Shown: positions 1-64,000 of the stretch, piece by piece | Position numbering within the stretch: position 1 is the stretch's first letter | How the letters are laid out: each line of letters starts with the position of its first letter | Notes under the pieces: model-generated | What the model saw: only the letters and a program-made list of their open reading frames with translations | Database searches by the model: none | What the model was told of the DNA's origin: nothing | NCBI GenBank assembly: GCA_949841045.1 | Contig: CATKXS010000005.1 | Location: 650-64,649, forward strand | DNA from: an uncultured Clostridia bacterium | GTDB taxonomy: Bacteria > Bacillota > Clostridia > Christensenellales > UBA1242 | Direction: 5' to 3' | DNA: 64,000 nucleotides | Translations under genes and position numbers: made by a program

Positions 1-624
1 TTTAATTTGATATTTTTTGTTTTGCACTAAATAGCCCTCAATATCATTTGTAAACATGCAGTCCTCATTTGCTTTAATGAGTTCGTCAAGGGTAGTGTCA
101 TTTAGATATGCAATTTCTTTTACTACTAAAAAACTTGCATAGGCGTCATCGCAGCTTTTATGGAAAGAAAGCTTATTTGTATCTACTTCAAGGTTCTCTA
201 AAATGTTTTCAAGTTTTTCAACATGAGGACGATTGTATAATTTTTTATAAACCTTTTGAGTGTCAAATGCGGCGAGCGGAAGAAGTGGAAGTTTGTATCT
301 ATTGCATGCCATATTTAAAAAGGCAAAGTCGCTTTTATTACTATGACCAAGCAGGGTGTATTTTTTGTCCACAAGCAGATTTTTTATCTTTTCATAATGA
401 CAAGAGAAATTGTCTTGTTTATAAAATGTTTCGGGCGGGTAAGATAGTTCTATCTTTGGACGCTTGCCATGAGCATTTAAAATAAATTTGTTTTCTGGAT
501 TGATAAGAATATCCCTTTTTTCGAGCATGTGTAAGTTTTCGTCAAAAAGACAATAGCCTAACGAACATATGTCGTGGCCATTGCAACATTCAATATCAAA
601 AAACAAATATTTGCCTTTTTTCAC
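1..624 (-). CDS. DEDDh-type 3'-5' exonuclease domain protein (C-terminus beyond left window edge)
   Basis: Own translation of the minus strand from GTG (622-624): VKKGKYLFFDIECCNG (Exo I DxE), LLGHSNKSDFAFL (Exo II), FHKSCDDAYA (Exo III H-x4-D). Open to position 1; absent from the ORF track because no stop lies in the window. Confidence 0.6.
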   Translation of the reverse strand, partial: MKKGKYLFFDIECCNGHDICSLGYCLFDENLHMLEKRDILINPENKFILNAHGKRPKIELSYPPETFYKQDNFSCHYEKIKNLLVDKKYTLLGHSNKSDFAFLNMACNRYKLPLLPLAAFDTQKVYKKLYNRPHVEKLENILENLEVDTNKLSFHKSCDDAYASFLVVKEIAYLNDTTLDELIKANEDCMFTNDIEGYLVQNKKYQIK

Positions 625-733
625 ATTTATATAATAGTCAATTTTTAAATTTAAATCAAATGTTTGAGATAATATATAAAAATATATTGATATAGAGTAA
701 ATTTTTGTTATACTAGAAACAAAGGGAATTATT

Positions 734-1462
734 ATGTTATGGAGTCCATGGCATGGCTGTCATAAGTGCAGTCCTGGGTGCTTAAATTGTTATGTTTTTT
801 ATCAGGATAAAAGATATGAAAAAGATTCGAGTGTAGTCACAAGGTCAAAAACGAACTTTAATCTTCCTCTTAAAAAAGATAGAGCAGGGAATTATAAGAT
901 AGCAAGTGGTAGCGAGGTCGCCACATGCTTTACCTCAGACTTTTTTATTGAAGAGGCGGACGCCTGGCGCGGGGAAGTATGGGAAATAATAAAGAAAAGA
1001 CCTGACGTCAAATTTTTAATATGCACAAAACGAATTGAGCGTTTTGAAAGTTGCATTCCTGCTGACTGGGGAGAAGGCTATGATAATGTCGCAATCGCCG
1101 TGACGGGAGAGTGCCAAATAAAAGCGGACGAAAGAGTGCCTATTCTTCTTAATATTAAGGCAAAGAAAAAGTTTATATTTGTTTCGCCTATTTTAGAAGA
1201 GGTTAACCTTGAAAAATATCTTGCTAGCGGAAAGATTGATATGGTGTCAGTTGGCGGTGAGTCTTACTCAAATGCAAGACCATGCAATTTTGATTGGGTG
1301 AAAGATATTAAAAGACAATGTGATAAATATGGTGTTGAATTCGATTTTCATCAAACGGGCTCAAACTTTATTATGAATGGCAAGACCTATAAAATAAAAC
1401 ATCGCGATGAATATTCTCAGGCAAAGAAAGGTGAAAAACTTTTGCAAAATATTCAAGATTAA
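734..1462 (+). CDS. DUF5131 / phage Gp37-Gp68 family protein
   Basis: N-terminal MLWSPWHGCHKCSPGCLNCY Cys motif typical of this family; 242 aa. Confidence 0.7.
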   Translation: MLWSPWHGCHKCSPGCLNCYVFYQDKRYEKDSSVVTRSKTNFNLPLKKDRAGNYKIASGSEVATCFTSDFFIEEADAWRGEVWEIIKKRPDVKFLICTKRIERFESCIPADWGEGYDNVAIAVTGECQIKADERVPILLNIKAKKKFIFVSPILEEVNLEKYLASGKIDMVSVGGESYSNARPCNFDWVKDIKRQCDKYGVEFDFHQTGSNFIMNGKTYKIKHRDEYSQAKKGEKLLQNIQD

Positions 1463-1610
1463 AAAATGCATACCATAAAACGGCATGCTTTTTTGTTGTC
1501 TATTTTACATGTTTCTCTATTTTTATATATAAATCGACAAATTTGATATTTTAAATAATATGAAAAATAAAAATGATTGGCATTATTAAACATTATTTTT
1601 GCAATATTAC

Positions 1611-1637
1611 TTGACAAATTTCGGGGGGGGGTATAAT
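1611..1637 (+). promoter_or_regulatory. Sigma-A type promoter with G9 tract in the spacer
   Basis: TTGACA 1611-1616, 15-nt spacer containing G9 (1623-1631), TATAAT 1632-1637; lies about 30 nt upstream of the 1667 start. Confidence 0.6.
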
Positions 1638-1666
1638 GAAGGTAGATTAAATTTGTGGAGGCAAGA

Positions 1667-2062
1667 ATGTATATTACAACCATAACGATACTTTTACTAT
1701 TAGGCGGTATAGTTGTTGCTTTAACAAATTTATTTGTAAAAAATAGTACAAAAGTAAAGGAGATACATATGGAAGAAAATAACAACAATAATGGTACTAA
1801 CATTCAGCATGAATCTAAAACGGCAGTCGGTGTTCTCTTGGGACTGTTTTTAGGTTTGATTGGTCTAGTAATAGGTTTATTATTGTACAAAGAGAACACG
1901 ACGGAACGCTCAACTTTTATAAAGGGTTGGTTATGGGCTTTTTTGATTGCTGTTATTGCTGGTGTAGTAATAGGTATAATAGTTTATGTTACAACACTTA
2001 ATTCTTTGAATGGAATATTAAACAATAGCAGAAATATATATGGCTTAATTAAATCTATGTAG
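1667..2062 (+). CDS. small multi-pass membrane protein, function unknown
   Basis: ORF-track frame 1655..2062. ATG 1667 follows GGAGG (1657-1661). Three hydrophobic segments and a poly-Asn linker. Confidence 0.6.
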   Translation: MYITTITILLLLGGIVVALTNLFVKNSTKVKEIHMEENNNNNGTNIQHESKTAVGVLLGLFLGLIGLVIGLLLYKENTTERSTFIKGWLWAFLIAVIAGVVIGIIVYVTTLNSLNGILNNSRNIYGLIKSM

Positions 2063-2074
2063 TATATTCAAAAG

Positions 2075-2102
2075 CAAATAGAGTCAGTCTATTTGTTTTT
2101 TG
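2075..2102 (+). terminator. Rho-independent terminator
   Basis: caaataga / tctatttg 8-bp stem followed by a T-run. Confidence 0.7.
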
Positions 2103-2291
2103 TTGTGGAGTAATTAAGCGAATGAAATATTTTTAATTGTAAATTGTTATTAATGGAGAAGTTTTTGGCAATATGTTTATGCTATCATAACCAAATGCTT
2201 TGATAATTTAATTTCATTTACAAAATGTTAGAAAATCATTTGTAATTTTTGGCAAAATGGTATATAATCTAGTTTTGTAAAAGGAGAATAT

Positions 2292-4916
2292 ATGAAACAA
2301 TTTGTTTACTTATTTAAAGAAGCTGATGGAAAAAACAAAGCTCTCTTTGGTGGCAAGGGTGCAAACCTCGCCGAAATGACTAATCTTGGTATGCCTGTTC
2401 CACAAGGTTTTACCGTTACTACTGAGGCCTGCACTCAGTACTATAAGGACGGAAGAAAAATTAACGACCTTATTATGAATCAAATCGAGTACAAGCTTTC
2501 TGAGCTTGAAAAAATGACTGGTAAAAAGTTTGGAGATAAAAACAATCCACTTCTTGTATCAGTTCGTTCAGGTGCACGCGTATCTATGCCTGGTATGATG
2601 GATACTATCCTCAACCTTGGTCTTAACGACGTTGTTGTTGAAGGACTTGCTAAACTCACAAAAAATCCTAGATTTGCTTATGACTCTTACAGAAGATTTA
2701 TTCAAATGTTCTCTGATGTTGTTATGCAACAAGAAAAATCTAAGTATGAAAGAATCCTTGACAAAGTTAAGGAAGAGAAGGGTGTAGAGTTTGATAAAGA
2801 CCTTTCTGCTGACGACCTTAAAGAGATTGTAAAATTATTTAAAGACCTTTACAAGAAATCTCAAGGCGAGGATTTCCCACAAGAACCAAAAACTCAACTT
2901 ATTGAAGCTGTTAAAGCGGTATTCCGTTCTTGGGATAACGACAGAGCCAACGTTTACAGAAGAATGCATGACATTCCTTACGAATGGGGAACTGCTGTTA
3001 ACGTTCAATCAATGGTATTTGGTAACATGGGTGAAACATCTGGTACTGGTGTTGCTTTCTCTCGTAACCCTTCTACTGGTGAAAACAAACTCTATGGTGA
3101 ATACCTTATGAACGCACAAGGCGAAGACGTTGTTGCTGGTATTAGAACACCACTCCCAATTTCTACTCTTGAAAAACAAAACCCACAAGTTTACAAACAA
3201 TTTGCTGATATTGCAAAGAAACTTGAAAAACACAACAAAGATATGCAAGATATGGAGTTCACTATCGAAAATGGCAAACTCTATATGCTTCAAACAAGAA
3301 ATGGTAAGAGAACAGCTAAGGCTGCACTCAAAGTTGCCGTTGACCTTGTTAGCGAGGGTATGATTACCGAAAAAGAAGCACTTATGATGCTTGACCCTAA
3401 ACAACTCGATGCTCTTCTTCACCCTCAATTTAATGAAAAAGCTCTTAAAAATGCCCAAGCAATTGCTGAAGCTCTTCCAGCTTCTCCTGGTGCTGCTTGT
3501 GGTAAAATCTGCTTTACAGCAGAACATGCTAAAGAACTTGCAAAGACAGAGAAAGTTGTTCTTGTAAGACTTGAAACATCTCCAGAAGATATTGAAGGTA
3601 TGGCTGCCAGCCAAGGTGTCCTCACTGCTCGTGGTGGTATGACTTCTCACGCTGCCGTTGTTGCTCGTGGTATGGGTACTGCTTGCGTTGCTGGTTGCAG
3701 TGCAATCAAATTTGCTGAAGACGAAAAATCTTTCACTCTTAATGGCAAAACTTACCTTGAAGGAGATGAAATCTCATTTGACGGTTCTACTGGTAAAATT
3801 TATGACGGTATTATCGCAACTGAACCTGCTAAAATTTCTGGCGAATTCGCTACTATTATGGAATGGGCTGATAAATATCGTGCTATGCAAGTTCGTACAA
3901 ACGCTGATAATCCAAAAGATGCTAAAAATGCATTCAACTTTGGCGCTCAAGGCGTAGGCCTTTGCAGAACAGAGCATATGTTCTTTGAAGCTGACAGAAT
4001 TCCTGCAGTTAGAGAAATGATTGTTTCTTCAACTGTTGAAGAAAGAAAGAGAGCTCTTGCAAAACTCCTTCCAATGCAAAGAAAAGACTTTATTGGAATT
4101 TACAAGGCAATGCAAGGTCTTCCTGTTACAATCCGTTTCCTTGACCCACCTCTTCACGAATTCCTTCCTCACGAAGATGGTGAAATTAGAGCACTAGCAA
4201 ACGAAATGGGCATCACTTTTGAAAGACTTAAACAAACAGTTGCTGACCTTCACGAATTTAACCCAATGATGGGTCACCGTGGACTTCGTCTTGCTGTAAC
4301 TTATCCTGAAATTGCTGAAATGCAAACTCAAGCGGTTATTGAAGCGGCTATCTCTGTAAACAAAGAAATGGGCTTCAAGATTGTTCCAGAAATCATGATT
4401 CCTCTTACTTGCGACAGCAAAGAGTTCAAGTATGTAAGAGATATTGTTGCTGCTAAGGCTGATGAAATCATCGCTAAGAATGGTGCTGAACTTAACTACA
4501 AGATTGGTACTATGATTGAAATTCCACGTGCTGCTGTAACTGCTGATGAAGTTGCTAAGTATGCTGAATTCTTCTCATTCGGTACTAATGACCTTACTCA
4601 AATGTCTTATGGCTTCAGCCGTGATGACGCGGGTAAATTCCTTGATGTTTACTATGCTAAGAAAATTTTTGAAAGCGACCCATTCGCTAGACTTGACCAA
4701 AACGGTGTTGGTAAACTCGTTAAAATGGCTTGCGAGCTTGGAAGAAAAGAAAGACCATCAATCAAACTTGGAATTTGTGGTGAACATGGTGGAGACCCAT
4801 CAAGTGTTGAATTCTGCCACAATACTGGCCTTACTTACGTTTCTTGCTCTCCATTCAGAGTCCCAATTGCAAGACTTGCCGCTGCTCAAGCAAATATTAA
4901 AAACCCAAGAAGATAA
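2292..4916 (+). CDS. ppdK: pyruvate, phosphate dikinase
   Basis: 874 aa. Shows GGKGANLAEM, the phosphohistidine region GGMTSHAAVVARG and C-terminal GICGEHGGDP. RBS aaggag lies before the ATG. Confidence 0.95.
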   Translation: MKQFVYLFKEADGKNKALFGGKGANLAEMTNLGMPVPQGFTVTTEACTQYYKDGRKINDLIMNQIEYKLSELEKMTGKKFGDKNNPLLVSVRSGARVSMPGMMDTILNLGLNDVVVEGLAKLTKNPRFAYDSYRRFIQMFSDVVMQQEKSKYERILDKVKEEKGVEFDKDLSADDLKEIVKLFKDLYKKSQGEDFPQEPKTQLIEAVKAVFRSWDNDRANVYRRMHDIPYEWGTAVNVQSMVFGNMGETSGTGVAFSRNPSTGENKLYGEYLMNAQGEDVVAGIRTPLPISTLEKQNPQVYKQFADIAKKLEKHNKDMQDMEFTIENGKLYMLQTRNGKRTAKAALKVAVDLVSEGMITEKEALMMLDPKQLDALLHPQFNEKALKNAQAIAEALPASPGAACGKICFTAEHAKELAKTEKVVLVRLETSPEDIEGMAASQGVLTARGGMTSHAAVVARGMGTACVAGCSAIKFAEDEKSFTLNGKTYLEGDEISFDGSTGKIYDGIIATEPAKISGEFATIMEWADKYRAMQVRTNADNPKDAKNAFNFGAQGVGLCRTEHMFFEADRIPAVREMIVSSTVEERKRALAKLLPMQRKDFIGIYKAMQGLPVTIRFLDPPLHEFLPHEDGEIRALANEMGITFERLKQTVADLHEFNPMMGHRGLRLAVTYPEIAEMQTQAVIEAAISVNKEMGFKIVPEIMIPLTCDSKEFKYVRDIVAAKADEIIAKNGAELNYKIGTMIEIPRAAVTADEVAKYAEFFSFGTNDLTQMSYGFSRDDAGKFLDVYYAKKIFESDPFARLDQNGVGKLVKMACELGRKERPSIKLGICGEHGGDPSSVEFCHNTGLTYVSCSPFRVPIARLAAAQANIKNPRR

Positions 4917-4970
4917 TTTAAAACTTATCTCTTTGAATGAAAGTATGTGATAATTTATGTTATTACACAA

Positions 4971-5000
4971 AAAAGACAAACATTTAAGTTTGTCTTTTTT
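4971..5000. terminator. bidirectional Rho-independent terminator
   Basis: aaaagacaaac / gtttgtctttt 11-bp stem flanked by an A-run and a T-run, between convergent genes. Confidence 0.8.
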
Positions 5001-5078
5001 AATATCATTGAAAACTTGAAGTTTATCTTATTTTAGAGGGTATCTTTTAAAGTTTTAAATATAATTATTTATTTCCAA

Positions 5079-5375
5079 TTACATTTCTGCTTCAATATCA
5101 TCTGAATCACTTGCATTGTTTTCACGAGCTTCTTTGAGGCGAGCTTCTTTCAATCTTTCAAAAGTTTTTGAAAAACCCATAAATCCGATAATTTCAGTAT
5201 CTTCGCCAGCTTTAAATAGTTTATCAGTCATAGCCTTTTTCCATTCTTTAACAGAATCTAATGTTAAGATTTCTTGAATTGACTTTCCTTTGAAAAGATT
5301 CTCAATATAAAGGGAAGTGCTCATACCTAAGGCTAAGTCGCTGATTGCATTGATACGTTTATTGAATAATTCCAT
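5079..5375 (-). CDS. hypothetical protein
   Basis: 98-aa ORF with an acidic C-terminus; sits between a terminator and an intergenic region. No family recognised. Confidence 0.5.
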   Translation of the reverse strand: MELFNKRINAISDLALGMSTSLYIENLFKGKSIQEILTLDSVKEWKKAMTDKLFKAGEDTEIIGFMGFSKTFERLKEARLKEARENNASDSDDIEAEM

Positions 5376-5645
5376 AATAATTCTCCTTTGACAGAATTAT
5401 ATATGTTGAAATAGGCAAAGTCAATACAGTTTTTTAAGAAATTGTTGAATTTTGTAGCCAAAATTCTCCATTCGACAAATTTCGACTTTTTGATTTGGCT
5501 ACGACTCATTTAAATTTTGAATTATGGTGCTCTTTTGTGTTTATTAGGCAATAAAGAAATGTCTTTTTAAAAAATCTTATTTTTTCTTTACAATTAAATT
5601 TCTTTGTGCTAAAATAGGATAGAAATTAATCTGAGAGGTGGAAAT

Positions 5646-5840
5646 ATGATGATTGAACCATCAATAGACAAACTATTGAGCCAAACAAAAGGTAATAAAT
5701 ATATTCTTTGCAATGTTGTTTCAAAACGCGCAAAGGAAATTGAAAGTGTAAGAAGACTTGAACTTGCAGACCAAGACAAAAAGGCAATAAGTCTTGCTTG
5801 TGAAGAAGTTGCTGAGGGAAAGGTGAAAACATCAAAATAA
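5646..5840 (+). CDS. rpoZ: DNA-directed RNA polymerase subunit omega
   Basis: MMIEPSIDKLL...NKYILCNVVSKRAKEI matches the RpoZ N-terminal pattern. RBS gagagg lies upstream. Confidence 0.8.
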   Translation: MMIEPSIDKLLSQTKGNKYILCNVVSKRAKEIESVRRLELADQDKKAISLACEEVAEGKVKTSK

Positions 5841-6033
5841 AAATAGGTGTTATTCTTGTAATTTTAAAGAAAGAAGCATATCGATTGATATGCTTTTTTC
5901 TTATTGTTGTCATTTTCGAATCGGTGGGTTCTTGCATTTTTAAGTTGCAAATATATTATAATTTGCCAAAAAGTTTTTATTTTAGTGTTAATTCGCGCAG
6001 TTTAATAATAAAATACTTTGAGGTTTTATTTAT

Positions 6034-6720
6034 ATGTTTTTGACAATAAAAAAGAAGGCGATATTAGGCGTTTTATTATGTATTTTGTGCGCGGGCGGGG
6101 TGTGCGGAACATTTTTTGCGGTTAAGGCTAGCGCAACACCTAAGTTTACACATACCATTGTGATTGACGTTGGACATGGTGGAAGAGATGGTGGTGCGGT
6201 CGGCGTTTCGACGGGTATAACTGAAAGCGAACTTAATCTTACTTATGCAAAACAGCTTAAAAAACTTTGCAATGAGTTTGGTATTAAAGCGGTGCTGACG
6301 CGTGAAAATATGGACGGACTTTATGACCCGAACGCCACAAATAAAAAGAAGAGCGAAATGCAAAAACGCGAAAAGATTATCAATGGAAGCAGGGCAGAAC
6401 TTATGGTCAGTATCCACATGAATTCTTTTCCGACTTCTTCATGTTCTGGCGCGCAAATCTTTTATGCAAAAGGTAGCGAAAGCGGATTTGACCTTGCAAA
6501 AAGCGTACAACTATCCGTTTGCAAGTCTTTTGATAGTGCAAGAGATTATGTGACTGTTGGCGACTATTATGTGTTAAATTGTGCTAAAATTCCTGCAATT
6601 CTTATTGAATGTGGCTTTTTATCAAACCCAACTGAAGAAAAACTTTTGACAAGCGAAAAATATTGTGAAAGTTTTTGTTATTCGGTTTTGGCCGGTATAA
6701 TTTCATTTTTTCAGATGTAA
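6034..6720 (+). CDS. cwlD: N-acetylmuramoyl-L-alanine amidase, CwlD-like (germination-specific)
   Basis: N-terminal TM/signal segment followed by Amidase_3 motifs VIDVGHGGRDGGA, SIHMNSF and ECGFLSNPTEE. Confidence 0.75.
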   Translation: MFLTIKKKAILGVLLCILCAGGVCGTFFAVKASATPKFTHTIVIDVGHGGRDGGAVGVSTGITESELNLTYAKQLKKLCNEFGIKAVLTRENMDGLYDPNATNKKKSEMQKREKIINGSRAELMVSIHMNSFPTSSCSGAQIFYAKGSESGFDLAKSVQLSVCKSFDSARDYVTVGDYYVLNCAKIPAILIECGFLSNPTEEKLLTSEKYCESFCYSVLAGIISFFQM

Positions 6721-6781
6721 AATTTGACTAAGCTCACAATAAAATGTTATAATACTATATAAATAACGAAAGAGGTGAAAA

Positions 6782-7339
6782 ATGTTTATTGCACTTAGCG
6801 GAGTATCGGCAGTTGGTAAAAATACAGTTATAAGCGAGCTTATTAAAAGACGAGATAATATCAAAGTTTTAACTCGCTCTTCTGCGACTACAAGAGCGCC
6901 ACGAGAGAGTGACGGACAATTTGAGACCTATGTTTATCTTTCAAAAGAGGAATTTGAAAAGTGGATAAAAGAGGGCAAGTTTTATGAACATGAACTTGTT
7001 CACGACAATTATTATGGAACTATTTTGTCCGTGCTTGAAATGGCGAAAAAAGACAAAAACACTTTCTATATGAGAGATATTGATGTCAAAGGTGCGGTCA
7101 ACTTAAAAAAGTTTTTCGGCGACGAATATTTGACAATCTTCTTAGATGCGCCTGACGAGGTTATCAGAGAAAGACTGATTGGTCGCGGTGATAATGAGGC
7201 CGACATTGAAAAGAGATTGTCTAGGAGCACACTTGAAAGGTCGTACAAAAATCATTATGACCTTGTGATTGAAAATATTGATATTGAAAAAACGATTGAT
7301 ACAATACTTTCGTTTATAGATAAAAAATTCAAAAAATAA
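6782..7339 (+). CDS. gmk: guanylate kinase family protein
   Basis: P-loop LSGVSAVGKNT, TTRAPRE and the YYGT pattern of guanylate kinases. Confidence 0.7.
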   Translation: MFIALSGVSAVGKNTVISELIKRRDNIKVLTRSSATTRAPRESDGQFETYVYLSKEEFEKWIKEGKFYEHELVHDNYYGTILSVLEMAKKDKNTFYMRDIDVKGAVNLKKFFGDEYLTIFLDAPDEVIRERLIGRGDNEADIEKRLSRSTLERSYKNHYDLVIENIDIEKTIDTILSFIDKKFKK

Positions 7340-7367
7340 AAGTTGTAATTTCTTACAACTTTTTTTC
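7338..7367 (+). terminator. Rho-independent terminator
   Basis: agttgtaa / ttacaact stem followed by T6. Confidence 0.75.
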
Positions 7368-7427
7368 TTTAGACACGCAAGAATAACGAGAGAATTATCG
7401 ATTGTTTTGTGATGTTTAAATGCAAGA

Positions 7428-7898
7428 TTAATTTATTTTTCCCTCGACATGTTCTTCTGCTTTCGCTTGAACTTTTGTTTCTTCTTTAATCTTTTTGGTT
7501 GACTTATTAATATAGCCCTCTTTGTTTATTGTGTTAGGGTCAATAAGCCCATCATTGTTTATCATTATGCTTTCACCAAAATTTGTTGCAATGACGCCTT
7601 TGATAAGTCCAAGTTCATTTAACTTTGCAATATAGTCGCCCTTTGACTGATATTCGCTTGCGTCAATCAGCTTGCCGATATGATAAACTTTTCTGTCGAT
7701 TGGCTCGGTTGAAGTTGGATAAATTTTACCATTATGCTCAACAATATCAAAAATTTTATAAAAAGTCTCAATTTTTATCGCATTTTTTGGCAATTTTATG
7801 CTGTGAATGTCTGGTGAATCAATTTCGATAGTCTTGCAGAGCGGGAAAAAGTGCTTGTCACTTTTGATTGTTATATTTGCAAAGTATTGAATTTCCAT
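7428..7898 (-). CDS. hypothetical protein
   Basis: ORF-track frame 7428..7928. The ATG at 7898 is preceded by GGGAG; no family recognised. Confidence 0.5.
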   Translation of the reverse strand: MEIQYFANITIKSDKHFFPLCKTIEIDSPDIHSIKLPKNAIKIETFYKIFDIVEHNGKIYPTSTEPIDRKVYHIGKLIDASEYQSKGDYIAKLNELGLIKGVIATNFGESIMINNDGLIDPNTINKEGYINKSTKKIKEETKVQAKAEEHVEGKIN

Positions 7899-8008
7899 AA
7901 TTAACTCCCTATATTTCAATTTTAACATTTCGTTTTATTATTGTCAAGAATTGAACTTAATTTTATGTGTTTCAGGGTTGTCAAAGTTCTTTATTGAAAG
8001 GTTAGGTT

Positions 8009-8021
8009 GTGCCTAAGGCAC
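8009..8021 (+). repeat. singleton TAA-loop palindrome GTGCCTAAGGCAC
   Basis: Perfect 13-nt palindrome identical to copies at 55014 and (reverse complement) 39889, followed by TTTT. Confidence 0.7.
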
Positions 8022-8095
8022 TTTTAGTGGTTTTTCGGCAACATTCGGCAACTTTATTCTTAACTGTTGAAATATGGACGAGTTATACTCTTTAT

Positions 8096-10372
8096 ATGAA
8101 AACAAAAGCACTATATGCAATAAAATTTTTGGGCTTCACGCTACTATTTTTTGTTCTGTCAAGAGCAAGCATAAATGGTATAATTTATCCATTTGCTTTT
8201 TCTATGTTATTCGCACTTGCATGGGCAAATCAAAGAGTGTGGATACTCGCACCAAGTTATTTAATAGCCTCTATTGCGAGCAATCCTTCATTTCAGGGGG
8301 CAATTATTGCCTTTGTAACTATTGTTTTTTTAGTACTGCCTTATTATATCCATGTTAGCATTAGAAAACCTATGGCTAAATGGGAACTTTTTATTTACTC
8401 ATTTTTAAGCCAAGTGGGGTGGCTGGTTTTCTCAATTCTTGGCGGACAAAATATTGTTGCCGCCATAATTGCACCATTCGTTGGCTTATTTTATGAATTT
8501 CTTGCAATTACTATATTCGAGTCGCTTATTTCAAGAGGGCTTAACTATAAACTTACTCTTCCTGAGGTTTTGTGCGGTGGGGTAATTCTGCTTAGCGTTG
8601 CAAGCGGACTCGAGGGCATAAACATTTATGGTTTTTCATTTTTGAAACTTTTTGTTGCATTTACTGTTCTCGCCATTTCGCAGGTGTCGAGCGCTGGACG
8701 AACGGTAATTTTTGCCTCGCTTATGGGACTGGGCGCGCTTATCAGTAGCAATAATCCGATTTACATGACGCCATTTATTATATGGGCGCTGTTTACAATT
8801 TCGTTTAAATCTTTTCACCGCATTTTCTCAGCGATTGCACTTGTGCTCGGCGAACTTTTGGTGACATTCTATTTTAATCTATATTATTCGTTCACCATTG
8901 TTGGTTTCGTGTCTGTTGTAATCGGTGCACTTATTTTTCTATTTCTGCCTAAAAACTTCTATGACGAACTTGCCGTTCTTCTTTCAAGTGGTGAAGAGAG
9001 AAGTGCGATTAAATGTCTACTTAACAGAAACCGCGATACTTTGCAAAGGCGACTTAATAATTTGGCGGAGGTTTTTTATGACATGAATGTTGTTTTCCGA
9101 AAACTGATTAAAAGCCAGGCGAGCGAAGAGGAAGTTAAAGAAATGCTTTATGAAGAACTTAAATCTTCTATTTGCAAAAATTGTCCAGAACATAAACATT
9201 GCCATAGAACTTTTGCTGAGGATACAAGGAAGATATTTAAGAGCCTTGTCACGATTGCAATGGAAAGAGGGAAGATAACCTTGCTTGATTTGCCTAGTTA
9301 CCTCTCTTCAAGGTGTGCGCAGTCAGGAAGACTGATTTCTGAAATAAACCTCTTAACAAAACAATATAAAAATTACTCGGCACTTGTTGGAAATGTTGAT
9401 ACAAGCAAACTTCTCATTTCTGACCAACTTGAAGGGGTGTCGGGTCTTATGAAAACGCTGGCGGGTGAAGTTGACACAATGATAAGCATGGATAGTGCTC
9501 GCGAGAAAAGACTTCTTGAAGAACTTTCGTCAAATAACATAATTTGTACTGACGCTGTTGTGTACGAAAAAGACGCTCGTACAATGATGGCGACACTTGT
9601 AGTACGAGAAGAAGATATAAACAAACTTAAACTTCAATCAATCACTTCAAAAGTTTGCAACAATAAAATGGCGATTTATGAGGTCTATCCGACAGAAAAA
9701 GCGGGGCTTATGTCAGTCAGTATGAAAACTGCGCCAAGATTTGACTGCGTGTTTGGACTTGCGTCAACGCCAAAAGGCGGGAACGGTATTTCAGGTGACC
9801 GCCATAGCATTGAAAGGCTTGACGGCGATAGGTTTATTTTTGCAATTTGTGACGGTATGGGCAGTGGTGAAAAAGCAGGTGAAAAGGCTGAAACGGCCGT
9901 TGGTCTTATTGAAAACTTTTATAAGGCGGGTTTTGACAGCGACATTGTGCTTTCCTCTGTCAATAAACTTATGAACCTTGAAAAAGATGAAATCTTTTCA
10001 AGTGTGGATTGTTGTATCGTTGACCTTAAAGACGGAATTGCCGATTTTGTCAAAATGGGTGCGTCAAGTTCCTATATAAGAGGTGAGGACGGTTGCACCA
10101 TTGTTGGTTGTTCGGCACTTCCTGTTGGCGTGCTTGATGACGCAAAAGCGATTACCAAGAAAGTAGTCCTCAAAGATAAGGACTATATAATATTATGTTC
10201 TGACGGCATAAACGACAGTTTTGGAAGTGACGCTGAATTTAAAGATTACATTCTCACAATCAGAGAACAAAATCCGCAAGAACAGGCAGATGCAATTTTA
10301 AACAAAGCGCTTTCATTTAACAACAATTATGCAGTCGATGACATGACAGTTATTGTTGTAAAGATTTTCTAA
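8096..10372 (+). CDS. spoIIE: stage II sporulation protein E (membrane PP2C phosphatase)
   Basis: About 10 N-terminal TM segments and a C-terminal PP2C domain (ISGDRHS, FAICDGMGSGEKA, DDMTVIVVK). Start set at ATG 8096; the track's GTG 8009 lies inside a repeat element. Confidence 0.85.
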   Translation: MKTKALYAIKFLGFTLLFFVLSRASINGIIYPFAFSMLFALAWANQRVWILAPSYLIASIASNPSFQGAIIAFVTIVFLVLPYYIHVSIRKPMAKWELFIYSFLSQVGWLVFSILGGQNIVAAIIAPFVGLFYEFLAITIFESLISRGLNYKLTLPEVLCGGVILLSVASGLEGINIYGFSFLKLFVAFTVLAISQVSSAGRTVIFASLMGLGALISSNNPIYMTPFIIWALFTISFKSFHRIFSAIALVLGELLVTFYFNLYYSFTIVGFVSVVIGALIFLFLPKNFYDELAVLLSSGEERSAIKCLLNRNRDTLQRRLNNLAEVFYDMNVVFRKLIKSQASEEEVKEMLYEELKSSICKNCPEHKHCHRTFAEDTRKIFKSLVTIAMERGKITLLDLPSYLSSRCAQSGRLISEINLLTKQYKNYSALVGNVDTSKLLISDQLEGVSGLMKTLAGEVDTMISMDSAREKRLLEELSSNNIICTDAVVYEKDARTMMATLVVREEDINKLKLQSITSKVCNNKMAIYEVYPTEKAGLMSVSMKTAPRFDCVFGLASTPKGGNGISGDRHSIERLDGDRFIFAICDGMGSGEKAGEKAETAVGLIENFYKAGFDSDIVLSSVNKLMNLEKDEIFSSVDCCIVDLKDGIADFVKMGASSSYIRGEDGCTIVGCSALPVGVLDDAKAITKKVVLKDKDYIILCSDGINDSFGSDAEFKDYILTIREQNPQEQADAILNKALSFNNNYAVDDMTVIVVKIF

Positions 10373-10635
10373 GCCTCTTCGTCAAATAATGATAAAATAA
10401 ATTCTATTGCAAGAATTTCATTGGAAGCCATTACTCCTAATTCACAAAGTTCAAATTCGCGGTACTTATTCATTTGCTCTTTGTTAAGAGTTGTGGCAAA
10501 TTCCTCGAAAAGTTTATTATACTTTTCCTCATTTTCTTTGTCGCCGTCTGTTTGGTTTTTGTTTTTATAACGCGTGCGGTATAGAGCCATATAAAAAAGT
10601 TCGGCGATTTTTCTTAAAGTTGATTTGTATTCCAT
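10369..10635 (-). CDS. hypothetical helical protein
   Basis: 88-aa ORF, GGAG RBS, convergent with spoIIE with a 4-nt overlap. Confidence 0.5.
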   Translation of the reverse strand: MEYKSTLRKIAELFYMALYRTRYKNKNQTDGDKENEEKYNKLFEEFATTLNKEQMNKYREFELCELGVMASNEILAIEFILSLFDEEA

Positions 10636-10758
10636 TTTTTCTCCTTTTGTTTGATTTTATCATTTTAAATAGAAAAAGAATTTAGAAAACTCAAATGAGT
10701 TCAAAAAGTTTTTCTCTTCGATATAAATAGTAACATTTAAAAAATATTTTGACTTTAA

Positions 10759-10776
10759 TCTCCACAATTGTGGAGA
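10759..10776. promoter_or_regulatory. perfect 18-bp palindrome TCTCCACAATTGTGGAGA (candidate operator)
   Basis: Read directly in the divergent spacer between 10635(-) and dnaX, just upstream of the dnaX promoter. Confidence 0.4.
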
Positions 10777-10794
10777 AATTATTTCTTCATATGG

Positions 10795-10823
10795 TTGCAA
10801 TATTTGATAAAAAAAGTTATACT
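10795..10823 (+). promoter_or_regulatory. Sigma-A type promoter of dnaX
   Basis: TTGCAA, 17-nt spacer, TATACT. Confidence 0.55.
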
Positions 10824-10842
10824 AGTATTGTTAAGGAGAAGA

Positions 10843-11955
10843 ATGGAACATTTAGCACTTTACAGAAAATATCGTCCTGCAAATTTTGACGAAGTTGTTG
10901 GACAAGAACATATTACTAAGGCGCTCAAAAATCAGATTGCAAGTGGCAATATCGGACATGCTTATTTGTTTACTGGTTCGCGTGGAATTGGCAAAACTTC
11001 TATTGCCAGAATTTTTGCACGCGCTGTCAACTGTGAGGACAATCAAAACGGCTCGCCATGTGGCAAGTGTGAAAGTTGCAAACGCCTTGAAGGGCAGAGT
11101 GACATAAACATCATTGAAATTGACGCGGCGTCAAACAACCGTGTTGACGATATAAGAGAACTGAGGGAAAAAGTTAAGTTCACACCTGTTGACGCAAAGT
11201 ATAAAGTATATATCATAGACGAAGTTCACATGCTGACGGACTCAGCATTCAACGCGCTACTTAAAACTCTTGAAGAGCCACCAAAATATGTAATCTTTAT
11301 TTTGGCGACAACCGAAGCGCACAAACTTCCAGCGACTATTCTTTCAAGATGTATCCGCTTTGATTTTAGGCTTGTTTCACAAGAGCACCTTGTTGGTTTA
11401 CTTAAAAAAGTATTTGACAGCGAAAATATTGAATATGACGATGACGCACTTAGAGCCATTGCAGTTGCAGGCGAGGGTAGTGTGAGAGATACATTGTCAA
11501 TCGCTGATTGTGTAAACGCTTACTCAACCGGAAAGATTACGCTTGAATGTGTTGAGAGAGTACTCGGAACAACTGATGAAACACTTATGATAAACTTCTT
11601 TGGATACCTTAAAGACAGAGATGTTGGGGGGCTTCTTAAACTTATCAGTGATATTGACAAGAGCGGTAAAAATTTGCCAGTACTTGTAAAAGATTTATCA
11701 AGACATTCACGAAACCTGCTTATTGCAAAGTCTTGTGCAAGTCCTAATGAGATATTAAATCTTTCAGAAGAAAGTTTTGGGAAGTTGAAAGCACAGTCTG
11801 AGGTCTTTGACGAAAAGACACTTATCAGTTACATGCAAGTTTTTGCTGGTGCTGAGAATGAACTTCGTTATACAATGTCACCAAGGCTTTTACTTGAAAC
11901 ACTTGCCTTATCAGTTATGTCAGGGCAGGCGAGTGAGGACGTAAAAAAAAACTAA
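10843..11955 (+). CDS. dnaX: DNA polymerase III subunit gamma/tau, short (gamma-length) 0-frame product
   Basis: MEHLALYRKYRP, Walker A GSRGIGKTS, zinc module CGKCESC, IIDEVHML and SRC motif LSRCIRF. AAGGAGA RBS lies before ATG 10843. Ends in an A9 run. Confidence 0.9.
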   Translation: MEHLALYRKYRPANFDEVVGQEHITKALKNQIASGNIGHAYLFTGSRGIGKTSIARIFARAVNCEDNQNGSPCGKCESCKRLEGQSDINIIEIDAASNNRVDDIRELREKVKFTPVDAKYKVYIIDEVHMLTDSAFNALLKTLEEPPKYVIFILATTEAHKLPATILSRCIRFDFRLVSQEHLVGLLKKVFDSENIEYDDDALRAIAVAGEGSVRDTLSIADCVNAYSTGKITLECVERVLGTTDETLMINFFGYLKDRDVGGLLKLISDIDKSGKNLPVLVKDLSRHSRNLLIAKSCASPNEILNLSEESFGKLKAQSEVFDEKTLISYMQVFAGAENELRYTMSPRLLLETLALSVMSGQASEDVKKN

Positions 11956-11957
11956 AA

Positions 11958-12311
11958 ATGACAACGGCTAAGGGCAACCTTTCTGTTCGTACCATTTGGG
12001 GAAAAGTTGTACTTTACCTAAAAGAGCATCGTCAAGTTGCGCTCCACGTTGCGTGTGGTGACATAACTGATGTTAAACTTGAAGATGGTAAACTTGTTAT
12101 CAATGTTACTGAGCGAGTGCTTGCCGGACTTCTCACTGAGGGCAAGTCTGAAATTGAAAGGGCACTGCGTTGGCAGGGGCTTGATATGGAAGTTGTTGTT
12201 GTGATCAAAGAAATTGAAAGCTCAGAAGGTGAGCGGGATATAAAAAAATTAAATGAAGTTTTCGACAATGTGACTGTTGTTGAAAAGAAGACAAAAATGA
12301 TTTGGAGGTAA
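11958..12311 (+). CDS. DnaX C-terminal-domain-like ORF in the -1 frame relative to dnaX
   Basis: 117 aa. The pattern IWGKVVLYLKEH...VALHVAC...KLVINV...EIERAL resembles the C-terminal domain of Firmicutes DnaX. It starts 2 nt after the dnaX stop. Confidence 0.55.
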   Translation: MTTAKGNLSVRTIWGKVVLYLKEHRQVALHVACGDITDVKLEDGKLVINVTERVLAGLLTEGKSEIERALRWQGLDMEVVVVIKEIESSEGERDIKKLNEVFDNVTVVEKKTKMIWR

Positions 12312-12314
12312 AAA

Positions 12315-12638
12315 ATGGGATACGGTAATTTTGGAGGATTTGGCGGAGCAAACATGAATCAACTTATGCGCCAAGCACAAAAAATGCAAGAGGATATGGC
12401 AAGAGCCAAGAAGGAGCTTGAAGAGACTGTTTTCACATCTTCTGTTGGTGGTGGAATGGTTGAGGTTAAAATGACAGGTGCGAGAGAACTTAAAGCTGTC
12501 AATATTAAAGAGCAGGTTATTGACCCAGACGATAAAGAGATGCTTGAAGATTTAATCATTTCAGCAGTCAATGACTGTCTTGGACAAATCGCAAGAAAAG
12601 AGCAAGATTCACTTCCACAAGTGCCAGGACTTTTTTAG
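12315..12638 (+). CDS. ybaB: nucleoid-associated protein YbaB/EbfC
   Basis: MNQLMRQAQKMQEDM...GGGMVEVKMTG signature; canonical dnaX-ybaB-recR order. Confidence 0.9.
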   Translation: MGYGNFGGFGGANMNQLMRQAQKMQEDMARAKKELEETVFTSSVGGGMVEVKMTGARELKAVNIKEQVIDPDDKEMLEDLIISAVNDCLGQIARKEQDSLPQVPGLF

Positions 12639-12650
12639 AGGAGAAATGAG

Positions 12651-13238
12651 GTGAAGGAAGATTTTATTGAAAAACTTATAGAGAGTTTTAGAACACTTCC
12701 AGGCGTTGGGTATAAGACTGCCCAGCGCTACGCTTTTTCTATTATAGAGGGTTCAAGGGATAGGGCAGAGCGTTTTAGTAAATCGCTCATTGAAGCCAAA
12801 GATAAAGTTGGGTTTTGCAAGGTTTGTGGCAATTTTACCGACACCCAAGTATGTCCGATTTGCCAGCATAGAAATAGAAAAATTATTTGCGTTGTCAAGG
12901 ACCCTAAGGATATTATGGCAATGGAAAAGGTCAAAACTTATGACGGCGTTTACCATGTTTTATTTGGAACAATCAGTCCGCTTGAGCATAGAGGCCCGGA
13001 CGATATTAAGATAAAAGAGCTTCTCGCAAGAGTGGGTGAGGACAATGTGGAAGAAGTTATTATGGCGACAAATCCTGATGTTGAGGGTGATGCGACTGCC
13101 ATGTATATTGCAAAACTTCTTCGTCCGCTTGGAGTAAAAGTGACGCGTATTGCGCAAGGTGTTGCAATGGGAAGCGACCTTGAATACGCCGACGAAGTGA
13201 CATTGTCAAGAGCGCTTGAAGGAAGACGCGAATTATAG
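12651..13238 (+). CDS. recR: recombination protein RecR
   Basis: [14 protein letters not shown] helix-hairpin-helix, C4 zinc finger CKVCGN...CPIC and a Toprim region. GTG start. Confidence 0.9.
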
Positions 13239-13261
13239 GTATACTGAATTTTGTAGTATGT

Positions 13262-15046
13262 ATGAAAGAAATCATACAAGATATAGTGACGGAGCATGAG
13301 ATGAACATTATTAAAGATATTGAAAAACTTTTAAATGATGGTGCGATTAAAGCGGGATTTGACGAAAAATTTTCGGTAAGCTTTTCTGACAAAAGAGAGA
13401 TTTGCGACTTTCAATGTAACGGTGCATTTGCGCTTGCAAAGAAGTATGGCAAAAATCCTTTTGACATTGCAAGTGAAATTGTTGGAAGTATTGAGCAAAA
13501 CGAAGATTTTATTTTTAGCGTGGCTAGACCTGCGTTTATCAATATAAAACTTACTGACACTCTTCTCAGTAAATGGGGAAATTTTGTTCTTCATGATGAG
13601 AGAGGCGGGCTTGAAAAAAATGAGAAAAAAGCAAGAGTGCTGTTAGACTATGGTGGTGCGAATGTTGCCAAAGCGTTACATATTGGACACCTTAGACCTG
13701 CCATAATTGGTGAGAGTTTGAAGAGGCTTTATAAGCTTTTGGGTGACGAGGTTATATCCGACGTTCACCTTGGGGACTGGGGGCTTCAAATGGGACTTAC
13801 CGAACTTCAACTTTTTGAAGAAGGGAAGCTTGGCTTCTTTTTTGGGGAGTCCAAAGAAAAGTATGATATTACTATTGACGACTTAAACGAAGCCTATCCG
13901 ACCGCAAATAAGAGAAAGGTTAGTGAGGAAGACTTTAAGAAAAAGGCGGAAGAGTGGACGCTGAAAATTCAGAAAAAGCAAGAGCCTTATTATAGTGTTT
14001 ACAAAATTATTAGAGAACTTTCGGTGAAGGAAATTGCAAAAAATTATTCTAAGCTTGGAGCAGAGTTTGACCTCTGGAAAGGCGAGAGTGACGCGAGTGA
14101 TTTTACCAAAGAGGCTGTTGAAATAATTAAGAATAAAGGCCTCGCAAGAGAGAGCGAAGGTGCGCTTGTTGTTGACGTTGCCGAGGAGGGCGAGAACATT
14201 CCGACTGAAGACGGCAAGTTTATCAATCCTATGCCGCCATGTCTTATTCAAAAGTCAAATGGAGCCGACCTCTATGCGACAACTGATATTGCAACTATAC
14301 TTATGCGTAACAAAGAGTACAAGCTTGACCGAATTGAGTATGTGACTGACGGCAGGCAGAAAATGCATTTTACGCAAGTTTTCAGAGTTTGCAAGAAGAG
14401 TGGAATTTCACCAGAGGGGCAAGAGCTTGTCCACATTGTAAACGGAACTATGAACGGAAATGACGGGAAGCCATTCAAGACACGTTCGGGGGACACTGTT
14501 AAACTTGAAGATATTATCGCTCTTTTGACAAGTAAAGCAAACGAGAAGCTTGAGGCGAACGGTGCAAAAGCTGATGCCGATATGGCGCTTTCAATCGGTG
14601 TTGCTGCAATGAAGTTTGGCGACCTTTCAAACACCGTCAGCAAGGATTATGTTTTTGACATTGATAAGTTTATGGCGTTTGAGGGAAAGACTGGACCTTA
14701 TATTCAGTATTCGGTCGTTAGAATAAATTCCATTTTAAGTAAACTTGAAGGTGTAGAGGATGGTGAAATTAATGTGACTTCGCCAGAGGAAAGAGAAATT
14801 TTGCTTGCCTCACTGAGGCTTAACTCTGCCTACTATATTTGCTATCGCGAAAAATCTCTTAACAATCTTTGTTCGAGTCTTTATGATTTTGCAAGTGCAT
14901 TCTCAACATTTTATAACAACCACAATGTTGTGGGTGAAAAAGATAAGGAAAAACAAAAGAGTTATGTTGCGCTTTTAAAACTTATACGAAAGAAAATGTT
15001 ACAAGCGCTTGATGTACTTGCTATAAGCGTTCCTAAAAAAATGTAA
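13262..15046 (+). CDS. argS: arginine--tRNA ligase
   Basis: HIGH motif ALHIGHLRPA; ArgRS-type N-terminal and anticodon-binding regions; 594 aa. Confidence 0.85.
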   Translation: MKEIIQDIVTEHEMNIIKDIEKLLNDGAIKAGFDEKFSVSFSDKREICDFQCNGAFALAKKYGKNPFDIASEIVGSIEQNEDFIFSVARPAFINIKLTDTLLSKWGNFVLHDERGGLEKNEKKARVLLDYGGANVAKALHIGHLRPAIIGESLKRLYKLLGDEVISDVHLGDWGLQMGLTELQLFEEGKLGFFFGESKEKYDITIDDLNEAYPTANKRKVSEEDFKKKAEEWTLKIQKKQEPYYSVYKIIRELSVKEIAKNYSKLGAEFDLWKGESDASDFTKEAVEIIKNKGLARESEGALVVDVAEEGENIPTEDGKFINPMPPCLIQKSNGADLYATTDIATILMRNKEYKLDRIEYVTDGRQKMHFTQVFRVCKKSGISPEGQELVHIVNGTMNGNDGKPFKTRSGDTVKLEDIIALLTSKANEKLEANGAKADADMALSIGVAAMKFGDLSNTVSKDYVFDIDKFMAFEGKTGPYIQYSVVRINSILSKLEGVEDGEINVTSPEEREILLASLRLNSAYYICYREKSLNNLCSSLYDFASAFSTFYNNHNVVGEKDKEKQKSYVALLKLIRKKMLQALDVLAISVPKKM

Positions 15047-15073
15047 TTATTTCAAAAAAGTTTGAAAAGGGTA

Positions 15074-15102
15074 TTTACAAATTGTTAATTTTGTGTTAGA
15101 AT
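15074..15102 (+). promoter_or_regulatory. Sigma-A type promoter (extended -10)
   Basis: TTTACA, 17-nt spacer, TGT-TAGAAT. Confidence 0.55.
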
Positions 15103-15126
15103 ATTGTATGAAGTATGGAGGACAAC

Positions 15127-15282
15127 ATGAAAAATAGAATTGCTTACAAGTTAAATGATAACTATCTTGCTACTTGCACTATCTTTGGAAAGGGCAAAAT
15201 GGTTAATAAAGAAAAGTCTTTCACTCTTGCTAATTCAAACAAGAAAACAGTTGATTTAGACGGATTAGATATTGAAATGTAA
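15127..15282 (+). CDS. small protein (51 aa), unannotated in the ORF track
   Basis: Own translation: MKNRIAYKLNDNYLATCTIFGKGKMVNKEKSFTLANSNKKTVDLDGLDIEM. GGAGG lies 6 nt upstream, with its own promoter and terminator. Confidence 0.55.
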   Translation: MKNRIAYKLNDNYLATCTIFGKGKMVNKEKSFTLANSNKKTVDLDGLDIEM

Positions 15283-15291
15283 GAAACAATG

Positions 15292-15320
15292 AAAGTGCTC
15301 GTTTTTTGAGCGCTTTTTTT
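15292..15320 (+). terminator. Rho-independent terminator
   Basis: aaagtgctc / gagcgcttt stem (one G-U pair) followed by a T-run. Confidence 0.65.
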
Positions 15321-15416
15321 GTGTACTAGGATTTCTATGAATTTGAGGTATGTAAGAAAAACAAGCAAGCGTGCTTGTTATTGTCAACATATTGAGAAAG
15401 TGTCATATATATTATT

Positions 15417-15899
15417 ATGGTTAAAAGTTATGACAGGACGGAGGCGGTTCGTTATGCAAGGGAGTGGGCGCTTGGAAAAAATCCCGACTTCTATTTCTTT
15501 GGTGGAATAGGCGGTGACTGCACCAACTTTGTCTCGCAGTGTCTCTTGGCTGGCGGCGGGGTGATGAACTATGATAAAATCAAAGGTTGGTATTATAATA
15601 GTTCTTTTGACCGCTCGGCTAGTTGGACGAGTGTTGCTTACTTTATGAAGTATCTTCTTAGAAAAGAGGACAGCAAAGGCCCGAAAGGCGAGATTATCTC
15701 GCTTTCCGAAGTAGAGGTGGGAGATATTCTCTTTCTTCGTCAAAATCCTACTCATTTTAACCATAGTTTAATAATCACAAGAAAAGTGGGTGGTAGAGTG
15801 TTTGTTTGTGCACATACAAACAGCGCTTTAGATAAACCGCTCAATGAGTACTTTTATAATGAAATTTTGCCTATTCATATAATAAATATAAATGCTTGA
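15417..15899 (+). CDS. putative amidase-domain (Amidase_6-like) protein
   Basis: YDRTEAVRYAREWA...GGDCTNFVSQCLLAGG motif with a catalytic Cys context. Confidence 0.65.
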   Translation: MVKSYDRTEAVRYAREWALGKNPDFYFFGGIGGDCTNFVSQCLLAGGGVMNYDKIKGWYYNSSFDRSASWTSVAYFMKYLLRKEDSKGPKGEIISLSEVEVGDILFLRQNPTHFNHSLIITRKVGGRVFVCAHTNSALDKPLNEYFYNEILPIHIININA

Positions 15900-15946
15900 C
15901 AATCGGCAAAAATTGAGTAAAATTAAATTATTAAAAGGAGTAGAAT

Positions 15947-16180
15947 ATGAAAGAATTGATTTCCACAATGGAAAAATTTCCACTTTGGTTAAAAGTTGTC
16001 TTAGCTCTTCCATTTCTTGACATCGTTTGGGTTGTCTATAGAATTATGAGGTCTCTTGACAAACAAAACTATCTTGGAGTTATCATCGCGATTATCTTCA
16101 TTATAATCGGTATACCTTTCCTTTGGCTGATTGATATAATTTGTATTTTAGTCAAGGGCAACGTATTTTGGATTGATTAA
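15947..16180 (+). CDS. small two-TM membrane protein
   Basis: 77 aa, two hydrophobic helices; RBS aaaggag. Confidence 0.55.
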   Translation: MKELISTMEKFPLWLKVVLALPFLDIVWVVYRIMRSLDKQNYLGVIIAIIFIIIGIPFLWLIDIICILVKGNVFWID

Positions 16181-16213
16181 TTGCAAATCGTGTTCGTGCA
16201 ATTGTATGCAGAG

Positions 16214-16249
16214 CAAAAAAAAACTGAGCAAATTATGCTCAGCTTTTTT
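16214..16249. terminator. bidirectional Rho-independent terminator
   Basis: ctgagca / tgctcag stem flanked by A9 and T6, between convergent genes. Confidence 0.75.
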
Positions 16250-16335
16250 ATTTAAAAGAAAGGCAATAAGATTTTATTGAGTATTTTTTATTTAATAAAA
16301 GTTGAAAATGAGAGGGAGGAGACTAAAGACAGTTT

Positions 16336-16998
16336 TTAACTGTTAAAATTTGATTGCGTTCCGACACTTAAAATTTTATAGCCGTCCTCATTAATTTCAA
16401 CAAGTGAAGAGATATAGCCAAAACTGTTTGCTTCATATCCGCCATAAACTCGTTGCAATATTTGAAGATAATACCTATCAAGGGCAATGTTATAATATGG
16501 GAAGATTGTGTTGACGTCTGTTACATAGAGGGTGCAGTCTTCCTTGCAACCAGACGAGGAGGCGTCCATGTAAAGAGCTTTTCCTTGATAGTCAATTTGA
16601 ATTATGTTGTCACTTAAATAACTCGCTTCAATGGTAGGTTTGAAATCGGCGCTGTTGAATACAAGTTTTGCTTCGCTATCTTTAAATGAATATATTTCAT
16701 AGAAGCTATAACCGCCACTTCCACCGCTCTCAATACTGTAAAGAACTTGTTCAAGGCCATTGCCAAGAAAGTTTGCAACAAAAAGAGTAGGGGTATAACC
16801 GATATTTGCAATAGGCTCAACTTCAATTTCGTCAGTACCTGTTGTGACTTTTATAATAATATTTTCACGCAAGACTTTGCCATCACTACAAATGCTGACA
16901 TTGCTATATTTATTGCTTTCTATTAGGTTGCCTACCTTATAATCGCAAGCAGGTGATGCGAGCGAAAGGCAGGCTAAAATAAGAGGTAATGTTTTCAT
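16336..16998 (-). CDS. secreted protein or lipoprotein candidate, function unknown
   Basis: N-terminal signal-like MKTLPLILACLSLASPAC; 220 aa and beta-rich. No obvious SD. Confidence 0.55.
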   Translation of the reverse strand: MKTLPLILACLSLASPACDYKVGNLIESNKYSNVSICSDGKVLRENIIIKVTTGTDEIEVEPIANIGYTPTLFVANFLGNGLEQVLYSIESGGSGGYSFYEIYSFKDSEAKLVFNSADFKPTIEASYLSDNIIQIDYQGKALYMDASSSGCKEDCTLYVTDVNTIFPYYNIALDRYYLQILQRVYGGYEANSFGYISSLVEINEDGYKILSVGTQSNFNS

Positions 16999-17095
16999 AG
17001 TTTTATTTTGATGAAATTATATTTTATTATACATAAAATATATCTTTTCATTTTGAATATAATAAATTTAATGTTAAAATATTAAAGGGGACGTT

Positions 17096-17665
17096 ATGAT
17101 AACAATAAGAGATAAAAAAGATAGTATTATCAAAATGAAAGAGTTAAGACTTAACTATTTTCCACTTGACTATTTTGAGGTGAGTAATAAGGCGGGCATA
17201 AAGAAGTTTATGGAAGAAAACCCCTCAGATGAATATGTGCTCAGGTCAGCAAATAAGGCAAAAGGCAACTTCTTTTTTGTGAAAAACTTTGAAGAGGCGG
17301 AGGCTAAACTTGGCGAATTTGAAAATGAAGTTACTATTAGCGTTTCATATAACCCATATAAAGAGGACATTGTTCTCGTTGGCGACATAATTGTCCATAA
17401 AGATTTTAGCGGGGAAACGATTGACTTGACTGCTCGCACAGACACCGAAGCAACGCATAGAAATATATATGAAAATCCTAAATATAATCTTCATACAAGC
17501 ATTGAAGATGATAAACTTTGGAATATTCCAGGCATTTCAAAGGTAATGAGATATATTTCTGACCATGAACTTTATAATGTCATTATTGAATTTTCGGTCT
17601 ATGACTGCAAACTTGGCGTAAACAAAGAGAATGTTGTCATAAGCGAACTGAGAACGGGTTACTAG
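17096..17665 (+). CDS. hypothetical protein
   Basis: 189-aa ORF, RBS aaagggg. No family recognised. Confidence 0.55.
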   Translation: MITIRDKKDSIIKMKELRLNYFPLDYFEVSNKAGIKKFMEENPSDEYVLRSANKAKGNFFFVKNFEEAEAKLGEFENEVTISVSYNPYKEDIVLVGDIIVHKDFSGETIDLTARTDTEATHRNIYENPKYNLHTSIEDDKLWNIPGISKVMRYISDHELYNVIIEFSVYDCKLGVNKENVVISELRTGY

Positions 17666-17671
17666 ACTTAA

Positions 17672-17924
17672 TTTACATCAAAAACAGTTTAAAACTGGAA
17701 CGTAAAATATTTAGTGTTTTGGGTAAAATTAACGATAAAAACAGTTTAAAACTGGAACGAAAAAAAATGGTGATTAAAATAAAGTTTACGATAAAAACAG
17801 TTTAAAACTGGAACGTAAAAGATTTAGTGTTTTGAATAAAAATTAACGATAAAAACAGCTTAAAGCTGGAACGAAAAAAATTGGTGATTAAAATAAAGTT
17901 TACGATAAAAACAGCTTAAAGCTG
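17672..17924 (+). repeat. tandem array of 5 hairpin units (about 57-bp period; two copies of a ~114-bp double unit)
   Basis: Palindromes at 17685-97, 17742-54 and 17798-810 are CAGTTTAAAACTG. Those at 17856-68 and 17912-24 are CAGCTTAAAGCTG. Conserved flanks are ACGATAAAAA and GGAACG(T/A)AAA. Confidence 0.9.
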
Positions 17925-17954
17925 TTGACTAAGAGGATAAGTTTAGTTTAAAAT
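17925..17954 (+). promoter_or_regulatory. Sigma-A type promoter abutting the last repeat unit
   Basis: TTGACT 17925-30, 18-nt spacer, TAAAAT 17949-54. AAGGAGGG RBS lies before ATG 17974. Confidence 0.5.
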
Positions 17955-17973
17955 ATATAAAAAGGAGGGCTTT

Positions 17974-18573
17974 ATGAAAGAGTTTTTGTGGGATGATGAC
18001 GACTTTGATGATGACGATGATGACGATGATGACGATGATGATGACGATGATGAAGACCCTTTTGGAAAAGATAAAGACCCAGACAAAGATGACGATGATG
18101 AAAATAATGATGATGAGGACAAAAAAGACAAAGATGACGTTGATGGCGAGGGTAAAGACGAGGATTTAGAAGTCAAAGAAAAAGATGGTGAAGGCGATAA
18201 GGATAAGGGCAAAGATAAAGACGACAAAGGGGATAAACAGAAGGGAAGAGATCCAAACGCACGCAAAATGATTGCAAGAGCAAAAGGGCTAGGATTCCCA
18301 GCTACTATCATTCCTATGTATAGATGTCCAACTTGTCACCAAAAATCTCTTTTTGCTGACAAAGTCGTGCCAACTGGCGCAAGAACAGTCAAATTTATTG
18401 TACAAGCTTGTGTAGGTGCTGTTAGAATTGACGAGGCTGTTGATATTGCAAGATTTGTTTGTTTTAATCCAAAGTGTAAATCCTTCTGGCCAAGGTCGGG
18501 AGACAAATTAAAGATTAATCCAACAAACGGCAAACTTATAGTAGAGAAGCATTGGTTCCATGTGTCGAGATAA
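17974..18573 (+). CDS. poly-Asp acidic protein with C-terminal zinc-ribbon-like domain
   Basis: About 90 N-terminal residues are dominated by D/E/K, including a D-run of more than 20. The C-terminus carries CPTCH...CFNPKC (CxxC...CxxC). Confidence 0.65.
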   Translation: MKEFLWDDDDFDDDDDDDDDDDDDDDEDPFGKDKDPDKDDDDENNDDEDKKDKDDVDGEGKDEDLEVKEKDGEGDKDKGKDKDDKGDKQKGRDPNARKMIARAKGLGFPATIIPMYRCPTCHQKSLFADKVVPTGARTVKFIVQACVGAVRIDEAVDIARFVCFNPKCKSFWPRSGDKLKINPTNGKLIVEKHWFHVSR

Positions 18574-18726
18574 GGCAGATTATTGAAAAACATCGCAAGA
18601 GGTTTAATGTTAAAACTATTAAATTAAAAAATAAAAAAGAAGTACAAAATTGGACTTCTTTTTTTTGTGCGATTCTTTTGATTTTTTATTTGATGGAAAT
18701 AAGTGGGCTTAAAATTAGTTTGAAAA

Positions 18727-20223
18727 TTATTCCTCAAAAAGATTGTTGTTTAGAAATACAGGTTCGCAGGTGACGTTTATTCCAAGTTTTTTAAGTGTCA
18801 ATTCTTCAGATGCAGGCAAGATAAAGGTAGAGTGAGCCTCACAGCCTTCAAGCATTGGAAGTTTTGATAATGCCTTCCTTGCTTTCTCATTTTGTCTTGC
18901 AGAGATTGACAGTGCGACTAGTACGTCATCAAGAGAAAGTACTTGGCAATTTGTATGGAGTTTATTCTTTCTTAGGTCGATTATAGGCAACAGTATATCA
19001 TCAGAAATTATATCAAAACCATCATCAAGCTGGGCTAGCTGTCTAAGAGCATTTAGAACAACAGCTCCGCTGGCTGAAACGACTGTCTTGTTTTTTCCAT
19101 AGACAACATTTCCATCATTAAGCATAAGGCATACGCATGGATACGAAGAAGTTTTGCTTGTTGCCTTTGCAAGTGGAACAACTTTGAGATAGTCCTCAGT
19201 TATGTTTAGTTCAGATACCAGACAGCGAGACCTTTCAAGAGTGTCAAAATTTATTTGTCCACGTTTATAATCACATTCTGCACGGAAAGAGCGTCTTACA
19301 ACCTCTCTTTTTGCCGCGTCTTCGACAACATTTTCATCTATTATTGCCTCTGCGACCATGTTTACGCCCATGTCGGTAGGTGATTTGTAAATATCTTCGC
19401 CTACGATTTTTTTAAGTATTCTTTTTACAACAGGAAAAACTTCAATATCGCGGTTATAGTTCACGGTGAGCACGCCGTATTCACTAAAATGATATGGGTC
19501 TATCTGGTTTACATCTTTTATGTCTGCGGTTGCTGATTCATAGGCAATGTTGACAGGGTGTTTGAGCGGAAGGTTCCACACTGGGAAAGTTTCGAATTTT
19601 GCGTAGCCAGCTTTAATGCCGTGTTTGTATGAATGATATAATTGACTGAGGCAGGTGGCAAGTTTTCCGCTTGAAGGGCCTGGCGCAGTCACAACAACGA
19701 GAGGACGGGTGGTTTCAATATATGGGTTTGCGCCATAGCCCTCATCAGAAACAATTGTGTCAATATCACTTGGATAGCCTTTTGTATAACTGTGATAGTA
19801 TACATGCTCGCCATGTCTTGTGAGCTTTTGACCAAATTTGACTGCACTTGGTTGTCCTTTAAAGAGGGTGATAACAATACTTGAAACATATAGTCCAAGT
19901 TTTCTTAAGTTATCAATTACTCTTAGCATATCATTATCATAACTAAGTCCGAGGTCGGCGCGAATTCTATTTTTCTCAATGTCGCCCGCTGAAATGCAAA
20001 AGATGATTTCAGCTTCCTTTTTCAGCGTTTCGAGGAGTTTGGTCTTTATATTAGGAGCAAAACCTGGAAGTACTCTGCTTGCATGAAGGTCATCAAATAG
20101 CTTTCCTCCAAACTCGAGATAAAGCTTGTTGTCAAACTTTTTTATACGCTCGAGTATCTTTTGACTTTGTTTTTTAAGATAAAGTTCGCTGTCAAAGCCA
20201 AGTTTTTTTATTTTTTCTTCCAT
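18727..20223 (-). CDS. DUF1846 (UPF0371) family protein
   Basis: KLGFDSELYLKKQSQKILERI...LYLEFGGKLFDDLHASRVLPGF is characteristic. Start moved to the ATG at 20223, preceded by GGAGG. Confidence 0.75.
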   Translation of the reverse strand: MEEKIKKLGFDSELYLKKQSQKILERIKKFDNKLYLEFGGKLFDDLHASRVLPGFAPNIKTKLLETLKKEAEIIFCISAGDIEKNRIRADLGLSYDNDMLRVIDNLRKLGLYVSSIVITLFKGQPSAVKFGQKLTRHGEHVYYHSYTKGYPSDIDTIVSDEGYGANPYIETTRPLVVVTAPGPSSGKLATCLSQLYHSYKHGIKAGYAKFETFPVWNLPLKHPVNIAYESATADIKDVNQIDPYHFSEYGVLTVNYNRDIEVFPVVKRILKKIVGEDIYKSPTDMGVNMVAEAIIDENVVEDAAKREVVRRSFRAECDYKRGQINFDTLERSRCLVSELNITEDYLKVVPLAKATSKTSSYPCVCLMLNDGNVVYGKNKTVVSASGAVVLNALRQLAQLDDGFDIISDDILLPIIDLRKNKLHTNCQVLSLDDVLVALSISARQNEKARKALSKLPMLEGCEAHSTFILPASEELTLKKLGINVTCEPVFLNNNLFEE

Positions 20224-20500
20224 AAGACCTCCATGATTCAAATTTGCCTTTATTTATAAGGGTTATAGCGATTTTTTGCTATCAAAAAATCATTTCAATT
20301 TTAAGTATACTTATTTTGACGCAATTTTCATAATATTTTCCTATTTATTATCTAGAAAAAATTTTGCTTATATAATTGCTTTTGGAAAATTTTTGTGATA
20401 GAATAATTTACGTGACACCTCTTTTTTAAGTAGTGTAACATGTATAATTTAATTTTTAATTTGTAAACTAAAACTAAAAGTTTTAGATAAGGGAATAATA

Positions 20501-21772
20501 ATGAAGAAGAAAATATTGATTTTGACCGTCACAGCAGGCAATGCGCATAATGAATGTGCAAAGCGTATAAAGGAAAAATTGCAAAGTCTTGATAGTGAAG
20601 CGGAAATAAAAATTATTGATGTTCTCAATACATATTCGACTGCTATGAGGGCGTGGGTTGCTGATGAGGGATATAATCTCGTAGTTGGTAAAATGGTTTG
20701 GGCTTATCATCCTTTCTATAATCATTATAAAAAGGCAAAGCCAGAAAATAGATATACTTGCGGAGCGCAAGGCTCGGCTATGTCAATCATGAGAGGTCTC
20801 TTAGCCGAAGTCATAGACTTTGAGCCCGATGTAATTTATTGCACTCATTTCTATGGCGCGATTGCACTCAGCAATTTAAGGCTTGTATATGATTTGCCTT
20901 GCAAAGTTGTGATGACATCACTTGATTATGTTTATTCGCCTTTCTGGGAGGGGGCAATCAATGTTGATTATTTCAATATCCCAAACGAGGACTTTATTGA
21001 TGGAGCGTTAAGACTTGGTTTTTCACATTCTCAACTTCTGCCATTTGGTCTTCCAGTTAGCGAAAAAACACTTGAAGTTGTGGACAAGCTTGAGGCTAGA
21101 AAAGAGCTTGGAATTGATGAAAATCTTACAACAATTTGTGTTATGTTTGGCGGCGGACTTTGGAAGGGTGGTTTTGAGATTTTTAAAAACCTTTTAGCCT
21201 CTCTTAAAGGACATAAAGCGCAAATCATCATGATTAATGGCAAAAACAAGAAAGATTATGACCGTATTAGTAAGATGAAGTTTGACGAGGGGATTAAAGT
21301 TGTCAATGTCGGCTTTACTGACAAGGTCTCATTGTATCTTTCTGCATCAGACTTTATTATCAACAAGTGTGGTGGCGCGTCTGCAACAGAAATGATTAAC
21401 AAGGCGCTTCCTATGATTATAACAGAAAAAGTGCCAACGCAAGAAATCTACAACTATAAATATCTTAAAGAAAAGGGCTGTGCTTTTTCATTTGGTAATA
21501 AAAAAGAACTTAAAAGACATGTACTTGATCTTCTTTTAGACAAAGATTTAAGAGAAAAGATGAGTGACAACTGTCGAAAGATTAGAAAAGACGCTTTAAA
21601 TGATTTGGCGAGGTTTATTATGACTTTCCCTAAAGCTGATTATTCTAAATTACATGCAACTGACATAGATTTAAAGAGGTTAAATAAAATAGTAAAACAA
21701 AAGATGTGCGAGGCTCAGAAAAAAGAACATTTAAGCTTGAAACAAGCAAAAAAGATGGAATGCCACGCTTAG
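20501..21772 (+). CDS. MGDG-synthase family glycosyltransferase (UgtP/YpfP-like diacylglycerol glycosyltransferase)
   Basis: N-terminal KILILTVTAGNAHNECAKRI and C-terminal NKCGGASATEMINKALPMI GT-B motifs. Confidence 0.7.
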   Translation: MKKKILILTVTAGNAHNECAKRIKEKLQSLDSEAEIKIIDVLNTYSTAMRAWVADEGYNLVVGKMVWAYHPFYNHYKKAKPENRYTCGAQGSAMSIMRGLLAEVIDFEPDVIYCTHFYGAIALSNLRLVYDLPCKVVMTSLDYVYSPFWEGAINVDYFNIPNEDFIDGALRLGFSHSQLLPFGLPVSEKTLEVVDKLEARKELGIDENLTTICVMFGGGLWKGGFEIFKNLLASLKGHKAQIIMINGKNKKDYDRISKMKFDEGIKVVNVGFTDKVSLYLSASDFIINKCGGASATEMINKALPMIITEKVPTQEIYNYKYLKEKGCAFSFGNKKELKRHVLDLLLDKDLREKMSDNCRKIRKDALNDLARFIMTFPKADYSKLHATDIDLKRLNKIVKQKMCEAQKKEHLSLKQAKKMECHA

Positions 21773-21788
21773 AATGGAGGGAAAAATA

Positions 21789-22658
21789 ATGAAAATTGCA
21801 ATTGTAACTGATAGTAACTCAGGTATTACACAAAAAGAAGCTAGCGAGATTGAAAACTTAAAAGTCATTGCTATGCCTTTCACTATTGACGGCGAAGAAT
21901 TTTTTGAAGATATAAATTTAACTCAAGAGGAGTTTTACAAGAAATTACTTGACGAAGATGCAAACATTTCAACTTCTCAACCTGCAATTGGTCTTGTTAC
22001 TGAACTGTGGGACAAGCTTTTAAAAGAATATGATGAAATTGTTCATATCCCAATGTCGAGTGGTCTTAGCATGTCTTGCGAAACGGCCACAATGTTTGCA
22101 AAAGAATATAATGGAAGAGTTCATGTCGTAAACAACAGACGTATTTCTGTAACTCAAAAGCAGTCAGTTTATGATGCATTAAAACTTGCAAAAGAGGGCA
22201 AAAGTGGTGAAGAAATTGCAAAGATTTTGATGGATACTTCTATGGATTCAAGTATTTACATAATGGTTCCAACTTTAAAATATCTTAAGAAAGGTGGAAG
22301 AGTTACCCCAGCTGCTGCCGCTATTGGCACTCTTCTTAAAATCAAACCTGTTCTTCAAATACAAGGTGGGAAACTTGACCAGTTTGCTAAGGTTATGAAT
22401 GAAAAAGTAGCAAGATTAAAAATGATAGAAGCTGCAAAACATGATTTAGAAACACGTTTTAAAGAACTTTATGAAAGGGGTGAGATGAGACTTGCTGTCG
22501 CTTACACAAACTGTCTTGAAAAGGCAAAAGATTTTGAACGCGAAATTAAAGAGGCAATTCCTGGCGTTGAAGTTATAAGTGTTGACCCACTTTCACTTAG
22601 CGTTTCTTGTCATATTGGAAGCGGAGCACTTGCAATTGCATGTGCAAGAGCTTTATAA
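21789..22658 (+). CDS. DegV family fatty-acid-binding protein
   Basis: MKIAIVTDSNSGI...STSQP...YLKKGGR pattern. Confidence 0.85.
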   Translation: MKIAIVTDSNSGITQKEASEIENLKVIAMPFTIDGEEFFEDINLTQEEFYKKLLDEDANISTSQPAIGLVTELWDKLLKEYDEIVHIPMSSGLSMSCETATMFAKEYNGRVHVVNNRRISVTQKQSVYDALKLAKEGKSGEEIAKILMDTSMDSSIYIMVPTLKYLKKGGRVTPAAAAIGTLLKIKPVLQIQGGKLDQFAKVMNEKVARLKMIEAAKHDLETRFKELYERGEMRLAVAYTNCLEKAKDFEREIKEAIPGVEVISVDPLSLSVSCHIGSGALAIACARAL

Positions 22659-23495
22659 ATGAGGGAAATGATGAAGAAAAAGAAATTTTTGGGTAAAGTT
22701 GCGGTTATAACTGGTGCAAGCAGTGGAATTGGAAATGCTATTGCAAAGAGACTCTCCTCTGAAGGTGCTATTTGCTATGATATTTCAAAAAGTGTTAAAG
22801 AATTTGACTTTATTAAAAAAAGTTGCCAGGCTGATGTTAACGACTATCAAAAAGTAGGCTTATTGCTTGAGGAGATTGTCTCTCAAGAGGGCAAAATTGA
22901 CATCTTTATAAATAATGCCGGCTTTGGAATTGCTGGTGCAATTGAATATGCAAAACCTGAAAACGTTTATTCGCAAATCAGCACAAATCTCTCATCGTAT
23001 ATTGTTTTAAGCGGATTGGCTGTTAAATATCTTAAGAAAACGCAAGGAAGAATTGTCAACATCTCTTCTATTGGCGGAATTATTCCTCTTCCTTATCAAG
23101 CTTCTTATAGTGCGACAAAGGCGGGTGTTGAGATTTTCTCAAGAGCACTTGCGAATGAGGTTAAACCATATAATATCAAGGTGACTGCTGTAATGCCTGG
23201 TGATGCCAAAACGGGGTTTACTTCTGCACGTGTCATTGATAATAACGCTACCAATGCTCTTGAAAAAGACAGTATTAGACTTTCAATTGCAAAGATGGAA
23301 AAAGATGAACAAAAGGGCATGACGCCAGACAAAATTGCAAAGAAAGTTAGAAAGGTTCTTACAAAAAGAAATCCTCCACTTAGAATATCTGTTGGATTTT
23401 GGTATAAATTTGTACCTCTTCTTACTAGGATTTTCTCACTTAAGTTTATCAATTTCATTGTAAGAAAGTTATATTGCAAAAAAGTAAAAGGATAG
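22659..23495 (+). CDS. SDR family oxidoreductase
   Basis: TGASSGIG, NNAG and the YSATK catalytic motif. Confidence 0.85.
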   Translation: MREMMKKKKFLGKVAVITGASSGIGNAIAKRLSSEGAICYDISKSVKEFDFIKKSCQADVNDYQKVGLLLEEIVSQEGKIDIFINNAGFGIAGAIEYAKPENVYSQISTNLSSYIVLSGLAVKYLKKTQGRIVNISSIGGIIPLPYQASYSATKAGVEIFSRALANEVKPYNIKVTAVMPGDAKTGFTSARVIDNNATNALEKDSIRLSIAKMEKDEQKGMTPDKIAKKVRKVLTKRNPPLRISVGFWYKFVPLLTRIFSLKFINFIVRKLYCKKVKG

Positions 23496-23502
23496 AATAT
23501 AA

Positions 23503-24096
23503 ATGGAAGACGAAGTTTTATTTAAAAATACAAGCAAAATGGACGATGAAGAGATAGCATTATTTCAAAATTTTGCTCTTAAAAAATCAACAATGATTTC
23601 ATCACTCATTTTTACTTTATGTTTTGTTGGCGTGGGAATAGGATTATGTTTCATTGATTTGACAATGGGCATAACTTTGATTGTTTGCGGGGCAGTTGGT
23701 GGAGTTGTGCTTCTTCCATATCTCACAAAAGAATCAATAAAAAAACAAAATAAAATCACGCTTGGTGATAAAAAGTACTTAAATACTTTTGAATTTATGG
23801 ACGACTGCGTGAATGTTGAAAGTCAAGCGACCACAACAAAAGAGACAAATGACTATCAACCAGTCGCTACACAAAAGATTTTCTATCGTGATATATTCAA
23901 GCTTGTTTTATATAAAGAACACTTATTTCTATATATAAATGCAAGACAAAGTTTTATTCTCAATTTTAAAGGAATGACGAAGGGGACTGTTGGTGAACTT
24001 GTAGAGCTTTTAAAAGGGAAGGGGATAAAAGTGATAGACAAATCATCTGTTCAAACTCCAAGTATTGGTGAAGGCAAAAAGAAAAAGGCGTCTTAA
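23503..24096 (+). CDS. YcxB-like membrane protein
   Basis: Two TM helices, then a C-terminal YRDIFKLVLYKEHLFLYIN pattern. Confidence 0.5.
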   Translation: MEDEVLFKNTSKMDDEEIALFQNFALKKSTMISSLIFTLCFVGVGIGLCFIDLTMGITLIVCGAVGGVVLLPYLTKESIKKQNKITLGDKKYLNTFEFMDDCVNVESQATTTKETNDYQPVATQKIFYRDIFKLVLYKEHLFLYINARQSFILNFKGMTKGTVGELVELLKGKGIKVIDKSSVQTPSIGEGKKKKAS

Positions 24097-24109
24097 GACG
24101 CTTTTTTTA
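24088..24109 (+). terminator. Rho-independent terminator with the stop codon in the loop
   Basis: GCGTCTT/AAGACGC perfect palindrome centred on the TAA stop (24094-96), then T7. Confidence 0.7.
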
Positions 24110-24193
24110 ACGCAATAAAAACACGCATATTATTCTAATGATAAACTTATTTTTACTGGTTCTGTAAATTTTTGACTATTTTTTAAAAACATA

Positions 24194-24221
24194 TTGACAA
24201 AGCCCCCCCTCCGAGTATACT
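24194..24221 (+). promoter_or_regulatory. Sigma-A type promoter with C7 tract in the spacer
   Basis: TTGACA 24194-99, 16-nt spacer containing C7 (24203-09), TATACT 24216-21. Confidence 0.55.
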
Positions 24222-24239
24222 TGAATTATGGAGAAGAAT

Positions 24240-24788
24240 ATGAAGAAAAAAGGTATTTTAAAATCTGATAAATTTTTAAGAATGGCTGTCAAGGCATGTG
24301 CAGTTCAAATTGGGGCTGTGGTTCTCGCAGCTTTATCAGCAATTCCTTTAGGAATTGTAGCAGGAGTTTATGGAGAGCCGGTTGATAGAATGCAATATGA
24401 AATAAAAGCTTCACCAACATATATTCAGTATGTGCAAGACAAGACTGAAGAATATAAAGAAGATTTATATCTTAATAAAATTACACCAGAAGAGTATATG
24501 GCAAAGATAAATGATTTGAGCGATATTGATGCTTATTTAAAATCTGATGCGCCTGAATACGAAATGGCAAAATATAGTGAACTTGTTGAAAGAAAAAATA
24601 CTGCGATATGTGGTGCTGGCGGAACAACATTTAGTTTTATAGTAGCAAGTGCAGCTGCAGGCTTTTTTGCGCTTGGGGCGTTGATTTTAAGTAAATCATC
24701 TGAGATAAATGAGGAAGACGAGGAAAGTGGCGCAGAAGAAGAGGAAGAAGATTTTGATGATTTAACGGAAACAGAATATGAGTTTTAG
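24240..24788 (+). CDS. membrane protein with acidic C-terminal tail
   Basis: ORF-track frame 24228..24788. ATG 24240 follows GGAGA. Two TM segments; the tail is EEDEESGAEEEEEDFDD. Confidence 0.6.
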   Translation: MKKKGILKSDKFLRMAVKACAVQIGAVVLAALSAIPLGIVAGVYGEPVDRMQYEIKASPTYIQYVQDKTEEYKEDLYLNKITPEEYMAKINDLSDIDAYLKSDAPEYEMAKYSELVERKNTAICGAGGTTFSFIVASAAAGFFALGALILSKSSEINEEDEESGAEEEEEDFDDLTETEYEF

Positions 24789-24869
24789 AATAAATTGCAA
24801 AAATATTTTAGATTCGAGAAAGGGAAAAGGGGAAAGTAAATATAATTTAATTAAAAAAATATTAAATTA

Positions 24870-24899
24870 AAAAAGCACCTTGATTAAAGGTGCTTTTTT
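24870..24899 (+). terminator. Rho-independent terminator
   Basis: agcacctt / aaggtgct stem followed by T6. Confidence 0.75.
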
Positions 24900-25059
24900 G
24901 TATCTTATTATAATAATGAATGGCTGTGCGAGTGATTATAGTTAAAGTTTAACGGGAAAAGTTTTAATACGAAGTGAGCGAAAAACTTATACTAAAGTTT
25001 AGTATTATTTTCATTTAGGCGAGAAAAACGCGAAATTTGTCGAACGTTTTTAATGACCC

Positions 25060-25329
25060 TTACTCAGCTTTTGCGTCGTTAAGTGCTTTATTATATGCTT
25101 CTAAGATAACATTTTTAAGTTCGAGACGAGTCTCAGTGTTAATTGGGTGAGCGATGTCGATATGCTCTCCATCTTGAGTTTTCTTGTTTGGCATTGAAAT
25201 GAAAAGACCATCTTTTCCATCAATAACTTTGATGTCATGGACAACAAAGCAACCGTCAATTGTAATTGATGCAATACCTTTTAATTTTGTTTCGTCTTTA
25301 AGTCTTACTCTAACATCTGTAATTTTCAC
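25060..25329 (-). CDS. spoVG: septation/sporulation regulator SpoVG
   Basis: [10 protein letters not shown]...[20 protein letters not shown]...FISMP...DIAHPIN is a near-canonical SpoVG sequence. Confidence 0.95.
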
Positions 25330-25479
25330 TTAAGTTTACCTTCCTTTCATTATGGATTTGGCTTTTAACCTATATTTATTTTACTCTTTTCCTTTTAAAA
25401 AACCAAATAAAAATAGCCGTTTTTTTATTATTTTTTAATTTTTTTACAACAATTTTCTATAAAAATCATAAAAAAGGAT

Positions 25480-26202
25480 ATGGTTTACAATTATAATGGC
25501 GTAAAAGTTTATTACGAACTTGAAAACGAGGGGAAATCTCGCCCCATTGTTTTGTTGCATGGTTGGGGGAGAGATAATAGTGATTATGATAAACTTACTT
25601 CACTTATGAAAGATAAAACCTTTCTTAGAGTTGATTTTCCTCCTTTTGGGAAAAGTGACAACTCTCTTGTAGGGTGGAACATTTATACATATGTAGGTAT
25701 GCTCATGTCTCTATGTGATTACTTGAAGATAACTGAGGCCGATTTTATTGGTCATTCTTTTGGCGGACGAATAGTAATTATTCTTTCTGCTGTCAAACGT
25801 TCACTTGTGCATTCATGCATATTAGTCGATAGCGCAGGAATGAAGCCTAAGCGCTCAATAAAATATAAAGCTAGAGTTTTAAAATACAAAATTTGTCGAA
25901 AATTTGGATACATAACGGGTCAAGGCTCTGAAGATTATCGCGTGTTATCCCCCGAAATGAAAGAAACTTTTAAAAGTGTGGTAAATACCTACTTAGAACC
26001 TTATGCGCGAAAAATGTCAATAAGGACTTTGATTATTTGGGGTTCTAGCGATGATGCGACCCCCGTCTATATGGCTAAAAGGCTTCATAAACTTATTAAA
26101 AATTCTAAACTTGTAATTCTTGAAAATGGCGGACACTTTTCTTTCCTCGATTGTCCTCTTGAATTTTTTACGTCTGTCAAAGAATTTTATGAGGAGGTCT
26201 AA
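25480..26202 (+). CDS. alpha/beta hydrolase
   Basis: HGWG oxyanion region, nucleophile elbow GHSFGG and C-terminal GGH. Confidence 0.8.
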   Translation: MVYNYNGVKVYYELENEGKSRPIVLLHGWGRDNSDYDKLTSLMKDKTFLRVDFPPFGKSDNSLVGWNIYTYVGMLMSLCDYLKITEADFIGHSFGGRIVIILSAVKRSLVHSCILVDSAGMKPKRSIKYKARVLKYKICRKFGYITGQGSEDYRVLSPEMKETFKSVVNTYLEPYARKMSIRTLIIWGSSDDATPVYMAKRLHKLIKNSKLVILENGGHFSFLDCPLEFFTSVKEFYEEV

Positions 26203-27621
26203 ATGGCAATTGTTTACACATGCATATGTGCGATTTTGTTCATGGCTCTAGCTTATCTGTTTTTAAAAACATATCAGCTTTGTGGATATAAACCAAAAGC
26301 ATTTTTGGCAGCCGCCCTTGAGTTTAAACTTGCCTATGGTGATAAAAATAGACTTATTTTCACAAGACGAATGATAAGATTCATACTTGTCCTCTTCTTT
26401 ATAATATTTGGAGTTTTTTTCTTAGCAAATTATTTTATTTCAAATGCATATCTGCGCATACTTGATATTATTTTAATTTTCTTATGTTTGCCTCTATTTA
26501 TCGTGCTCGCTCATTATGTCGTGCTACCTATTGAACTATTTATAAAAAAATCATATATGATAAGAGCGACAAATAAACTAAGACGCAAAAATATCATTAA
26601 AATTGGCATAACTGGAAGCTATGGCAAAACTTCAACCAAAAATATTCTCGTCAGGATGCTTGAAAAGGAATATAGAGTTTGTGCCACCCCAAAAAACTAT
26701 AATACTGAAATGGGTCTTACAAAAACCATTTTAGGTTCGCTAGAACGTGAGGATGTTTTTGTTGCAGAAATGGGCGCGCGACATAAAGGCGATATTGCCG
26801 TGCTTTCAAAAATGGTTAAGCCTGACTATGGGATTATTACCACTATTGGTGCCCAACACCTTGAGACTTTCAAGACACTTTCAAACATTGAAAACACCAA
26901 GTTTGAACTAGCTGAAAACTTGGCACAAGATGGAATAATGATTTTTAATGGCGACAGTCCATCAAGTCGCAAACTTTATGAAAGATATAAGGGCGAAAAA
27001 TTTCTAGCCTGTGATAAATCTGGCTATGCCTATGCTGACAACATAGTGATGGACAAAAACGGGTCAAAATTTGACCTTCATATAAACGGAAAAACTTATT
27101 GTGCAACGACTAAGCTTCTTGGAAAATGTAATATCGACAATATTGTTACTGCCTCTACACTTGCAAGCCTTATGCGTATCAAAATCGAAGATATACTCAA
27201 AGCGATTGAAGAACTCGAGCCATCAAAACATAGACTAGAGATTCTTAAAAATAATTTTTGCACGATAATTGATGACTCTTATAACTCAAACGTTTTGGGC
27301 TCAAAGGAAGCTCTTAATGTGCTTGAAAAGTTTGAAGGAATAAAGATTGTAATCACGCCCGGAATAGTCGAACTTGGCATAGCGCAGTCAAAAGCAAATT
27401 TTGAATTTGGTGCAATGATTGCTGATGTTGCAGATTATATTATAATCATGAACAATGTGAATAAAAACGAACTTTTGTCAGGTGCAATTTCACATAATTT
27501 TGACAGGTCGCATATATTTTTTGCAGAGACTAGGAAGAAACAAAAAGAGATTTTGGAAAAGATTACTGTAAGTGGCTGTGTTGTGCTTTTTGAAAATGAT
27601 TTGCCTGATAATTATAAATAA
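26203..27621 (+). CDS. murF: MurF-like UDP-MurNAc-tripeptide--D-Ala-D-Ala ligase with N-terminal membrane region
   Basis: GITGSYGKTSTK P-loop, DDSYNSN and PGIVELG motifs; sits directly upstream of ddl and murE. The first ~110 aa are hydrophobic (3-4 TM) in place of the usual Mur N-terminal domain. Confidence 0.75.
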   Translation: MAIVYTCICAILFMALAYLFLKTYQLCGYKPKAFLAAALEFKLAYGDKNRLIFTRRMIRFILVLFFIIFGVFFLANYFISNAYLRILDIILIFLCLPLFIVLAHYVVLPIELFIKKSYMIRATNKLRRKNIIKIGITGSYGKTSTKNILVRMLEKEYRVCATPKNYNTEMGLTKTILGSLEREDVFVAEMGARHKGDIAVLSKMVKPDYGIITTIGAQHLETFKTLSNIENTKFELAENLAQDGIMIFNGDSPSSRKLYERYKGEKFLACDKSGYAYADNIVMDKNGSKFDLHINGKTYCATTKLLGKCNIDNIVTASTLASLMRIKIEDILKAIEELEPSKHRLEILKNNFCTIIDDSYNSNVLGSKEALNVLEKFEGIKIVITPGIVELGIAQSKANFEFGAMIADVADYIIIMNNVNKNELLSGAISHNFDRSHIFFAETRKKQKEILEKITVSGCVVLFENDLPDNYK

Positions 27622-27684
27622 TTATTGAAAATTTAATGTTTTTGACAAAATTTTAACGTTTTTTCGTGTAAAAAGGAGCAATTT

Positions 27685-28791
27685 ATGAAAAATATAGGTG
27701 TTTTTTATGGTGGTCAAAGTGTTGAACATGATATTTCTGTTATCACCGCTTTGCAGACAATGAAGGCAAAACCAAAGGGATATAATTTTATCCCAGTGTA
27801 TATTTTACTTGACGGCAGTATGGTCACTGGTGATAATTTGACTGAGCCATCAACTTATTTAAATTTTGCGAAAAATGTTTTGCATAAAAAAGAAATCGTC
27901 ATTCCTTCTGGCAAATGCGAAATTTGCATTTTAAAGCATAACAAGATTAAAGAGCGAATTAAACTTGACTGTGCTCTACTTTGTAATCATGGTCATGGTG
28001 GCGAAGACGGCTCACTTCAAGGACTACTTGAACTTGCAGGTATTCCTTATACCTCTTGCGATGTCAGTTCAAGTGCTGTTTGTATGGATAAGGACCTTAC
28101 CAAAGTACTCCTCCAAAAAGCAGGCATTCCCACTCCTAAATATGCAAATCTTTACAAATGTGAATATAATGATGAAGAATATAACTTTGAAAATTTGATT
28201 GGCTATCCTTGTATTATCAAACCTGCAAGACTGGGTTCAAGTGTAGGGATTAGCATATGTGAAGATGAAACAAATTTGTCTCCAGCTCTTGAAAATGCAT
28301 TTCAATTTGATGATAAAGCGCTCATTGAAGAATTTTTGACTGATGCACGAGAATTTTGTTGCGCTGTTATGACAAGTGCTGGCGAATACATAGCGAGTAA
28401 AATTACAGAAGTAAAGAAAGGCAAGTTTTACACTTTTGAAGAAAAATATATAGTTGAAAAAGAAAGTGTAAAACGTGAGATTTCTAAAACGCTTGAAAAT
28501 TCAATTAAAAAATATGCTGTTATGACCTATAAAACTCTTGAATGTTATGGCGTGGTAAGAGTGGACTTTTTATTGAGTAAAGAAGGAAAGCTTTATGTAA
28601 ATGAAGTAAATACAATTCCTGGTTCACTTGCTTTCAATCTTTTTGACACCACTTTTTCTGATTTTCTTGTCAACCTTATTAGCGAGGCAATCAAACGAAA
28701 TGAGAGACATAAAAATACCATTTATAAGTTCAGTTCTCAGGCCATTGAAAAGTATATAGAACTGACTGATAAATTTAAAATTAAAGGATAA
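27685..28791 (+). CDS. ddl: D-alanine--D-alanine ligase
   Basis: GGQSVEHDISV, HGHGGEDGSLQGLLE, ATP-grasp fold and EVNTIPG. Confidence 0.9.
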   Translation: MKNIGVFYGGQSVEHDISVITALQTMKAKPKGYNFIPVYILLDGSMVTGDNLTEPSTYLNFAKNVLHKKEIVIPSGKCEICILKHNKIKERIKLDCALLCNHGHGGEDGSLQGLLELAGIPYTSCDVSSSAVCMDKDLTKVLLQKAGIPTPKYANLYKCEYNDEEYNFENLIGYPCIIKPARLGSSVGISICEDETNLSPALENAFQFDDKALIEEFLTDAREFCCAVMTSAGEYIASKITEVKKGKFYTFEEKYIVEKESVKREISKTLENSIKKYAVMTYKTLECYGVVRVDFLLSKEGKLYVNEVNTIPGSLAFNLFDTTFSDFLVNLISEAIKRNERHKNTIYKFSSQAIEKYIELTDKFKIKG

Positions 28792-28835
28792 TTTAGTAAA
28801 ATTCGACAAAATTAACCGCTAAAAAGGGGTAAAAA

Positions 28836-30308
28836 ATGAAATTAATCAATCTTTTAAGAGATATTATTTACAAATGTGATGATAATGAACTTTTAAACAA
28901 AGAAATCTCAGATATTAAAATCGACCATAGAAAGGTAGAAAAAGGAGACGTCTTTATAGCAATGAAAGGCGTCAAAAATAATGGAAATGATTTTATAAAA
29001 GAGGCTTTTGAAAGGGGGGCAGTTTGCGTAGTCAGCGATGAATTAGAAGGAGATAATATTATTCATGTGCCTTCGGCAAGGTCTGCTTATGCGCTAATGT
29101 CCAAAAATTATTTTGGCAGAGCGTGTGATAAACTGCGCATAATTGCTATTACAGGGACAAACGGCAAGACTACTACTTGTAATGTGATTGCCGACATGCT
29201 CAAGGGCGCAGGATACAATGTTGGCACAATTGGAACGTTAGGCGTCAACCTTAAAGACCGCTTTGAAAACACTGGATTTACAACGCCAGACCCATATATG
29301 TTACATTACATATTCTCTCACATGCTTGCACTCAATAACGATTTTGTGGTTATGGAGGCTTCTGCTCATGCACTTGCACTCAATAAGCTTGACGGAATTA
29401 AGTTTGAGGTTGGTGTACTGACAAATATTACAGAAGACCACCTTGATTTCTTTGGCGACATGGACTCTTATGCAAAGGCAAAATTTAAGCTTTTTGAAGA
29501 GGGGCGAGTTAAGGTTGGTGTGTACTGCAAGGGTAAACCTTATAGCGACATGCTTGAAAGAGTGAGCGGGGTAAGGCTATTTAGTTATGGCACCGAACCA
29601 GAGACAGACTTTTATGGGCAAGACATTAAAAAGTCTTTTGACGGAACAAGTTTTGAATGTTTATATGGAAACGACAAAATTCATGTCAATGTTCCGCTTG
29701 TAGGACAATTTAATGTTGAGAACACGCTAGCATCAATTTCTGTATGTAGGCTTCTTGGAATAAACGATTGGTCTCTTCTTAGAGGTCTTAGTTTTATAAG
29801 ACCAGTTGAAGGGCGTTTTAATATCATTAAAACTGACAAGGCGAATGTTGTCATTGATTATGCCCACACTCCAGACGGGCTAGAAAATGTGCTTACGACT
29901 GCGAGAGAAATTTCAACAAATAAAGTTGTTGTGGTATTTGGTTGTGGCGGAAATCGTGACAGGCAAAAACGTCCTATTATGGGAAGAGTTGCCTCTCAAC
30001 TTGCTGATGAGGTAATTTTGACAAGTGATAATCCTCGTTATGAAAATCCTTATGATATAATTGCCGAGATTAAGGAAGGAGTGAAAGGTGATTACAAAAT
30101 TTTAGCTAATAGAAAAGATGCGATAAAATACGCGCTCAAAACCTATGTAAATGGCGAGACTATCGTGATTGCTGGAAAGGGCGCTGAGAAATATCAAGAG
30201 ATTAAGGGAGAAAAATTACCATTCAGCGATTTCGATGTGGTGAGGGATTGCGTCAAAAATGACAACCCTCATAAGAAAAATTTTTATGACGAAAAAGAAA
30301 GTGATTAA
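28836..30308 (+). CDS. murE: UDP-MurNAc-L-Ala-D-Glu--2,6-diaminopimelate (or L-Lys) ligase
   Basis: ITGTNGKTTT, DYAHTPDG and GCGGNRD motifs. Confidence 0.9.
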   Translation: MKLINLLRDIIYKCDDNELLNKEISDIKIDHRKVEKGDVFIAMKGVKNNGNDFIKEAFERGAVCVVSDELEGDNIIHVPSARSAYALMSKNYFGRACDKLRIIAITGTNGKTTTCNVIADMLKGAGYNVGTIGTLGVNLKDRFENTGFTTPDPYMLHYIFSHMLALNNDFVVMEASAHALALNKLDGIKFEVGVLTNITEDHLDFFGDMDSYAKAKFKLFEEGRVKVGVYCKGKPYSDMLERVSGVRLFSYGTEPETDFYGQDIKKSFDGTSFECLYGNDKIHVNVPLVGQFNVENTLASISVCRLLGINDWSLLRGLSFIRPVEGRFNIIKTDKANVVIDYAHTPDGLENVLTTAREISTNKVVVVFGCGGNRDRQKRPIMGRVASQLADEVILTSDNPRYENPYDIIAEIKEGVKGDYKILANRKDAIKYALKTYVNGETIVIAGKGAEKYQEIKGEKLPFSDFDVVRDCVKNDNPHKKNFYDEKESD

Positions 30309-30368
30309 AATATGAAAGAAATTTAATAAGTTGCAAATTCTAATCATAACTTATCTTTAGAGGTGACT

Positions 30369-31316
30369 ATGTTAAATTTCTTTCTTGTTTTTTTAGTTGG
30401 ACTTGCCTCAGCACTTATTTTTGGCAAACCAATACTGATGCTTTGTAAGAAACTTCATTTGTCTCAAACTATTCTTCATTATGTGGACAAGCATGCGGGA
30501 AAAAGTGGAACGCCGACAATGGGTGGGCTTATCTTTATTTTTGCCTCCATATTTGCTTCCGCTTTCTTTTTGAAAGGCGATGTGCTATTTTCAATATTAA
30601 TTCTACTCACTATGCTTGGCTATGGGCTACTCGGTTTTCTTGATGACTTTATTAAAATCAAATGGCACAAAAACGAGGGGCTTAAGCCTTATCAAAAAAT
30701 TATAGGGCAACTTGGACTTGCTCTCATTATTGCCGTTTTCACATACTTTAAAGTTGGAAGTGATATAGACCTTTTTGGACTAAAGCTCAATCTTAGCTTT
30801 TTTATCATTCCATTTGTTGTGATTTTTTATGTGGCTGTAACCAATTCTGTTAATTTAACAGATGGGCTTGACGGGCTTGCTTCAAGCGTGAGTTTTGTCT
30901 TTCTTTTGGCGTTTAGCGGTATTTGTATTATTCTTGGTGAATACAACTTTACTATAATTTCGCTCGCAATGGCGGGGGCTTTACTTGGATTTTTATTTTA
31001 CAACGGATTCCCAGCTAAAATCTTCATGGGCGATACTGGCTCGCTCGCGTTAGGGGGACTGCTTGCCTCTCTTTGCGTTTTTACCAAGCTTGAACTAGTA
31101 ATGCTCATCATTGGAATTATGTTTGTGCTTTCTGCTGTAAGCGACATTTTGCAAGTTGCTTATTACAAAAAAACGCACAAGCGTATATTTCTTATGGCTC
31201 CTCTTCACCACCATTTTGAGAAAAAGGGAGTTCATGAAAATAGAATTGTTATTTCTTATTCAATTGTGACCTTGATTTGTGGAATCGCTGTACTGCTTGG
31301 TTACATGGTGCTTTAA
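30369..31316 (+). CDS. mraY: phospho-N-acetylmuramoyl-pentapeptide transferase
   Basis: GTPTMGG, NLTDGLDGLA, MGDTGSLALGG and PLHHHFE. ATG 30369 follows AGAGG. Confidence 0.95.
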   Translation: MLNFFLVFLVGLASALIFGKPILMLCKKLHLSQTILHYVDKHAGKSGTPTMGGLIFIFASIFASAFFLKGDVLFSILILLTMLGYGLLGFLDDFIKIKWHKNEGLKPYQKIIGQLGLALIIAVFTYFKVGSDIDLFGLKLNLSFFIIPFVVIFYVAVTNSVNLTDGLDGLASSVSFVFLLAFSGICIILGEYNFTIISLAMAGALLGFLFYNGFPAKIFMGDTGSLALGGLLASLCVFTKLELVMLIIGIMFVLSAVSDILQVAYYKKTHKRIFLMAPLHHHFEKKGVHENRIVISYSIVTLICGIAVLLGYMVL

Positions 31317-31401
31317 GCACGCGGATTATCCGCCTACTATCATTAAGAGTATTTGAATTCTTCAATTTATTACGTTCCGTGTCTTAAGCACGCGAATTAT
31401 C
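31315..31401 (-). repeat. two long-form hairpin units (minus orientation) in the mraY-murD spacer
   Basis: GCGGATTATCCGC (31321-33). Direct repeat AAGCACGCG(G)A(A)TTATC at 31315 and 31386. TATTACGTTCC (31369-79) is the reverse complement of GGAACGTAATA. Confidence 0.6.
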
Positions 31402-31495
31402 TTTTTTTTGATTATTTCAAAAGTTAAATTAGATTATATTAATCATATTGTAACAAAAAGAGCAGTATATTACATTGTATATTTGCGAGGAAGAT

Positions 31496-32806
31496 ATGTT
31501 TAATGTGAAAGGTAAAAATGTGCTTGTTTATGGCATGGGAATAAGTGGGCAGTCGGCCTGCAAGCTCTTGCATGAAAAGGGGGCTTGCGTTTCGACTTAT
31601 GATGATGAAGAACGCTTTGCTTCCTACTTTGCCTATGAAAAAAATCCTATTCAAAAAAGGTATGATTTAATTGTTGTAAGTCCTGGAATTAAGGTTCAGG
31701 GGAATGGGCTTATAACTCACTTTATGATGAGCGGAACTAAGGTCATAAGTGAACTTGACCTTGGCTTCGCTTTTTGTCGCGGAAAGGTGATTGGAATTAC
31801 TGGAACAAATGGCAAAACTACTGTAACTTCGCTTGTTGGAGACATATTCAAAAAGAGCGGGAGAAAGACTTTTGTTTGCGGAAATATTGGACTGCCTATC
31901 TGCTCGATTGCGCCACAGACAAGCGATGATTGTGTAATCGTGTGCGAAGTTAGCAATTTTCAACTTGAGCTTTCTTCAATGTTTAAAGCCAGCACTGCTT
32001 GTGTGTTAAACCTTGCGCCCGACCATATTGACAGGCATGGAAGTTATGAAGAATATTTAAGAGTTAAAGGTAAAATCCTTACTCATAAACGTAGGCAAAG
32101 GGTTGTGCTTAATTATGACGATGAAAGTGTAAATAGGCTTCAAAATAACAGAAAAACGCTATTTTTTTCAAAAAAAATGCTTAAAAAGGGCGTTTTTATT
32201 AAAAATAATTGGATTTTTTATAACAAAACCAAAATTTTACCGCTTAGCGAAATACCTCTTTTTGGCGAAAAAAATCTTGAAAATGTATTATCAGCAGTGG
32301 CTATTGCAGTTACTCATAAGGTTAAGCCAAATGTCATTCGAGAGACTGTGAGGGAGTTTAAAGCGCCACCACACCGAATTGAATATCTTGGACAGGTGAA
32401 TGGCGCAGACGTCTTTGATGACTCAAAGGCTACAAACATTTCCTCTACACTTTCTGCTGTAGGTTCGCTTGGTGATAGAGGACTGGTTCTCCTTGTTGGC
32501 GGACAAAACAAGGGTTTTCAATTTGATGAGATTTTTAACAAAGGCTGGGATTTTGAAGCATTGTTATGTTTTGGTGACGCGGGGCAGGCACTTTTTGATA
32601 CTGCGGTTAAATATGGTTATAACCCCCTCATTTTCCCAACTATGAAAGCGGCAACTTATTTTGCAAAATCAAATGCGTGCGAGGGTCAGAAAATCTTACT
32701 TTCTCCCTCATGTGCAAGCTTTGACGAATTCTCTTCTTATGCAGTTCGAGGAGAGGTTTTTAAGGAGATAATGTTAGGTGAAACTAAGCAAATTGAAATG
32801 TCGTAA
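31496..32806 (+). CDS. murD: UDP-MurNAc-L-alanine--D-glutamate ligase
   Basis: GMGISG, ITGTNGKTT and DDSKATN. ATG 31496 follows GAGGAAG. Confidence 0.9.
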   Translation: MFNVKGKNVLVYGMGISGQSACKLLHEKGACVSTYDDEERFASYFAYEKNPIQKRYDLIVVSPGIKVQGNGLITHFMMSGTKVISELDLGFAFCRGKVIGITGTNGKTTVTSLVGDIFKKSGRKTFVCGNIGLPICSIAPQTSDDCVIVCEVSNFQLELSSMFKASTACVLNLAPDHIDRHGSYEEYLRVKGKILTHKRRQRVVLNYDDESVNRLQNNRKTLFFSKKMLKKGVFIKNNWIFYNKTKILPLSEIPLFGEKNLENVLSAVAIAVTHKVKPNVIRETVREFKAPPHRIEYLGQVNGADVFDDSKATNISSTLSAVGSLGDRGLVLLVGGQNKGFQFDEIFNKGWDFEALLCFGDAGQALFDTAVKYGYNPLIFPTMKAATYFAKSNACEGQKILLSPSCASFDEFSSYAVRGEVFKEIMLGETKQIEMS

Positions 32807-33947
32807 TGAGGGTGCGCTTAAAGATATAGTTATTATTTCGGCAATCGTTATTTTGCTTGCATCTTTTGGCTGTCTTATGGTTTATAGTGCAAGTTATTAT
32901 AGCGCCCAGTATCACTACGGTAACAAATATTTTTTCCTTTTTAAACAGATTATGGGTGTTGGGCTTGGAATTGGCGCAATGATATTTTTCACCTTTTTTG
33001 ATTATCATCGGCTTAAAAAACTTAAGTGGTGGATTATTGGCGGAACTTTTATTTTACTTGCCCTCGTTTTTGTGCCAGGACTTGGAATGGAAAGTTATGG
33101 CGCGAAAAGGTGGGTCTCAATTCTAGGCTTTTCAATTCAGCCGTCAGAAATAGCTAAGTTTGCACTCGTAATCTTTACAGCTTCATACATGTCAGACAAT
33201 CATGAAAAGGTCAAGACTTTAAAAGGACTATTGCCAGTGCTTATTGTAGGCGGACTTATGTGCGTGCTAGTCATGATTGAACCAAGTATGAGCGTCACTA
33301 TGTGCATTGGTTTTGTAACACTTTTTATGCTTATAATTGGAGGTATGAGCAAAAAACATACTCTCATGTTTTCCTTGCCAGCGGCGGCGCTTGTTCCTGT
33401 GCTTATTGTTATTGAACCATACCGCCTTAAACGTCTTCTCGCTTTTATTGACCCTTGGGCTTCACCACAAGGTGAGGGTTTTCAGCTTATTCAATCGTTA
33501 TATTCGCTTGGAGATGGTGGACTTTTTGGAGTTGGGCTTTTCAACTCGCGTCAAAAATACCTCTTTTTGCCTTTTGCTGAATCCGACTTTATTCTATCAA
33601 TTATTGGCGAAGAAATAGGATTTATTGGAACAACGTTCTTTCTTTTGACTTTTCTATTCTTAGCATATAAGCTTATAAAAATAGGTCTTAATGCAAAGGA
33701 TAGATTTGGCGCAATGCTGTCATGTGGTGTAGCCTTTATTATAGCCGTTCAAACACTTCTCAATGTGGCTGTTGTAACAGGTTCTATACCGCCAACAGGC
33801 CTTCCGCTTCCATTTATATCAAGTGGTGGCACTTCGGTTATGGTGTTTATGGCGGGCATAGGAATTTGTTTAAATGTCCACAGGCAAAGTCGGGGCGAAA
33901 CAAAAACAATTAAGAAGTTTTTAAGTAAAGAAAGAGTAAAAACTTGA
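32778..33947 (+). CDS. ftsW: SEDS-family peptidoglycan polymerase FtsW/SpoVE
   Basis: Ten TM segments, with SLQPSE-like FSIQPSEIAKF, ESDFI and PLPFISSGGTS. GTG start overlaps the murD end. Confidence 0.85.
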   Translation: MKLSKLKCRNEGALKDIVIISAIVILLASFGCLMVYSASYYSAQYHYGNKYFFLFKQIMGVGLGIGAMIFFTFFDYHRLKKLKWWIIGGTFILLALVFVPGLGMESYGAKRWVSILGFSIQPSEIAKFALVIFTASYMSDNHEKVKTLKGLLPVLIVGGLMCVLVMIEPSMSVTMCIGFVTLFMLIIGGMSKKHTLMFSLPAAALVPVLIVIEPYRLKRLLAFIDPWASPQGEGFQLIQSLYSLGDGGLFGVGLFNSRQKYLFLPFAESDFILSIIGEEIGFIGTTFFLLTFLFLAYKLIKIGLNAKDRFGAMLSCGVAFIIAVQTLLNVAVVTGSIPPTGLPLPFISSGGTSVMVFMAGIGICLNVHRQSRGETKTIKKFLSKERVKT

Positions 33948-33955
33948 TTTATAAT

Positions 33956-33983
33956 AAAAGAGCACAAAGAGGTGCTCTTTTTA
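33956..33983 (+). terminator. Rho-independent terminator
   Basis: aagagcac / gtgctctt stem followed by a T-run. Confidence 0.7.
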
Positions 33984-34023
33984 AGTGTGATTGTTTTTGA
34001 TTTTTTAGAAATTTTTAAACCTA

Positions 34024-34052
34024 TTGACATGTTTGTATTATTGTGATAAAAT
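34024..34052 (+). promoter_or_regulatory. strong Sigma-A type promoter (extended -10)
   Basis: TTGACA, 17-nt spacer, TGA-TAAAAT. Confidence 0.6.
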
Positions 34053-34080
34053 CATAATATGAAACGAGGAGGGCGATATT

Positions 34081-34812
34081 ATGAATAACGAAAAAATGAT
34101 TAAAAAGTTAGATAAATATGCGTACAAAACTGATAAAGGTGGAGAATGGCATGTGTCACATTTGTCATTAGTTTTAAGTGGAATTAGCACCCATTTTTCT
34201 AAGTTAGTTAAAATTGATAAAATGAATGAAAAGTCATACACTGATATTCAAACTGCTTATTATTCAATAAAAAAACTTGAAGAATACGTTTATACAATTT
34301 TTGGAGAAGCAGCACCAGACTTTATAAAATTTGCAAAGCGAAAAGGTGAATTTATAAAAGAAGTTTTAGAGCAAGCACATGCTATTGTAAAAAGAATATC
34401 TCCAGATAAGGCGATTGAGATTGAACTCGCATCTCGCCTTTTAGAGCAAATGAAAATAGAACAAGGGCAGATTAAGTTTGATTATGATAGACTAGAAAAG
34501 GTTATTATTACAAATGACAAGAAGAGTGTAATGTTCGAGGCTGATGATTATCTAGTTGTTTCTCACAAAACAAAAGCCGAGAAATTAAAAAATCAAATAG
34601 TTGAAATTTCTGTATCTGATGAATTAAAGCCAGAATTAGATTCGATTAAAAATGAGGCTTCAAAATTGTATAAAGAAATTTCAAGTGCGATAAAAGAATG
34701 TTATACTACTCTTCAAGAGGTTGAAAAGCACTCAAATAGCCATTTAATTAGAGGTGATGTATACAAAAAAGTTTATAATGATGAAAAAGAATATGAAAAC
34801 GAAGCTGAATAA
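34081..34812 (+). CDS. hypothetical coiled-coil-rich protein inserted in the dcw cluster
   Basis: 243-aa ORF with GAGGAGGG RBS and its own promoter and terminator. No family recognised. Confidence 0.6.
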   Translation: MNNEKMIKKLDKYAYKTDKGGEWHVSHLSLVLSGISTHFSKLVKIDKMNEKSYTDIQTAYYSIKKLEEYVYTIFGEAAPDFIKFAKRKGEFIKEVLEQAHAIVKRISPDKAIEIELASRLLEQMKIEQGQIKFDYDRLEKVIITNDKKSVMFEADDYLVVSHKTKAEKLKNQIVEISVSDELKPELDSIKNEASKLYKEISSAIKECYTTLQEVEKHSNSHLIRGDVYKKVYNDEKEYENEAE

Positions 34813-34823
34813 GTTTTATATAA

Positions 34824-34849
34824 GAAACTGCAAATTTTGCAGTTTTTTT
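34824..34849 (+). terminator. Rho-independent terminator
   Basis: aaactgca / tgcagttt stem followed by T7. Confidence 0.7.
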
Positions 34850-34892
34850 GTTTATTAAATTGTCGATGGATTTTGTAAGAAATAAAATATAA

Positions 34893-34905
34893 GGGCATAA
34901 TGCCC
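34893..34905 (+). repeat. singleton palindrome GGGCATAATGCCC
   Basis: Perfect 13-nt palindrome with an A-rich 5' flank. Related copies at 37133, 41897 and 60044. Confidence 0.8.
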
Positions 34906-34938
34906 TCACATTTTGGGAAAGAAATCATATATAAAGAT

Positions 34939-36210
34939 ATGGAAGGATTTTTTATTGTAGGTGGCAACAAATTAAAGGGCGAAGTAAGAATGGACTCAGC
35001 AAAGAACTCGCTTCTTCCTATTATCGCTTGTTGCATTTTAATTGAAGATGAAGTGGAGCTTGTTAATGTTCCTAAATATAGTGACGTCTTGACGATGTGT
35101 GAAATACTGTGTCATCTTGGAGGTAAGGCGGAGTTTAAGGGTGACAATCTTTATATAGATTGTCGGGGAATTGACAAAAACTGTATTCCGAACGAATTGT
35201 CATCTTCAGTTCGTTCCTCTATTTTTACGCTTGGCCCTATACTTGGTCGAATGAAGAGTGCAAAGGTTGCCTATCCTGGCGGTTGTGACATAGGATTGCG
35301 TCCTATTGACCTTCATCTTAAAGGTATCAGGGAACTTGGGGCAAAGGTTGTAGAAAAGAATGGTTACATATATGCAAATGGCGGAAATTTGACTGCCGGC
35401 GAGATTGTTTTGACTTTTCCTAGCGTGGGTGCGACAGAAAACCTTATGATGCTTGCGCTTTCAATTCCAGGACAGACAAGAATATATGGCGGGGCGCAAG
35501 AGCCAGAGATTGGAGATTTGCAGAGGTTTATAAATGCCTGTGGTGGAAGTGTAAGTGGTGGCAGGGGCAACTTTATTGTTGTTGACGGCGGACGCAAACT
35601 TCATGGCGCTTCTTTTGAAGCAATGCCTGATAGAATTGAAACGGGCACATATATAATAGCCACCGCAATGTGTGGTGGTGAAGTGGCCCTTAAGAATGCC
35701 AGTCTTGAGACAAATGGAGCTTTGGCAATGAAAATGCTAAAAACCTCTTGCAAAATAGAGCAGAAAGGTGATACAATAATCGTGCAAAGCAGTGGACGGC
35801 CAGAAAGCTTTGGCGAAATCGAGACGGCGGTATATCCCGGATTCCCAACCGACCTTCAAGCGCAAATGACAGCACTTGCAGGTGTAAGCGAAGGATATAG
35901 CCTTATCATTGAAAACCTGTTTGAAGCGCGAAGTAAGCATGTAGGTGAGCTTATGAAAATGGGTTATGATATTAGGGCTAAAAATGGAATTACAATCGTT
36001 AAAGGCCGAGATAGAATTTTTGGCGCCGATGTGACTTCGCCAGACCTTCGAGGAGGAGCGGCACTCGTGCTTGCTGGGCTATGTGCAGAAGGCTATACCA
36101 CAATAGACAATATAAAACTTGTGGATAGAGGCTATTATAAAATGGAGGAAAAACTTAGGGCGCTTGGCGGTGATATTAAGAGACTTGAAATAGAAAAGAG
36201 GCGTTGCTAA
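34939..36210 (+). CDS. murA: UDP-N-acetylglucosamine 1-carboxyvinyltransferase
   Basis: MEGFFIVGGNKLKGEV..SAKNS, active-site region PGGCDIGLRPIDLH. Start set at ATG 34939; the track's 34900 start lies in the palindrome. Confidence 0.9.
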   Translation: MEGFFIVGGNKLKGEVRMDSAKNSLLPIIACCILIEDEVELVNVPKYSDVLTMCEILCHLGGKAEFKGDNLYIDCRGIDKNCIPNELSSSVRSSIFTLGPILGRMKSAKVAYPGGCDIGLRPIDLHLKGIRELGAKVVEKNGYIYANGGNLTAGEIVLTFPSVGATENLMMLALSIPGQTRIYGGAQEPEIGDLQRFINACGGSVSGGRGNFIVVDGGRKLHGASFEAMPDRIETGTYIIATAMCGGEVALKNASLETNGALAMKMLKTSCKIEQKGDTIIVQSSGRPESFGEIETAVYPGFPTDLQAQMTALAGVSEGYSLIIENLFEARSKHVGELMKMGYDIRAKNGITIVKGRDRIFGADVTSPDLRGGAALVLAGLCAEGYTTIDNIKLVDRGYYKMEEKLRALGGDIKRLEIEKRRC

Positions 36211-36222
36211 GAAAGAGGTGTT

Positions 36223-37098
36223 ATGAAAAAGAAAGGGTGGCTAATTGTACTTGGTGTAACTGTTGCAATAGTAGTACTATTTGTAATCCTTTCTTTTACC
36301 CTTTTTTCGCTTAAGCATATAGAAATTGACTATAGGACAAGCACTCAAAATATTGAAATGACTGACGAAGAGATTATCGAAAGTGGGAATTTTAAGAAGG
36401 GTGGTTCAGTATTCTTTCATGGCAAAAAGAACTATATAAATAATATTGAAGAGGCAAATCCATACATTAAGGTTATAAATATTGAAACAGTGTTCCCTTC
36501 AAAGTTTGTTGTTCATATTGCAGAAAGACAGGAAGTTTATGCAGTTGAAAGTAGCTTTGGTTATTACATCTGTGACGAAGAAATGAAAGTTTTAAGAATT
36601 CAAGAAGAGGCGGATGAAAGCCTGCCAATCTTACTTCAAAATAAGGAAGTTGTCGCAAAAGAATATGAGGTTGGCGACAAAATCGAGATGGCGCATAAAG
36701 TAAACATTTATTCAGCCTTTTATGAAAATAATAGACCTCTTGGAGAGCAAGTTGCGCTAATCGAAAAGATTGAACTTTTTGAGGAATATGACAAGGTGTT
36801 AAAGAAAGATATTCGCATTTCAAAATTGACTTTACAAAATGGTCTTGTATTTAAGATTGTTGACGATAGTTATGGGCTGAAGTACAAAGTAAAAATGCTT
36901 ATAGATGTTTTTAGTCAATATCACAATTTTGTTGGGAAAGAAATCACTGTTCGAGATGAAGAAGGAAAGGAAACAAAGGTTATATTGACTGAAGAAAATT
37001 TGAAAAGTGCAACATTTGTTATTGCAAGTTACTATGACAAAACTTCGCATAGCGAGAGTGAATGCTACTTTGATATTGTGCTTTCAGCTGTGGCTTAG
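36223..37098 (+). CDS. ftsQ: cell division protein FtsQ/DivIB
   Basis: Single N-terminal TM, POTRA-like region and a position between murA and ftsA. Confidence 0.7.
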   Translation: MKKKGWLIVLGVTVAIVVLFVILSFTLFSLKHIEIDYRTSTQNIEMTDEEIIESGNFKKGGSVFFHGKKNYINNIEEANPYIKVINIETVFPSKFVVHIAERQEVYAVESSFGYYICDEEMKVLRIQEEADESLPILLQNKEVVAKEYEVGDKIEMAHKVNIYSAFYENNRPLGEQVALIEKIELFEEYDKVLKKDIRISKLTLQNGLVFKIVDDSYGLKYKVKMLIDVFSQYHNFVGKEITVRDEEGKETKVILTEENLKSATFVIASYYDKTSHSESECYFDIVLSAVA

Positions 37099-37132
37099 GT
37101 GGCTTGATTATGCAAATAGATTAAGAAAAAGA

Positions 37133-37145
37133 AGGGCATAATGCC
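37133..37145 (+). repeat. singleton palindrome GGGCATAATGCCC
   Basis: Identical to the copy at 34893. Confidence 0.8.
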
Positions 37146-37157
37146 CTTGAAATAATT

Positions 37158-37183
37158 AAAAAGTGGATTATCCACTTTTTTTA
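37158..37183 (+). terminator. hairpin GTGGATTATCCAC followed by T7 (terminator-like family member)
   Basis: aagtgga-tta-tccactt stem-loop followed by T7, downstream of ftsQ. Confidence 0.6.
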
Positions 37184-37194
37184 TTTAATAAACA

Positions 37195-37223
37195 TTGACA
37201 AAATTCGAGTGTTATATTACAAT
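37195..37223 (+). promoter_or_regulatory. Sigma-A type promoter of ftsA
   Basis: TTGACA, 17-nt spacer, TACAAT. Confidence 0.6.
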
Positions 37224-37264
37224 ATATTTAGTTAATTTTGTATTTTATTAAAGGAATATGTTGT

Positions 37265-38374
37265 ATGAAAGATGATTTTGTGCTTGCTTTTGACGTTGGT
37301 TCGTCTAAGCTCCGAGCCGTTGTTGCGGGCAGAGGAATAAATGATACTTTTAAGGTCAAAAGTTACAAAGAAATAGAATATGATGGTTTTTATGAAGGTA
37401 AATTTCTTTATCCTGACAAGCTTCCTTCCTTATTTGAAGATATGGTAGCAGACCTTGACAGTCAAAGTGAAAAAATTGACAAAGTTTATATTGGCGTGCC
37501 TGCCGAGTTTTCTTCTGTTTCTGTAATTGAGGAGAGTGTAAACTTTGGCAATCGCAGAAAGGTTAAAAGAACAGACCTTGATTCTCTATATTACCTTGCC
37601 GGCGAGAAGGCGAAGAGCGGTGAAGTTGAGGTTGTGTCAGTAAGCCCTCTTTCATTCTCTATTGATGGATTTCCTTCTCTCGACCCTGTTGGCGAAAGTG
37701 GGACAACCTTATCAGCAAAACTTTCTGTAATTTATGCTAATCGTGATTTTATTGAATTATTCAATTCTATTGCTGGCGGACTGAACTTCTCAACTGTTGA
37801 ATATATATCTGAAGCACTCAGCGAGGCTCAATATATTATTCCTCGTGAAAAGAGAGAGGATATGGCACTTCTTGTTGATGGCGGAGACCTTACAACAAGC
37901 ATCGCTCTTATTAAAGGAGACGGACTCAGCGCGCTGACATCAGTCTCACGTGGTGGCGGATTTATTACAAATGATTTAACTGAGGCGTTTGACCTCTCTA
38001 TGAGCGAGGCTGACAGACTTAAGAAACAAATCGTGCTTTCAGTTAAGGGCGGACAAAACGACTGCTATGAACTTATGACTGACTTTGGTAAGACAACAAG
38101 AATTTCTCTTAACTTCGCAAACGAGGTTGTGTCTTACAGAATAGAAGAACTTGCAGAAGTTATATCAAAATGTATTCAGCTCAGTGCTTCTCAATTTGAG
38201 AGTTATCTTCCAATTTATCTGACGGGTGGCGGAATATCTAAGATAAAGGGTGGTCGTGATTTCCTTGCAAAATGTCTTGGCAGAAATGTAACTTACGGCA
38301 CTCCATCACTTCCAGGAAAAGAAAAACCTGAACTTGCTTCCATCTACTCGCTCATAAACAGTGCATTGAATTAA
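37265..38374 (+). CDS. ftsA: cell division protein FtsA
   Basis: Actin-fold motifs FDVGSSKLRAV and LVDGGDLTTSIA; sits upstream of ftsZ. Start set at ATG 37265. Confidence 0.85.
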   Translation: MKDDFVLAFDVGSSKLRAVVAGRGINDTFKVKSYKEIEYDGFYEGKFLYPDKLPSLFEDMVADLDSQSEKIDKVYIGVPAEFSSVSVIEESVNFGNRRKVKRTDLDSLYYLAGEKAKSGEVEVVSVSPLSFSIDGFPSLDPVGESGTTLSAKLSVIYANRDFIELFNSIAGGLNFSTVEYISEALSEAQYIIPREKREDMALLVDGGDLTTSIALIKGDGLSALTSVSRGGGFITNDLTEAFDLSMSEADRLKKQIVLSVKGGQNDCYELMTDFGKTTRISLNFANEVVSYRIEELAEVISKCIQLSASQFESYLPIYLTGGGISKIKGGRDFLAKCLGRNVTYGTPSLPGKEKPELASIYSLINSALN

Positions 38375-38589
38375 AATGTAAAAACAAAATTTATTAAAAA
38401 ATTTTCAAAAATCGTTTGGAAAATTGTGACATTATGGTTATAATGCATATTGCATAAATATTCATAAATTATGCATATTCCACGTATTTTATACATTTTA
38501 TAAAAAATTTATAAAAACGTATTGCATTTTTATTTAAAAAGTATTACAATAATGAATATTGAAATATTCAAAAATTCAAGGAGAAAAAA

Positions 38590-39810
38590 ATGGAAAACAA
38601 TTACAACACTTCAGCAACCAAAATTAAGGTAATCGGTGTAGGCGGTGGCGGAAATAACGCGGTTAATCGTATGATTGACGCTGGCGTTAATGTTGCTGAA
38701 TTTATTGCAGTCAATACTGACCAGCAAACACTTCTTCTCAGTAAAGCTGAGACAAGACTTCAAATCGGTGAAAGATTGACAGGTGGTCGTGGCGCGGGTG
38801 CAAAGCCTGAAATCGGACAAAAGGCTGCAGAAGAAAGCAAAACTTCACTTACTGAAATGCTTAAGGACGCAAACCTTGTATTTATTACTGCCGGAATGGG
38901 TGGTGGTACTGGTACTGGTGCGGCTCCTGTTATTGCTCAGATTGCAAAGGAACTTGGTATTTTGACAATCGCTGTCATTACTAAACCTTTCTCTTTTGAA
39001 GGACCTGTTAGACAAAAGAATGCTGACGAGGGCCTTGAAAAACTTAGAAAATATGTTGACGCTCTCGTAGTTATTCCAAATGAGAGATTGCTTGAAATTC
39101 TTCCAAAGAAAACCCCTCTCATCGAATCATTTAGATTTGCTGATGATGTTCTTAGACAAGGTGTTCAAGGTATTTCTGACCTCATTGTTTTCCCTGGTCT
39201 TATCAACCTTGACTTTGCTGACGTTTGTACAATTATGAGAGACAAAGGCCTTGCTCACATGGGTATTGGTTATGGTACTGGTGACAACAAAGCTCTTGAA
39301 GCTGTTAAACAAGCTGTTGCAAGCCCACTTCTTGAGACAACAATTGAAGGCGCAACTGGAATCCTTATCAATGTTAAAGGTGGTGGGGATTTGACTCAAG
39401 ATGATATTAGTGAAGCAACAGCTCTTGTAAGAGAAGTTGTTGATGACGATTGCAATATTATCTTTGGTACAAGCATGGACGACAATATGCGTGATGAAGT
39501 TGAAATCACACTTATTGCAACTGGCTTCCAAAGCATAAATGACAAAGCAAAAGAAGAGGAAGAGAGAAGAGCAAATGAAATGGCTCAAGCTCGTTCTATT
39601 GGAAATATGGGACAAACTCGCCCTGAATATTCTGCAAGAAGCATGTTTGCAAGTTATGTTCAAAAAGAGAAGGAAGAGGAAGCTCAAGCTCCAGTTAGAC
39701 CAGATGTTTCTCTTGAAAGACGCAATAATGATTTAAGTTCTTCAAGAGTTGAAGTAAACAACTCAAGCGTTCCACCATGGATTGAAAAACTTAGAAGAAA
39801 TAAGAGATAA
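38590..39810 (+). CDS. ftsZ: cell division protein FtsZ
   Basis: [17 protein letters not shown] and the tubulin signature [13 protein letters not shown]. Confidence 0.97.
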
Positions 39811-39830
39811 ATAAGAAAACTGATATACAT

Positions 39831-39860
39831 AAAAGAACATACTTTTGTATGTTCTTTTTT
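39831..39860 (+). terminator. Rho-independent terminator of ftsZ
   Basis: aagaacata / tatgttctt stem followed by T6. Confidence 0.8.
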
Positions 39861-39862
39861 AT

Positions 39863-40020
39863 GTGCATTATGATTCTATTCACTTCGTGTGCCTTAGGCA
39901 CTTTTTACCACTGCGTTGCACCTTAGGTGCTTTCTATCTACTTCGTTGTGTATTATGCACTTTTTGTTTACTTCGTTGGGGTCTTAGTCAATTTTATCTA
40001 CTACGTTTGTACCTCGACTT
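39863..40020 (-). repeat. short-form hairpin array (about 30-bp period, 5-6 units)
   Basis: The plus strand reads (C/T)ACT(T/A/G)CGT(T) + palindrome + T-run. Palindromes are GTGCCTTAGGCAC 39889-901, GCACCTTAGGTGC 39918-30 and GTGTATTATGCAC 39948-60, with degenerate units at 39863, 39978 and 40008. Confidence 0.85.
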
Positions 40021-40239
40021 TTAAAATATAATTCAACTATATTGCTTTTAGGAGAATGTCAAAATTTTTGTGATTTTAACTTATCTTGTAACAATGTTTT
40101 GTATTCTATCGATTAAGAAAAATAGCGAAAAAAATAAGGTTTTTTCTTCGTTAAATTACCCGTTAACTCGACAATTATCCCTAAATTTTCAGTTTGTGGC
40201 ATGGGTGAAAGATGTTACACTTTCCATGCGAGGTGAAAA

Positions 40240-41043
40240 GTGGAAATTGTAATTGAAGAGACTCTCACGGTCTCAGTTTTGCTAAATTTCATAATTCTTA
40301 AAACCACAGCTCAAGTCTTGAAAAGGAGGGGCAGGCTTACAATATTGTCTGCATTATTTGGCGGCCTGGTTACTCTTTTTTCGCCTCTTCTTATTTTATC
40401 GTCTTGGCTTAAGTTATGTCTTATAATTCCTACCGCGCTTATTATGCTTCTCGTAACATTTAAATACATAAACTTAAAAGACTTTGTTGTTCTCTTTGGT
40501 GTTTTTATGATTACAACGTTTTTGTTTGGTGGAGGTTGTTTTGCGCTTAAAGAACTAATAGGAGCATATCCTTTATATATTGTGGCCCTAGTCAGCATAG
40601 CTATTTATATCTGCACATATTTAATAATCAAGGTTGTCAATCATTATAGAAGGATTAAGAATTTTACCTATACTCTCACATTTAAAGATGGCGAAAAAGT
40701 TATCAGTGAAAAAGCATATCTCGATAGTGGCAATATGCTTTATGACTCTATAACCAAAAAGCCAATTGTGCTTATCAATTATGACGTATTTCAAAAATTT
40801 TATAAGGATATTTCTCTTGTTTCAATTTTGACCAAAAAAGTAAATTCCAGTTCTATCAAAAATGGTCATTACATAAAAATAAATAGTGTAGGAAAGGGGA
40901 CGAGCATACTTGTTTTTACAACTGATGAGATGAAGGTTGAAGGTGACGAAAGGCTTTATAAGAATGTCACGCTGGGCCTTTCCTTTTCTGGATTTGAAAA
41001 GAGTTTTGGTTCTAACGTGCTTTTGCATTGCGACTACTCTTAA
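40240..41043 (+). CDS. spoIIGA: sigma-E processing peptidase SpoIIGA
   Basis: Five N-terminal TM segments and aspartic protease motif YLDSGNML; directly upstream of sigE. GTG start follows GAGGTG. Confidence 0.85.
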   Translation: MEIVIEETLTVSVLLNFIILKTTAQVLKRRGRLTILSALFGGLVTLFSPLLILSSWLKLCLIIPTALIMLLVTFKYINLKDFVVLFGVFMITTFLFGGGCFALKELIGAYPLYIVALVSIAIYICTYLIIKVVNHYRRIKNFTYTLTFKDGEKVISEKAYLDSGNMLYDSITKKPIVLINYDVFQKFYKDISLVSILTKKVNSSSIKNGHYIKINSVGKGTSILVFTTDEMKVEGDERLYKNVTLGLSFSGFEKSFGSNVLLHCDYS

Positions 41044-41100
41044 ACTTTAATAAGTAAAATTTATCTATATAAGGTGCATCATGCACCAAAAGAGGGTGTT

Positions 41101-41832
41101 ATGTTTAATATTTTGTTTAAAATTAGAAAATTTTTTTATAGGTTTTTACATAGAGACCATTTACTTACGGCAAAAAATATTGTTTGTTACGTCTGTGGAA
41201 ATGAGGAGTTTTTGCCACCGCTTTCAAGCGATGAAGAGACCAGGCTTTTAGAACTTAAAGAGGCAGGAGATGTTAGAGCGACAGAAAGGCTTATTGAGCA
41301 TAACTTGAGGCTTGTTGCATACATTGCGAGAAAGTTTGAGAACACGGGCATTGAATATGAGGACCTTATCTCCACTGGTGCAATAGGTCTTATTAAAGCG
41401 GTCAAGACTTTCAAGATGGACAAGAATATTAGGCTTGCAACTTATGCGTCACGTTGCATTGAAAACGAAATTCTTATGCAGATACGAAAAAGTAGCAAGA
41501 TAAAAAATGATTTAAGTCTGGATAAGCCTTTAAGCGAAGATTTTGATGGAAATCAGCTTGTGCTTGCTGATATTATTCCAAGCGATGTTGATATTGTTTC
41601 GACTGCCGTTGATGAGCCTGGAGATAAACAACTTATAACTGAGCTTATAAACAAACTCAATAATAGAGAAAGAGAGATAATGATTTTGCGTTATGGGCTT
41701 ATGGGGGAAGAGGAGCTTACGCAAAGAGAGGTCGCTGTAAAACTTGGAATAAGTCAGAGTTATATTTCAAGGCTTGAAAAGCGCATTCTTTTTGATATGA
41801 AGAATGAGCTTCAAAAACAGTTTTCAAATTGA
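41101..41832 (+). CDS. sigE: RNA polymerase sporulation sigma factor SigE (pro-sigma-E)
   Basis: Pro-sequence, then LPPPLS..EE, NLRLVAYIARKF region 2 and a region 4 HTH REVAVKLGISQSYISRLEKR. Confidence 0.9.
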   Translation: MFNILFKIRKFFYRFLHRDHLLTAKNIVCYVCGNEEFLPPLSSDEETRLLELKEAGDVRATERLIEHNLRLVAYIARKFENTGIEYEDLISTGAIGLIKAVKTFKMDKNIRLATYASRCIENEILMQIRKSSKIKNDLSLDKPLSEDFDGNQLVLADIIPSDVDIVSTAVDEPGDKQLITELINKLNNREREIMILRYGLMGEEELTQREVAVKLGISQSYISRLEKRILFDMKNELQKQFSN

Positions 41833-41853
41833 CAGCCAGCCGATAAACTCCGC

Positions 41854-41869
41854 AAGCGGTTAACCGCTT
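41854..41869 (+). terminator. palindrome AAGCGGTTAACCGCTT (possible weak terminator)
   Basis: Perfect 16-nt palindrome 22 nt after the sigE stop; only a short T-run follows. Confidence 0.4.
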
Positions 41870-41896
41870 TATTAAAGCTTACAAAAATTGAATAAG

Positions 41897-41908
41897 AGGG
41901 CATAATGC
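41897..41908 (+). repeat. degenerate GGGCATAATGCC palindrome
   Basis: aGAGGGCATAATGCCTCt, with the same A-rich 5' context as the other copies. Confidence 0.6.
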
Positions 41909-42241
41909 CTCTGAAAACATTCCAAAATAAGTCATGTACGTTGTTATTGTACACCCCTTACTTTGGAACATTTTCGAGCCTTGCCTTGCTTGTTTCTAGG
42001 CTGACTGTTGAAATTTTAGCAACCAAATGTTACACGGCTATCGTAAATTATATCAGATACTTAAAGTTTGTGACGTTCCTGTAAAAGTACAGAAAATGAA
42101 AAATGGCATAATTAATCGAAAAATCCGCAAAAATGGTGATAAAATGGGCAAAAACAATGATTTTTTCTAGTTTTGTCCTTTTTTTTGGGTTGTGAATAAA
42201 AAATATTAGCTTTGAGGAAGATATATTTACTAGGAGGAATT

Positions 42242-43015
42242 ATGTCTTCAAGAGTGTGTATTGCAGGGGTTGATACAGCCAAACTCCCTAAGCTTTCGGG
42301 GCGAGATTTAGAAGAACTTATGATTAAAGTTAAAAAGGGTGACGAAAGAGCTAGAGAGAGGTTTGTTGTCGCAAACCTTAGGCTTGTGCTTTCTGTTGTT
42401 CATAGATTTTGCAGTAAGGGCAATAAGGCTGACGATATGTTTCAGGTTGGCTGTGTTGGACTTTTAAAAGCAATAGACAACTTTGACAACAATCTCAATG
42501 TCAAATTTTCAACTTATGCTGTGCCTATGATTATAGGTGAAATAAGAAGATATTTAAGAGACAATAATTCTGTGCGTGTTTCTCGTTCTCTTCGTGATAT
42601 TGCTTACAAGGCTTTACAGGCGCGAGAGGAGCTTTCCAAAAACTCTTTTGAAGAGCCAAGTCTTGAAGATATTGCAAAGAAGATTGATGTTCCCCTTAAA
42701 AACGTCACTTTTGCACTTGATGCGATAAGTGATACTGTTTCGCTTAGCGACCCTATTTATACTGACGGCTCGGACGCAATTAATCTCCTTGACCAGATTG
42801 CTGATACAAAAAACACTGATGAGAACATCTTTGAAAATCTTTCTATCAAAGATGCAATTAAAACCTTGTCAGAGCGTGAGCGAGAAATTCTCTTAATGAG
42901 ATATTATGTTGGTAAAACTCAAACTGAGGTGTCAGAGGAGATAGGTATTAGCCAAGCTCAAGTTTCAAGGCTTGAAAAAAATGCGCTTAAAGTTATAAAA
43001 GAATTTTTGGTTTAA
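42242..43015 (+). CDS. sigG: RNA polymerase sporulation sigma factor SigG
   Basis: VCIAGVDTAKLP, NLRLVLSVVHRF, FSTYAVPMIIGEIRRYLRD and TQTEVSEEIGISQAQVSRLEK. ATG 42242 follows AGGAGGA. Confidence 0.9.
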   Translation: MSSRVCIAGVDTAKLPKLSGRDLEELMIKVKKGDERARERFVVANLRLVLSVVHRFCSKGNKADDMFQVGCVGLLKAIDNFDNNLNVKFSTYAVPMIIGEIRRYLRDNNSVRVSRSLRDIAYKALQAREELSKNSFEEPSLEDIAKKIDVPLKNVTFALDAISDTVSLSDPIYTDGSDAINLLDQIADTKNTDENIFENLSIKDAIKTLSEREREILLMRYYVGKTQTEVSEEIGISQAQVSRLEKNALKVIKEFLV

Positions 43016-43053
43016 TTGTCATTTTTTGGAAGCATGGCTCATAAATGTAGTAT

Positions 43054-43335
43054 GTGGAAAGTTCATTTATCGAGTTAAGATGTAAAGAAGTTGTTAATGT
43101 GTGTGACGGGCGAAAACTCGGTCACATAGTTGATGTGATATTTGATTTAGATTGTGGCAGAGTGCTTGGGTTTATGTTGCCATGTGGCAAGACTGGCTGG
43201 AATGTGTTTAAAAATAATAGTCAAATCTTTCTGCCGTTTGGGTGTATTGTAAGAATAGGTGAGGATACTATTCTTGTAGACTTGCCACCGCAAGGAGTGC
43301 CTACAAATCCATATATTTTACAAGATAAAAAATAA
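43054..43335 (+). CDS. ylmC: YlmC/YmxH family sporulation protein (PRC-barrel)
   Basis: ELRCKEVVNVCDGRKLGHIVDVIFD...GRVLGFMLP pattern. The start codon is uncertain (GTG, no clear SD). Confidence 0.7.
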   Translation: MESSFIELRCKEVVNVCDGRKLGHIVDVIFDLDCGRVLGFMLPCGKTGWNVFKNNSQIFLPFGCIVRIGEDTILVDLPPQGVPTNPYILQDKK

Positions 43336-43357
43336 CCGCTTTTGCGGTTATTTTTAT
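43327..43357 (+). terminator. Rho-independent terminator
   Basis: aataaccgc / gcggttatt stem followed by T5. Confidence 0.75.
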
Positions 43358-43424
43358 TTTTAAGTAAGAATGTTTATTCCCATTTTAAAAACCTAATTTT
43401 TGTTTTTAGAGTTGGGATATTTAA

Positions 43425-43441
43425 GAACTGGCTAAGCCAGT
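43425..43441. repeat. TAA-centred palindrome AACTGGCTAAGCCAGTT abutting the nrdR stop
   Basis: Perfect 7-bp arms around TAA; no T-run on the nrdR strand. Confidence 0.6.
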
Positions 43442-43884
43442 TACATGTTGTCGAGCAATTTTTTAAAGCTGTCAAGGTCTTTGAATTGGCGATAAACGGA
43501 AGCAAATCTTACGTAAGCGACCTCGTCAAGTCCTTTGAGTGCGTCCATAACCATTTCGCCAAGTTGAGATGATTTAATCTCTTGGGTGAGTTTGTTTTGA
43601 ATTTGCTTTTCGATGGTGTCAACAACATTGTCGATTTGACTCATGCTGACAGGGCGTTTTTCACAAGCCTTAATAATTCCGCCTTTAAGTTTTTCTTTGT
43701 CAAAAGATTGTCTTGAACCGTCATTTTTAATAACTAAAATAGGTGTGGTTTCGATAGTCTCGTATGTAGTAAATCTTCTTCCGCAAACAAGACATTCACG
43801 GCGTCTTCTGATTGAGTTTGACTCTTCGCTATTTCTTGAGTCAAGAACCTTGCTTTCTTCTGCGCCACAATAAATACATTTCAT
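43441..43884 (-). CDS. nrdR: transcriptional repressor NrdR
   Basis: [17 protein letters not shown]...[17 protein letters not shown] zinc ribbon plus an ATP-cone. The ATG at 43884 follows AAGGAGA. Confidence 0.93.
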
Positions 43885-43948
43885 AATATTTTCTCCTTGA
43901 TTGTATTCTAGCATATTTTGAAATAAATTTCAATTGTTTTTTATTATT

Positions 43949-43967
43949 TAATCAGTTGATAACTGAT
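43949..43967. promoter_or_regulatory. perfect 19-bp palindrome AATCAGTTGATAACTGATT (candidate metal-regulator operator)
   Basis: Read directly in the nrdR / feoA divergent spacer. A partial second copy, AATCAGCCGATT, lies at 43974-43985. Confidence 0.4.
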
Positions 43968-44100
43968 TTTGTGTTAATCAGCCGATTGATGTTTTTTGTG
44001 TTATATATTTTGGTTAAGGGAGATATGCTGTTGAACCTTTAAACTAGAGAATTATGGTGAGATTTGTCATACCGCCACCTTAAACTTAATAAATTATCTT

Positions 44101-44331
44101 ATGGAAAAACTGACAAGCATAAAAAGAGGCAAGTACTCTCAAATAGAAAAGATTTCAGATGACGCACCACTCAAAATTAAAAGACGACTTTTAGAACTAG
44201 GGTTCACTAAGGGAGAAAAGGCGAGGGTTGTGAGAAAGTCGCTTTTATCACATGCGTATCTGGTCGAGATTCGAGGGTATACATTATCTGTGCGAAAAGA
44301 CATAGCGGGCTATGTCATTGTTGTGCCTTAG
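44101..44331 (+). CDS. feoA: FeoA family iron transport protein
   Basis: 76 aa. RRLLELGFTKGEKARVVRK pattern; directly upstream of feoB. Confidence 0.8.
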   Translation: MEKLTSIKRGKYSQIEKISDDAPLKIKRRLLELGFTKGEKARVVRKSLLSHAYLVEIRGYTLSVRKDIAGYVIVVP

Positions 44332-44430
44332 TGTGGCCTAGCCACCTTTTGTTCACTTCGTGTGCATTATGCACTTTCTTATTGTTTCGTTATGCATTAT
44401 GCACTTTCTTTTTACTTCGTTTGGGGTTTG
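44323..44430 (-). repeat. short-form hairpin array (about 30-bp period, 3-4 units) between feoA and feoB
   Basis: GTGGCCTAGCCAC 44333-45, GTGCATTATGCAC 44362-74, ATGCATTATGCAC 44392-404 and a degenerate terminal unit homologous to the one at 39968-39995. Flanks are ACTTCGT(T) and a T-run. Confidence 0.85.
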
Positions 44431-44562
44431 GATATTGAAATTTATACACAACTTGAAAACGTTCCTTCTACCTCGTTTAGGCTTGGGCGAGGAATATGTA
44501 AATCATTTGAGTCATTATAAGAAAGCTTGATTTGTAGATTAGTTTTTTTAAAGGAAAAGAAT

Positions 44563-46686
44563 ATGATTAATGTGGCATTACTTGGCAATCCGAATACTGG
44601 GAAAACAACGATATATAATAGCCTAACCATTTCTCATGAGCATGTGGGAAATTGGCATGGGGTTACAGTTGAGGAGCGCGCCAAAATATATAAATATAAA
44701 AATGAAGAAATTAAAATGGTGGACTTGCCTGGAGTCTACTCTTTGTCAGCGCTAAGTTATGAGGAAGGAGTTACTATTGACTACCTATTAAATAGAAATG
44801 TGGATATGGTAATCAACATTTGTGACGCAAGCAATTTAAAGCGTAACCTATATTTGACATTATCTCTTCTTGAGATGGGGATTCCTTGCATCTTGGTAGT
44901 AAATCAGATAGACAAGCGTCCTATATGTAAGATTGATTTTGATAAGCTTGAGAAATTGCTTGGGCTAAAAGTTGTTTATATAAACGCGCAAAATAAGAAA
45001 GGTTCGCTTTTGGTCAATGATAAAATTCTTGAACTTTATCGAGAGATTAAGAATGGGCATGTGCAGGCTAAGCCTGTGTATTTAAGAGAATTAAACCTTT
45101 CAAAAATGGATGGATATTTAAACTTAGGTAAAGTAAAAAAGGTGGATAGATTCAAAGATTTTTATAGGATAAAGCTTCTTGAAGATGATGAGAAAATCAA
45201 GGGAATGTTTGATATTAAAGAAAGTTTTGGACAGCTTGAAAGGGTGGCGGAAGTAAGGTACAGTTATATTGACGATGTGCTTGGTAAGTGTTGTGGTAAA
45301 AATGAAAGAGTTTACGGGCAGTCAAAACTGGATAAGATTTTACTTAACAGATTTCTCGCTCTTCCTATCTTTATTCTCATTATCGCAGCCGCCTTTTATT
45401 TAACTTTTTTTTCGCTTGGAGCTTGGCTTAGTGACGGCTTAAATTTCCTTCTCGACAAATGTATCGCGAGTCCGCTTTTAAGGTTTATGGTGGGCGTATT
45501 TGGCGAGGAAAGTTGGATTGTGAGTTTGTTCCAAGTCGCGATTATAGGTGGCGTAGGCTCTATCCTTGGCTTCTTGCCACAAGTGGCACTCCTATTCTTC
45601 TTTTTGAGTCTGCTTGAAGATAGCGGTTATTTGTCTAGAGTGGCCTTTGTTTTTGAGGATATACTGGGCAAGGTGGGCTTGTCGGGGAAGAGTGTTTATA
45701 CGCTTTTAATGGGCTTTGGTTGTTCAACAAGCGCTGTCCTTACGGCGAGAAATATGGATGATAAAAATTCGAAAATCAAAACTGGACTTTTGACGCCATA
45801 TATGAGCTGTTCAGCTAAATTTCCAATCTACTCGGTGCTTGGTGGTGCTTTCTTTGGAGCCAACAACATTTTTGTCATTTTAGGGCTTTATCTACTCGGC
45901 GTTGTTATTGCGATTTTAATGTCCTATATCTATGAAAAGACAATTTTAAAAAGTAAAGAGCAGTCCTTTATTTTGGAGTTTCCGCCATATAGAGTGATGA
46001 ATGTGAAAAGGACTTTTTCAGTGCTGTTTCTCAATATTAAAGAATTTTTGACTAGAGTCGGCTCGGTGATACTTGCCATGAATATCATAGTTTGGATACT
46101 TTCAAATTTCACCATAACTTTTAGGTTTGTTGGAGGGAATATTGAAGGGGGCGGAGTGAGCATGCTTGAGACTTTTGGGCATATTTTATCGCCAATATTT
46201 AAGCCTCTAGGTTTCTCAAGTTGGGGGCTTGTATCTGCCCTTATTGCCGGCCTTGTAGCCAAAGAGGTGATTGTCTCATCTATTGCAATGTTTAACGGCG
46301 TGCAAGAGGGCTCTATGGCGCTTATTGGCTCTTCTTTAATGATTGCTGGGAGTCCTGCTTTCTTCGGCAGTGCAAGTTCAGTTTTAAGTTATCTTGTATT
46401 CTGTCTTTTGTATTTCCCTTGCATTGCGACAGCCTCAGTTCTTGCAAAAGAGATAGGGCGAAAGTGGTTGATTATTGGACTTATAAGTGAATTTATAATT
46501 GCCTATATTGTAAGCTTTATGGTTTACCGATTTGCACTTGCCGTTGAAAGTTTTGGAGGCTGGGCAGTTTTGATTTTGATTGCTACGTTGGTCATTATTG
46601 GGCTTTCAATATGGGCTATCAAAAAAGCCATTAAAGGGCGTTGTGCTTTTTCGCATAGGTGCAATAAGTCATGCAAAAAAAGATAA
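44563..46686 (+). CDS. feoB: ferrous iron transporter FeoB
   Basis: G-domain GNPNTGKTT and DLPG, then a multi-TM gate region. ATG 44563 follows AAAGGAAAAG. Confidence 0.92.
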   Translation: MINVALLGNPNTGKTTIYNSLTISHEHVGNWHGVTVEERAKIYKYKNEEIKMVDLPGVYSLSALSYEEGVTIDYLLNRNVDMVINICDASNLKRNLYLTLSLLEMGIPCILVVNQIDKRPICKIDFDKLEKLLGLKVVYINAQNKKGSLLVNDKILELYREIKNGHVQAKPVYLRELNLSKMDGYLNLGKVKKVDRFKDFYRIKLLEDDEKIKGMFDIKESFGQLERVAEVRYSYIDDVLGKCCGKNERVYGQSKLDKILLNRFLALPIFILIIAAAFYLTFFSLGAWLSDGLNFLLDKCIASPLLRFMVGVFGEESWIVSLFQVAIIGGVGSILGFLPQVALLFFFLSLLEDSGYLSRVAFVFEDILGKVGLSGKSVYTLLMGFGCSTSAVLTARNMDDKNSKIKTGLLTPYMSCSAKFPIYSVLGGAFFGANNIFVILGLYLLGVVIAILMSYIYEKTILKSKEQSFILEFPPYRVMNVKRTFSVLFLNIKEFLTRVGSVILAMNIIVWILSNFTITFRFVGGNIEGGGVSMLETFGHILSPIFKPLGFSSWGLVSALIAGLVAKEVIVSSIAMFNGVQEGSMALIGSSLMIAGSPAFFGSASSVLSYLVFCLLYFPCIATASVLAKEIGRKWLIIGLISEFIIAYIVSFMVYRFALAVESFGGWAVLILIATLVIIGLSIWAIKKAIKGRCAFSHRCNKSCKKR

Positions 46687-46977
46687 AATTTTATTTTAAA
46701 TGTAACAAAAATCTAATAACTTGAATAAACAATACTATGAGCAAACAACAGAAAGAAAATTTCAAAATTATATGCATAAGAGCGCCAAAATGGCTATCAT
46801 TTTTCTTAAGGAAATTTCATAAGGAAAAGTAAAACAATTAATCTTATGGTAAGAGAAAGTTGAGGCGATTATAGCTGGCTTTTTCAACGAAAAAGCAATG
46901 AATTGCGAATATGTAAAGATGAATATTGTCTTTTCATAATCTTTGTCAATAAATTTAAAGACTGGAAATGGAAGTAT

Positions 46978-47009
46978 AAAAAATCCACAGATTATGTCTG
47001 TGGTTTTTT
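46978..47009 (-). terminator. Rho-independent terminator of the 47061-47330 gene (bidirectional)
   Basis: ccacaga / tctgtgg stem, TTATG loop, A-run and T-run on either side. Confidence 0.7.
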
Positions 47010-47060
47010 GCAATAAAAAGTAACTGACAACAAAAGGTTTGCGAGTTAAACCTTCTAGTC

Positions 47061-47330
47061 TCAATCAAAATATATAATACCATTATTTGAGAGATTTGGA
47101 AAAGTTATAAGACTATATTTTTCTAGACCGATTGTTCTTTCAATCTTTAAGATACATTCGATTGGAATAGTGTAGTTTAAAATTTTGTTTAAATCAGAAA
47201 TTTTTATACCGCACCTTTTTGCAAATTCTTTTGGAATGAGGTCTTTGCTTTTAAGGTAATTTGCAATAATTTCACTCTTTATTTTTCCAACTGCAATATC
47301 GGTTATTTTATAATTATCAAGAATGTGCAT
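47061..47330 (-). CDS. small HTH-containing protein
   Basis: MHILDNYK... with PKEFAKRCGIKISDLNKILN helix-turn-helix. The ATG at 47330 follows AAGGAGGAA. The track's longer N-terminus runs through a GC-rich noncoding hairpin. Confidence 0.6.
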   Translation of the reverse strand: MHILDNYKITDIAVGKIKSEIIANYLKSKDLIPKEFAKRCGIKISDLNKILNYTIPIECILKIERTIGLEKYSLITFPNLSNNGIIYFD

Positions 47331-47475
47331 ATTTCCTCCTTTGCGACACAATAAATTTCTTGGCTTCGCTCCGCTCGCACCCACGCGGGCACCGCTGACG
47401 CCCCGCACGGACGCTCGCTAGTTATATACAAACCTAAGTTGCGTTAGTATTTTTTAACTATATCTTAATTTTATC

Positions 47476-47518
47476 ATGACAATTGTCATAACCGTTGTGT
47501 TTTCATGACAATTGCCAT
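47476..47518. promoter_or_regulatory. two palindromic operators (ATGACAATTGTCAT, ATGACAATTGCCAT), the second overlapping a TATAAT -10
   Basis: Perfect 14-bp palindrome at 47476-89 and a near copy at 47505-18. TATAAT lies at 47518-23. Confidence 0.6.
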
Positions 47519-47532
47519 ATAATGTATTTAAC

Positions 47533-47751
47533 ATGAGTCAAGCTAAATTTATAAAACGTTTAATTGAATTACGTGAGGAAAATAATCTAAGTCAAGAGAA
47601 ACTGGCAAAACTTATACATGTGTCTCAGTCCACAATAGCTAAATGGGAGGCAGGTGATAGAAAGCCGAATATAGATTTCTTAGAATTACTTAGTGATGCT
47701 TTTCATGTAACTACTGATTATATGCTAGGTAGGACAGAGTATAGGGATTAA
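47533..47751 (+). CDS. XRE family transcriptional regulator
   Basis: LSQEKLAKLIHVSQSTIAKWEAGDRKPN HTH_3 pattern. ATG 47533 has no SD and lies about 10 nt after the -10, so the transcript may be leaderless. Confidence 0.75.
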   Translation: MSQAKFIKRLIELREENNLSQEKLAKLIHVSQSTIAKWEAGDRKPNIDFLELLSDAFHVTTDYMLGRTEYRD

Positions 47752-47892
47752 CTTAAATTGTTAATCCTTTTTTATTTTCTGTCAAAGTGTTTTGCAATTT
47801 GCTATGACTAAATTTTTATTTGGCGTTATTCCAATTGCCATAACTCAAAATTTTTTATTTTATTTATGTAAAATATGTTTTAGGAGAATAAA

Positions 47893-48165
47893 ATGAATAA
47901 AAATAAAGAATTTGACGAGGCTAGATTGTTAACGGGGCAAAGGTTAAAAACCCTACGTCTAAGGGCAAAATTGAGTCAGGCTAATTTGGCAAAAATAATG
48001 GGGGTTTGCGTGCATACGATAATTGGTTGGGAGAAAGGAAGAGGCTATATTTATGGCAGGCACTTACGCAAATTTCACAAATTATATGGTGTTACAATAG
48101 ATTATATTTTAGGGCTAAGTGACAACGAAAACCAGTTTTGGATAGATACTTCTGACCAACATTAA
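47893..48165 (+). CDS. XRE family transcriptional regulator
   Basis: LSQANLAKIMGVCVHTIIGWEKG HTH_3 pattern; RBS taggaga. Confidence 0.75.
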   Translation: MNKNKEFDEARLLTGQRLKTLRLRAKLSQANLAKIMGVCVHTIIGWEKGRGYIYGRHLRKFHKLYGVTIDYILGLSDNENQFWIDTSDQH

Positions 48166-48184
48166 ATTTCTCTTTACATAAATT

Positions 48185-48210
48185 TAAAAAAAGCACCTTT
48201 AAGGTGCTTT
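48185..48210 (-). terminator. Rho-independent terminator of rpmB
   Basis: agcacctt / aaggtgct palindrome with T7 on the minus strand. Confidence 0.75.
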
Positions 48211-48233
48211 CAATGAAAAAATAGACGTTTAAA

Positions 48234-48419
48234 TTAAGCGTCTTTTTTTGCTGTTCTAATGCATTTTGTGCAAGCTTTAACAGTTTGTTCTTTCCCATTA
48301 ACTTCCATAGTAACCTTTTGAAGATTAAGGTCATATGTTCTATTATATTTCTTATTAGAGAAAGATACTTGTTTTCCAGTCATTTTGCTTCTTCCGCAAA
48401 CTTCACATACTCTACTCAT
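48234..48419 (-). CDS. rpmB: 50S ribosomal protein L28
   Basis: MSRVCEVCGRSKMTGKQVSFSNKK..R is the canonical L28 N-terminus. The ATG at 48419 follows GGAGGAAAA. Confidence 0.9.
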   Translation of the reverse strand: MSRVCEVCGRSKMTGKQVSFSNKKYNRTYDLNLQKVTMEVNGKEQTVKACTKCIRTAKKDA

Positions 48420-48651
48420 TGCTTTTTCCTCCATTTATTTAGTTCATGCATAATATCTTACCATTTTTCTTTTTAAAAATCAACTCTTTTAAGAAAAAAT
48501 TATATATTTTTTTTAGGAATGCAAGAATTTGGCGACCATTTTATTGTCAATTTCTTAATAAATTTAATAAATATTAAAAAAAATGTTGTTTTTTTTCTAG
48601 TTTTATTGTATGATATATAAGGCGAAATATCATTAAAAGGGGCTTGGACGC

Positions 48652-49002
48652 TTGACAGTAGATACTAATAACTATTATGGTAATATTTCAATCTCCGACA
48701 ACTCTATCAGGGTTGTTGCGGGTTTTGCTGCTCTAGACTGCTACGGTGTCGTTGACCTTGTCAGCAAGTCCATTACTGATAGCGCTAGAGAATTATTTAA
48801 AAAAGAATCTTATTCCAAAGGAATCAAGATTAATCATATCAACAACAGAATTTATATTGATGTTTACTGTATTCTGAAATACGGCGTTTCTATTAGTGCC
48901 GTTGCTGAATCACTGCGCAAATCTGTAAAGTATAGCGTTGAAAACTTTACGGGTATGCTTGTTGATGCTGTCAATGTTCATGTTGTAGGAGTTAGGGTTT
49001 AG
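48652..49002 (+). CDS. Asp23/Gls24 family envelope stress protein
   Basis: ISDNSIRVVAGFAALDCYGVV pattern; paired with the downstream DAK2 gene. TTG start follows AAAGGGG. Confidence 0.8.
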   Translation: MTVDTNNYYGNISISDNSIRVVAGFAALDCYGVVDLVSKSITDSARELFKKESYSKGIKINHINNRIYIDVYCILKYGVSISAVAESLRKSVKYSVENFTGMLVDAVNVHVVGVRV

Positions 49003-49010
49003 GAGAATTT

Positions 49011-50642
49011 ATGATAAAATCAATAAACGGACAAACCTTCCGCAAAATGATTGTTGCGGGCGCTGGTTTGCTTGAACAAAATAAAAAATATGTGGACTCA
49101 CTTAATGTCTTTCCAGTTCCAGATGGGGATACTGGTACAAATATGTTTCTTACTATGAAATCTGCGGTTAACGAGGTTTCTCAATGTCCAACTAGCACAG
49201 TCGATGGTCTCAGTGAAGCTTTTGCTAAAGGTGCTTTAAAGGGCGCTAGAGGTAATAGTGGTGTTATCACTTCACAAATTTTTAAAGGCTTTTGCACGGA
49301 GACTGCAAAGCATAAAGAAATCACTACTAAGATATTTGCTAAGGCTATGCAAGAGGGGGCGAATGTTGCCTATAAAGCGGTCACCAAACCTAAGGAAGGT
49401 ACAATTCTTACTGTCATTCGTGTTATGGCTGAAAATGCTGTTAGTGTGGCAAAAAAATGTGATGACTTTGAAGTATTTCTAAAGAAAGTTCTTGAAGTTG
49501 GCGAAGAGATTTTGAAGCAAACTCCAGAGATGCTTCCTGTACTGAAGAAAGCTGGCGTTGTTGACGCAGGTGGAAGGGGAATTATTATCGTCTTCACTGG
49601 TTTTTACAAACTTCTTATGGGTGAAGAAGATTTTGAAATTCAATTCGATGACGAGAAAAAACAATCTTTTGATGATGTCATTGCAGACATTAACAATCTT
49701 GAGGAAATTCAATTTGGTTACTGCACTGAATACATGATTATTCATATGAAGAAAAAGACTACTGAAGCCGATATTGACAAACTTAGAGAAAAGCTTGTTG
49801 AGCTTGGTGATTCTGTTATTTGTATCGGTGACCTTAACCTTGTAAAAGTTCACGTTCACTCAAATGAGCCAAACAAGGCCCTTGAATATGCGCTTGAACT
49901 TGGTGAGCTTTACAACCTTAAAATAGAAAATATGCGTGAGCAAAATAGAGAGATTAAGAAGAAAGCCAATGTCATGGAAGAGACTAAAGAACATGGCATG
50001 GTTGCTGTTGCTCCTGGTGATGGCCTTGCTGAAATCTATAAAGACCTTGGCGTTGACGAAATTATTGTGGGTGGACAAACAATGAACCCATCGGCAGCCG
50101 ACATTGCAGCCGCTGCTGATAAAGTTCCTGCAAGAAATGTGTTTGTTTTCCCAAACAACAAAAATATTATTTTGGCAGCTAACCAAGCAAATGACCTTAC
50201 AAATAAAAACCTTGTAATAATTCCAACACGTTCAATTCCTGAAGGCATCTCTGCGGCGATTGCATTTAATCCAGACGGAACGGTTGAAGAAAATACAGAG
50301 TCAATGAATGACTCAATTAAGGGTGTTAAGTCTGGCTTGGTAACTTACGCTGTAAGGGATACTCATGTTGATGGTTTTGACCTTAATGTCGGCGATATTA
50401 TTGGGCTTGATGATAAGGCGATACTTGCAAAGGGTAAACTTGTATCTGAGACAACTGAAAGCTTAATCGCAAATATGATGAGCGATGACGTAATGAACAT
50501 AACTCTTTTCTATGGCGAAGACATAAGAGAAGATGAGGCAAACAAGTTAGTTGAAAGCATTTCAAAAATATATCCAGAAGTTGAAGTTAGTGCTGTAAGT
50601 GGTGGTCAACCAGTATACTATTATATTGTAAGTTTAGAGTAA
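49011..50642 (+). CDS. DAK2 domain-containing protein (YloV-like)
   Basis: LNVFPVPDGDTGTNM and GARGNSGVI motifs, with a C-terminal DegV-like/YloV domain. Confidence 0.85.
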   Translation: MIKSINGQTFRKMIVAGAGLLEQNKKYVDSLNVFPVPDGDTGTNMFLTMKSAVNEVSQCPTSTVDGLSEAFAKGALKGARGNSGVITSQIFKGFCTETAKHKEITTKIFAKAMQEGANVAYKAVTKPKEGTILTVIRVMAENAVSVAKKCDDFEVFLKKVLEVGEEILKQTPEMLPVLKKAGVVDAGGRGIIIVFTGFYKLLMGEEDFEIQFDDEKKQSFDDVIADINNLEEIQFGYCTEYMIIHMKKKTTEADIDKLREKLVELGDSVICIGDLNLVKVHVHSNEPNKALEYALELGELYNLKIENMREQNREIKKKANVMEETKEHGMVAVAPGDGLAEIYKDLGVDEIIVGGQTMNPSAADIAAAADKVPARNVFVFPNNKNIILAANQANDLTNKNLVIIPTRSIPEGISAAIAFNPDGTVEENTESMNDSIKGVKSGLVTYAVRDTHVDGFDLNVGDIIGLDDKAILAKGKLVSETTESLIANMMSDDVMNITLFYGEDIREDEANKLVESISKIYPEVEVSAVSGGQPVYYYIVSLE

Positions 50643-50704
50643 AATTGATTAAATTTGAATAAGCAAACAAATGTTAATTTGTGAATGAAAATTCAATAAT
50701 TTGA

Positions 50705-50744
50705 CAAAAAACGAGTAAAAAATGCATTTTTTACTCGTTTTTTC
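50705..50744. terminator. bidirectional Rho-independent terminator
   Basis: 15-bp perfect arms aacgagtaaaaaatg / cattttttactcgtt with A- and T-runs, between convergent genes. Confidence 0.85.
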
Positions 50745-50779
50745 ATGAATTTTTGTCAAATTTGTCAAATTTTCGCAAT

Positions 50780-52498
50780 TTAGAGAAGGTTCTCATCTTC
50801 ATCTTTAATTATGTTTAATAGAGAACTAAAAGATGACTTACTTTTACTTTCAACTTTATTTCTCTTATTTGATTCTTGAACTTTTCTTGTGATTATTTTC
50901 GTGTCTTTATAGCAATCTAACAACTTAAGTGCATCTTCTGACCAATTGAGATGTTCATAGTCTAAGTGGTCATAAAGATTTGCGTTTTTTCCTATTTTTT
51001 CTTCTATTTCTTCAAATAGGTCAGGTTTGTCTGTTAAGCGTAATGTAGTGGCTATAAGGGTTGCCATTTCATTGAGTTCTTTTGTATCTATCATTTTATT
51101 AAATACTTTTGGATTTGTTGACAGAAGACATTTTTTAAGTTTTGGCAGTTCTTCTTCCAAATATTCACTTAAAAGAGGGAAGGCGTTTGTATAATAAGGT
51201 TTTCTATATTCGTGCAAGCCTAAATGAATTCCGTCTTGTTCCATCTGTTTGCTTATTTTTAAAGCAGTGTAGTCATTGATGACTTCATTTAAAAGGTAGT
51301 AGTTTTCACTTCCTATTGTAAATTTGCTTTTTTTATCAAAATGAGAAATATATAATCCTGTTTTAAAAATCACTTCATAATCTGAATTTTTAAGTACTGC
51401 ACATTGAACGACATGATTGATTTCATGGATTAAGGTTTCCAAATCAAGAGAGAAGATTGATGGCAAAACGCAAATATTATATTTTTCGTTTGGCTTATCA
51501 AGTCTATATGTATAATCGACATATGCAATTGTGTGATTGGGTACAAAGAGGAAGGTGCGTAGGTTTTTTAACAGATTGACAGGAGAAAGATTATTTTTTT
51601 CAATCTCTTGCATTAGCTGAACATAAGTTGGATTATTTTCTGTTATTTCTGCGAGATGATTTTCAGTTAAGCCTCCAAGCTTTGCTAAAAGTTTTACATC
51701 ATAAAATATGCTGAAATATTTTTCATCTGCCAAAAGATTGTCTAGGCTTGAGAATTTTTTATCGGTATATTTATTTAGCACCTCGACAAATTTTTCGGTT
51801 GGGGTATTGTTTTTTAATAACTCGTTATATTCATTTGCAATAAGGTCAAAATCGGGTGAATTCCTGTCTATTGCAAAGTTGCTTAAAACATGTGATTTTA
51901 TAAGCTCAAGCCTATTATTTTCATGATTTTGAGTGAAATTGTTGCTATTTTTAATATATTTTTCTGAAATTATTAAATATTCTGAGTCAAGATAGTCAAA
52001 TTTTGCTTTATATTTTCTTTTAAATATTGAATAATTATTTTGAAGTTTTCTTTCTATTTTTAACCTTGCTTTTTTATCTGCCAATATTTCTTTTAATGCC
52101 TCGTCTGAAAAGTTCTTGTCAAGTTTAAGAAGAGAGGTCATGTAAGGTTTAAAAGAATTTTCTGGAATTGGAAAGCCTATGTCAAATTTTTTAAGATAGT
52201 GTAACATTTCACTATAAGAGAGTTTATCAAATTGCTTTTTATCTAAATCAATCTTTATTTCATTTAGATATGAAGAAATAAGTTCAGACTTTTTGTTATC
52301 AAAATATTCTTTAAGTTGAGCGCTAAAATTAGTATCTACAGCAGGGTTTACAAATATAAAGCTAGTATTTTTGATTCTATTTGTGATAATGTCTCTATAT
52401 TGTTCGCCATAAAACTTGACAAAATATTCTGTAATCATTGGAATTTTGCCTTCAATGGGATTGTTTAGATTTATTTTTTCAAGACCATGCCTATACAT
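50780..52498 (-). CDS. large hypothetical protein with HExxH metallopeptidase-like motif
   Basis: 572 aa. LIHEINHVVQ (HExxH) is followed about 40 aa later by LNEVINDY, a possible third ligand Glu. No family recognised. Confidence 0.55.
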   Translation of the reverse strand: MYRHGLEKINLNNPIEGKIPMITEYFVKFYGEQYRDIITNRIKNTSFIFVNPAVDTNFSAQLKEYFDNKKSELISSYLNEIKIDLDKKQFDKLSYSEMLHYLKKFDIGFPIPENSFKPYMTSLLKLDKNFSDEALKEILADKKARLKIERKLQNNYSIFKRKYKAKFDYLDSEYLIISEKYIKNSNNFTQNHENNRLELIKSHVLSNFAIDRNSPDFDLIANEYNELLKNNTPTEKFVEVLNKYTDKKFSSLDNLLADEKYFSIFYDVKLLAKLGGLTENHLAEITENNPTYVQLMQEIEKNNLSPVNLLKNLRTFLFVPNHTIAYVDYTYRLDKPNEKYNICVLPSIFSLDLETLIHEINHVVQCAVLKNSDYEVIFKTGLYISHFDKKSKFTIGSENYYLLNEVINDYTALKISKQMEQDGIHLGLHEYRKPYYTNAFPLLSEYLEEELPKLKKCLLSTNPKVFNKMIDTKELNEMATLIATTLRLTDKPDLFEEIEEKIGKNANLYDHLDYEHLNWSEDALKLLDCYKDTKIITRKVQESNKRNKVESKSKSSFSSLLNIIKDEDENLL

Positions 52499-52601
52499 AA
52501 TTTTTCCTTATTAATTTTTTGCTTTTAGTCCGACTTTTGTGATAATTTAATAAATTTTTGTTTTTAAAGCAATAAAAAAGGTGTTTTTCACCAATTTTTT
52601 A

Positions 52602-52907
52602 TTAAATTATGTTCTCGCTTTGAAGAAGCATCATAAATTCGCGATAGTTATCTGGGAATTTATTCCTACCTTCGTAACTCTTTGTTTTTCCATTTTTTTC
52701 GATTGTGACAGAATATTGAATTCCGTCAAGTATCATTGGATTAATCATGCGTTCTTGCCAAGAAGACACGATTGAAAGAAGTCTGTTTGCAAATGGATTA
52801 ATTTCTAAATTGATTTTTTTGCCATTTAATTTGACTTCGTTTGTTTCGTCATTTAGGGTAAGATAAGTTGAGTTTGTTAACGTAAATATTTTTACAGCGA
52901 TTTTCAT
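52602..52907 (-). CDS. hypothetical protein
   Basis: 101-aa ORF upstream of, and co-oriented with, the HExxH protein. Confidence 0.5.
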   Translation of the reverse strand: MKIAVKIFTLTNSTYLTLNDETNEVKLNGKKINLEINPFANRLLSIVSSWQERMINPMILDGIQYSVTIEKNGKTKSYEGRNKFPDNYREFMMLLQSENII

Positions 52908-53009
52908 TTTTACTCCTTAAAGATAGTATAGCAACTTTTTAATCAAATGTAAAGAATTAAAATTGCAATAAACTTGATTTTTTATTTTATTTTAATTAGA
53001 ATGTTTTAT

Positions 53010-53786
53010 ATGAAAAAGAGAATTGATTTAATTGTAAGTGAAATGAAGGGCTTTTCAAGAAATAAAGCGCAAGAAATGATTGAAGAAGGAAATGTTTTGG
53101 TTGATGGAAAGGCTATTTTAAAGTCTTCCTTTTTAGTTGACGAGAATTGTGAGGTCACTTTTACTCAAAACAGAAGTTTTGTTTCAAGAGGGGCAAAAAA
53201 GCTATTGGGTGCAGTTGAGGTATTCAAACTTGATTTCGCTGGCAAGGTGGTACTTGATATGGGTGCTTCAACTGGAGGCTTTACGCAGGTGCTTCTTGAA
53301 AATGGTGCAAAGAAAGTTTATGCTGTTGACGTTGGCAAGGGCGAGCTCGACAAAGCTTTGCGAGAAAATGAAAGAGTTGTCAATATGGAAGGGCGTGACA
53401 TTCGCACGCTTACAATTGATGAAGTGAAAGATTGCGATATGGTAGTTGGCGACCTGTCATTTATTTCTCTTCGCCATATTTTGCCAAAAGTGAGAGAGTT
53501 GTTTGGAAAGATAGAATGTATGCTTCTTTTTAAGCCTCAGTTTGAATGCGGAAAGGATATTGCGCGAAAATATAGAGGAGTGATTAGGGATAAAAGTGTT
53601 CATAAAAATATTTTAAAAGAGTTTATAAAAGAACTTGAACTATATGATTTTGTTTTGTCAGATATATTTTATTCTCCTATAAAAGGTAAAGAGGGTAATA
53701 TTGAATATCTACTGCATTTAAATGGAAATGAAATGAAAAACATTGAAATAGACAGCGTTGTAGAGGAGGCTTTTAAGAAAATTTAA
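53010..53786 (+). CDS. tlyA: TlyA family rRNA 2'-O-methyltransferase
   Basis: MKKRIDLIV...S4 domain; SAM motif VLDMGASTGGFTQVLL; DLSFISL. Confidence 0.85.
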   Translation: MKKRIDLIVSEMKGFSRNKAQEMIEEGNVLVDGKAILKSSFLVDENCEVTFTQNRSFVSRGAKKLLGAVEVFKLDFAGKVVLDMGASTGGFTQVLLENGAKKVYAVDVGKGELDKALRENERVVNMEGRDIRTLTIDEVKDCDMVVGDLSFISLRHILPKVRELFGKIECMLLFKPQFECGKDIARKYRGVIRDKSVHKNILKEFIKELELYDFVLSDIFYSPIKGKEGNIEYLLHLNGNEMKNIEIDSVVEEAFKKI

Positions 53787-53804
53787 CTTTTTTTAGAAAA
53801 GGAC

Positions 53805-53831
53805 TTGACAAATCCCCCCCCCGATTAAAAT
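53805..53831 (+). promoter_or_regulatory. Sigma-A type promoter with C9 tract in the spacer
   Basis: TTGACA 53805-10, 15-nt spacer containing C9 (53814-22), TAAAAT 53826-31. Confidence 0.55.
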
Positions 53832-53872
53832 ATAAGTATGCGGTGGCGAGAATGCCACAAAAGGAGGGGATT

Positions 53873-54859
53873 ATGTATTGGGATAAAGGAGATATTGCTT
53901 TTTTTACTATAATGGGTACAATTGCATTGGGAACAGTTGGTGCAGTCGGAGGGCTTATTGCACATGGAATAAACGTAGGAGTTGTTAGTGCTAGCGTTGG
54001 TAACAATATTACTAAAATAGAAGAAAAGAGAAAAGAGCTCAGTAATATTGTTGCAAATAAAGCAAATATCGATAACTTTGATATTGCTTCGGTTGAACTT
54101 GCTAGAGGTGCAGAGGACAAATATTTATTTAAGGCTTTTGGCAGCACAAGTTACGAACAAATTGTAGGGCTAAAAGAAAACAAATATCTAAATGTTTTCT
54201 TTGAAATTTCACAATATGACGCAAACAAGATTATGGACAGCGTAAGAAAACTAGATGAGACCGAGAGAAGAAGAGATTTGACTTCAACTGAGCATAGTGC
54301 AATTTTAGATGAAACACAAGTAAATGAATGGAAATTTACTGAAAACGGAAGAATTGGAAAAACTACTGACGCTTGTGTAGAATTATATAACGCAATGAAC
54401 GAGGCTGTTCAAAGAGCTTATTCGTCAAAATTTGAGGAGATTTTTGAGGCAAGCAACATAAACAACGCAACTTCAAAAGTTTATAGATATATGAGACCAG
54501 AGTTTGTTGGTGACACTCATGTAAGCGGATTCTTTGCACATGGAAATACAGTTTTTGTAAATGCAGGTGTTATGACAACTAATATTTCTCAAGTTATAAA
54601 AGATGAAGAGAAAGGCATAAGTTATTTCTTAGTCGATACTTTGCAAGGTCGTGAAAATAATGGAGATATTGTTGTAGATACTTGTCGTGCAAGAGTTGAA
54701 ATTGAAGGTACAGACCTATCTCAAGAAGAGGTTTATGCTAAATTTGTAAAAGGCGAGTATTCAAGCTTTGTTGAACTGGCTCGAGAAAAAGTTGGAAGCA
54801 AGGTTAGTGTTGTAAATAATGCGCTTGCCTCTGATGTTGAAGAAATTGAACTCTTGTAG
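53873..54859 (+). CDS. N-terminally membrane-anchored protein, function unknown
   Basis: ORF-track frame 53843..54859. ATG 53873 follows AAGGAGGGG. One TM segment, then about 290 aa predicted extracytoplasmic. Confidence 0.6.
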   Translation: MYWDKGDIAFFTIMGTIALGTVGAVGGLIAHGINVGVVSASVGNNITKIEEKRKELSNIVANKANIDNFDIASVELARGAEDKYLFKAFGSTSYEQIVGLKENKYLNVFFEISQYDANKIMDSVRKLDETERRRDLTSTEHSAILDETQVNEWKFTENGRIGKTTDACVELYNAMNEAVQRAYSSKFEEIFEASNINNATSKVYRYMRPEFVGDTHVSGFFAHGNTVFVNAGVMTTNISQVIKDEEKGISYFLVDTLQGRENNGDIVVDTCRARVEIEGTDLSQEEVYAKFVKGEYSSFVELAREKVGSKVSVVNNALASDVEEIELL

Positions 54860-54988
54860 GCGATGAAATTGTAATTAATTTGGCGTTTAACTTTGATTTT
54901 TAATGGTATAAATACTTATAAAAAGTGGCAAATTATTCACATTTCACAATGTATTACTATGTATTTGCTAGTAATATCAAAAATTAGT

Positions 54989-55027
54989 AAAAAGTGCCTA
55001 AGACATGCAAAAAGTGCCTAAGGCACA
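54989..55027 (+). repeat. two hairpin units, A5-GTGCCTAAGACATGC-A5-GTGCCTAAGGCAC
   Basis: Read directly. The second is a perfect palindrome identical to the one at 8009. Confidence 0.7.
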
Positions 55028-55066
55028 CAAAAAGAGCAAAAATTTATGGATTTTTGCTCTTTTTTA
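55028..55066. terminator. bidirectional Rho-independent terminator
   Basis: agagcaaaaat / atttttgctct 11-bp stem with A- and T-runs, between convergent genes. Confidence 0.8.
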
Positions 55067-55119
55067 ATGATTTTTTGTGAAAATTTTATCAATTTTTATT
55101 AGTTTTAATTAAAGTTTGC

Positions 55120-55779
55120 TTAAATTCTTGTTACGCTTGCAGCTGTTGGATATAATGGCAAATCATCGAGTCCTGGACAAACGCTTCCTGATTGACATGC
55201 TTGGCATGGTGGAATTACTGGGTAGCCATATGATGGAACAAGTAAGTCTACAACGGCAGTTACTTTGATAAGCACTTGAAGGCAACCAGTAACTGTGAAT
55301 GCGTTATCTGGAGTGTATGTTCCAATTTGACTTGTGAAAATTGCGTTTACTTTAATATCAATTGGTGAGAGTGATGGTTGTGGAACAAAAAGCATGCTAC
55401 ATTTTTGTATTGTTATGCTTGACGTTGCTGTTCCGATAACGCCGTTTGCATCACGATAAGTAACAGTAAGTGGTACTGTTATTGTCATTGATACATTTGC
55501 GTAGTTTGGTGAATTTTCAATTCTGTCTATTACAAGGTCGGTCACTGTTGGTTCGTTGCCAACTTGGTTTTGTGCCGATATGTAAGTAAGAGGCAGAGCT
55601 GGATTTGCTGGATTAAAACCGCTAAGTGGGAGAACTATCCCTGTTTCTGTTGTTTGAGACACACATGCGTCAAATACTTTGGTTATCTCAATTAGTACTT
55701 TTTCACAAATCCCATTTACTGGATTGCTTGTCATTGGACCAGGTCTATTGGGATTTGTATTGTTTATATAAAATGACAT
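55120..55779 (-). CDS. Cys-containing beta-rich hypothetical protein (possible spore-surface structural protein, speculative)
   Basis: 219 aa, T/V/P-rich. N-terminal ICEKVLIEITKVFDAC and a C-terminal Cys cluster CQACQSGSVC. No SD-independent support. Confidence 0.5.
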   Translation of the reverse strand: MSFYINNTNPNRPGPMTSNPVNGICEKVLIEITKVFDACVSQTTETGIVLPLSGFNPANPALPLTYISAQNQVGNEPTVTDLVIDRIENSPNYANVSMTITVPLTVTYRDANGVIGTATSSITIQKCSMLFVPQPSLSPIDIKVNAIFTSQIGTYTPDNAFTVTGCLQVLIKVTAVVDLLVPSYGYPVIPPCQACQSGSVCPGLDDLPLYPTAASVTRI

Positions 55780-56022
55780 TTTACCTCCTCATTTTTATAG
55801 CCATTAGAGCAGGAGGCTCTAGGCATACAATCTAATATATGAAATTTAGGTTAATTATTGTGCATGAAAAAAATCAATTGACTTTCTTTTGCCTTTTTGT
55901 TATCATTAAATAGTTAAAAAAGTTGTGACGGTGATGAAAAATTGGGAAGCTAAGATTTGCACCTAAGGCGAATTGTTGAGGCTTCTAAATTACCTAACTT
56001 CAGTTTAAAATAAGGAGTAATT

Positions 56023-57118
56023 ATGATTTTAGATAATGTTAAAATTAGACTTGCACAAATGAGAGATGAGATTGATTTTATAAAGGAGTGTCTTTGACAA
56101 GGGCGACCTTGAAAAGCAGTTAAAAGAGCTTCAGGCTCAGCAGTCTGAAGAAGGATTCTATCTTGACCAAGCGCGGGTTCTCGAAATTGGCAAGAAAGTC
56201 AAAAGTCTTGAAGGTAAAAAGAATTTAATCAACCTCTTAAATTGGCTCTATGATGATTGTAGGGCTTATGTTGAACTTATTGAAGAGACGCATGATACAT
56301 CGCTTGATGGGGAGGTTGAATTAAGCCTGCACAAGCTTGAAAGCGAAGTTGATAAGGCAAAAATTCAAACTCTTTTAAGAGGCAAGTATGATTCCTATGA
56401 TACGATTATGACTATCCATGCTGGCGCTGGCGGTACAGAGGCTCAGGACTGGGCTGATATGCTTTATCGAATGTACCGAATGTACTGCGAAAGTGTTGGC
56501 TACAAGCTTTCAGTTGTTGACGTGTTGAATGGTGACGAGGCGGGACTAAAATCAATTACTTTTGAGGTGAGTGGTGAAAACGCTTATGGATTTTTAAAGG
56601 CAGAAAAAGGTGTTCATAGACTTGTACGAATTTCACCTTTTGATGCAAATGCAAGAAGGCACACCTCTTTTGCAAGCGTGGAAGTTATGCCAAAGCTTGA
56701 CGAGAGTCCTAATATTGAAATCCGCTCTGAAGATTTGAAGATTGACACATATCGTTCTTCTGGCGCTGGAGGTCAGAATGTCAATAAGACCGAGAGTGCA
56801 GTAAGAATTACACATATTCCAACGGGAATAGTTGTTTCTTGTCAGGTTGAGCGTTCTCAGGTGCAAAACAAAGAAAGAGCTATGAATATGCTTTATTCTC
56901 GTCTTGCCGAAAAAGAAGAACGTGAAGAGCTTGAAAAACTTGCAAATATTCGTGGCGAAGTTAAGAAAATCGAGTGGGGAAGCCAGATTCGCAGTTATGT
57001 TTTCTGTCCTTATACGCTTGTTAAGGACCACCGTACTGGCTATGAAGACAGTAATGTCGCTTCGGTTATGGACGGAAATATTCAAGAATTCATTAACGAA
57101 TATTTAAAGAAGATTTAA
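56023..57118 (+). CDS. prfB: peptide chain release factor 2, requires programmed +1 frameshift at 56092-56098
   Basis: Frame 1 reads MILDNVKIRLAQMRDEIDFIKECL, then an in-frame TGA within CTT TGA C, preceded by AGGAG. The +1 frame continues DKGDLEKQ... into the track ORF 56408..57118, which carries SPF and GGQ (SGAGGQNVNK). Confidence 0.93.
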
Positions 57119-57134
57119 TAAAAGGTATTTTATT

Positions 57135-58214
57135 ATGAGTTATCAAAGCGATGCTTTAGAAAAATTTAATAATTTAAAAAACAAAAAAGATGTGATTGTT
57201 TTATCTATTGAAAGTTCTTGTGATGAAACGAGTATTGCTGTTGTCAAAAATGGTAGAGAAGTTTTATCAAATATCATTGCAACTCAAATAGAAATCCACA
57301 GGCGCTTTGGCGGCGTTGTGCCAGAAGTTGCATCTAGAAATCACATTCTTGCCATTTCAAATGTCTGCAAAGAGGCACTTAACGAGGCGGGAATTTCTGA
57401 GAAGGACATTGACGCTATTGCTGTAACTTATGGTGCGGGGCTAATGGGTGCGCTTCTTGTGGGGGTTAACTTTGCAAAAGGACTTGCTTATAGCTTGGGA
57501 CTTCCTCTTATTAAGGTTAGTCATGTGCATGGACATATTTCTGCAAACTATATCTCTCATGAAAAGTTAGAGCCACCTTTTATATGTCTTTTGGTTAGCG
57601 GTGGGCATACTGCTATTTTAAAAGTTGAAGGATATAACAAATTTGTAAGGCTAGGCACAACTGTAGATGACGCGGTTGGAGAAGCCTTTGATAAAGTTGC
57701 AAGAGTTCTTAGCCTTCCTTATCCAGGAGGACCTGAAATTGACAAACTTGCAAAAGAAGGAAAAAATGTTTATCATTTCACTGTTTCAAATAGTTTAAAA
57801 AACACCTATGATTTTTCTTTCAGTGGGATTAAGACAGAGGTGGTAAACCTCGTTCACAATGCTACGCAAAAGGGCGAAACACTGAATTTTGCAGATATTG
57901 CCTCATCTTTTCAGGAATGTGTTACTGATGAACTTGCTTTAAAAGCGGTTAAGGCTTGTAAAAACTATGACTTGAAAAAATTGGTTGTTGCGGGTGGCGT
58001 TGGTGCAAATTCAAGATTGAAAGAAAAATTAGGTGCTCTTTGTGAGGAAAACAATATTAAATTTTATAGTCCATCTTTGAAGTATTGCACTGATAATGGT
58101 GCAATGATAGGTTCAATGGCTTATTATATGATTAAGGACGGAATTGGACTTGCTGATTTAAGTTTAACAGCAAAACCAAATATTGATTTGCAACAGCCTA
58201 ACGTCGTGCGATAA
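57135..58214 (+). CDS. tsaD: tRNA N6-adenosine threonylcarbamoyltransferase TsaD
   Basis: LSIESSCDETS, HVHGHI, VSGGHT and VAGGVGAN motifs. Confidence 0.9.
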   Translation: MSYQSDALEKFNNLKNKKDVIVLSIESSCDETSIAVVKNGREVLSNIIATQIEIHRRFGGVVPEVASRNHILAISNVCKEALNEAGISEKDIDAIAVTYGAGLMGALLVGVNFAKGLAYSLGLPLIKVSHVHGHISANYISHEKLEPPFICLLVSGGHTAILKVEGYNKFVRLGTTVDDAVGEAFDKVARVLSLPYPGGPEIDKLAKEGKNVYHFTVSNSLKNTYDFSFSGIKTEVVNLVHNATQKGETLNFADIASSFQECVTDELALKAVKACKNYDLKKLVVAGGVGANSRLKEKLGALCEENNIKFYSPSLKYCTDNGAMIGSMAYYMIKDGIGLADLSLTAKPNIDLQQPNVVR

Positions 58215-58321
58215 TTGTAAGGAGCGCTTAATATTCTTATTGTTTCCTTCCTACAAAAACCGAATTATATAGGTTGAGTTTAAAGGAATGGGGAATTTTA
58301 GATATTAAATTATAAAGGTAA

Positions 58322-58740
58322 GTGGCTAAGCCACACGACAATCGCGCAGCGTAAGGCTGGGGAACGTAAAAATATAAAAATTAAAAATGGCTTACGAAAG
58401 TCGCGCAGCGTAAGGCTGTGGGAACGTAAAAATATAAAAATTTAAAAATGACTTACGAAAGTCGCGCAGCGTAAGGCTGTGGGAACGTAATATTAACAAA
58501 ACTTTAAATACAATAGACGATAAACGTCGAACATTTGGTTCGGCGGGAACGAAATAAATTTAAAAATCAAATATAACTAACGATAATGATGCAAACTAAG
58601 TTTGCTGGAACATAATAAAACCAAAACTTTAGATATGTCTTACGATAATCGCGCAGCGTAAGGCTGCTGGAACGTAATAATATAAAAATTTAAATACTAT
58701 AGACGATATTCGTGCAACATTTGTTTGCTGGGGAGGAAAT
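58322..58740 (+). repeat. tandem array of 8 hairpin units (58-63 bp period) ending on the U32 gene RBS
   Basis: ACGA boxes at 58336, 58394, 58454, 58517, 58580, 58642 and 58703. Stems vary (CAGCgTAAgGCTG x4, CGAACaTTTgGTTCG, GCAAACTAAGTTTGC, GCAAcATTTGtTTGC, GTGGCTAAGCCAC). 3' boxes are GGAAC(G/A)(T/A)AA. Confidence 0.9.
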
Positions 58741-58741
58741 T

Positions 58742-59923
58742 ATGGAATTACTTGCACCTGCTGGTAATTTTGAAAAACTTGTTACCGCTGTCCACTTCGG
58801 GGCAGATGCGGTTTATTTTTCAGGCAAAACTCTAGGACTTCGCGCCTTTGCTGGCAATTTCAGCAATGACGAAATTAAGTCCGCTATGGAATTTTTGCAT
58901 AGCCACGCCAAAAAAGGTTATATCACTCTCAATATCGTTGCAAAAGATGTTGACTTTGTTGGTCTAGACGATTATCTTAAAGTGCTTGAAGAGGCAAAGG
59001 TGGACGGCGTTATTGTTTCAGACGTGGGTCTTATTTACTATATCCGTAAGAACTTTCCGTCAATTGATGTTCATGTGTCAACTCAGGCAAACGTAAACAA
59101 CTCTCAGTCAGCAAAATTCTATGCTGATATGGGAGTTACTAGAATTGTGCTTGCAAGAGAACTTAATCTTGAAGATATTAAAAAAATTCATGACAATGTT
59201 AAAAATGTTGAAATTGAAACCTTTGTGCATGGTGCAATGTGTATTTCCTATTCTGGAAGATGCCTGCTGTCAAACTATTTGACTGGCAGAGATAGCAATA
59301 GGGGTGCTTGCGTTCAAGCTTGTAGGTGGAAATATTATATCCGCGAAGAAAACCGCGAAGATGAATATCCTATTGAAGAGGATGAACGCGGAACATATAT
59401 TTTAAACTCAAAAGATATGTGCCTTATTGATTATGTTGACAAATTGAGAGATGCAGGAATTGCAAGCTTGAAAATTGAAGGTCGAATGAAATCAGATTAT
59501 TATGTTGCCAGCGTTGTCAATGCGTACAGACGAGCACTTGACGGCTTTGACGATTTTAATCTTCTTCATGACGAACTTGAAAAAACCAGTCACAGACGTT
59601 ATACAACAGGTTTTTACTTTAATTCTGACGACAAAGAATATTTGAACGACAGCATGCCTGTTCAAACCTATGAATTTATGGCTAAGGCTGTGGAAGATGC
59701 AAAAGAGGGCAGGGTTAAAGTTGAAATGAGAAACAAGTTTAGACTTGGTGATGAACTTGAGGTGCTATCGCCTGATGATAATTTCTTAAAGAAGATTAAA
59801 ATTGAGAGCATTATAAACTCAATAGGCGAAAATGTAGAAGAAGCGAAAAGGGTGCAAGAAATAGTGGAAATTAACTGTCCATTTGCTCTTAAAAAAGGTG
59901 ATATTTTAAGACGTGAATCTTAA
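58742..59923 (+). CDS. peptidase U32 family protein
   Basis: MELLAPAGN start typical of U32, E..VHGAMCISYSGRC motif, and a C-terminal beta-barrel domain. ATG 58742 follows GGGGAGG. Confidence 0.85.
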   Translation: MELLAPAGNFEKLVTAVHFGADAVYFSGKTLGLRAFAGNFSNDEIKSAMEFLHSHAKKGYITLNIVAKDVDFVGLDDYLKVLEEAKVDGVIVSDVGLIYYIRKNFPSIDVHVSTQANVNNSQSAKFYADMGVTRIVLARELNLEDIKKIHDNVKNVEIETFVHGAMCISYSGRCLLSNYLTGRDSNRGACVQACRWKYYIREENREDEYPIEEDERGTYILNSKDMCLIDYVDKLRDAGIASLKIEGRMKSDYYVASVVNAYRRALDGFDDFNLLHDELEKTSHRRYTTGFYFNSDDKEYLNDSMPVQTYEFMAKAVEDAKEGRVKVEMRNKFRLGDELEVLSPDDNFLKKIKIESIINSIGENVEEAKRVQEIVEINCPFALKKGDILRRES

Positions 59924-60043
59924 GACGGAGTATATTTACATTTTATAAAAAATAGTAAGCAGAGATAATCTGCTCTTGCTCGTTTAGTGGCAAGTTTTGG
60001 TTGTGAAAGATTTAAGAAAATGTTCTGATTTATTTTTAAAACA

Positions 60044-60056
60044 GGGCGTAATGCCC
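60044..60056 (+). repeat. singleton palindrome GGGCGTAATGCCC abutting a -35 box
   Basis: A variant of GGGCATAATGCCC; the T after it begins TTGACA. Confidence 0.75.
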
Positions 60057-60057
60057 T

Positions 60058-60086
60058 TTGACAAAGATATATAAATATGTTAAGAT
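60058..60086 (+). promoter_or_regulatory. Sigma-A type promoter of sepF (extended -10)
   Basis: TTGACA, 17-nt spacer, TGT-TAAGAT. Confidence 0.55.
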
Positions 60087-60111
60087 TGTTTAATTCAAAT
60101 GAGGTGAAGAA

Positions 60112-60474
60112 ATGGGATTTATGGGTAATGTTTTTAAGGTGCTTGGTTTTGAAAGTGAAAGCAAACCAAAAGCAGCAAAAAAAGTTCAAACAAAGGCAAC
60201 TTATAGTTTAAAAAAAACAAGTTCAAGACCAGAACAAATTGATGGCATTTCTGTCTATTATCCAGAGAAAAAAGAGCAGTGTAAGGATTTTGTCGTTTTT
60301 GTAAAAGAGGGAAAAGCAATCATTATTTCCACTGATTATTGCGGAAGTGAAGAGAATGAGGGGGCTATTGACTTTTTGAAAGGATTTGCTCTTGGCGCAA
60401 ACGCAAGAATGATTACGCTCAATGAAAACAGAATGTTTTTAATTCTGCCGGAGGGAATGGAAGTTGAAGAATAA
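60112..60474 (+). CDS. sepF: cell division protein SepF
   Basis: N-terminal amphipathic MGFMGNVFKVLGF and a C-terminal domain with AIDFLKGFALGANARM..L....FLILP. Confidence 0.75.
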   Translation: MGFMGNVFKVLGFESESKPKAAKKVQTKATYSLKKTSSRPEQIDGISVYYPEKKEQCKDFVVFVKEGKAIIISTDYCGSEENEGAIDFLKGFALGANARMITLNENRMFLILPEGMEVEE

Positions 60475-61159
60475 ACTCAAAAACTTTTTTAAAGATAGGC
60501 AAAGTTTGTCAATTTTTCTTTGCATTGTTTCTTTTGTAACATTTATTTTACTTGACCAACTCACAAAAGGACTTTTAATTCCAAAAGTTATTCCTGATGT
60601 GGGGGATATGCAAAAAGTTATTCCTGGTTTTATTTCTTTCGTCTTTGTAAAAAATTATGGGGCTGCTTGGGGAATCTTTCAAAACAATAATATATTTTTG
60701 ATTATTGCAAGCATATTGGGAATTTTGCTTGTTGGAGTTTTCTATCTTTTAAGAGTTATGAGGGCGGGACAAAAAAGCTCAAGATTGTTTGCGTTGGCAG
60801 TTGGGTTTATTATAAGCGGAGCACTTGGCAATCTTATAGATAGAATTGCTTTTGGTTATGTGCGCGACTTTATCAATTTTGATTTTATCAGTTTTCCAGT
60901 ATTCAACTTTGCTGATATTGCCTTGACATTAGGAATAATAATGCTTCTTATCTATATTTTATTCTACTATTCAAAAGAATGTCCTGACGAAGAAGGAGTA
61001 TTTAAAATTTCTAAAAATAAAGAGAAATCAGCCAAAAATAACGAAAAAACCGATGAAAAACCTGAAAAAATTGAAGAAAAAGACCAATTATCACAAAATG
61101 AGAATGTCAAGAAAGATAAATTTGACGAGGAGGACGAATCCGAAAATGACATGCGGTAA
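60464..61159 (+). CDS. lspA: signal peptidase II with K/E-rich C-terminal extension
   Basis: VKNYGAAWG, GALGNLIDR and FNFADIALT motifs. TTG start follows GGAGGG. Confidence 0.85.
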   Translation: MKNKLKNFFKDRQSLSIFLCIVSFVTFILLDQLTKGLLIPKVIPDVGDMQKVIPGFISFVFVKNYGAAWGIFQNNNIFLIIASILGILLVGVFYLLRVMRAGQKSSRLFALAVGFIISGALGNLIDRIAFGYVRDFINFDFISFPVFNFADIALTLGIIMLLIYILFYYSKECPDEEGVFKISKNKEKSAKNNEKTDEKPEKIEEKDQLSQNENVKKDKFDEEDESENDMR

Positions 61160-62048
61160 TTTTATTTCTACTGTGGAAGGTCGCCTCGATAGAGTGGTTC
61201 AAGAAAAGTTACCCGAACTTAGTCGCTCTCATATCAAGACTTTGATAGAAGATGGGAAAATTCTTTTTAAAGGGAAAAAGGTTAAAGCTGGACAGCAGGT
61301 TCAAATAGGCGATGAAATCGAATATCAAATTGACGAACCTAAAGACTTGGAAGTTGAAGCTCAAGAGGTTGATTTTGACATCGTTTATGAAGATGATGAT
61401 ATTGTTGTAATAAATAAACCGCAAGGGCTTGTTGTTCATCCGTGTCAGTCAACAAAGGATGGCACACTTGTAAACGGACTTCTGTTTAAGGTGAAAAACT
61501 TAAGTGGTATAAATGGAGTTTTAAGACCTGGCATTGTGCATAGGCTTGACAAAAACACCTCCGGTCTTATGATAGTTGCCAAGAATGATTATGCTCATAA
61601 TGCTCTTGCTAAAGAGATTTCAGAAAAGGTGAATTTTAAAAGGTGTTATATTGCACTTTGCGAGGGGCACTTTAAAAATCAAGAAGGGAGAATTGAGAGT
61701 TATATTGCCCGCGACAAAAAAGACAGAAAGAAAATGGCAGTAAGCGATAGCGGTAGGTATGCGATTACAAATTATAGGGTCAAGGAAAGTATTGGCAAAT
61801 ATGACCTTGTTGAGTTTTTGCTTGAAACGGGTAGAACTCATCAAATACGAGTGCACTGTAAAATGCTCAATCATCCAATTGTTGGAGATGACGTTTATGG
61901 ACATGGCGAGAAGGGGCTTAATGGTCAACTTTTGCATTCATATAAGCTTGAATTCTTGCATCCAAGAAATAATAAAGTCATGAGTTTTGAAGTGCCACTC
62001 CCAAATTATTTTGAAGATTTTTTAAATAAAAAAAGAACCACACTTTAG
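61146..62048 (+). CDS. rluD: RluA-family 23S rRNA pseudouridine synthase (RluD-like)
   Basis: S4 domain, HRLDKNTSGLM catalytic motif and GRTHQIRVH. ATG 61146 overlaps the lspA end. Confidence 0.88.
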   Translation: MTCGNFISTVEGRLDRVVQEKLPELSRSHIKTLIEDGKILFKGKKVKAGQQVQIGDEIEYQIDEPKDLEVEAQEVDFDIVYEDDDIVVINKPQGLVVHPCQSTKDGTLVNGLLFKVKNLSGINGVLRPGIVHRLDKNTSGLMIVAKNDYAHNALAKEISEKVNFKRCYIALCEGHFKNQEGRIESYIARDKKDRKKMAVSDSGRYAITNYRVKESIGKYDLVEFLLETGRTHQIRVHCKMLNHPIVGDDVYGHGEKGLNGQLLHSYKLEFLHPRNNKVMSFEVPLPNYFEDFLNKKRTTL

Positions 62049-62061
62049 GTGTGGATTTTTT
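62038..62061 (+). terminator. Rho-independent terminator overlapping the rluD stop
   Basis: ccacac / gtgtgg stem with the TAG stop in the loop, then T6. Confidence 0.65.
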
Positions 62062-62073
62062 ATGGGTTCAAAA

Positions 62074-62454
62074 TTAAGTTATTGATTGGAATTCTGTAAT
62101 TCCGATATGGCGTTTCTTTCTTTCAATTTCAATCAAACTTGAAATGAGGTCTCTCACCTTGTATGGGTTTGCCACATGACGAAGGTGGAATTGAGGTGAG
62201 TGAGCATCATTACTTGAAATCTCAAGAGTACCTGTTTTGAAAATTCTGTCGGCAAGAGATACCTTAAGAGTTACATCAAAGCATCTGTAAACATTGATTT
62301 CATCAATTATTGCTGAAAGGAAACCTTTATGTCTGAAGAATTTCACCCATTCGCCCTCTTTCTTCACTATGTAATATCTATAGAAAGAAATAGGTAATCC
62401 AAAGCGCCTTCTTCTATCATGCCAAATTACTTCACAATCTTTATCAAATCTCAT
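62074..62454 (-). CDS. bacterial PH (bPH)-like domain protein
   Basis: 126 aa. GTLEISSND....FHLRHVANPYKVRDLI pattern resembles YdbS/YdbT-type bPH domains. Confidence 0.5.
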   Translation of the reverse strand: MRFDKDCEVIWHDRRRRFGLPISFYRYYIVKKEGEWVKFFRHKGFLSAIIDEINVYRCFDVTLKVSLADRIFKTGTLEISSNDAHSPQFHLRHVANPYKVRDLISSLIEIERKKRHIGITEFQSIT

Positions 62455-62628
62455 TATAGGCCTCCTATTTATTTACTATGATTATTTTAGCAGCAAAAGA
62501 ACGAAATGTAAAGGGATTTTTTGAAAATTCTCTAATCGGCTTGAAAAAATCATTTAAGTTAATCGCTATCTAGGTGGAAATAAGATTATAACAGGAAAAA
62601 ATTACAAAAATTAAAAAATTATCAGAAA

Positions 62629-62651
62629 TCAAATCAAATAAATTGATTTGA
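62629..62651. promoter_or_regulatory. inverted repeat TCAAATCAA-ataaa-TTGATTTGA upstream of the surface-protein gene
   Basis: 9-bp perfect arms read directly in the divergent spacer. Confidence 0.3.
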
Positions 62652-62707
62652 ATTTTAAAAAAAGATATACAATAAATATATAGAAAAACAAAAAGAGGGG
62701 TAGGGGT

Positions 62708-64000
62708 ATGAAAAAAATAAAAAGATTTAGTTTATATATTTTTGTAGCTCTTGTTTTAGGTTTACTTGGAACTCTTGCCCTAACCTTGCCTAATTCGGGG
62801 GGGGGCTCAGCAAAATGCTGAAGTTGGCATAGAGAAAGACTCGGCTTATGCTGCAACTACTACTGCAACTGTTTTTGGATATTATTCTAGTAGTTTAATT
62901 AATGCTGAAGAGTATCACGATGTCAATGGCAGAGGTTACCCTGAATGGTTAGGCAATTTGGCAACATTTTCAATGAGAATAGGAAGCACGACTTATTCAA
63001 TATCTGGACGAACAAACATTAGTTTGACTAGTGGGACTACATATACGTTCACTGTTTTGACAGTACCGACAGGTTATAATTTTGTAGGCTGGTGGGAAGA
63101 AGAGGACCTATCAGATGATGCAAATTCATTTTATGATTATTACCTACGCTCAACCTCGACAAGTTGTTCAATGACTGCTAAGTGGGGATATATTGACTAT
63201 TTTCCAGTTTTTGAACCTGCGGGTGCAACCTATACCATCACTGCAAACGGAAATGGTGGACGTGTAGGCAATGCAGATGATGAATGGCTACATAGTAGTG
63301 ATTATACTACCGCAACACGAAGGGTCTTTGTTGGAGATACGTATGCTGCTTTGCCTGAAGGAGGAAATCGAAGTGGATATATTTTTACAGGGTGGTATAC
63401 TTAACAATCCGCTGCCAACAGTTCAAATCCAAATTACTTGGTTTTACAAAATAAGGTTGCAACAAGCAATGCAACAATTTATGCAGGCTGGAAATCAGTA
63501 GGTAGTACTAACTATATCCGTACCATATTAGTGTACAGGCAGACACTTCCAATTACATATTCTAATGGTTGGTATCAAACTCTTTATGATGAATATTATT
63601 ATAAATATTTTGTTTCAGGTTCAAATTGGAATATTCCAACTACAAATTCTGGCTATGACGTAACATATAATACCAACATAAATGGTACAGGCTCTCAAGT
63701 CACCACAGGTACAACTGTGACTTCAAATACCTATTTCGCTTATGCACAAGTCAACGCGAAACAATTTACTATTACATATCATAGTAATTATGGAAGTGAT
63801 GAGACTAAAACTCAAGGCGTTGTTTATGATACACCTTTGAATATTCGAGAAGGTTTGTCTAGGCCGGGCTATACTTTTTTAGGTTGGGGGAAATCTTCCA
63901 TTCAAACTAGTCCAACTTATACCGCAGGACAATCTGTCACAAATCCATTTGGTGCAAGCGGTGGAGACCTTTATGCAATATGGAGTGCGAACTCCTACAC
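62708..64000 (+). pseudogene. large secreted Listeria-Bacteroides-repeat (GY.F.GW) surface protein; out of frame at a G9 tract, with an in-frame TAA; continues past the window end
   Basis: Signal peptide MKKIKRFSLYIFVALVLGLLGTLALTLPNSGGG is followed by G9 (62797-805) and a stop at 62819. The +1 frame is open from 62805 through the track ORF 62958..63404. After TAA (63402-04) the same frame stays open to 64000. Repeats GYNFVGW, GYIFTGW and GYTFLGW are present. Confidence 0.7.

What the first reader, a model, noticed from the sequence alone, without database searches (positions are those of the whole stretch)
1611..1637. G9 homopolymer inside a promoter spacer (TTGACA-N15-TATAAT): candidate slipped-strand expression switch
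A run of nine G (1623-1631) in very AT-rich DNA lies exactly between consensus -35 and -10 hexamers. It sits upstream of a small membrane-protein gene. The present spacer is 15 nt, shorter than the about 17 nt that is optimal for sigma-70-type promoters. Gain of two G would restore the optimum. Homopolymer tracts in promoter spacers are an established phase-variation mechanism in Neisseria, Haemophilus and Mycoplasma. Similar architecture recurs twice more in this window, at 24194 and 53805. In all three cases TTGACAAA precedes the tract.
Basis: partly seen in the sequence, partly recalled or inferred. Interest (0 to 1): 0.62.

Follow-up and report, generated by a model that had tools for sequence, protein, structure and literature searches.

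The report
Poly-G promoter switch, parked short
A run of nine G's sits between the two recognition boxes of a promoter for a small membrane protein in an uncultured mouse-gut bacterium, and it is one of about twenty such slippery promoters in a 1.16-Mb genome, so it is most likely a known kind of random expression switch seen here in an unstudied commensal lineage, though this particular run has not yet been seen to change length.

Summary
In detail: TTGACA (1611-1616), a 15-nt spacer ending in G9 (1623-1631), then TATAAT (1632-1637). It lies upstream of a stand-alone small membrane-protein gene.

It is not chance. The genome (1.16 Mb, 34% GC) should hold about 0.2 G/C runs of 9 or more and has 24. 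About 20 of its 31 runs of 7 or more lie in -35/-10 spacers. Ordinary promoters here peak at a 17-nt spacer. Tract promoters sit at 15-16 and none at 17, and the same holds across about 230 tract promoters in sister species.

Tract length is the variable part. Site 2 is C7 in the reference and C9 in a second strain. In 7 of 12 multi-copy promoter modules in sister species, the copies differ only in tract length.

However, site 1 itself is G9 in both strains available. No raw reads were on hand to test heterogeneity within a population, and the RNA data are too thin.

Verdict: this is most likely a porA-type slipped-strand promoter switch or dimmer, currently in a low state. It belongs to a genus-wide set of tract-bearing loci (a phasome) centred on promoters. 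It is a new member of a known kind.

The parts
1468..1488 (.). Terminator hairpin closing the upstream gene (734-1462). It isolates the small gene from read-through.
   Evidence: 9-pair stem, T/A runs on both sides; sequence.
1600..1608 (+). TGCAATATT, an extended -10-like element ending 2 nt before the -35. It is a conserved part of the G-type module and may be an overlapping promoter that does not depend on the tract.
   Evidence: present at the same offset in 8 of 9 G-type tract promoters against 6 of 174 ordinary promoters (Fisher p = 8e-7). Its function is inferred only.
1611..1616 (+). -35 hexamer TTGACA (consensus).
1617..1631 (+). 15-nt spacer, aatttc + G9. It is two short of this genome's 17-nt optimum.
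   Evidence: ordinary promoters: 15 nt in 2, 16 in 27, 17 in 89, 18 in 18.
1623..1631 (+). G9 homopolymer abutting the -10; the proposed slippage tract.
   Evidence: G9 in X1, X2 and X6 contigs.
1632..1637 (+). -10 hexamer TATAAT (consensus). The transcription start is predicted near 1644 and is not mapped.
   Evidence: The standard 16-18-nt scan does not call this promoter because of the short spacer, and finds no comparably strong alternative.
1667..2062 (+). Small membrane-protein gene. The long form is 131 aa from ATG 1667 (SD GGAGG 1657-1661). The conserved 97-aa two-TM core starts at ATG 1769 (SD AAGGAG 1757-1762).
   Evidence: only sub-threshold TM-protein Pfam hits; homologues in 13 of 61 genus genomes begin at the equivalent of 1769. 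In strain B, 1667-1763 is about 16% diverged with two compensating indels, while 1764-1944 is identical.
2075..2100 (+). AT-rich hairpin (CAAATAGA / TCTATTTG) followed by T5; the likely terminator of the small gene.
   Evidence: Read from the sequence. It falls below the GC threshold of the scan.
24194..24221 (+). Site 2: C-type tract promoter, TTGACA-aag-C7(T)CC-gag-TATACT, spacer 16. The C7 tract is 24203-24209.
   Evidence: In strain B (X2, X6) two extra C are present (C9) while only 2 other letters change in 24104-24274.
24240..24788 (+). Site 2 gene: a 182-aa two-TM protein, member of a four-member paralogous family behind tract promoters.
   Evidence: paralogues at C10:48538, C13:15161, C6:37043; no Pfam family.
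53805..53831 (+). Site 3: C-type tract promoter, TTGACA-aat-C9-gat-TAAAAT, spacer 15. The C9 tract is 53814-53822.
   Evidence: C9 in X2, X3, X6 and X20 contigs.
53873..54859 (+). Site 3 gene: a 328-aa protein with an N-terminal TM anchor.
   Evidence: no Pfam family.
62797..62805 (+). G9 tract inside a surface-protein gene, just after the signal peptide. This is a translational-type tract of the same phasome.
   Evidence: At G9 the signal peptide and the body are in different frames. Paralogues on C7 (C10, in frame) and C13 (C10, out of frame).

Best explanation
The G9 run is the mutable element of a sigma-A-type promoter that drives a stand-alone small membrane-protein gene.

Proposed mechanism: during replication the homopolymer slips and gains or loses a G. 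Each step changes the -35/-10 spacing by 1 bp, and so changes promoter strength. At G9 the spacer is 15 nt, which this genome's ordinary promoters almost never use, so the assembled majority state is predicted to be weak or off. G10 (16 nt) would give intermediate expression and G11 (17 nt) full expression. The promoter would then work as a heritable, reversible dimmer, like Neisseria porA.

It is one of about 20 promoter tracts, plus about 10 intragenic tracts, in this 1.16-Mb genome. The promoter tracts come in two conserved modules. In the G-type, the tract abuts the -10 and a TGnTAAAAT-like element sits 2 nt upstream of the -35. In the C-type, the tract lies 3-4 nt after the -35 and a 3-nt linker precedes the -10. 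Most control surface, lipoprotein or small membrane proteins.

Shown: the anatomy, the non-random excess and purity of tracts, the 15-16-nt parking, the recurrence across the genus, and length differences between strains and between identical modules.

Inferred: slippage at this particular tract, the dependence of expression on tract length, the transcription start, and the benefit (bet-hedging of envelope proteins against antibody or phage).
For: Anatomy: consensus hexamers with G9 in the spacer. The unit is insulated by terminators and has no alternative strong promoter.

Excess and purity: 24 G/C runs of 9 or more against 0.2 expected, and 24 perfect tracts against 5 singly interrupted ones. 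The run-length distribution is bimodal.

Location: about 20 of 31 tracts lie in promoter spacers.

Spacing: ordinary promoters peak at 17 nt (89 sites) with 2 at 15. Tract promoters have 15 nt in 8-9, 16 in 3-5 and none at 17.

Genus survey: C-type in 51 of 101 genomes and G-type in 28 of 101, with controls 0. The modal C tract is 9 (96 of 143). G tracts are G8 in 42 and G9 in 41 of 85. Spacers peak at 16 then 15, and only 9 of 143 and 11 of 85 are at 17.

Variability: site 2 is C7 against C9 between strains with near-identical flanks. In 7 of 12 multi-copy identical-flank modules the copies differ only in tract length. G010 holds 13 such modules with G7, G8 or G9.

Conservation of the feature: homologues of the site-1 gene in sister species carry G9, G9, G8 or C7 tracts in otherwise unrelated promoter sequence, or else ordinary promoters with spacers of about 17-18 nt.

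Gene class: 14 of about 20 downstream genes encode signal-peptide, lipoprotein or TM proteins, including Listeria-Bacteroides repeat proteins.

Precedents: porA 11G is high, 10G about 2-fold lower and 9G about 13-fold lower (PMC3639595). Campylobacter poly-G/C tracts also peak at 9 (PMC6321876).

RNA, weak: no RNA contig covers the site-1 gene while the neighbouring PPDK is covered. A gene behind a spacer-16 G9 promoter is covered.
Against: The tract at site 1 is G9 in both strains available, the reference type in X1 and a strain about 4% diverged in X2 and X6. Site 3 and C16:16792 are likewise unchanged between those strains.

One sister species has 12 copies of one module, all G8, so tracts are not always variable between copies.

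No raw reads were available, so heterogeneity within a population, the defining property, is untested. MutS is present, so no mismatch-repair defect can be invoked.

The transcription start is unmapped. The conserved TGnTAAAAT-like element just upstream of the -35 could be an overlapping extended -10 promoter that makes expression partly independent of the tract.

The metatranscriptome coverage of this organism is too thin (depth 2-15 on a glycolytic gene) to call a 300-400-nt gene silent.
Confidence: 0.68

Rival explanations
1. The promoter is fixed and deliberately weak. On this view the G/C tract is kept at about 9 by selection for some other property, such as a rigid or A-like spacer, binding of an unknown factor, or a set low expression level. 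It does not switch at a biologically meaningful rate.
For: G9 or C9 is identical in two diverged strains at four of five promoter tracts compared. The length distribution is tight around 8-9 in more than 200 promoters of the genus. 12 copies in G066 are all G8. MutS is present.
Against: A structural or binding role would tolerate interruptions, yet perfect tracts outnumber singly interrupted ones 24 to 5. Length does differ between strains at site 2 and within 7 of 12 identical-flank modules. G and C orientations and different flanks serve homologous genes, so no common binding motif exists beyond the homopolymer. The same modal length of 9 is seen in Campylobacter tracts that are experimentally phase-variable.
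Confidence: 0.17
2. Transcription really starts from the conserved extended -10-like element (TGCAATATT, 1600-1608) just upstream. The tract then lies in the initially transcribed region, where it acts through reiterative transcription or promoter escape (pyrG/pyrBI-like), or has no effect. The TTGACA/TATAAT pair would be secondary.
For: A TGn(T/A)AnWWW element ends exactly 2 nt before the -35 in 8 of 9 G-type modules against 6 of 174 ordinary promoters. Several modules carry a T6-7 run followed by G9 just downstream of where such a start would fall.
Against: C-type modules (sites 2 and 3) lack the element entirely yet share the tract-in-spacer design. At site 1 the element is a poor -10 (AATATT). 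The perfect TTGACA and TATAAT hexamers flanking the tract across dozens of species are hard to explain if they are not used. No start-site data exist either way.
Confidence: 0.1
3. The pattern is chance, or an assembly or sequencing artefact of homopolymers in a metagenome-assembled genome.
For: The genome is a 34-contig MAG assembled from low-depth data. Homopolymers are error-prone in some chemistries.
Against: The same G9 or C9 is recovered in independent runs from three studies. No contig end stops in a G/C run. There is a more than 100-fold excess over expectation. Reversed-pattern controls give 0 hits in 101 genomes.
Confidence: 0.01

Closest known systems
Neisseria meningitidis porA promoter (poly-G between -35 and -10); also opc and fetA (poly-C)
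   Same: A G/C homopolymer of 9-11 lies inside the spacer of a sigma-70-type promoter of an envelope protein. Each slip changes the spacing by 1 bp, and expression is graded, not simply on or off (11G high, 10G about 2-fold lower, 9G about 13-fold lower; PMC3639595).
   Different: Here the organism is an uncultured, genome-reduced gut Clostridia commensal, not a proteobacterial pathogen. About 20 promoters per 1.16 Mb use the device, in two conserved modules. The assembled state is almost always 1-2 bp short of the optimum. Neither switching nor an effect on expression has been measured.
Campylobacter jejuni / C. coli poly-G phasome
   Same: An AT-rich small genome carries about 30 poly-G/C tracts whose lengths peak at 9 (53% at 9 and 26% at 10 in Campylobacter, PMC6321876; here 22 of 31 at 9). 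They sit mostly in surface-structure genes.
   Different: In Campylobacter about 80% of tracts are intragenic (translational switching) and mismatch repair is absent. Here about two thirds are in promoter spacers (transcriptional) and MutS is present.
Treponema pallidum tpr / tp0126 promoter poly-G; Mycoplasma hyorhinis vlp promoter poly-A; Haemophilus influenzae hifA/B TA repeats; Bordetella fim poly-C
   Same: Repeat tracts within or next to promoter spacers modulate transcription of families of surface proteins or lipoproteins in host-restricted bacteria with small genomes. This comparison rests on my own knowledge; PMC7864442 appeared.
   Different: The repeat unit, position or lineage differs. 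None is in Clostridia. The composite G-type module with an upstream TGnTAAAAT-like element has no described counterpart that I know of.

Membership tests
Promoter-spacer SSR phase variation (porA/opc/hif/vlp type) | Simple-sequence tract long enough to be unstable (about 7-8 or more G/C) | tested here: met
   G9 at 1623-1631.
Promoter-spacer SSR phase variation (porA/opc/hif/vlp type) | Tract lies between the functional -35 and -10 elements of the promoter that drives the gene | tested here: inconclusive
   Consensus TTGACA and TATAAT flank the tract. The unit is terminator-insulated and has no other strong promoter. The transcription start is not mapped, and an overlapping extended -10-like element exists.
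Promoter-spacer SSR phase variation (porA/opc/hif/vlp type) | Tract length varies reversibly at high frequency within a clonal population | not testable with these tools
   Only assembler contigs were available, no raw reads. Between strains, site 1 is unchanged and site 2 differs by 2 nt. In 7 of 12 identical-flank modules the copies differ only in tract length.
Promoter-spacer SSR phase variation (porA/opc/hif/vlp type) | Expression level depends on tract length | not testable with these tools
   Only indirect evidence. A 15-nt spacer is almost unused by ordinary promoters here. No RNA contigs cover the site-1 gene, while a spacer-16 tract gene is transcribed. Coverage is too thin to decide.
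Multi-locus contingency-gene phasome (Campylobacter/Neisseria/Haemophilus type) | Many SSR tracts per genome, far above chance, kept pure | tested here: met
   31 tracts of 7 or more. 24 of 9 or more against 0.2 expected. 24 perfect against 5 interrupted.
Multi-locus contingency-gene phasome (Campylobacter/Neisseria/Haemophilus type) | Tracts associated with surface, envelope or host-interaction genes | tested here: met
   14 of about 20 promoter-tract genes have a signal peptide, lipobox or TM segments. Flg_new repeat proteins and an MBOAT gene carry tracts.
Multi-locus contingency-gene phasome (Campylobacter/Neisseria/Haemophilus type) | Tract presence conserved but length variable among relatives | tested here: met
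Reiterative-transcription control (pyrG / pyrBI / codBA type) | Homopolymer at or just after the transcription start, with nucleotide-pool-dependent slippage of RNA polymerase | not tested
   It would require a start at the upstream TGnTAAAAT-like element. There are no start-site data, and C-type modules lack the element.

The most novel reading that the evidence does not exclude
A whole genus of uncultured, genome-reduced gut Clostridia (genomes of about 0.7-1.5 Mb) runs a promoter-centred poly-G/C phasome built from two portable promoter cassettes. It follows a design rule: the resting tract length (8-9) parks each otherwise consensus promoter one or two slips short of the 17-nt optimum. Envelope and small membrane proteins would then be 'rare-ON' bet-hedged.

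This would be a multi-locus SSR phasome in non-pathogenic commensals. It would run counter to the apparent restriction of such genomes to pathogens that PMC11868660 notes. Avoidance of the 17-nt spacing by G9 or longer consensus promoters may extend across many gut lineages.
Probability: 0.4. Interest if true: 0.65.

Novelty: new member of a known kind. Interest (0 to 1): 0.45.

Why it matters
Repeat-driven phase variation has been worked out almost entirely in pathogens. If about 20 promoters in a 1.16-Mb commensal genome, and hundreds across its genus, are slippage dimmers for envelope proteins, several things follow. Stochastic surface variation would be a core life-style trait of uncultured gut Clostridia with reduced genomes. 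Metagenome consensus sequences would hide functionally distinct subpopulations. Tract lengths would also become a cheap, readable marker of selection by IgA or phage in gut samples. The systematic parking at 15-16 nt is a concrete rule that can be tested with reporters.

Tried and rejected
1. Strain-level alleles of site 1. A metagenome-contig scan for the promoter core with a free-length tract gave 0 hits. Exact-product look-ups for the upstream gene and for both forms of the small protein found no records.

2. PPDK as a synteny anchor. The closest relatives are only 92-93% identical. Their contigs carry different genes upstream of PPDK, and the 145-aa gene in L140 is not homologous. These loci gave no orthologous promoter.

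3. Lack of mismatch repair as an explanation for instability: rejected, because a full-length MutS is present.

4. Assembly bias against long tracts: no contig end stops in a G/C run.

5. Metatranscriptomes. Only three runs hold the organism, at low depth. They are uninformative for site 3 and only suggestive for site 1.

6. A structured 5' leader. The fold of 1644-1775 is not significant (z = -1.47).

7. Function of the site-1 protein. Pfam gives only sub-threshold hits to TM proteins.

8. Literature searches found no description of promoter-spacer homopolymers in gut commensal Clostridia or MAGs in the held library. This is absence in a limited library, not proof of novelty.

Full report
**Observation**

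TTGACA is at 1611-1616. A 15-nt spacer (aatttc + G9) spans 1617-1631, with the G9 at 1623-1631. TATAAT is at 1632-1637.

The two other sites are real but belong to a different class. Site 2 is TTGACA (24194) aag-C7-tccgag TATACT, with a 16-nt spacer and an interrupted tract (CCCCCCCTCC). Site 3 is TTGACA (53805) aat-C9-gat TAAAAT, with a 15-nt spacer.

A fourth run, G9 at 62797-62805, lies inside a surface-protein gene just after its signal peptide.

**Is it more than chance?**

The window is C5:650-64649 of a genome of 1.16 Mb in 34 contigs with 33.8% GC. Earlier notes of this scan and the run metadata place it in an uncultured mouse-gut Clostridia lineage.

G/C run lengths across the genome are bimodal: 12 of length 6, 2 of 7, 5 of 8, 22 of 9 and 2 of 10. 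A first-order Markov model expects 0.2 runs of 9 or more, and 24 are observed. Perfect tracts outnumber singly interrupted ones 24 to 5. No contig end stops in a G/C run. The same tracts are recovered from independent runs of three studies. An assembly artefact is therefore excluded.

**Genome-wide anatomy**

About 20 of the 31 tracts of 7 or more lie between a TTGAC-type -35 and a TAnnnT -10. They fall into two modules.

- G-type (site 1's class): TTGAC[AT], then 6-7 A/T-rich bases ending in C, then G8-9 directly abutting TAWAAT. Eight of nine also have a TGn(T/A)AnWWW element ending exactly 2 nt upstream of the -35 (site 1: TGCAATATT, 1600-1608). Only 6 of 174 ordinary promoters have such an element (Fisher p = 8e-7).
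- C-type (sites 2 and 3): an A/T-rich upstream stretch, TTGACA, AAT(A), C8-9, GAT or GAG, then TAAAAT or TATACT. This type has no upstream TG element.

**Spacing**

Ordinary promoters of this genome (TTGAC[AT]...TA[TA]AAT without a tract) have spacers of 15 nt in 2 cases, 16 in 27, 17 in 89 and 18 in 18. Tract promoters have 15 in 8-9, 16 in 3-5, 18 in 1 and none at 17.

Site 1 is two bases short of the optimum, at a spacing that ordinary promoters here almost never use. The standard 16-18-nt promoter scan accordingly fails to call it. It also finds no comparably strong alternative between the upstream terminator hairpin (1468-1488) and the gene. PPDK downstream has its own TTGTAA-17-TATAAT promoter at 2240-2268.

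The unit is thus monocistronic and depends on the tract promoter. The one caveat is the TGCAATATT element.

**The regulated genes**

At site 1 the ORF 1667-2062 (131 aa) contains a conserved 97-aa two-TM core that starts at ATG 1769 with its own Shine-Dalgarno sequence. Homologues in 13 of 61 genomes of the genus start at the equivalent of 1769.

In a second strain, 1667-1763 is about 16% diverged and carries two compensating indels, while 1764-1944 is identical. Pfam gives only sub-threshold TM hits.

Of the roughly 20 genes behind tract promoters, 14 encode signal-peptide, lipoprotein or TM proteins. These include four Listeria-Bacteroides-repeat surface proteins, a lipoprotein, and a four-member family of two-TM proteins that includes the site-2 gene. 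The rest are soluble proteins of unknown function and a DUF4116 repeat protein.

About ten further tracts are intragenic. They include three paralogous surface-protein genes with G9 or G10 after the signal peptide, in different frames, and an MBOAT acyltransferase gene.

**Does tract length vary?**

Direct evidence is limited to assembler contigs of public runs, because no raw-read runs were offered. Two strain types are visible: the reference type (X1, X3) and a type diverged by about 1-4% (X2, X4, X6, X20).

- Site 1: G9 in both strains.
- Site 3: C9 in both.
- C16:16792: G9 in both.
- Site 2: C7 in the reference, and two extra C in the other strain, with only two substitutions over the surrounding 170 nt.

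So one of the promoter tracts compared between strains differs, by 2 nt. The tract named in the finding does not.

Comparative evidence is broader.

- The C-type pattern occurs in 51 of 101 genomes of the genus and the G-type in 28 of 101. Reversed-pattern controls give zero hits. The G-type pattern occurs in none of 16 other families of the order.
- Among 143 C-type promoters, tract length is 7 in 5, 8 in 28, 9 in 96, 10 in 13 and 11 in 1.
- Among 85 G-type promoters, it is 8 in 42, 9 in 41 and 10 in 2.
- In 7 of 12 modules present in several copies with identical flanks, the copies differ only in tract length. G010 has 13 copies with G7, G8 or G9.
- Against this, one species has 12 copies that are all G8.
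- Homologues of the site-1 gene in sister species carry G9 (spacer 16, twice), G8 (spacer 15) or C7 (spacer 14) in promoters whose remaining sequence is unrelated. Others have ordinary tract-free promoters with spacers of about 17-18 nt, two of them with a palindromic operator.

What is conserved is the tract-in-spacer feature, not the surrounding sequence.

**The parking rule**

Tract promoters across the genus sit at spacers of 16 and 15. For the C-type the counts are 14 in 13, 15 in 39, 16 in 57 and 17 in 9. Six of the nine at 17 carry C10. For the G-type the counts are 15 in 23, 16 in 47 and 17 in 11.

Most come from gut Clostridia MAGs. Others come from Bacilli, Treponema, Saccharibacteria, Streptobacillus, Helicobacter and Blautia. 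Their spacers are 14 in 4, 15 in 20, 16 in 26, 17 in 9 and 18 in 47 (partly tallied by hand from match lengths).

In assembled, majority-state sequence, tract promoters avoid the optimum and sit one or two slips from it.

**Expression**

Three metatranscriptomes from the study that also holds the reference-type DNA cover PPDK (2292-4916) at depth 2-15. They have no contig over 700-2290, which includes the site-1 gene.

A lipoprotein gene behind a spacer-16 G9 promoter is covered at depth about 3, like its neighbours. A small gene behind another spacer-15 promoter is not covered. Site 3 lies in a stretch too sparsely covered to judge.

This fits '15 is low, 16 is intermediate', but it is weak evidence.

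**Mechanism and rivals**

The best-supported reading (0.68) is a porA-type slipped-strand dimmer. G9 gives a 15-nt spacer and low expression, G10 intermediate, and G11 full. In porA, 11G, 10G and 9G give high, about 2-fold lower and about 13-fold lower surface expression (PMC3639595). The modal length of 9 matches the Campylobacter phasome (PMC6321876).

Rivals:
- A fixed weak or structural spacer (0.17). It is favoured by the identical lengths in two strains and disfavoured by tract purity and by the length differences seen elsewhere.
- Initiation from the upstream extended -10-like element, with the tract in the initially transcribed region (0.10). It cannot apply to the C-type modules.
- Chance or artefact (0.01).

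MutS is present, so no mismatch-repair defect can be invoked.

**Comparison and novelty**

Mechanistically this is the classical promoter-spacer repeat switch. Membership cannot be formally completed, because its two defining dynamic properties could not be tested with the tools available. These are reversible length change within a population and length-dependent expression.

What is new is the host lineage (uncultured, genome-reduced gut Clostridia), the number of promoters involved, the two conserved cassettes, and the systematic parking short of the optimum.

[quoted passage not shown] My searches of the held library found no description of such promoters in gut commensal Clostridia.

Earlier notes of this scan report similar promoters in other gut MAGs. 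They are leads, not independent evidence. They suggest that the phenomenon is common, which lowers the surprise of any single instance.

**Verdict**

It is a new member of a known kind, of moderate interest.

Noticed in passing
window 62797-62805; G000 C7:1532-1541; C13:1146-1155: Three paralogous Listeria-Bacteroides-repeat surface-protein genes carry G9 or G10 right after the signal peptide. At the assembled lengths one is in frame (C7, 555-codon open frame) and two are out of frame. This looks like translational switching within a gene family.
   Followed up: partly
species-representative genomes, loci L020-L138: Consensus TTGACA/TATAAT promoters with G9 or longer abutting the -10 occur in at least 119 stretches from many gut lineages. 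Their spacers avoid 17 nt (14 in 4, 15 in 20, 16 in 26, 17 in 9, 18 in 47).
   Followed up: partly
window 1600-1608 and the same offset in G000 C4, C8, C12, C16 (twice), C18, C28: A TGn(T/A)AnWWW element (mostly TGGTAAAAT) ends exactly 2 nt upstream of the -35 in 8 of 9 G-type tract promoters, but in only 6 of 174 ordinary promoters. It may be an overlapping extended -10 promoter or a regulator site.
   Followed up: partly
window 53843-53858; G000 C10, about 31620-31640: Two C-type promoters are followed in the 5' leader by a hairpin with the same stem (GTGGC/GCCAC) but different loops (GAGAAT and TGGTGC), just ahead of the ribosome-binding site.
   Followed up: no
window 24240-24420: In the second strain (X2, X6) the site-2 gene has one A fewer in the A6 run right after its ATG (24246), which would shift the frame. 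In addition, 24275-24413 is replaced by 139 unlike letters. The gene is either hypervariable or decaying there.
   Followed up: no
G000 C28:1760-1768 and 2019-2027: Two copies of the same G-type promoter module lie 259 nt apart upstream of one surface-protein gene. The upstream copy lacks a recognisable -10.
   Followed up: no
G000 C20:16176 (GGGAGGGGG-TATAAT) and window 24203-24212: Interrupted tracts sit in otherwise typical tract promoters. They look like switches locked by a point mutation.
   Followed up: no
window 1463 leftwards; loci L139-L142: The slot upstream of PPDK is variable. The second strain diverges immediately left of 1463, and the closest PPDK relatives carry unrelated genes there. 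One is a 145-aa gene paired with a divergent XRE-type regulator. The site-1 unit behaves like an accessory cassette.
   Followed up: partly
G000 C12:34540, C8:17390, C12:22827, C2:55860: In-frame G9 or C9 tracts (encoding Gly-Gly-Gly) lie inside genes for an MBOAT acyltransferase, a metallo-beta-lactamase-fold hydrolase, a xylose-isomerase-like TIM-barrel protein and a serine hydrolase.
   Followed up: partly
G087 C11:226-252: A sister species has the exact site-1 core TTGACAAATTTC-G9 followed by TAAAAT. The downstream gene was not examined.
   Followed up: no

Follow-up and report, generated by a model that had tools for sequence, protein, structure and literature searches.

The five phased hairpins upstream of gene 17974, which encodes a poly-Asp protein, probably arose through local amplification in tandem of a modular, non-coding repeat family restricted to this lineage, and are probably not a device dedicated to the control of that gene. 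This family resembles the BOX, REP, SPRITE and STAR elements of other bacteria but belongs to none of them, and it is most likely a new family. The analysis covered a 64-kb window of the source genome (the whole stretch of DNA that was read) together with about 110 kb of related DNA. The window is chromosomal DNA from a MAG of spore-forming Clostridia with a GC content of about 35%, and its genes include argS, the dcw cluster, ftsA/ftsZ, spoIIGA-sigE-sigG, tsaD and other housekeeping genes. Among named entries of the protein database, 'Clostridia bacterium' and 'Candidatus Caccovivens' MAGs were the closest relatives.

Five 13-nt palindromes at 17685, 17742, 17798, 17856 and 17912 had been reported in the first-pass annotation and our reading of the sequence agrees with it, giving spacings of 57, 56, 58 and 56 bp. 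The array that they form (array 1; Table 1) starts 7 nt past the stop codon of the gene at 17096-17665 and ends with a hairpin that touches a -35 box. The sequence of hairpin a1, CAGTTTAAAACTG, is repeated at 17742-17754 (a2) and 17798-17810 (a3), and that of a4, CAGCTTAAAGCTG, is repeated at 17912-17924 (a5). All five palindromes have a 6+1+6 structure with complementary 6-nt arms and a central A, which when folded as a hairpin leaves 5 bp and a 3-nt loop. The exact CAGYTTAAARCTG pattern was found only in these five palindromes, and when up to one mismatch was allowed there were 11 matches on both strands where 0.71 were expected. The covariance model R1 scored a1-a4 at 44-53 bits and a5 at 24 bits. 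No ORF of at least 40 aa covers array 1 on either strand.

A double unit of about 114 bp had also been proposed for this array, and it was recovered in two ways. Tandem Repeats Finder (TRF) reported a period of 56 for 17670-17924 (4.5 copies, 81% matches) and a period of 114 for 17672-17924 (2.2 copies, 92% matches). In addition, the identities of units in the same phase (91% for a1/a3 and 95% for a2/a4) exceed those between adjacent units of different phase (75-81%, with a1/a2 at 77%), which suggests that array 1 grew by the duplication of a two-unit block. These are apparent copy numbers read from one short-read MAG contig, in which the units, at 75-95% identity, should be divergent enough for assembly. 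Of the 56 positions compared between a2 and a4 only three differ, and two of these are the paired T-to-C and A-to-G changes in the stem, so that the compensatory substitution noticed earlier stands. Both stem changes might be made more frequent by symmetric C>T deamination at the two AGCT sites in CAGCTTAAAGCTG. That route would still take two events on opposite strands, so it is no substitute for selection or templated correction.

Table 1. Coordinates of the repeat sites, hairpins, promoter and gene in the 64-kb window
Feature	Position	Strand	Remarks
Array 1	17672..17924	+	modules a1-a5; 2.2 copies of 114-bp double unit
Hairpin a1, CAGTTTAAAACTG	17685..17697	+	predicted RNA dG -3.0 kcal/mol
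Hairpin a4, CAGCTTAAAGCTG	17856..17868	+	C/G compensatory variant; predicted RNA dG -5.4 to -7.5 kcal/mol
Native sigma-A-type promoter of the poly-Asp gene, TTGACT-N18-TAAAAT	17925..17954	+	10/12 match to consensus
Poly-Asp/Cys-domain gene with SD	17964..18573	+	SD GGAGGG at 17964-17969; ATG at 17974; 199 aa
Site d, between mraY and murD	31315..31402	-	weak R1/nhmmer match, 12.4 bits
Site c, between sigE and sigG	42005..42100	-	R1 19.3 bits
Array 2	58335..58738	+	seven modules, four stem types, period about 61

The hexamers TTGACT (17925-17930) and TAAAAT (17949-17954) are located directly 3' of the fifth palindrome and form the top sigma-70-type match of the region. Pfam, NCBIfam and PADLOC gave no family for the poly-Asp protein, and a word-indexed protein search found a single, distant homologue. 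Orthologous loci were reached through the neighbouring DUF1846 gene. In three sister lineages (L139, L140/L141 and L142), where DUF1846 is 80-82% identical, the poly-Asp gene lies after the same upstream gene across a spacer of 57-123 bp, and none of these spacers contains a repeat unit. The elements TTGACT, N18, (TT)TAAAAT and the SD AGGAGG were observed to be invariant in the window, L139, L140 and L142, and TTTAAAAT is likewise invariant in these four although the array is present only in the window. Since the promoter and SD are kept in lineages without units, the promoter is real and older than array 1. Judged by this conservation, TTGACT-N18-TAAAAT with its SD is the poly-Asp gene's own sigma-A-type promoter, as had been proposed in the first-pass annotation. 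That annotation had also called for a comparison with related genomes, in which orthologous loci lacking the units would count against a dedicated regulator, and the three sister lineages do keep both gene and promoter without any unit.

Repeat units were also absent from the orthologous tsaD-U32 spacers of three related lineages (U32 79-83% identical). These spacers keep the SD context GGAGGAAATTATG, with the close variant AGGAGAAAATATATG in L135. Searches of about 94-103 kb of sister-lineage DNA with the unit profile and R1 gave no credible unit. By contrast, L001, which is more distant (DUF1846 66% identical), carries units 5' of its poly-Asp homologue. Its spacer holds approximately two inverted and two to three direct units with the last hairpin abutting the SD, and is identical across three independent assemblies. 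On this sampling the distribution of the family appears to be both narrow and patchy, with units missing from the sister lineages and present in the distant L001.

Four sites in the 64 kb carry the module, with 2, 2, 5 and 7 units, and two of these sites are on the plus strand and two on the minus strand. The genes next to them are unrelated (poly-Asp, TrhP-like U32, mraY/murD and sigE/sigG). The module has an overall length of about 57-61 bp and consists of (T)ACGATAA, a variable hairpin, (G)GGAACG(T/A)AA and an AT-rich linker of 27-30 nt, and in each unit GGAACG and the following ACGATAA are 33-36 nt apart. The pattern ACGAWA-N15-30-GGAACG gave seven matches in the window against 0.15 expected, all of them inside arrays 1 and 2, and a stricter two-unit pattern gave five matches against none expected. 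The kinship between array 1 and the array at 58.3 kb, which had been suggested from their flanks, is upheld by these matches. The accompanying claim that their stems are unrelated is too strong, as CAGC-GTAAG-GCTG, the commonest stem of array 2, has CAGC...GCTG in common with a4 and a5.

The modules of array 2 start at 58335, 58394, 58455, 58517, 58580, 58642 and 58703. Their stems are CGCAGC-GTAAG-GCTGYG, CGTCGAAC-ATTTG-GTTCGGCG, GCAAAC-TAA-GTTTGC and GCAAC-ATTTG-TTTGC, and R1 recovered six units at 41-62 bits. The final hairpin is 3 nt from the SD GGGGAGG (58730-58736) of the U32 peptidase gene (ATG at 58742), for which TrhP is the top NCBIfam match, under the curated cut-off. The minus-strand sites c and d were found by motif, profile-HMM and covariance-model searches. 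Site c reads hairpin CTGTACTTTTACAG, GAACGT, a linker with GTCACA-N16-TGaTATAAT, TTTACGATAG and hairpin GTAACATTTGGTTGC. Site d reads AGATAAT, hairpin CGTGCTTAAGACACG, GAACGTAA, a 29-nt linker, ATGATAG, the palindrome GCGGATAATCCGC and hairpin GTGCTTAAAGCAC. This last hairpin abuts the stop codon of mraY, and compared with CAGCTTAAAGCTG of a4 it shows two further compensated pairs. The names mraY and murD are putative assignments, based on ORF sizes and order relative to the Pfam-annotated locus L142. In five of six cases an array was observed to end with its hairpin at a gene boundary, once a -35 box, twice an SD and twice a stop codon. No terminal inverted repeats or target-site duplications were found at the array ends, and the 'head' sequences of array 2 and L001 have only a loose similarity. 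Among the scanned proteins of the window there was no transposase or other mobilising protein, RAYT (IS200/IS605-like TnpA) included.

The constant part of the family is formed by the non-palindromic flanks ACGATAA and GGAACG, while the palindrome between them varies. The stems, of which at least six different sequences occur, vary from unit to unit but remain paired, and several of them have asymmetric 5-nt loops and G-T pairs. In an alignment of ten units the inner stem was paired in 91.5% of cells and two stem pairs vary on both sides (GC/AU and CG/UA/AU). None of 500 shuffles reached as high a covariation score, a control that is only indicative because the units are paralogues, and no covariation was observed in the conserved flanks. 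Asymmetric conserved flanks around variable but paired stems argue against an operator array and for a hairpin formed by a nucleic acid. Furthermore, the predicted RNA hairpin of the sense strand was at least as stable as that of its complement in 13 of 15 cases. The sense strand is the more stable one at array 1, array 2 and the sigE-sigG site, and at site d the opposite strand folds equally well or better.

A promoter-like box was found in the linker at a fixed register. The hexamer 8 nt 5' of ACGATAA fits TAnnnT in eight of 13 units and has a mean match of 4.38/6 to TATAAT, compared with 3.6/6 or less in other linker registers and 3.92 for the GATAAN register within ACGATAA. Perfect TATAAT boxes are present in three cases, namely both direct L001 units and site c. 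In site c, GTCACA-N16-TGaTATAAT is a 10/12 match with a TG extension and is the only unit with a matching -35. A scan for sigma-70-type promoters gave none inside array 1 and marginal ones in array 2. A box in fixed register hints at a function, or at descent from a functional promoter.

Rfam 15 gave no match at the gathering threshold over the whole window, and for 17500-18100 only spurious eukaryotic and archaeal matches at E values up to 10. The strict two-unit pattern had nine matches in JGI metagenome contigs and a slightly relaxed version had five in IMG/VR, all attributable to chance. BLAST of array 2 against plasmids and phages, and of window positions 15000-21000 against phages, found no match. 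Exact-sequence queries with the window's poly-Asp, ArgS, DUF1846 and U32 proteins likewise gave no record. The contig pattern GGAACGWAA..ACGAWA..GGAACG recovered no family member among the 119 loci listed; it caught unrelated tandem repeats of about 30 nt because GGAACGAAA itself contains ACGAAA.

These observations have to be weighed against several other readings of the array. The first-pass annotation had suggested phased operators for a dimeric DNA-binding regulator of the 17974 promoter, and 13-bp palindromes that are spaced by 56-58 bp and end at the -35 box would suit such a design. We regard this as highly improbable. The palindromes differ both between and within arrays (CAGYTT.., CAGC-GTAAG-GCTG, CGAAC.., GCAAAC.., GTAAC.. 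and GTGC..), the conserved positions are those of the asymmetric flanks, and the asymmetric loops and G-T pairs of several stems do not fit either. No regulator gene adjoins array 1, and the orthologous promoters are conserved without any unit. The variable palindrome, the unrelated neighbours in both orientations and the unit-free orthologous promoters are the three counts on which the operator reading very probably fails. The first-pass annotation had named a transcribed structured RNA as an alternative. A functional RNA hairpin array, transcribed with its neighbours and serving as mRNA-end stabilisers, RNase processing sites or a protein sponge, agrees with the compensatory changes that preserve the stems. 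It also agrees with G-U pairs that widen the gap in favour of the sense strand (-10.5 vs -4.4 and -11.6 vs -5.9 kcal/mol for sense and complement), with array fold z-scores of -2.5 and -3.0, and with hairpins that abut an SD or stop codon, where end-protecting structures act. We nevertheless consider it improbable. The hairpins of array 1 are very weak (-3.0 to -5.4 kcal/mol), the opposite strand folds as well or better at site d, no Rfam family matches, orthologous loci have no units, and array 1 is located 5' of the conserved promoter and would therefore be transcribed only by read-through. A SPRITE-like terminator on the opposite strand, where the reverse complement of a unit provides a hairpin and a T-rich tract that stop incoming transcription, seems very improbable. 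Terminator-like calls were obtained on the minus strand at a4 and a5 (CAGCTTTAAGCTG followed by TTTTTATCGT), and the plus strand of site d has hairpin CGTGTCTTAAGCACG, 9 nt and T8 just after mraY. However, no minus-strand gene reads into array 1, the units of array 2 have no opposite-strand T tract, and the stems are short and weak. The chance of a type III toxin-antitoxin system or a CRISPR-like array is close to negligible. In type III systems the RNA antitoxin ToxI is encoded by repeat arrays, and array 1 shares with them tandem short non-coding repeats immediately 5' of a small protein gene. Against this, the poly-Asp protein matches no toxin family such as ToxN/AbiQ, its orthologues lack the repeats, which are thus not co-conserved, and the same repeats precede the housekeeping U32/TrhP-like gene. 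Array 1 and its gene are moreover separated by a promoter and not by a terminator. In a CRISPR comparison the 'spacers' would be mutually homologous and alternate between A and B while the hairpin 'repeats' vary, which is the opposite of CRISPR.

The linker box allows a further reading, in which the module is a propagated promoter/leader cassette with its -10 in the linker, its start site in ACGATAA and a 5'-proximal hairpin that stabilises the transcript. Arrays would then be stacked cassettes adding transcription into the downstream gene, and for array 2 and L001 the gene would take its promoter and its short 5' UTR from the final cassette. This reading is unlikely. In its favour are the fixed register of TAnnnT, the perfect TATAAT boxes, the promoter-like match of site c and the constant distance between GGAACG and ACGATAA. 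Moreover, the last hairpins of array 2 and L001 are directly 5' of the SD with no other promoter evident between array and gene, and the sense-strand hairpins are made stabler by G-U pairs. On the other hand, no unit except site c has a -35-like element at 16-18 nt, and the native 17974 promoter has a canonical -35, which indicates that -35 boxes are in use here. The -10-like box is missing from units b0 and b1. Sites c and d, like the inverted L001 units, are oriented away from coding genes, and transcription from site d would run antisense into mraY within the dcw cluster. The common box may also reflect shared descent and not selection. A bolder proposal is that the module is an undescribed, directionally inserting regulatory cassette of uncultured gut Clostridia, made up of a weak promoter or -10 box, a start site in ACGATAA and a 5' hairpin. 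It would multiply in tandem, and its hairpin end would dock precisely on gene boundaries (-35 box, SD or stop codon). Unit number would tune the transcription or mRNA-end stability of the adjacent gene, and a hypothetical strand-specific enzyme that recognises the conserved flanks with their variable hairpin could drive the spread. We think this quite unlikely.

Several narrower candidates were tried and rejected. The spacings misfit ECF-type (GGAAC-N16-17-CGT), sigma-54 and sigma-H promoters, and sigma-E-like boxes were seen in units b2 and b5 only. The family consensus has a loose resemblance to a sigma-D/sigma-28 promoter (TAAA-N15-nCGATAA), but it carries an A in place of the key C, lies in an AT-rich context and precedes non-flagellar genes. 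The G-A geometry misfits a K-turn between the flanks. An outer helix TTACG/CGTAA formed from the flanks, which is predicted in some units, has 76% pairing with losses only and no covariation. The R'/R'' inverse cores of attC sites were not found, matches to Spo0A, CodY, cre, Fur and LexA boxes were partial and confined to single units, and mini-ORFs such as the 12-aa MVIKIKFTIKTV change frame and start codon across units.

Under local amplification of a repeat family, which we favour, modules are found alone, in pairs or in arrays of up to seven in several intergenic spacers and in both orientations, and would have spread to new spacers. Array 1 would have arisen after the split from the sister lineages, by insertion and/or expansion between the stop codon of 17096-17665 and the pre-existing poly-Asp promoter, and would have grown at least partly through duplication of the 114-bp double unit. 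The hairpin is kept by paired arm changes, which may stem from selection on the folded strand or from palindrome-templated correction or gene conversion. The units may be transcribed and are presumably close to neutral, and effects on neighbouring genes would be a by-product or a secondary co-option. For example, hairpins might form at either end of an mRNA, the linker -10-like box might act as a weak extra promoter, or the upstream promoter region might be displaced.

STAR repeats of Staphylococcus aureus are short GC-richer repeats found at regular intervals within AT-rich spacers. They have in common with the window family a hairpin and an AT-rich tract close to gene ends. The same holds for SPRITE, a pneumococcal element resembling a Rho-independent terminator (PMC3049150). 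The stems of the window family are however much shorter than those of SPRITE, and a T tract is present in array 1 units only and on the opposite strand only. The pneumococcal BOX, RUP and SPRITE repeats have a patchy distribution (PMC3049150), and BOX of Streptococcus pneumoniae has the modular structure boxA-boxB(n)-boxC (Croucher et al. 2011; PMC3049150). Both BOX and the window family consist of short non-coding repeats in intergenic DNA in which an internal module varies in tandem copy number, with stem-loops predicted if transcribed and with unrelated neighbouring genes. Both are also patchy, being abundant in one lineage, missing from its close relatives and found again in a more distant one. 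BOX has been read as largely parasitic DNA that is able to affect co-transcribed genes (PMC3049150), which is similar to the reading favoured here. The two families differ in that there is no sequence similarity between them and that neither boxA/boxC-type end modules nor the terminal inverted repeats or target-site duplications sought at the array ends were found in the window family, which instead places a variable hairpin between asymmetric conserved flanks and adds a fixed-length linker.

The REP, BIME and REPIN sequences of Proteobacteria are short palindromic units that form intergenic arrays. REPINs are described in PMC8049555. With REP/REPIN the window family shares a conserved motif 5' of the hairpin, intergenic arrays and compensatory changes in the hairpin. 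REP arrays, however, have alternating orientation or inverted doublets, whereas the window family is mainly in direct tandem and has a divergent arrangement only in L001. The 5' motif is ACGATAA in place of the GTAG of REP, and the RAYT transposase that accompanies REP was not seen among the scanned proteins. PeSL are promoter-stem-loop cassettes of T4-type phages. Together with the putative mobile promoters, or promoter reuse, of Nijveen et al. 2012 (PMC3575422), they resemble the window family in having homologous upstream DNA before non-homologous genes and a promoter-like box with a stem-loop. In the window family, by contrast, promoter activity of the units is putative, most units have no -35, some point away from genes, and units are stacked in tandem with no ORFs between them.

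On the favoured reading, the locus illustrates that repeat DNA can take the form of a striking phased hairpin array beside a promoter without being designed for regulation, and that comparison of orthologous loci tells a real promoter from a newcomer. It adds a BOX/REP-like example from poorly known uncultured gut Clostridia, whose relatives are labelled Candidatus Caccovivens. The family might be of use in strain typing and probably causes breaks in assemblies. If the cassette reading were true, it would offer a compact natural system for tuning promoters or mRNA ends by copy number.

The -10-like box at its fixed register and the hairpin ends at gene boundaries keep a functional reading alive as a possibility. 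The position of five of six array hairpin ends at such boundaries would not be expected from purely random insertion. As a further counter-point, the poly-Asp homologues of two distant lineages were both observed to carry upstream units.

The minus strand of the sigE-sigG spacer holds a candidate small RNA, proposed here from its sequence features. Its features are, in order, a good promoter-like site (GTCACA-N16-TGaTATAAT), the 5' motif and a hairpin of the repeat family, a long hairpin with 19 perfect base pairs and a terminator-like hairpin. The predicted fold has an energy of -47.4 kcal/mol (z = -4.5), and no match to this candidate was found in Rfam. A pair of repeat units was also observed within the dcw cluster, where it is oriented antisense to the operon. 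Read on the plus strand, this pair forms a hairpin followed by 9 nt and T8, and a possible murD promoter (TTGTAA-N17-TACATT) was found by eye downstream of it.

Coordinates of the features described (window positions unless a locus is named).
Feature	Position	Strand	Remarks
220-aa gene	within 16336-17665	minus	YybI_C-like in relatives
189-aa gene	within 16336-17665	plus	
12-codon ORF, MVIKIKFTIKTV/A	17768-17806 and 17882-17920		opens in a2 and a4 linkers
C/G-variant hairpins	17856-17868, 17912-17924		
Poly-Asp gene	17974-18573		
Orthologue	L139:1642-2205		
Orthologue	L140:7766-8344		
Orthologue	L142:11622-12206		
Orthologue	L001:1563-2243		
Repeat pair	31315-31402	minus	between ORFs read as mraY and murD, inside dcw cluster
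Candidate small RNA	41885-42074	minus	between sigE (41074-41832) and sigG (42212-43015)
Terminator-like hairpin of candidate	41912-41895	minus	
Further short tandem repeats	39874-39948, 44355-44421, 54989-55034		
Recombinase/GmrSD-like genes	L140:10188-13494		

The further short tandem repeats have no kinship to the hairpin family. One lies after ftsZ (29 nt, 2.6 copies), another upstream of feoB and near nrdR (30 nt, 2.3 copies), and the third has 2.3 copies of 20 nt.

In the array upstream of the poly-Asp gene (array 1), two AGCT sites lie within the C/G form of the hairpin, and the T/A variant differs from it by one C>T change per strand. This pattern is compatible with deamination at methylated sites, which would make both stem changes more frequent. 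The two 12-codon ORFs of this array have different start codons, ATG and TTG, and both end at the TAA of the following hairpin. As array 2 has no counterpart, these ORFs are probably fortuitous.

In the poly-Asp protein, the N-terminal half is acidic and evolves fast, and the C-terminal domain, which carries cysteines (CPxC...CxNxxC), is conserved. Its orthologues share 31-44% identity. No family was found for it in Pfam, NCBIfam or PADLOC, and a word search of 5.8 billion proteins gave a single match. The 220-aa and 189-aa genes, which lie between the poly-Asp and 77-aa genes, are common to the window and the three sister-lineage loci (L139, L140 and L142) and are missing from the locus of the more distant organism (L001). 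In one sister lineage (L140), a serine recombinase, a resolvase fragment and a GmrSD-like gene lie beside the poly-Asp locus. Because these genes replace the 77-aa/Amidase_6/argS neighbourhood, they suggest an inserted mobile or defence island.

Follow-up and report, generated by a model that had tools for sequence, protein, structure and literature searches.

What are the small, near-identical hairpins that stand before murA, after ftsQ, after sigE and against the -35 box of sepF in this DNA, and why do they share one strand-specific layout? The window, by which we mean the whole 64,000-nucleotide stretch that was analysed, is contig C5 of a 1.16-Mb genome (G000; 34% GC, 95% complete) whose nearest public relatives are MAGs of uncultured gut Clostridia/Eubacteriales. 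An earlier note on the window had read the hairpins as elements that act as RNA or single-stranded DNA. On balance we favour a somewhat different account: each singleton is probably a lone copy of the core module of an intergenic repeat family that is modular, non-coding, limited to one clade within a genus of uncultured gut Clostridia, and filtered by its host according to orientation.

The palindromes themselves are not in doubt. The four near-identical ones start at 34893, 37134 (37133 in the earlier note), 41898 (41897 in the earlier note, and with one mismatch) and 60044, and shuffles give a chance expectation of 0.03 matches for the motif that the four sites share, GGGCRTAATGCCC. All of the other palindromes that had been listed are present as well, at 8009-8021, 31321-31333, 37163-37175, 43426-43442 (previously placed at 43425) and 55014-55026. 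The gene names were verified by Pfam for murA, ftsA, mraY, nrdR, spoIIE, the POTRA domain of FtsQ, SpoIIGA with sigma-E, and SepF. The isolated copies are as follows.

8009 to 8021, plus strand: GTGCCTAAGGCAC, at the start of the spoIIE frame, with a 3′ T-run and without a 5′ A-run; one of the few copies that break the strand rule.
34884 to 34914, plus strand: singleton, an A-rich run and GGGCATAATGCCC (34893-34905), between the terminator of the upstream gene (34822-34848) and the murA start (34939).
37124 to 37148, plus strand: singleton, AAGAAAAAGAA and GGGCATAATGCCC (37134-37146), 36 nt past the ftsQ stop; identical in the ERR4093270 strain.
37158 to 37180, minus strand: AAAAAGTGGA-TTA-TCCACTTTTT, a bidirectional terminator with a 10-bp stem, which contains the family 13-mer GTGGATTATCCAC (37163-37175); identical in the ERR4093270 strain.
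41898 to 41910, plus strand: singleton GGGCATAATGCCT, one mismatch, after sigE; present unchanged in two other strains.
43426 to 43442, plus strand: AACTGGC-TAA-GCCAGTT, abutting the stop of nrdR (minus strand).
48190 to 48210, minus strand: AAAGCACCT-TTA-AGGTGCTTT, a hairpin with a 9-bp stem and the family loop, among the five rule-breaking copies.
54989 to 55034, plus strand: AAAAAGTGCCTAAGACAT and AAAAAGTGCCTAAGGCAC, two units of 20 nt each in a convergent spacer; includes the palindrome 55014-55026.
60044 to 60056, plus strand: singleton GGGCGTAATGCCC, one G.T pair, abutting TTGACA (60058-60063) upstream of sepF.

Such hairpins are strongly over-represented in the genome. Perfect 5-bp stems with at least three GC pairs and any 3-nt loop occur 293 times; in 136 of these (72 + 64) the loop is TAA or TTA, against about 9 in first-order Markov shuffles. 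When a 5′ A-run is required, 77 perfect copies are found where 1.0 is expected, together with 47 one-mismatch copies where about 17 are expected. The suspected excess over shuffled sequence is thus borne out, and the stems are perfect in 72% of the A-run copies (77 perfect against an excess of about 30 with one mismatch).

The strand rule, according to which the loop reads TAA when the hairpin is oriented with its A-run at the 5′ end, also holds genome-wide: a one-sided 5′ A-run accompanies a TAA centre 68 times and a TTA centre 5 times. In five other species of the genus the TAA-centred pattern outnumbers the TTA-centred one by 87 to 4. The copy at 8009 is indeed an exception, with a 3′ T-run only. 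The single TAG loop, which lies in an array at 44333 and reads GTGGC-CTA-GCCAC on the plus strand, is a strain SNP of TAA; two other strains have TTA at this site.

The density proposed earlier, more than 30 hairpins in 64 kb of mostly core genes, is roughly right only when array units with other loops are counted. The window holds 18 perfect and 18 one-mismatch copies, and about 12 of the latter look like chance matches inside genes. The link with core genes does not stand; the density instead reflects a species-specific burst of the repeat family.

Aligned copies define a directional core module of about 18-20 nt, which consists of an A-run (or an ACGATA-type tag), an arm of 5-6 bp that is usually G-N-G-S-M, a T-A-A centre and the complementary arm. 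The position weight matrix reads AAAAA-G-n-G-s-m-TAA-k-s-C-n-C, with A at 53-74% across the five 5′ positions; on the 3′ side T is at best weakly preferred at positions one and two (in singletons, 52% and 43%). Ten arm types cover most copies. G-N-G-S-M arms are found in 53% of the hairpins with a TAA or TTA loop and in 3-7% of those with other loops. Because the arm motif is tied to the loop, we are dealing with a sequence family and not with a general hairpin feature of this genome or with a shared shape only. Of the copies in the terminator sense 68% have the A-run, and of those in the other sense 76%; this similar frequency argues that the A-run belongs to the module and is not there only because termination is selected for. 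Beyond the core stem, enriched pairing extends to pair 6 and, weakly, to pair 7, but no further. Longer conserved stems were considered as a family trait and rejected, the 14-bp stem at 34893 being a local feature.

The module occurs in three settings: solo, in short-type arrays with a period of 29-30 nt and in long-type arrays with a period of 56-63 nt. The array features of the window are listed here.

17670 to 17926, plus strand: long-type array (56-nt period); TTTACGATAAAAA, a hairpin with a TAA loop, then GGAACGTAA.
31308 to 31404, minus strand: hairpin doublet GTGCTTTAAGCAC and GCGGATTATCCGC over the mraY stop, a 45-nt spacer and a second, degenerate doublet; an extra long-type unit.
39874 to 40020, minus strand: short-type array (29-nt period) after an ordinary ftsZ terminator; each unit an A-run, a TAA-loop hairpin and ACGAAGT.
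44333 to 44421, minus strand: short-type array in the feoA-feoB spacer, with a period of 30 nt; its first loop, TTA in other strains, is CTA in the window.
58322 to 58720, plus strand: long-type array with a period of 61 nt and hairpins of variable stem, flanked by tsaD and the U32 peptidase gene.

Conserved tags accompany about 38 of the 136 copies. Short-type units have the form ACGAAGTGAAC-A-run-hairpin (at 39.9 kb and 44.3 kb), and long-type units the form TTTACGATAAAAA-hairpin-GGAACGTAA, bounded by TACGATA and GGAACG (at 17.7 kb and 58.3 kb). A further 22 copies, missed by the GC filter, read TACGATAnTGATG-CAAAC-TAA-GTTTG-C...GGAACG and have the same polarity in 22 of 22 cases. Singletons are the core module without tags, and have no conserved flank past the A-run. 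In four other species (G116, G092, G132 and G094) the unit ACGAAGTGAAYAAAAA-GTGCC-TAA-GGCAC forms 29-nt arrays beside further conserved modules; in G116, for example, the module CCAACCAAATGTTTGACGG-GAGAC-TTA-GTCTC-CAT... comes after several ACGAAGTGAAYAAAAA-hairpin units in a row. The arrays are mostly head-to-tail, with few inverted neighbours (37134/37163, C8:6158/6172 and C25:9901/9915).

Two further observations concern the long-type units. A second hairpin module, CCAAGC-GTAA-GGCTTG or CGAACA-TTTG-GTTCG, is over-represented genome-wide (e.g. window 58345-58365 and C3:74262) and often follows the TAA hairpin within them. Outside the window, a 1.2-kb segment of the same genome (G000:C7:5100-5300 / 6353-6420) is flanked by inverted long-type units, TTTACGATA...GGAAC, with a 63-nt period on the left. 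The 'terminal inverted repeats' of this segment may simply be two repeat arrays.

The placement of the copies is far from even. Of the 140 convergent spacers 22 contain copies, as do 43 of the 566 co-directional and 5 of the 145 divergent ones, with coding sequence at background. Convergent spacers hold 1.7 copies per kb and divergent ones 0.17. In copies, this amounts to 44 between convergent genes, 28 in the terminator sense and 29 in the opposite sense between co-directional genes, and 5-7 in divergent spacers. A tabulation against gene direction gives no bias (29:28 in co-directional spacers), and neither does one of the singletons against the replication strand (22:19 by gene majority, 27:24 by GC skew). 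With no bias towards transcription or replication, the strand rule is an internal polarity of the module and not an alignment with a genome process.

Orientation does matter for position within a spacer. Co-directional copies in the terminator sense (stem-TTA-stem-T-run) have a median relative position of 0.15, with 10 of 28 at most 15 nt from the stop and 1 of 28 at most 60 nt from the next start. Copies in the opposite sense have a median of 0.58; by the same limits, 1 of 29 is close to the stop and 11 of 29 are close to the next start. The difference is significant for all copies (Mann-Whitney p = 2.6e-6) and for singletons (0.0016). It was not reproduced in an underpowered check in G092, where only 6 versus 6 scorable copies under crude gene calls showed no difference and the copies lie deep within long, repeat-rich spacers.

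We suggest that the strand rule is the built-in polarity of the module and that its consequences depend on how it is read. On the opposite strand it would form a short hairpin with a U-run behind it and so amount to a weak intrinsic terminator. Copies in the terminator sense would then accumulate right after stops and between convergent genes and be kept out of leaders by a host filter, and copies in the A-run sense, presumably harmless anywhere, would be tolerated in mid-spacer or near the next gene. Among predicted gene-end terminators with a hairpin and a T-run, 28 of 188 (about 15%) have a TTA loop and 5 of 188 a TAA loop. Against this reading, a 5-bp stem is weak for a terminator, and the median stability of the family terminators is -7.0 kcal/mol versus -9.5 for other predicted terminators.

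Could the hairpins simply be ordinary terminators of the host, alike because the machinery of this clade prefers G-N-G-S-M stems and a UUA loop, and independent in origin instead of copies of a repeat? The U-run on the terminator-sense strand speaks for this, as do the 44 copies between convergent genes and the 28 in the terminator sense after co-directional genes, of which 10 begin within 15 nt of the stop like other terminators here (ordinary predicted terminators in this genome start -2 to +12 nt from the stop). The pattern of an intrinsic terminator, a GC-rich hairpin with a sense U-run, fits the 28 co-directional and 44 convergent copies, but not the 29 co-directional and 5-7 divergent copies that point the wrong way, the four named singletons among them. 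Arrays of 3-6 units stand behind terminators that already exist, and between feoA and feoB, sister species are without hairpins at the same gene ends, and only 23% of the species of the genus have them at all. The non-hairpin tags ACGAAGTGAAC and TACGATA...GGAACG also travel with the hairpin. We consider this explanation unlikely.

Less likely still is that the hairpins are the binding site of a clade-specific protein for RNA or single-stranded DNA, which would recognise the UAA triloop, the G-rich stem and the A-run and control a post-transcriptional regulon that includes cell-division and sporulation genes. Polarity conserved across species would suit such a site, as would perfect stems of varied sequence, a paired change between strains and several sense-strand copies just before a ribosome-binding site or a -35 box. 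However, the copies are oriented evenly with respect to transcription (29:28), their positions are not conserved between species, and singletons lack both pairing past pair 6-7 and any further conserved flank. A search for an asymmetry between G.U and A.C mismatches, which would mark a functional RNA strand, gave 15:15, so the wobble-type mismatches have no strand preference. Nor is there a match to an Rfam family: Rfam 15 gave no gathering-score match in the window and nothing relevant at E <= 1 in 58250-58750 or 34780-40100. The earlier proposal of action as RNA or single-stranded DNA is supported in part: the polarity is real, and the dependence of position on orientation fits an effect at the RNA level, but the even ratios for transcription, replication strand and mismatch type speak against a uniform strand-specific role.

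That the 13-bp palindromes are operators of a dimeric DNA-binding regulator is highly improbable: they are perfect, odd-centred and carry a conserved G at arm positions 1 and 3, but the central base is coupled to a one-sided A-run (68:5), so that the run and the central A share one strand with a strong polarity conserved across species, which a symmetric double-stranded site does not explain, as had been argued before, and the arms vary in a compensated fashion over more than 130 sites that lie mostly at gene ends or in convergent spacers and rarely in divergent promoter regions.

Returning to the repeat family, what does it imply for the four named singletons? None is oriented as a terminator for its neighbours. 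The copy at 34893 is unchanged in a strain of 97.6% identity, its whole spacer is unchanged in a strain whose neighbouring gene differs by 2.6%, and the copy at 60044 is identical in five other samples (99.2-99.7% identity). At 34893 the minus-strand RNA is predicted to form a 14-bp stem (-17.1 kcal/mol) followed by a U-run, with the plus strand at -9.8, and this modelled hairpin could stop antisense transcription. The loop region of the same hairpin is the candidate -10 box of TTGTAA-N17-CATAAT (34873-34901), by its sequence a plausible sigma-A promoter for murA, which may be usable despite the lack of a family-wide -10 enrichment. For the family as a whole a role of the hairpin loop as a -10 box (xATAAT) was rejected, as a -35-like hexamer stands at a distance of 16-18 nt in just 3 of 60 copies, and other spacings do equally well. 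Most likely, the singletons at 34893, 37134, 41898 and 60044 are neutral passengers, tolerated near promoters or ribosome-binding sites. For annotation, this means that the hairpins are not to be taken as gene-specific regulators of murA, ftsQ, sigE and sepF.

The family is restricted to part of the genus. The strict pattern AAAGKGSMTAAKSCMC was scanned in 151 species, with 0-1 matches for a reversed-pattern control, and it matches 35 of them (34 of 150 besides G000), i.e. 23%. Of the 34, 32 fall within the half of the genus with an FtsZ identity of at least 72%. Counts are highest in G092 (30), G000 (21), G116 (16), G132 (16), G104 (13) and G094 (12). The closest species to G000 (FtsZ 92-95%) have 0-4 copies against its 21, which indicates that the expansions are independent bursts. 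A metagenome scan with FtsQ gave no relatives.

Comparison of single loci shows the copies to be additions. The syntenic spacers of sister species hold only ordinary terminators, without family hairpins. The array at the ftsZ 3′ end is missing in 16 related species, which have just a normal terminator there, and the locus of the 58322 array is a plain 200-nt AT-rich spacer in a sister species. At least 4 of the 6 copies of G002 have no counterpart at the orthologous site in G000.

Arm variants such as GTGCC, GTGGC, GTGCA, GTGGA and GGGCA are separated by compensated double changes, and the same variants are common to species whose spacers no longer align. Judged from these sequences, this recurrence points to a lasting constraint and not to pure junk. 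That the arms diversified while the centre and the polarity stayed argues for recognition of the loop on one strand, either in copying or in function. A simpler process could account for the ratio itself: as single mismatches in stem sites run at about 3%, simple decay from a polar ancestor could alone produce the 68:5 split.

Comparisons between strains show how active the family is at present. Polymorphism of the copies between strains had been suggested as a sign of mobility, but among strains of 97-99.7% identity nearly all copies are kept, including 34893, 37134/37163, 41898, 60044 and the arrays at 39.9, 44.3 and 17.7 kb. The 39874 array is kept in another strain with 4 differences, all in decayed units. 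In unit 2 of the 17670 array the arms are CAGTT/AACTG in the window and CAGCT/AGCTG in strains of about 97% identity, a paired change from T-A to C-G. No pair of filled and empty sites was found for a singleton in these comparisons, and the singleton flanks carry no repeat past the A-run.

The one gain of a unit is at the end of mraY. There, 31308-31406 spans 99 nt in the window and 45 nt in strain ERR4093271, and the difference is an extra long-type unit in the window. The unit takes the place of the last eight codons and brings a new stop, located in a hairpin loop, so that MraY ends in ...GYMVL* in the window and in ...GYMWVAGVLVP* in ERR4093271; the stop codon of either strain falls within a family hairpin. 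Taken together, the kept copies and this gain show that the spread is slow at present and that a tandem unit gain is directly seen. Repeats of this family can thus reshape gene ends, as illustrated by the mraY of one strain, which gains a new stop codon from a unit.

How might the copies move? The module would multiply as a unit, whether alone, as tandem units of 29-30 nt tagged with ACGAAGTGAAC or within units of 56-63 nt, and its copies would reach new spacers by a route that does not involve RAYT. G000 has no match to RAYT (Y1 transposase, PF01797). PF01797 is found in 17 of the 151 genomes of the genus, none of them copy-rich (G092, G116, G132, G104, G094 and G155), and its distribution does not track copy number. 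Searches for TnpB, reverse transcriptase and serine recombinase in G000 found none; serine recombinases occur in 90 of the 151 genomes with no relation to copy number. G000 has six or seven tyrosine recombinases, which look like ordinary Xer and phage/ICE integrases. Four of these are large (425-477 aa) and lie on the small contigs C21, C31, C30 and C16, two of which are of markedly low GC; two of the four are paralogues with 40% identity, and the four are probably integrative elements.

It is tempting to imagine a RAYT-independent machinery that reads one strand of the hairpin, in the form of single-stranded DNA or RNA, and spreads copies of it to new spacers; such a strand-specific step in copying seems to us a rather doubtful proposition. 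In one speculative version, the first arm would fold back and serve to rebuild the second. If true, fold-back copying would jointly explain arms that are perfect yet diverse, a loop and polarity that are invariant across species whose spacers no longer align, and independent bursts in single species.

The family has several features in common with known repeat systems. In Neisseria (DUS) and Haemophilus (USS) a short conserved sequence occurs in inverted pairs that form terminator hairpins at many gene ends; here, in contrast, the half-site is just 5-6 nt and variable in sequence. DUS and USS are also discussed in the 2011 description of SPRITE (PMC3049150), a small non-coding repeat with a hairpin and a U-rich tract that is most enriched near the 3′ ends of convergent genes. 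SPRITE is suspected of co-option as a terminator, has no known transposase and rarely shows new insertions (PMC3049150). By description our family resembles it in being terminator-like, in its enrichment at convergent 3′ ends (1.7 versus 0.17 per kb) and in having no known enzyme, and 68 copies carry the one-sided run. SPRITE differs in its 18-bp duplex, its long U-rich tract and its AAAA/TTTT at both ends, against a 5-6-bp stem, a one-sided run and tagged tandem arrays here.

The BOX element of S. pneumoniae (boxA-boxB(n)-boxC) is likewise modular, with a variable number of internal hairpins, a range limited to close relatives, no known enzyme and enrichment between convergent genes. Conserved end modules with variable internal hairpins are found here as well, in the modules of G116 and the difference in unit number at the mraY end. 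BOX has modules of 45-59 nt, terminal inverted repeats and target-site duplications, whereas the present core of about 18-20 nt is abundant as solo copies, and inverted ends and duplications were not found. Our comparison with BOX is by description, and homology to pneumococcal boxA/B/C is not expected given that the host belongs to a distant Clostridia lineage.

For palindromic repeats tagged with GTAG or CGTC, as for our family, the usual place is downstream of genes, in co-directional and convergent spacers (Di Nocera et al. 2013, PMC3733652). Most tagged REPs come from Proteobacteria, and the CGTC type is without a dedicated transposase (PMC3733652), a lack that our family shares. Like REP/BIME and REPIN-RAYT systems, our family is made up of short palindromes outside genes, each with a one-sided unpaired tag, in high copy number (136 versus about 9) and with coding sequence at background. 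It departs from them in having mostly head-to-tail arrays instead of inverted doublets and a low-GC Firmicute host. It also has neither a GTAG nor a CGTC tag (there is an A-run, and the array tags are ACGAAGT, which is TTCGT on the other strand, and TACGATA), and no RAYT in G000 or in the copy-rich species. The hairpins are accordingly a new family within a known class of bacterial small repeats (BOX/SPRITE/REP-like), and not a new regulatory system. They illustrate that bursts of tiny repeats occur even in the gene-dense genomes of about 1.1 Mb of uncultured gut Clostridia. With a strict polarity, diverse perfect stems and no RAYT, the family is a compact case for studying the spread of transposase-less REP-like elements.

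Some minor observations may be of use to others who work on these genomes. Short-read contigs from other samples (L036-L038, L046 and L024) break off or begin in or next to hairpins and arrays of the family, at window positions 17758, 41894 and 58708; as several foreign contigs end at them, family repeats evidently fragment short-read assemblies. The ftsQ stop (window 37085-37120) lies within GTGGCTTAGGTGGC, which resembles a decayed copy in the terminator sense, and all four strain differences in 718 aligned bases (window 36953-37670) cluster at 37085-37120. Finally, a hairpin after the U32 peptidase gene (window 59959-59975), GCAGA-GATAA-TCTGC, is like the family arm GCAGA/TCTGC, but has a 5-nt loop, and one strain SNP (59974) lies just 3′ of it.

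What the first reader, a model, noticed from the sequence alone, without database searches (positions are those of the whole stretch)
53805..53831. C9 homopolymer inside a third promoter spacer (TTGACA-N15-TAAAAT)
TTGACAAAT is followed by C9 (53814-22), GAT and TAAAAT. It lies upstream of a membrane-anchored 328-aa protein of unknown function (53873-54859). Three independent G/C tracts of 7-9 nt fall in promoter spacers of envelope-protein genes. A fourth lies in a surface-protein ORF. In a genome where G/C runs are otherwise rare, this is unlikely to be chance. It suggests a coordinated set of phase-variable envelope loci (a phasome), which as far as I know is not a described feature of spore-forming Firmicutes.
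Basis: partly seen in the sequence, partly recalled or inferred. Interest (0 to 1): 0.62.

Follow-up and report, generated by a model that had tools for sequence, protein, structure and literature searches.

The report
Poly-C promoter switch in gut Clostridia
A run of nine C's inside the promoter of a membrane-protein gene is one of about 30 such G/C runs placed non-randomly in a tiny mouse-gut Clostridia genome, mostly in promoters of surface-protein genes, which marks a mutation-driven switch set of a kind well known in pathogens but apparently not yet described in this bacterial group.

Summary

The requested census strongly supports non-randomness. G/C runs in the 1.16-Mb genome number 12, 2, 5, 22 and 2 for lengths 6 to 10. 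An order-3 Markov model expects about 0 of length 9. Of 31 tracts of 7 or more, 19-20 lie between a -35 and a -10 box. Their genes are enriched for N-terminal membrane or signal segments (14 of 19 against 22%, p = 3e-6).

Ordinary promoters here prefer 17-nt spacers, while tract promoters have 14-16, so the consensus state is probably low or off.

This C9 itself is unchanged in all five samples, and four other promoter tracts are also unchanged in length. Tract length does change elsewhere:
- Two in-ORF tracts toggle C9/C10, and so the reading frame, between near-identical samples.
- A homologous promoter in a sister species is C8 or C9 between strains 99.6% identical.
- Cassette copies with identical flanks differ only in tract length.

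Mismatch repair is intact. The verdict is a real slipped-strand phasome, a new member of a known kind. Switching at this locus is inferred, not shown.

The parts
53778..53804 (+). A/T-rich upstream part of the ~45-nt promoter cassette (AAAATTTAACTTTTTTTAGAAAAGGAC). It overlaps the stop codon (53784-53786) of the upstream FtsJ/S4 (TlyA-like) methyltransferase gene.
   Evidence: Alignment of the eight type-A promoter copies of the genome shows similarity confined to this run, the -35 box, the tract and the -10 box.
53805..53810 (+). -35 hexamer TTGACA (consensus)
53811..53825 (+). 15-nt spacer AAT-C9-GAT. The C9 homopolymer is at 53814-53822.
   Evidence: The genome's ordinary promoters prefer a 17-nt spacer. 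C9 is seen in runs X1, X3, X4, X5 and X8.
53826..53831 (+). -10 hexamer TAAAAT (5 of 6 match to TATAAT, with T1, A2 and T6 kept)
53838..53872 (+). Inferred 5' leader with a small hairpin (53843-53847 pairs with 53854-53858, GTGGC/GCCAC) and the ribosome-binding site AGGAGG (53862-53867)
   Evidence: The hairpin is not significant on its own (z = -1.3). A similar hairpin sits in the leader of the paralogous promoter at C10:31586.
53873..54859 (+). Gene for a 328-aa single-pass membrane-anchored protein of a small, unnamed, lineage-restricted family
   Evidence: no Pfam hit; 14 clusters among 5.8 billion proteins; no PDB fold match.
55029..55064 (+). Terminator-like hairpin closing the monocistronic unit
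1611..1637 (+). Sister switch TTGACA-AATTTC-G9-TATAAT (15-nt spacer) upstream of a 131-aa membrane protein
24194..24221 (+). Sister switch TTGACA-AAG-C7-TCCGAG-TATACT (16-nt spacer) upstream of a 182-aa two-TM protein with an acidic tail
62797..62805 (+). G9 tract just after the signal peptide of a Listeria-Bacteroides-repeat surface protein gene. It is out of frame at G9 and would need G8 or G11. Its paralogues at C7:1532 and C13:1146 toggle C9/C10 between samples.
   Evidence: frames read by me; G9 also in X1.

Best explanation
The C9 run is the variable element of a slipped-strand promoter switch, or 'dimmer'. It sits between a consensus -35 box and a good -10 box and sets their distance. 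At C9 the spacer is 15 nt, two short of the 17 nt that this genome's ordinary promoters prefer. So in the consensus state the gene for the membrane-anchored 328-aa protein is probably transcribed weakly or not at all. Gain of one or two C's by replication slippage would bring the spacer to 16-17 nt and raise transcription in a minority of cells.

The locus is one of about 20 such tract promoters, built from compact ~45-nt cassettes, and about 10 in-ORF tracts in a 1.16-Mb genome. Together they form a set of independent contingency loci (a phasome) that diversifies the cell surface.

Nine is the resting length. The likely reason is that slippage favours insertions below about 9 and deletions above it, as measured in Campylobacter. 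Mismatch repair is intact, so switching is probably slower than in Campylobacter.

Shown here: the anatomy, the non-random census, the envelope enrichment, the short spacers, and length changes at related tracts. Inferred: the effect on transcription, switching at this particular locus, the switching rate, and the adaptive role.
For: Anatomy of the locus.

Census: 22 of 31 long G/C runs are exactly 9, and intermediate runs are depleted relative to Markov expectation.

Placement: 19-20 of 31 tracts lie in -35/-10 spacers, in both orientations, C or G on the sense strand.

Gene content: 14 of 19 downstream proteins have an N-terminal hydrophobic segment against 22% of the background, odds ratio 10, p = 2.7e-6. 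They include Listeria-Bacteroides-repeat surface proteins and a lipoprotein.

Spacer lengths: ordinary promoters peak sharply at 17 nt (168 hits against 30-60 at other lengths), while tract promoters are at 14-16. Across the genus, 101 tract promoters have a tract mode of 9 and spacers of 15 (43), 16 (33) and 17 (10).

Length changes:
- C13:1146 is C10 in the window genome and in X3, but C9 in X1 and X6.
- C7:1532 is C10 in the window genome but C9 in X1, X3, X5 and X6. In both cases the change toggles the reading frame (frames read).
- In the same gene family in a sister species, the promoter TTGACAATT-Cn-ATGTATAAT is C8 in three assemblies and C9 in a fourth that is 99.6% identical. This is the only net indel in 5.6 kb.
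- Cassette copies with identical flanks differ only in n: G010 has n = 7, 8, 9 giving spacers 15, 16, 17. G003, G028, G062 and G000 show the same kind of difference.

Conservation: homologous genes in other species carry the same design.

Precedent for a mode of nine and for length-dependent insertion/deletion bias: PMC3401435.
Against: At this locus every spanning contig from five runs has C9, including a strain about 1% diverged.

Four other promoter tracts of this genome also kept their consensus length between strains: C16:16792, C10:31586, C13:15161 and window 53814. One further tract (C10:48538) was broken by substitutions and was not resized.

Only assembler contigs at 2-10x depth were available, so minority length variants could not be seen either way.

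MutS and MutL are intact, which should lower slippage rates.

No tract promoter of this genome is at 17 nt. The sharp mode at 9, conserved across species, could also reflect selection for a fixed length.

There are no expression data.

A published caution applies: the T-tract beside the Mycoplasma agalactiae vpma promoter turned out not to be a switch (PMC2268961).
Confidence: 0.72

Rival explanations
1. The G:C block is a fixed-length functional element and not a switch. Nine G:C pairs in a 15-16-nt spacer would define a special promoter class, for example one dependent on DNA relaxation or on an unknown factor that recognises the rigid block. That class would form a co-regulated set of surface genes, and selection would hold the length at 9.
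For: There is a very sharp mode at 9, both in this genome (22 of 31) and across the genus (63 of 101). Consensus length is unchanged at five promoter tracts between strains 1-2% apart. Spacers are systematically 15-16 nt and not 17. The cassette flanks are shared. MMR is intact.
Against: The tract occurs in both orientations and with many different flanks, which argues against a sequence-specific protein site. Copies with identical flanks carry 7, 8, 9, 10 or 11 repeats. A strain-level C8/C9 change exists in a homologous promoter. The same tract type inside ORFs flips reading frames between samples. A homopolymer is the most mutable way to fill a spacer, and a mode of 9 is explained by mutational bias in Campylobacter.
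Confidence: 0.15
2. The tracts are a neutral by-product. A portable ~45-nt promoter cassette that happens to contain a G/C run has spread by duplication or recombination, and slippage at it has no adaptive role.
For: Similarity among copies is limited to a compact cassette in front of unrelated genes. G010 has 13 copies of one cassette. The trait is patchy across the genus: 0-2 against 40-75 overlapping C8 matches per genome.
Against: Several unrelated cassette types carry the tract in either orientation, and independent in-ORF tracts exist. There is strong enrichment for envelope genes. G/C runs of 6-7 are depleted elsewhere. The design is conserved on homologous genes across species at 38-44% protein identity.
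Confidence: 0.1
3. The tract is a sequencing or assembly artefact.
For: Homopolymers are error-prone. The genome is a metagenome-assembled draft of 34 contigs.
Against: The same C9 appears in independent contigs from five runs of three studies. The same design appears in dozens of other species' genomes and in ENA, NCBI and Logan assemblies.
Confidence: 0.01

Closest known systems
Neisseria meningitidis porA (poly-G), opc and fetA (poly-C) promoter-spacer phase variation
   Same: A G/C homopolymer lies between the -35 and -10 boxes of a surface-protein gene, and tract length sets the spacing and so graded expression. The organism is MMR-proficient, and many loci per genome are intergenic. Sources: PMC13742949 for opc, PMC5953494 for fetA C(10-14) intergenic, and my own knowledge for porA.
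   Different: Here the host is a Gram-positive-lineage, Spo0A-bearing, reduced-genome gut commensal. Tracts are shorter (mode 9 against 10-14). About 20 promoters share compact cassettes. The consensus spacers are nearly all sub-optimal. No expression data exist.
Mycoplasma hyorhinis vlp (also M. arthritidis maa2 and M. mycoides vmm) promoter-spacer switches
   Same: Indels in the -35/-10 spacer turn transcription on or off (PMC2268961). There are multiple paralogous surface-protein genes, each with its own tract promoter. The genome is small, low in GC and related to Firmicutes. Tandem arrays exist, for example the G028 locus with one tract promoter per paralogue.
   Different: The Mycoplasma tracts are poly-A or TA repeats and the products are lipoproteins of wall-less cells. 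Here the tracts are poly-G/C, and the products are signal-peptide, TM-anchored and Listeria-Bacteroides-repeat proteins.
Campylobacter jejuni polyG/C phasome
   Same: The genome is small and low in GC, with about 30 polyG/C tracts of 7 or more and a modal length of nine. Combinatorial ON/OFF states differ between populations (PMC3401435; PMC4965091 abstract).
   Different: C. jejuni tracts are mostly inside reading frames and the species lacks MutS/MutL repair. Here about two thirds are in promoter spacers, and MutS and MutL are intact.
Treponema pallidum poly-G tracts in tpr and tp0126 promoters
   Same: A poly-G tract in or near promoters of candidate surface-protein genes modulates transcription (PMC7864442 appeared in the hit list but I did not read it; the details are from my own knowledge).
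   Different: There are fewer loci, in a spirochaete pathogen, and no shared cassette is known.

Membership tests
Promoter-spacer homopolymer phase variation (porA/opc/vlp type) | The homopolymer lies between the -35 and -10 hexamers of the promoter that drives the gene | tested here: met
   TTGACA-AAT-C9-GAT-TAAAAT lies 41 nt upstream of the ATG. There is no alternative strong promoter, and the unit is monocistronic with a terminator. The transcription start site was not mapped.
Promoter-spacer homopolymer phase variation (porA/opc/vlp type) | The tract is longer and more frequent than base composition predicts | tested here: met
   22 runs of 9 against about 0 expected, and 29 runs of 8 or more against about 1.3 expected under an order-3 Markov model.
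Promoter-spacer homopolymer phase variation (porA/opc/vlp type) | Tract length varies between closely related cells or strains at the locus | tested here: inconclusive
   At this locus C9 is seen in all five runs, but only consensus contigs at 2-10x depth were available. The feature is met at a homologous promoter in a sister species (C8 against C9 at 99.6% identity) and among cassette copies with identical flanks.
Promoter-spacer homopolymer phase variation (porA/opc/vlp type) | Length changes alter transcription | not testable with these tools
   This is only indirect: the genome's own promoters prefer 17-nt spacers, while the tract promoters sit at 14-16.
Promoter-spacer homopolymer phase variation (porA/opc/vlp type) | Switching is reversible and high-frequency (well above the background mutation rate) | not testable with these tools
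   This needs clonal lineages or deep reads. No raw-read runs were available.
Phasome (multi-locus SSR contingency set, as in Campylobacter and Neisseria) | Many independent SSR loci per genome | tested here: met
   There are 31 tracts of 7 or more: 19-20 in promoter spacers, 10 in ORFs and 1 other.
Phasome (multi-locus SSR contingency set, as in Campylobacter and Neisseria) | The loci are enriched in surface or envelope functions | tested here: met
   14 of 19 against 22% with an N-terminal hydrophobic segment, p = 2.7e-6. PF09479 repeat surface proteins and a lipoprotein are among them. Five of the 19 look cytoplasmic.
Phasome (multi-locus SSR contingency set, as in Campylobacter and Neisseria) | Different ON/OFF combinations occur in different populations of one strain | tested here: met
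   The window genome has C7:1532 in frame and C13:1146 out of frame. X1 and X6 have the reverse. X3 has both out of frame. This is shown for two in-ORF loci only.
Campylobacter-type hypermutable polyG (MMR-deficient) | Absence of MutS/MutL mismatch repair | tested here: not met
   MutS_I (870-aa frame) and MutL (652-aa frame) are intact in this genome and in 35 of 36 genus relatives.

The most novel reading that the evidence does not exclude
The tract promoters are more than independent switches. They would form a lineage-wide, cassette-borne 'default-off' surface regulon. A portable ~45-nt module (A/T run, -35 box, G/C9 tract, -10 box) would be placed in front of fast-evolving envelope genes across a clade of reduced-genome gut Clostridia. 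Its 15-16-nt spacing would make all ~20 genes jointly dependent on a shared condition, such as DNA relaxation or a factor that reads the rigid G:C block. Slippage around a mutational attractor of nine would add per-locus randomness. This would be a two-layer control of antigenic repertoire that evolved convergently with Mycoplasma, but in Spo0A-bearing, MMR-proficient bacteria.
Probability: 0.15. Interest if true: 0.75.

Novelty: new member of a known kind. Interest (0 to 1): 0.55.

Why it matters
Slipped-strand phase variation is textbook biology for a handful of pathogens such as Neisseria, Haemophilus, Campylobacter, Helicobacter and Mycoplasma. Work on the gut microbiome has concentrated on invertible promoters instead.

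A dense phasome dominated by promoter tracts in uncultured, reduced-genome commensal Clostridia of the mouse gut would have three consequences:
- These organisms would randomise their surface, probably against IgA or phages, by a route that inverton-finding tools miss.
- Consensus MAG sequences would understate their expressed repertoire.
- Homopolymer length calls at these sites would carry biological signal.

The locus also offers a natural series of spacers from 14 to 17 nt, and an intact-MMR setting, for testing whether a G9 mutational attractor is general.

Tried and rejected
1. Loss of mismatch repair as the cause of the tracts: rejected. MutS and MutL are intact in tract-rich and tract-poor species alike.
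2. Exact-protein look-ups for the 328-aa and 338-aa product and for the two other window genes behind tract promoters: nothing on record.
3. Pattern scans of genome contigs and metagenome contigs for this promoter type: one other species with C9 (L020) and one irrelevant non-homopolymer hit (L021).
4. Orthologues of the C16 lipoprotein, to follow one promoter across species: no close orthologues exist.
5. Function of the 328-aa protein: no Pfam hit. The AF2 model has pLDDT 72.6 and no significant PDB match. NTF2/VirB8-like hits at probability 0.2 or less were not accepted.
6. The leader hairpin as a regulatory element: not significant.
No raw-read or deep runs were found.
8. Order-5 Markov null: discarded, because the tracts themselves inflate it.
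9. The idea that a G:C tract could shift the optimal spacing to 15-16 nt: considered from general knowledge of helical repeat and judged too small an effect. It was not tested.

Full report
OBSERVATION. The sequence is exactly as described. TTGACA lies at 53805-53810, followed by AAT, C9 at 53814-53822, GAT, and TAAAAT at 53826-53831, so the spacer is 15 nt. An AGGAGG ribosome-binding site (53862-53867) precedes the ATG at 53873. The 328-codon ORF ends at 54859 and is followed by a terminator-like hairpin at 55029-55064. A standard scan with 16-18-nt spacers finds no other strong + strand promoter upstream. The unit is therefore monocistronic and depends on the tract promoter. The window is C5:650-64649 of a 1.16-Mb, 34-contig draft genome with 33.8% GC, rated 95% complete.

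CENSUS.
- G/C homopolymers decay geometrically up to length 5 (171 runs) and nearly vanish at 6-7 (12 and 2). They reappear at 8 (5 runs), 9 (22) and 10 (2).
- An order-3 Markov model of the genome predicts about 35 runs of 6, about 6 of 7, about 1 of 8 and essentially none of 9. Intermediate runs are therefore depleted and 9-mers hugely enriched.
- Of the 31 tracts of 7 or more, 19 lie between a TTGAC(A/T)-type -35 box and a TAnnnT -10 box facing a gene that has a ribosome-binding site. One more (C28:2019) is a cassette copy that has lost its -10 box. Ten lie inside ORFs and one is otherwise intergenic.
- The tract can be C or G on the sense strand. Typical forms are TTGACAAAT-C9-GATTAAAAT and TTGACTTTTTTC-G9-TAAAAT.
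- Fourteen of the 19 downstream products have an N-terminal hydrophobic segment, against 22% of 884 crudely called genes (odds ratio 10, p = 2.7e-6). They include Listeria-Bacteroides-repeat (PF09479) surface proteins, a lipoprotein and several small membrane proteins. Five look cytoplasmic, for example a DUF4116 protein.

SPACING. Promoter-like TTGACA/TATAAT pairs without a tract show a sharp preference for a 17-nt spacer in this genome: 168 hits, against 30-60 at every other length and about 20 in a reversed-sequence control. Tract promoters have 14, 15 or 16 nt and none has 17. Across about 40 species of the genus I collected 101 tract promoters.
- Tract lengths are 7 (6 cases), 8 (27), 9 (63), 10 (4) and 11 (1).
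- Spacer lengths are 15 (43 cases), 16 (33), 17 (10) and 14 (5).
The assembled, majority state of these promoters is thus typically one or two bases short of the local optimum. I read this as a default low or off state (inference).

CASSETTES. Alignment of the copies within the genome shows similarity only over about 45 nt: an A/T-rich run, the -35 box, the tract and the -10 box. Upstream sequences and the genes behind them are unrelated. At the locus in question this module overlaps the stop codon of the upstream FtsJ/S4 methyltransferase gene.

DOES THE LENGTH CHANGE? Only assembler contigs of public runs at 2-10x depth were available, so only majority states can be compared.

At this locus the answer is no.
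- C9 is seen in spanning contigs from X1, X3, X4, X5 and X8. X3 and X4 carry a strain about 1% diverged.
- Four further tracts are also unchanged between the two strains: the promoter tracts C16:16792 (G9), C10:31586 (C8) and C13:15161 (G9), and the in-ORF G9 at window 62797.
- C10:48538 (C8) is replaced in the other strain by C5-G-T-C, with the spacing kept.

Elsewhere the answer is yes.
- C13:1146 is C10 in the window genome and in X3, but C9 in X1 and in X6. The X6 contigs are otherwise identical to the window genome.
- C7:1532 is C10 in the window genome, but C9 in X1, X3, X5 and X6.
- Reading the frames, C7 is in frame at 10 and C13 is in frame at 9. The window genome is therefore C7-on and C13-off, X1 and X6 are the reverse, and X3 has both off. 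That is combinatorial switching of paralogous surface proteins.
- For promoter tracts, the best evidence comes from the same gene family in a sister species. In a tandem array of paralogues, each has its own TTGACAATT-Cn-ATGTATAAT promoter. The first promoter is C8 in three assemblies and C9 in a fourth that is 99.6% identical over 5.6 kb. The tract is the only net indel.
- Within single genomes, cassette copies with identical flanks differ only in n. G010 has TTGACAAAAAGGGC-Gn-TAAAAT with n = 7 (3 copies), 8 (6) and 9 (3), giving spacers of 15, 16 and 17. G003 has n = 8, 8, 9. G028 has 8, 9, 9. G062 has 9, 9, 10. G000 has 8, 9.

WHY NINE? MutS and MutL are intact here and in nearly all relatives, whether tract-rich or tract-poor. 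So the Campylobacter explanation, absence of mismatch repair, does not apply. Campylobacter jejuni also has a modal tract length of nine. There, measured slippage favours insertions at G8/G9 and deletions at G10/G11, so length is set by 'molecular drivers' (PMC3401435). The two variable tracts I found were the only C10 tracts of this genome, and both alternate with C9, which fits such an attractor. With repair intact, rates are probably lower than in Campylobacter. That would fit the stable consensus lengths, but it is an inference.

THE GENE. The 328-aa product has no Pfam domain. It has only 14 related clusters among 5.8 billion proteins, none of them named. The family has one TM helix followed by a conserved domain of about 270 aa with an invariant QEEVYA.F motif. 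Some members carry N-terminal ankyrin repeats before the helix. The AlphaFold model (pLDDT 72.6) is alpha+beta and matches nothing in the PDB. The best hits are NTF2/VirB8-like at probability 0.2 or less. The gene occurs in only 5 of 37 genus genomes. Homologues in G014 and G028 carry C8 or C9 promoters. The ankyrin-bearing homologue P0003 has an ordinary 17-nt spacer without a tract. The function remains unknown. It is a fast-evolving accessory envelope protein, typical cargo for a contingency locus.

DISTRIBUTION. The organism is an uncultured mouse-gut Clostridia lineage with 0.7-1.3-Mb genomes. The only other species-level hit for the exact promoter is a mouse-gut MAG labelled 'uncultured Eubacteriales'. 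Spo0A is present, but sporulation itself was not tested. Tract abundance is patchy within the genus, from 0-2 to 40-75 overlapping C8 matches per genome. Tracts also occur in some other families of the order.

MECHANISM AND RIVALS. My best explanation (confidence 0.72) is a slipped-strand promoter dimmer, one member of a phasome of about 30 loci. I considered three rivals.
- A fixed-length G:C block defining a special, co-regulated promoter class (0.15). The sharp mode at 9 and the stable consensus favour it. Both orientations, diverse flanks and the documented length changes count against it.
- Neutral hitch-hiking in a spreading promoter cassette (0.10).
- An artefact (0.01), refuted by independent assemblies.

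COMPARISON AND NOVELTY. The mechanism is that of Neisseria porA, opc and fetA, and of Mycoplasma vlp, maa2 and vmm. The genome-wide pattern resembles the C. jejuni phasome. Each feature is individually known, so I file it as a new member of a known kind. Full-text searches found no description of an SSR phasome in Clostridia or other gut Firmicutes. Earlier notes of this scan report similar tract promoters in other uncultured gut Firmicutes. Those notes are unchecked leads, but they suggest the phenomenon is widespread and not unique to this genome.

LIMITS. There are no raw reads and no expression data. The evidence for switching at 53814-53822 itself is by analogy with sister loci. Gene calls for the enrichment test were crude.

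Noticed in passing
G000 contigs C7:1532-1541 and C13:1146-1155 (loci L019, L018): Two paralogous Listeria-Bacteroides-repeat surface-protein genes carry a G tract just after the signal peptide and show reciprocal frame states between samples. The window genome has C7 on and C13 off, X1 and X6 have C7 off and C13 on, and X3 has both off.
   Followed up: partly
L011 18539-18546 (G000 C10:48538-48545): In the 1-2% diverged strain of study P1, the C8 promoter tract is replaced by C5-G-T-C with the spacer length kept. This is a natural 'locked' allele and could serve as a control for slippage and expression tests.
   Followed up: no
whole genome G000: G/C runs of 6 and 7 are about three-fold rarer than an order-3 Markov model predicts (12 against ~35, and 2 against ~6). 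This suggests selection against accidental slippery runs outside the switch loci.
   Followed up: no
L026-L034 (P0003 homologue, another species): The ankyrin-bearing homologue has an ordinary 17-nt spacer that is unusually G/T-rich (ACTGTGGTGGGTGATGA), possibly a decayed G tract. Eight of nine independent assemblies break 99-210 nt upstream of the gene, and L026 differs from the others upstream of about -75, which hints at a variable or repeated element there.
   Followed up: no
G000 C28:1760-1768 and C28:2019-2027 (locus L014): Two copies of the same G9 promoter cassette lie 259 nt apart. The second has TAGCGC in place of the -10 box and no gene behind it, so it looks like a recombination remnant.
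   Followed up: no
G000 C1:21256-21564, C15:32925-33230, C11:28720-29010: Besides a full-length Spo0A frame (249 aa) there are two short frames (143 and 147 aa) that match only the Spo0A C-terminal DNA-binding domain.
   Followed up: no
window 56408-57118: The RF2 (prfB) frame starts at PCRF profile position 104, and the upstream part must lie in another frame. This is consistent with the classical programmed +1 frameshift of prfB.
   Followed up: no
genome G035 (same genus): There are 51 overlapping C8 matches on one strand and none on the other, unlike every other genome. This may be one very long C run or a strand-biased set.
   Followed up: no
window 53843-53858 and L011 1616-1631: The leaders of two paralogous type-A promoters share a small GTGGC-N6-GCCAC hairpin just upstream of the ribosome-binding site. 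It is not statistically significant on its own.
   Followed up: partly
genus g1: Tract-rich and tract-poor species coexist in one genus, with intact MutS and MutL in both. What determines gain or loss of the phasome is unexplained.
   Followed up: partly
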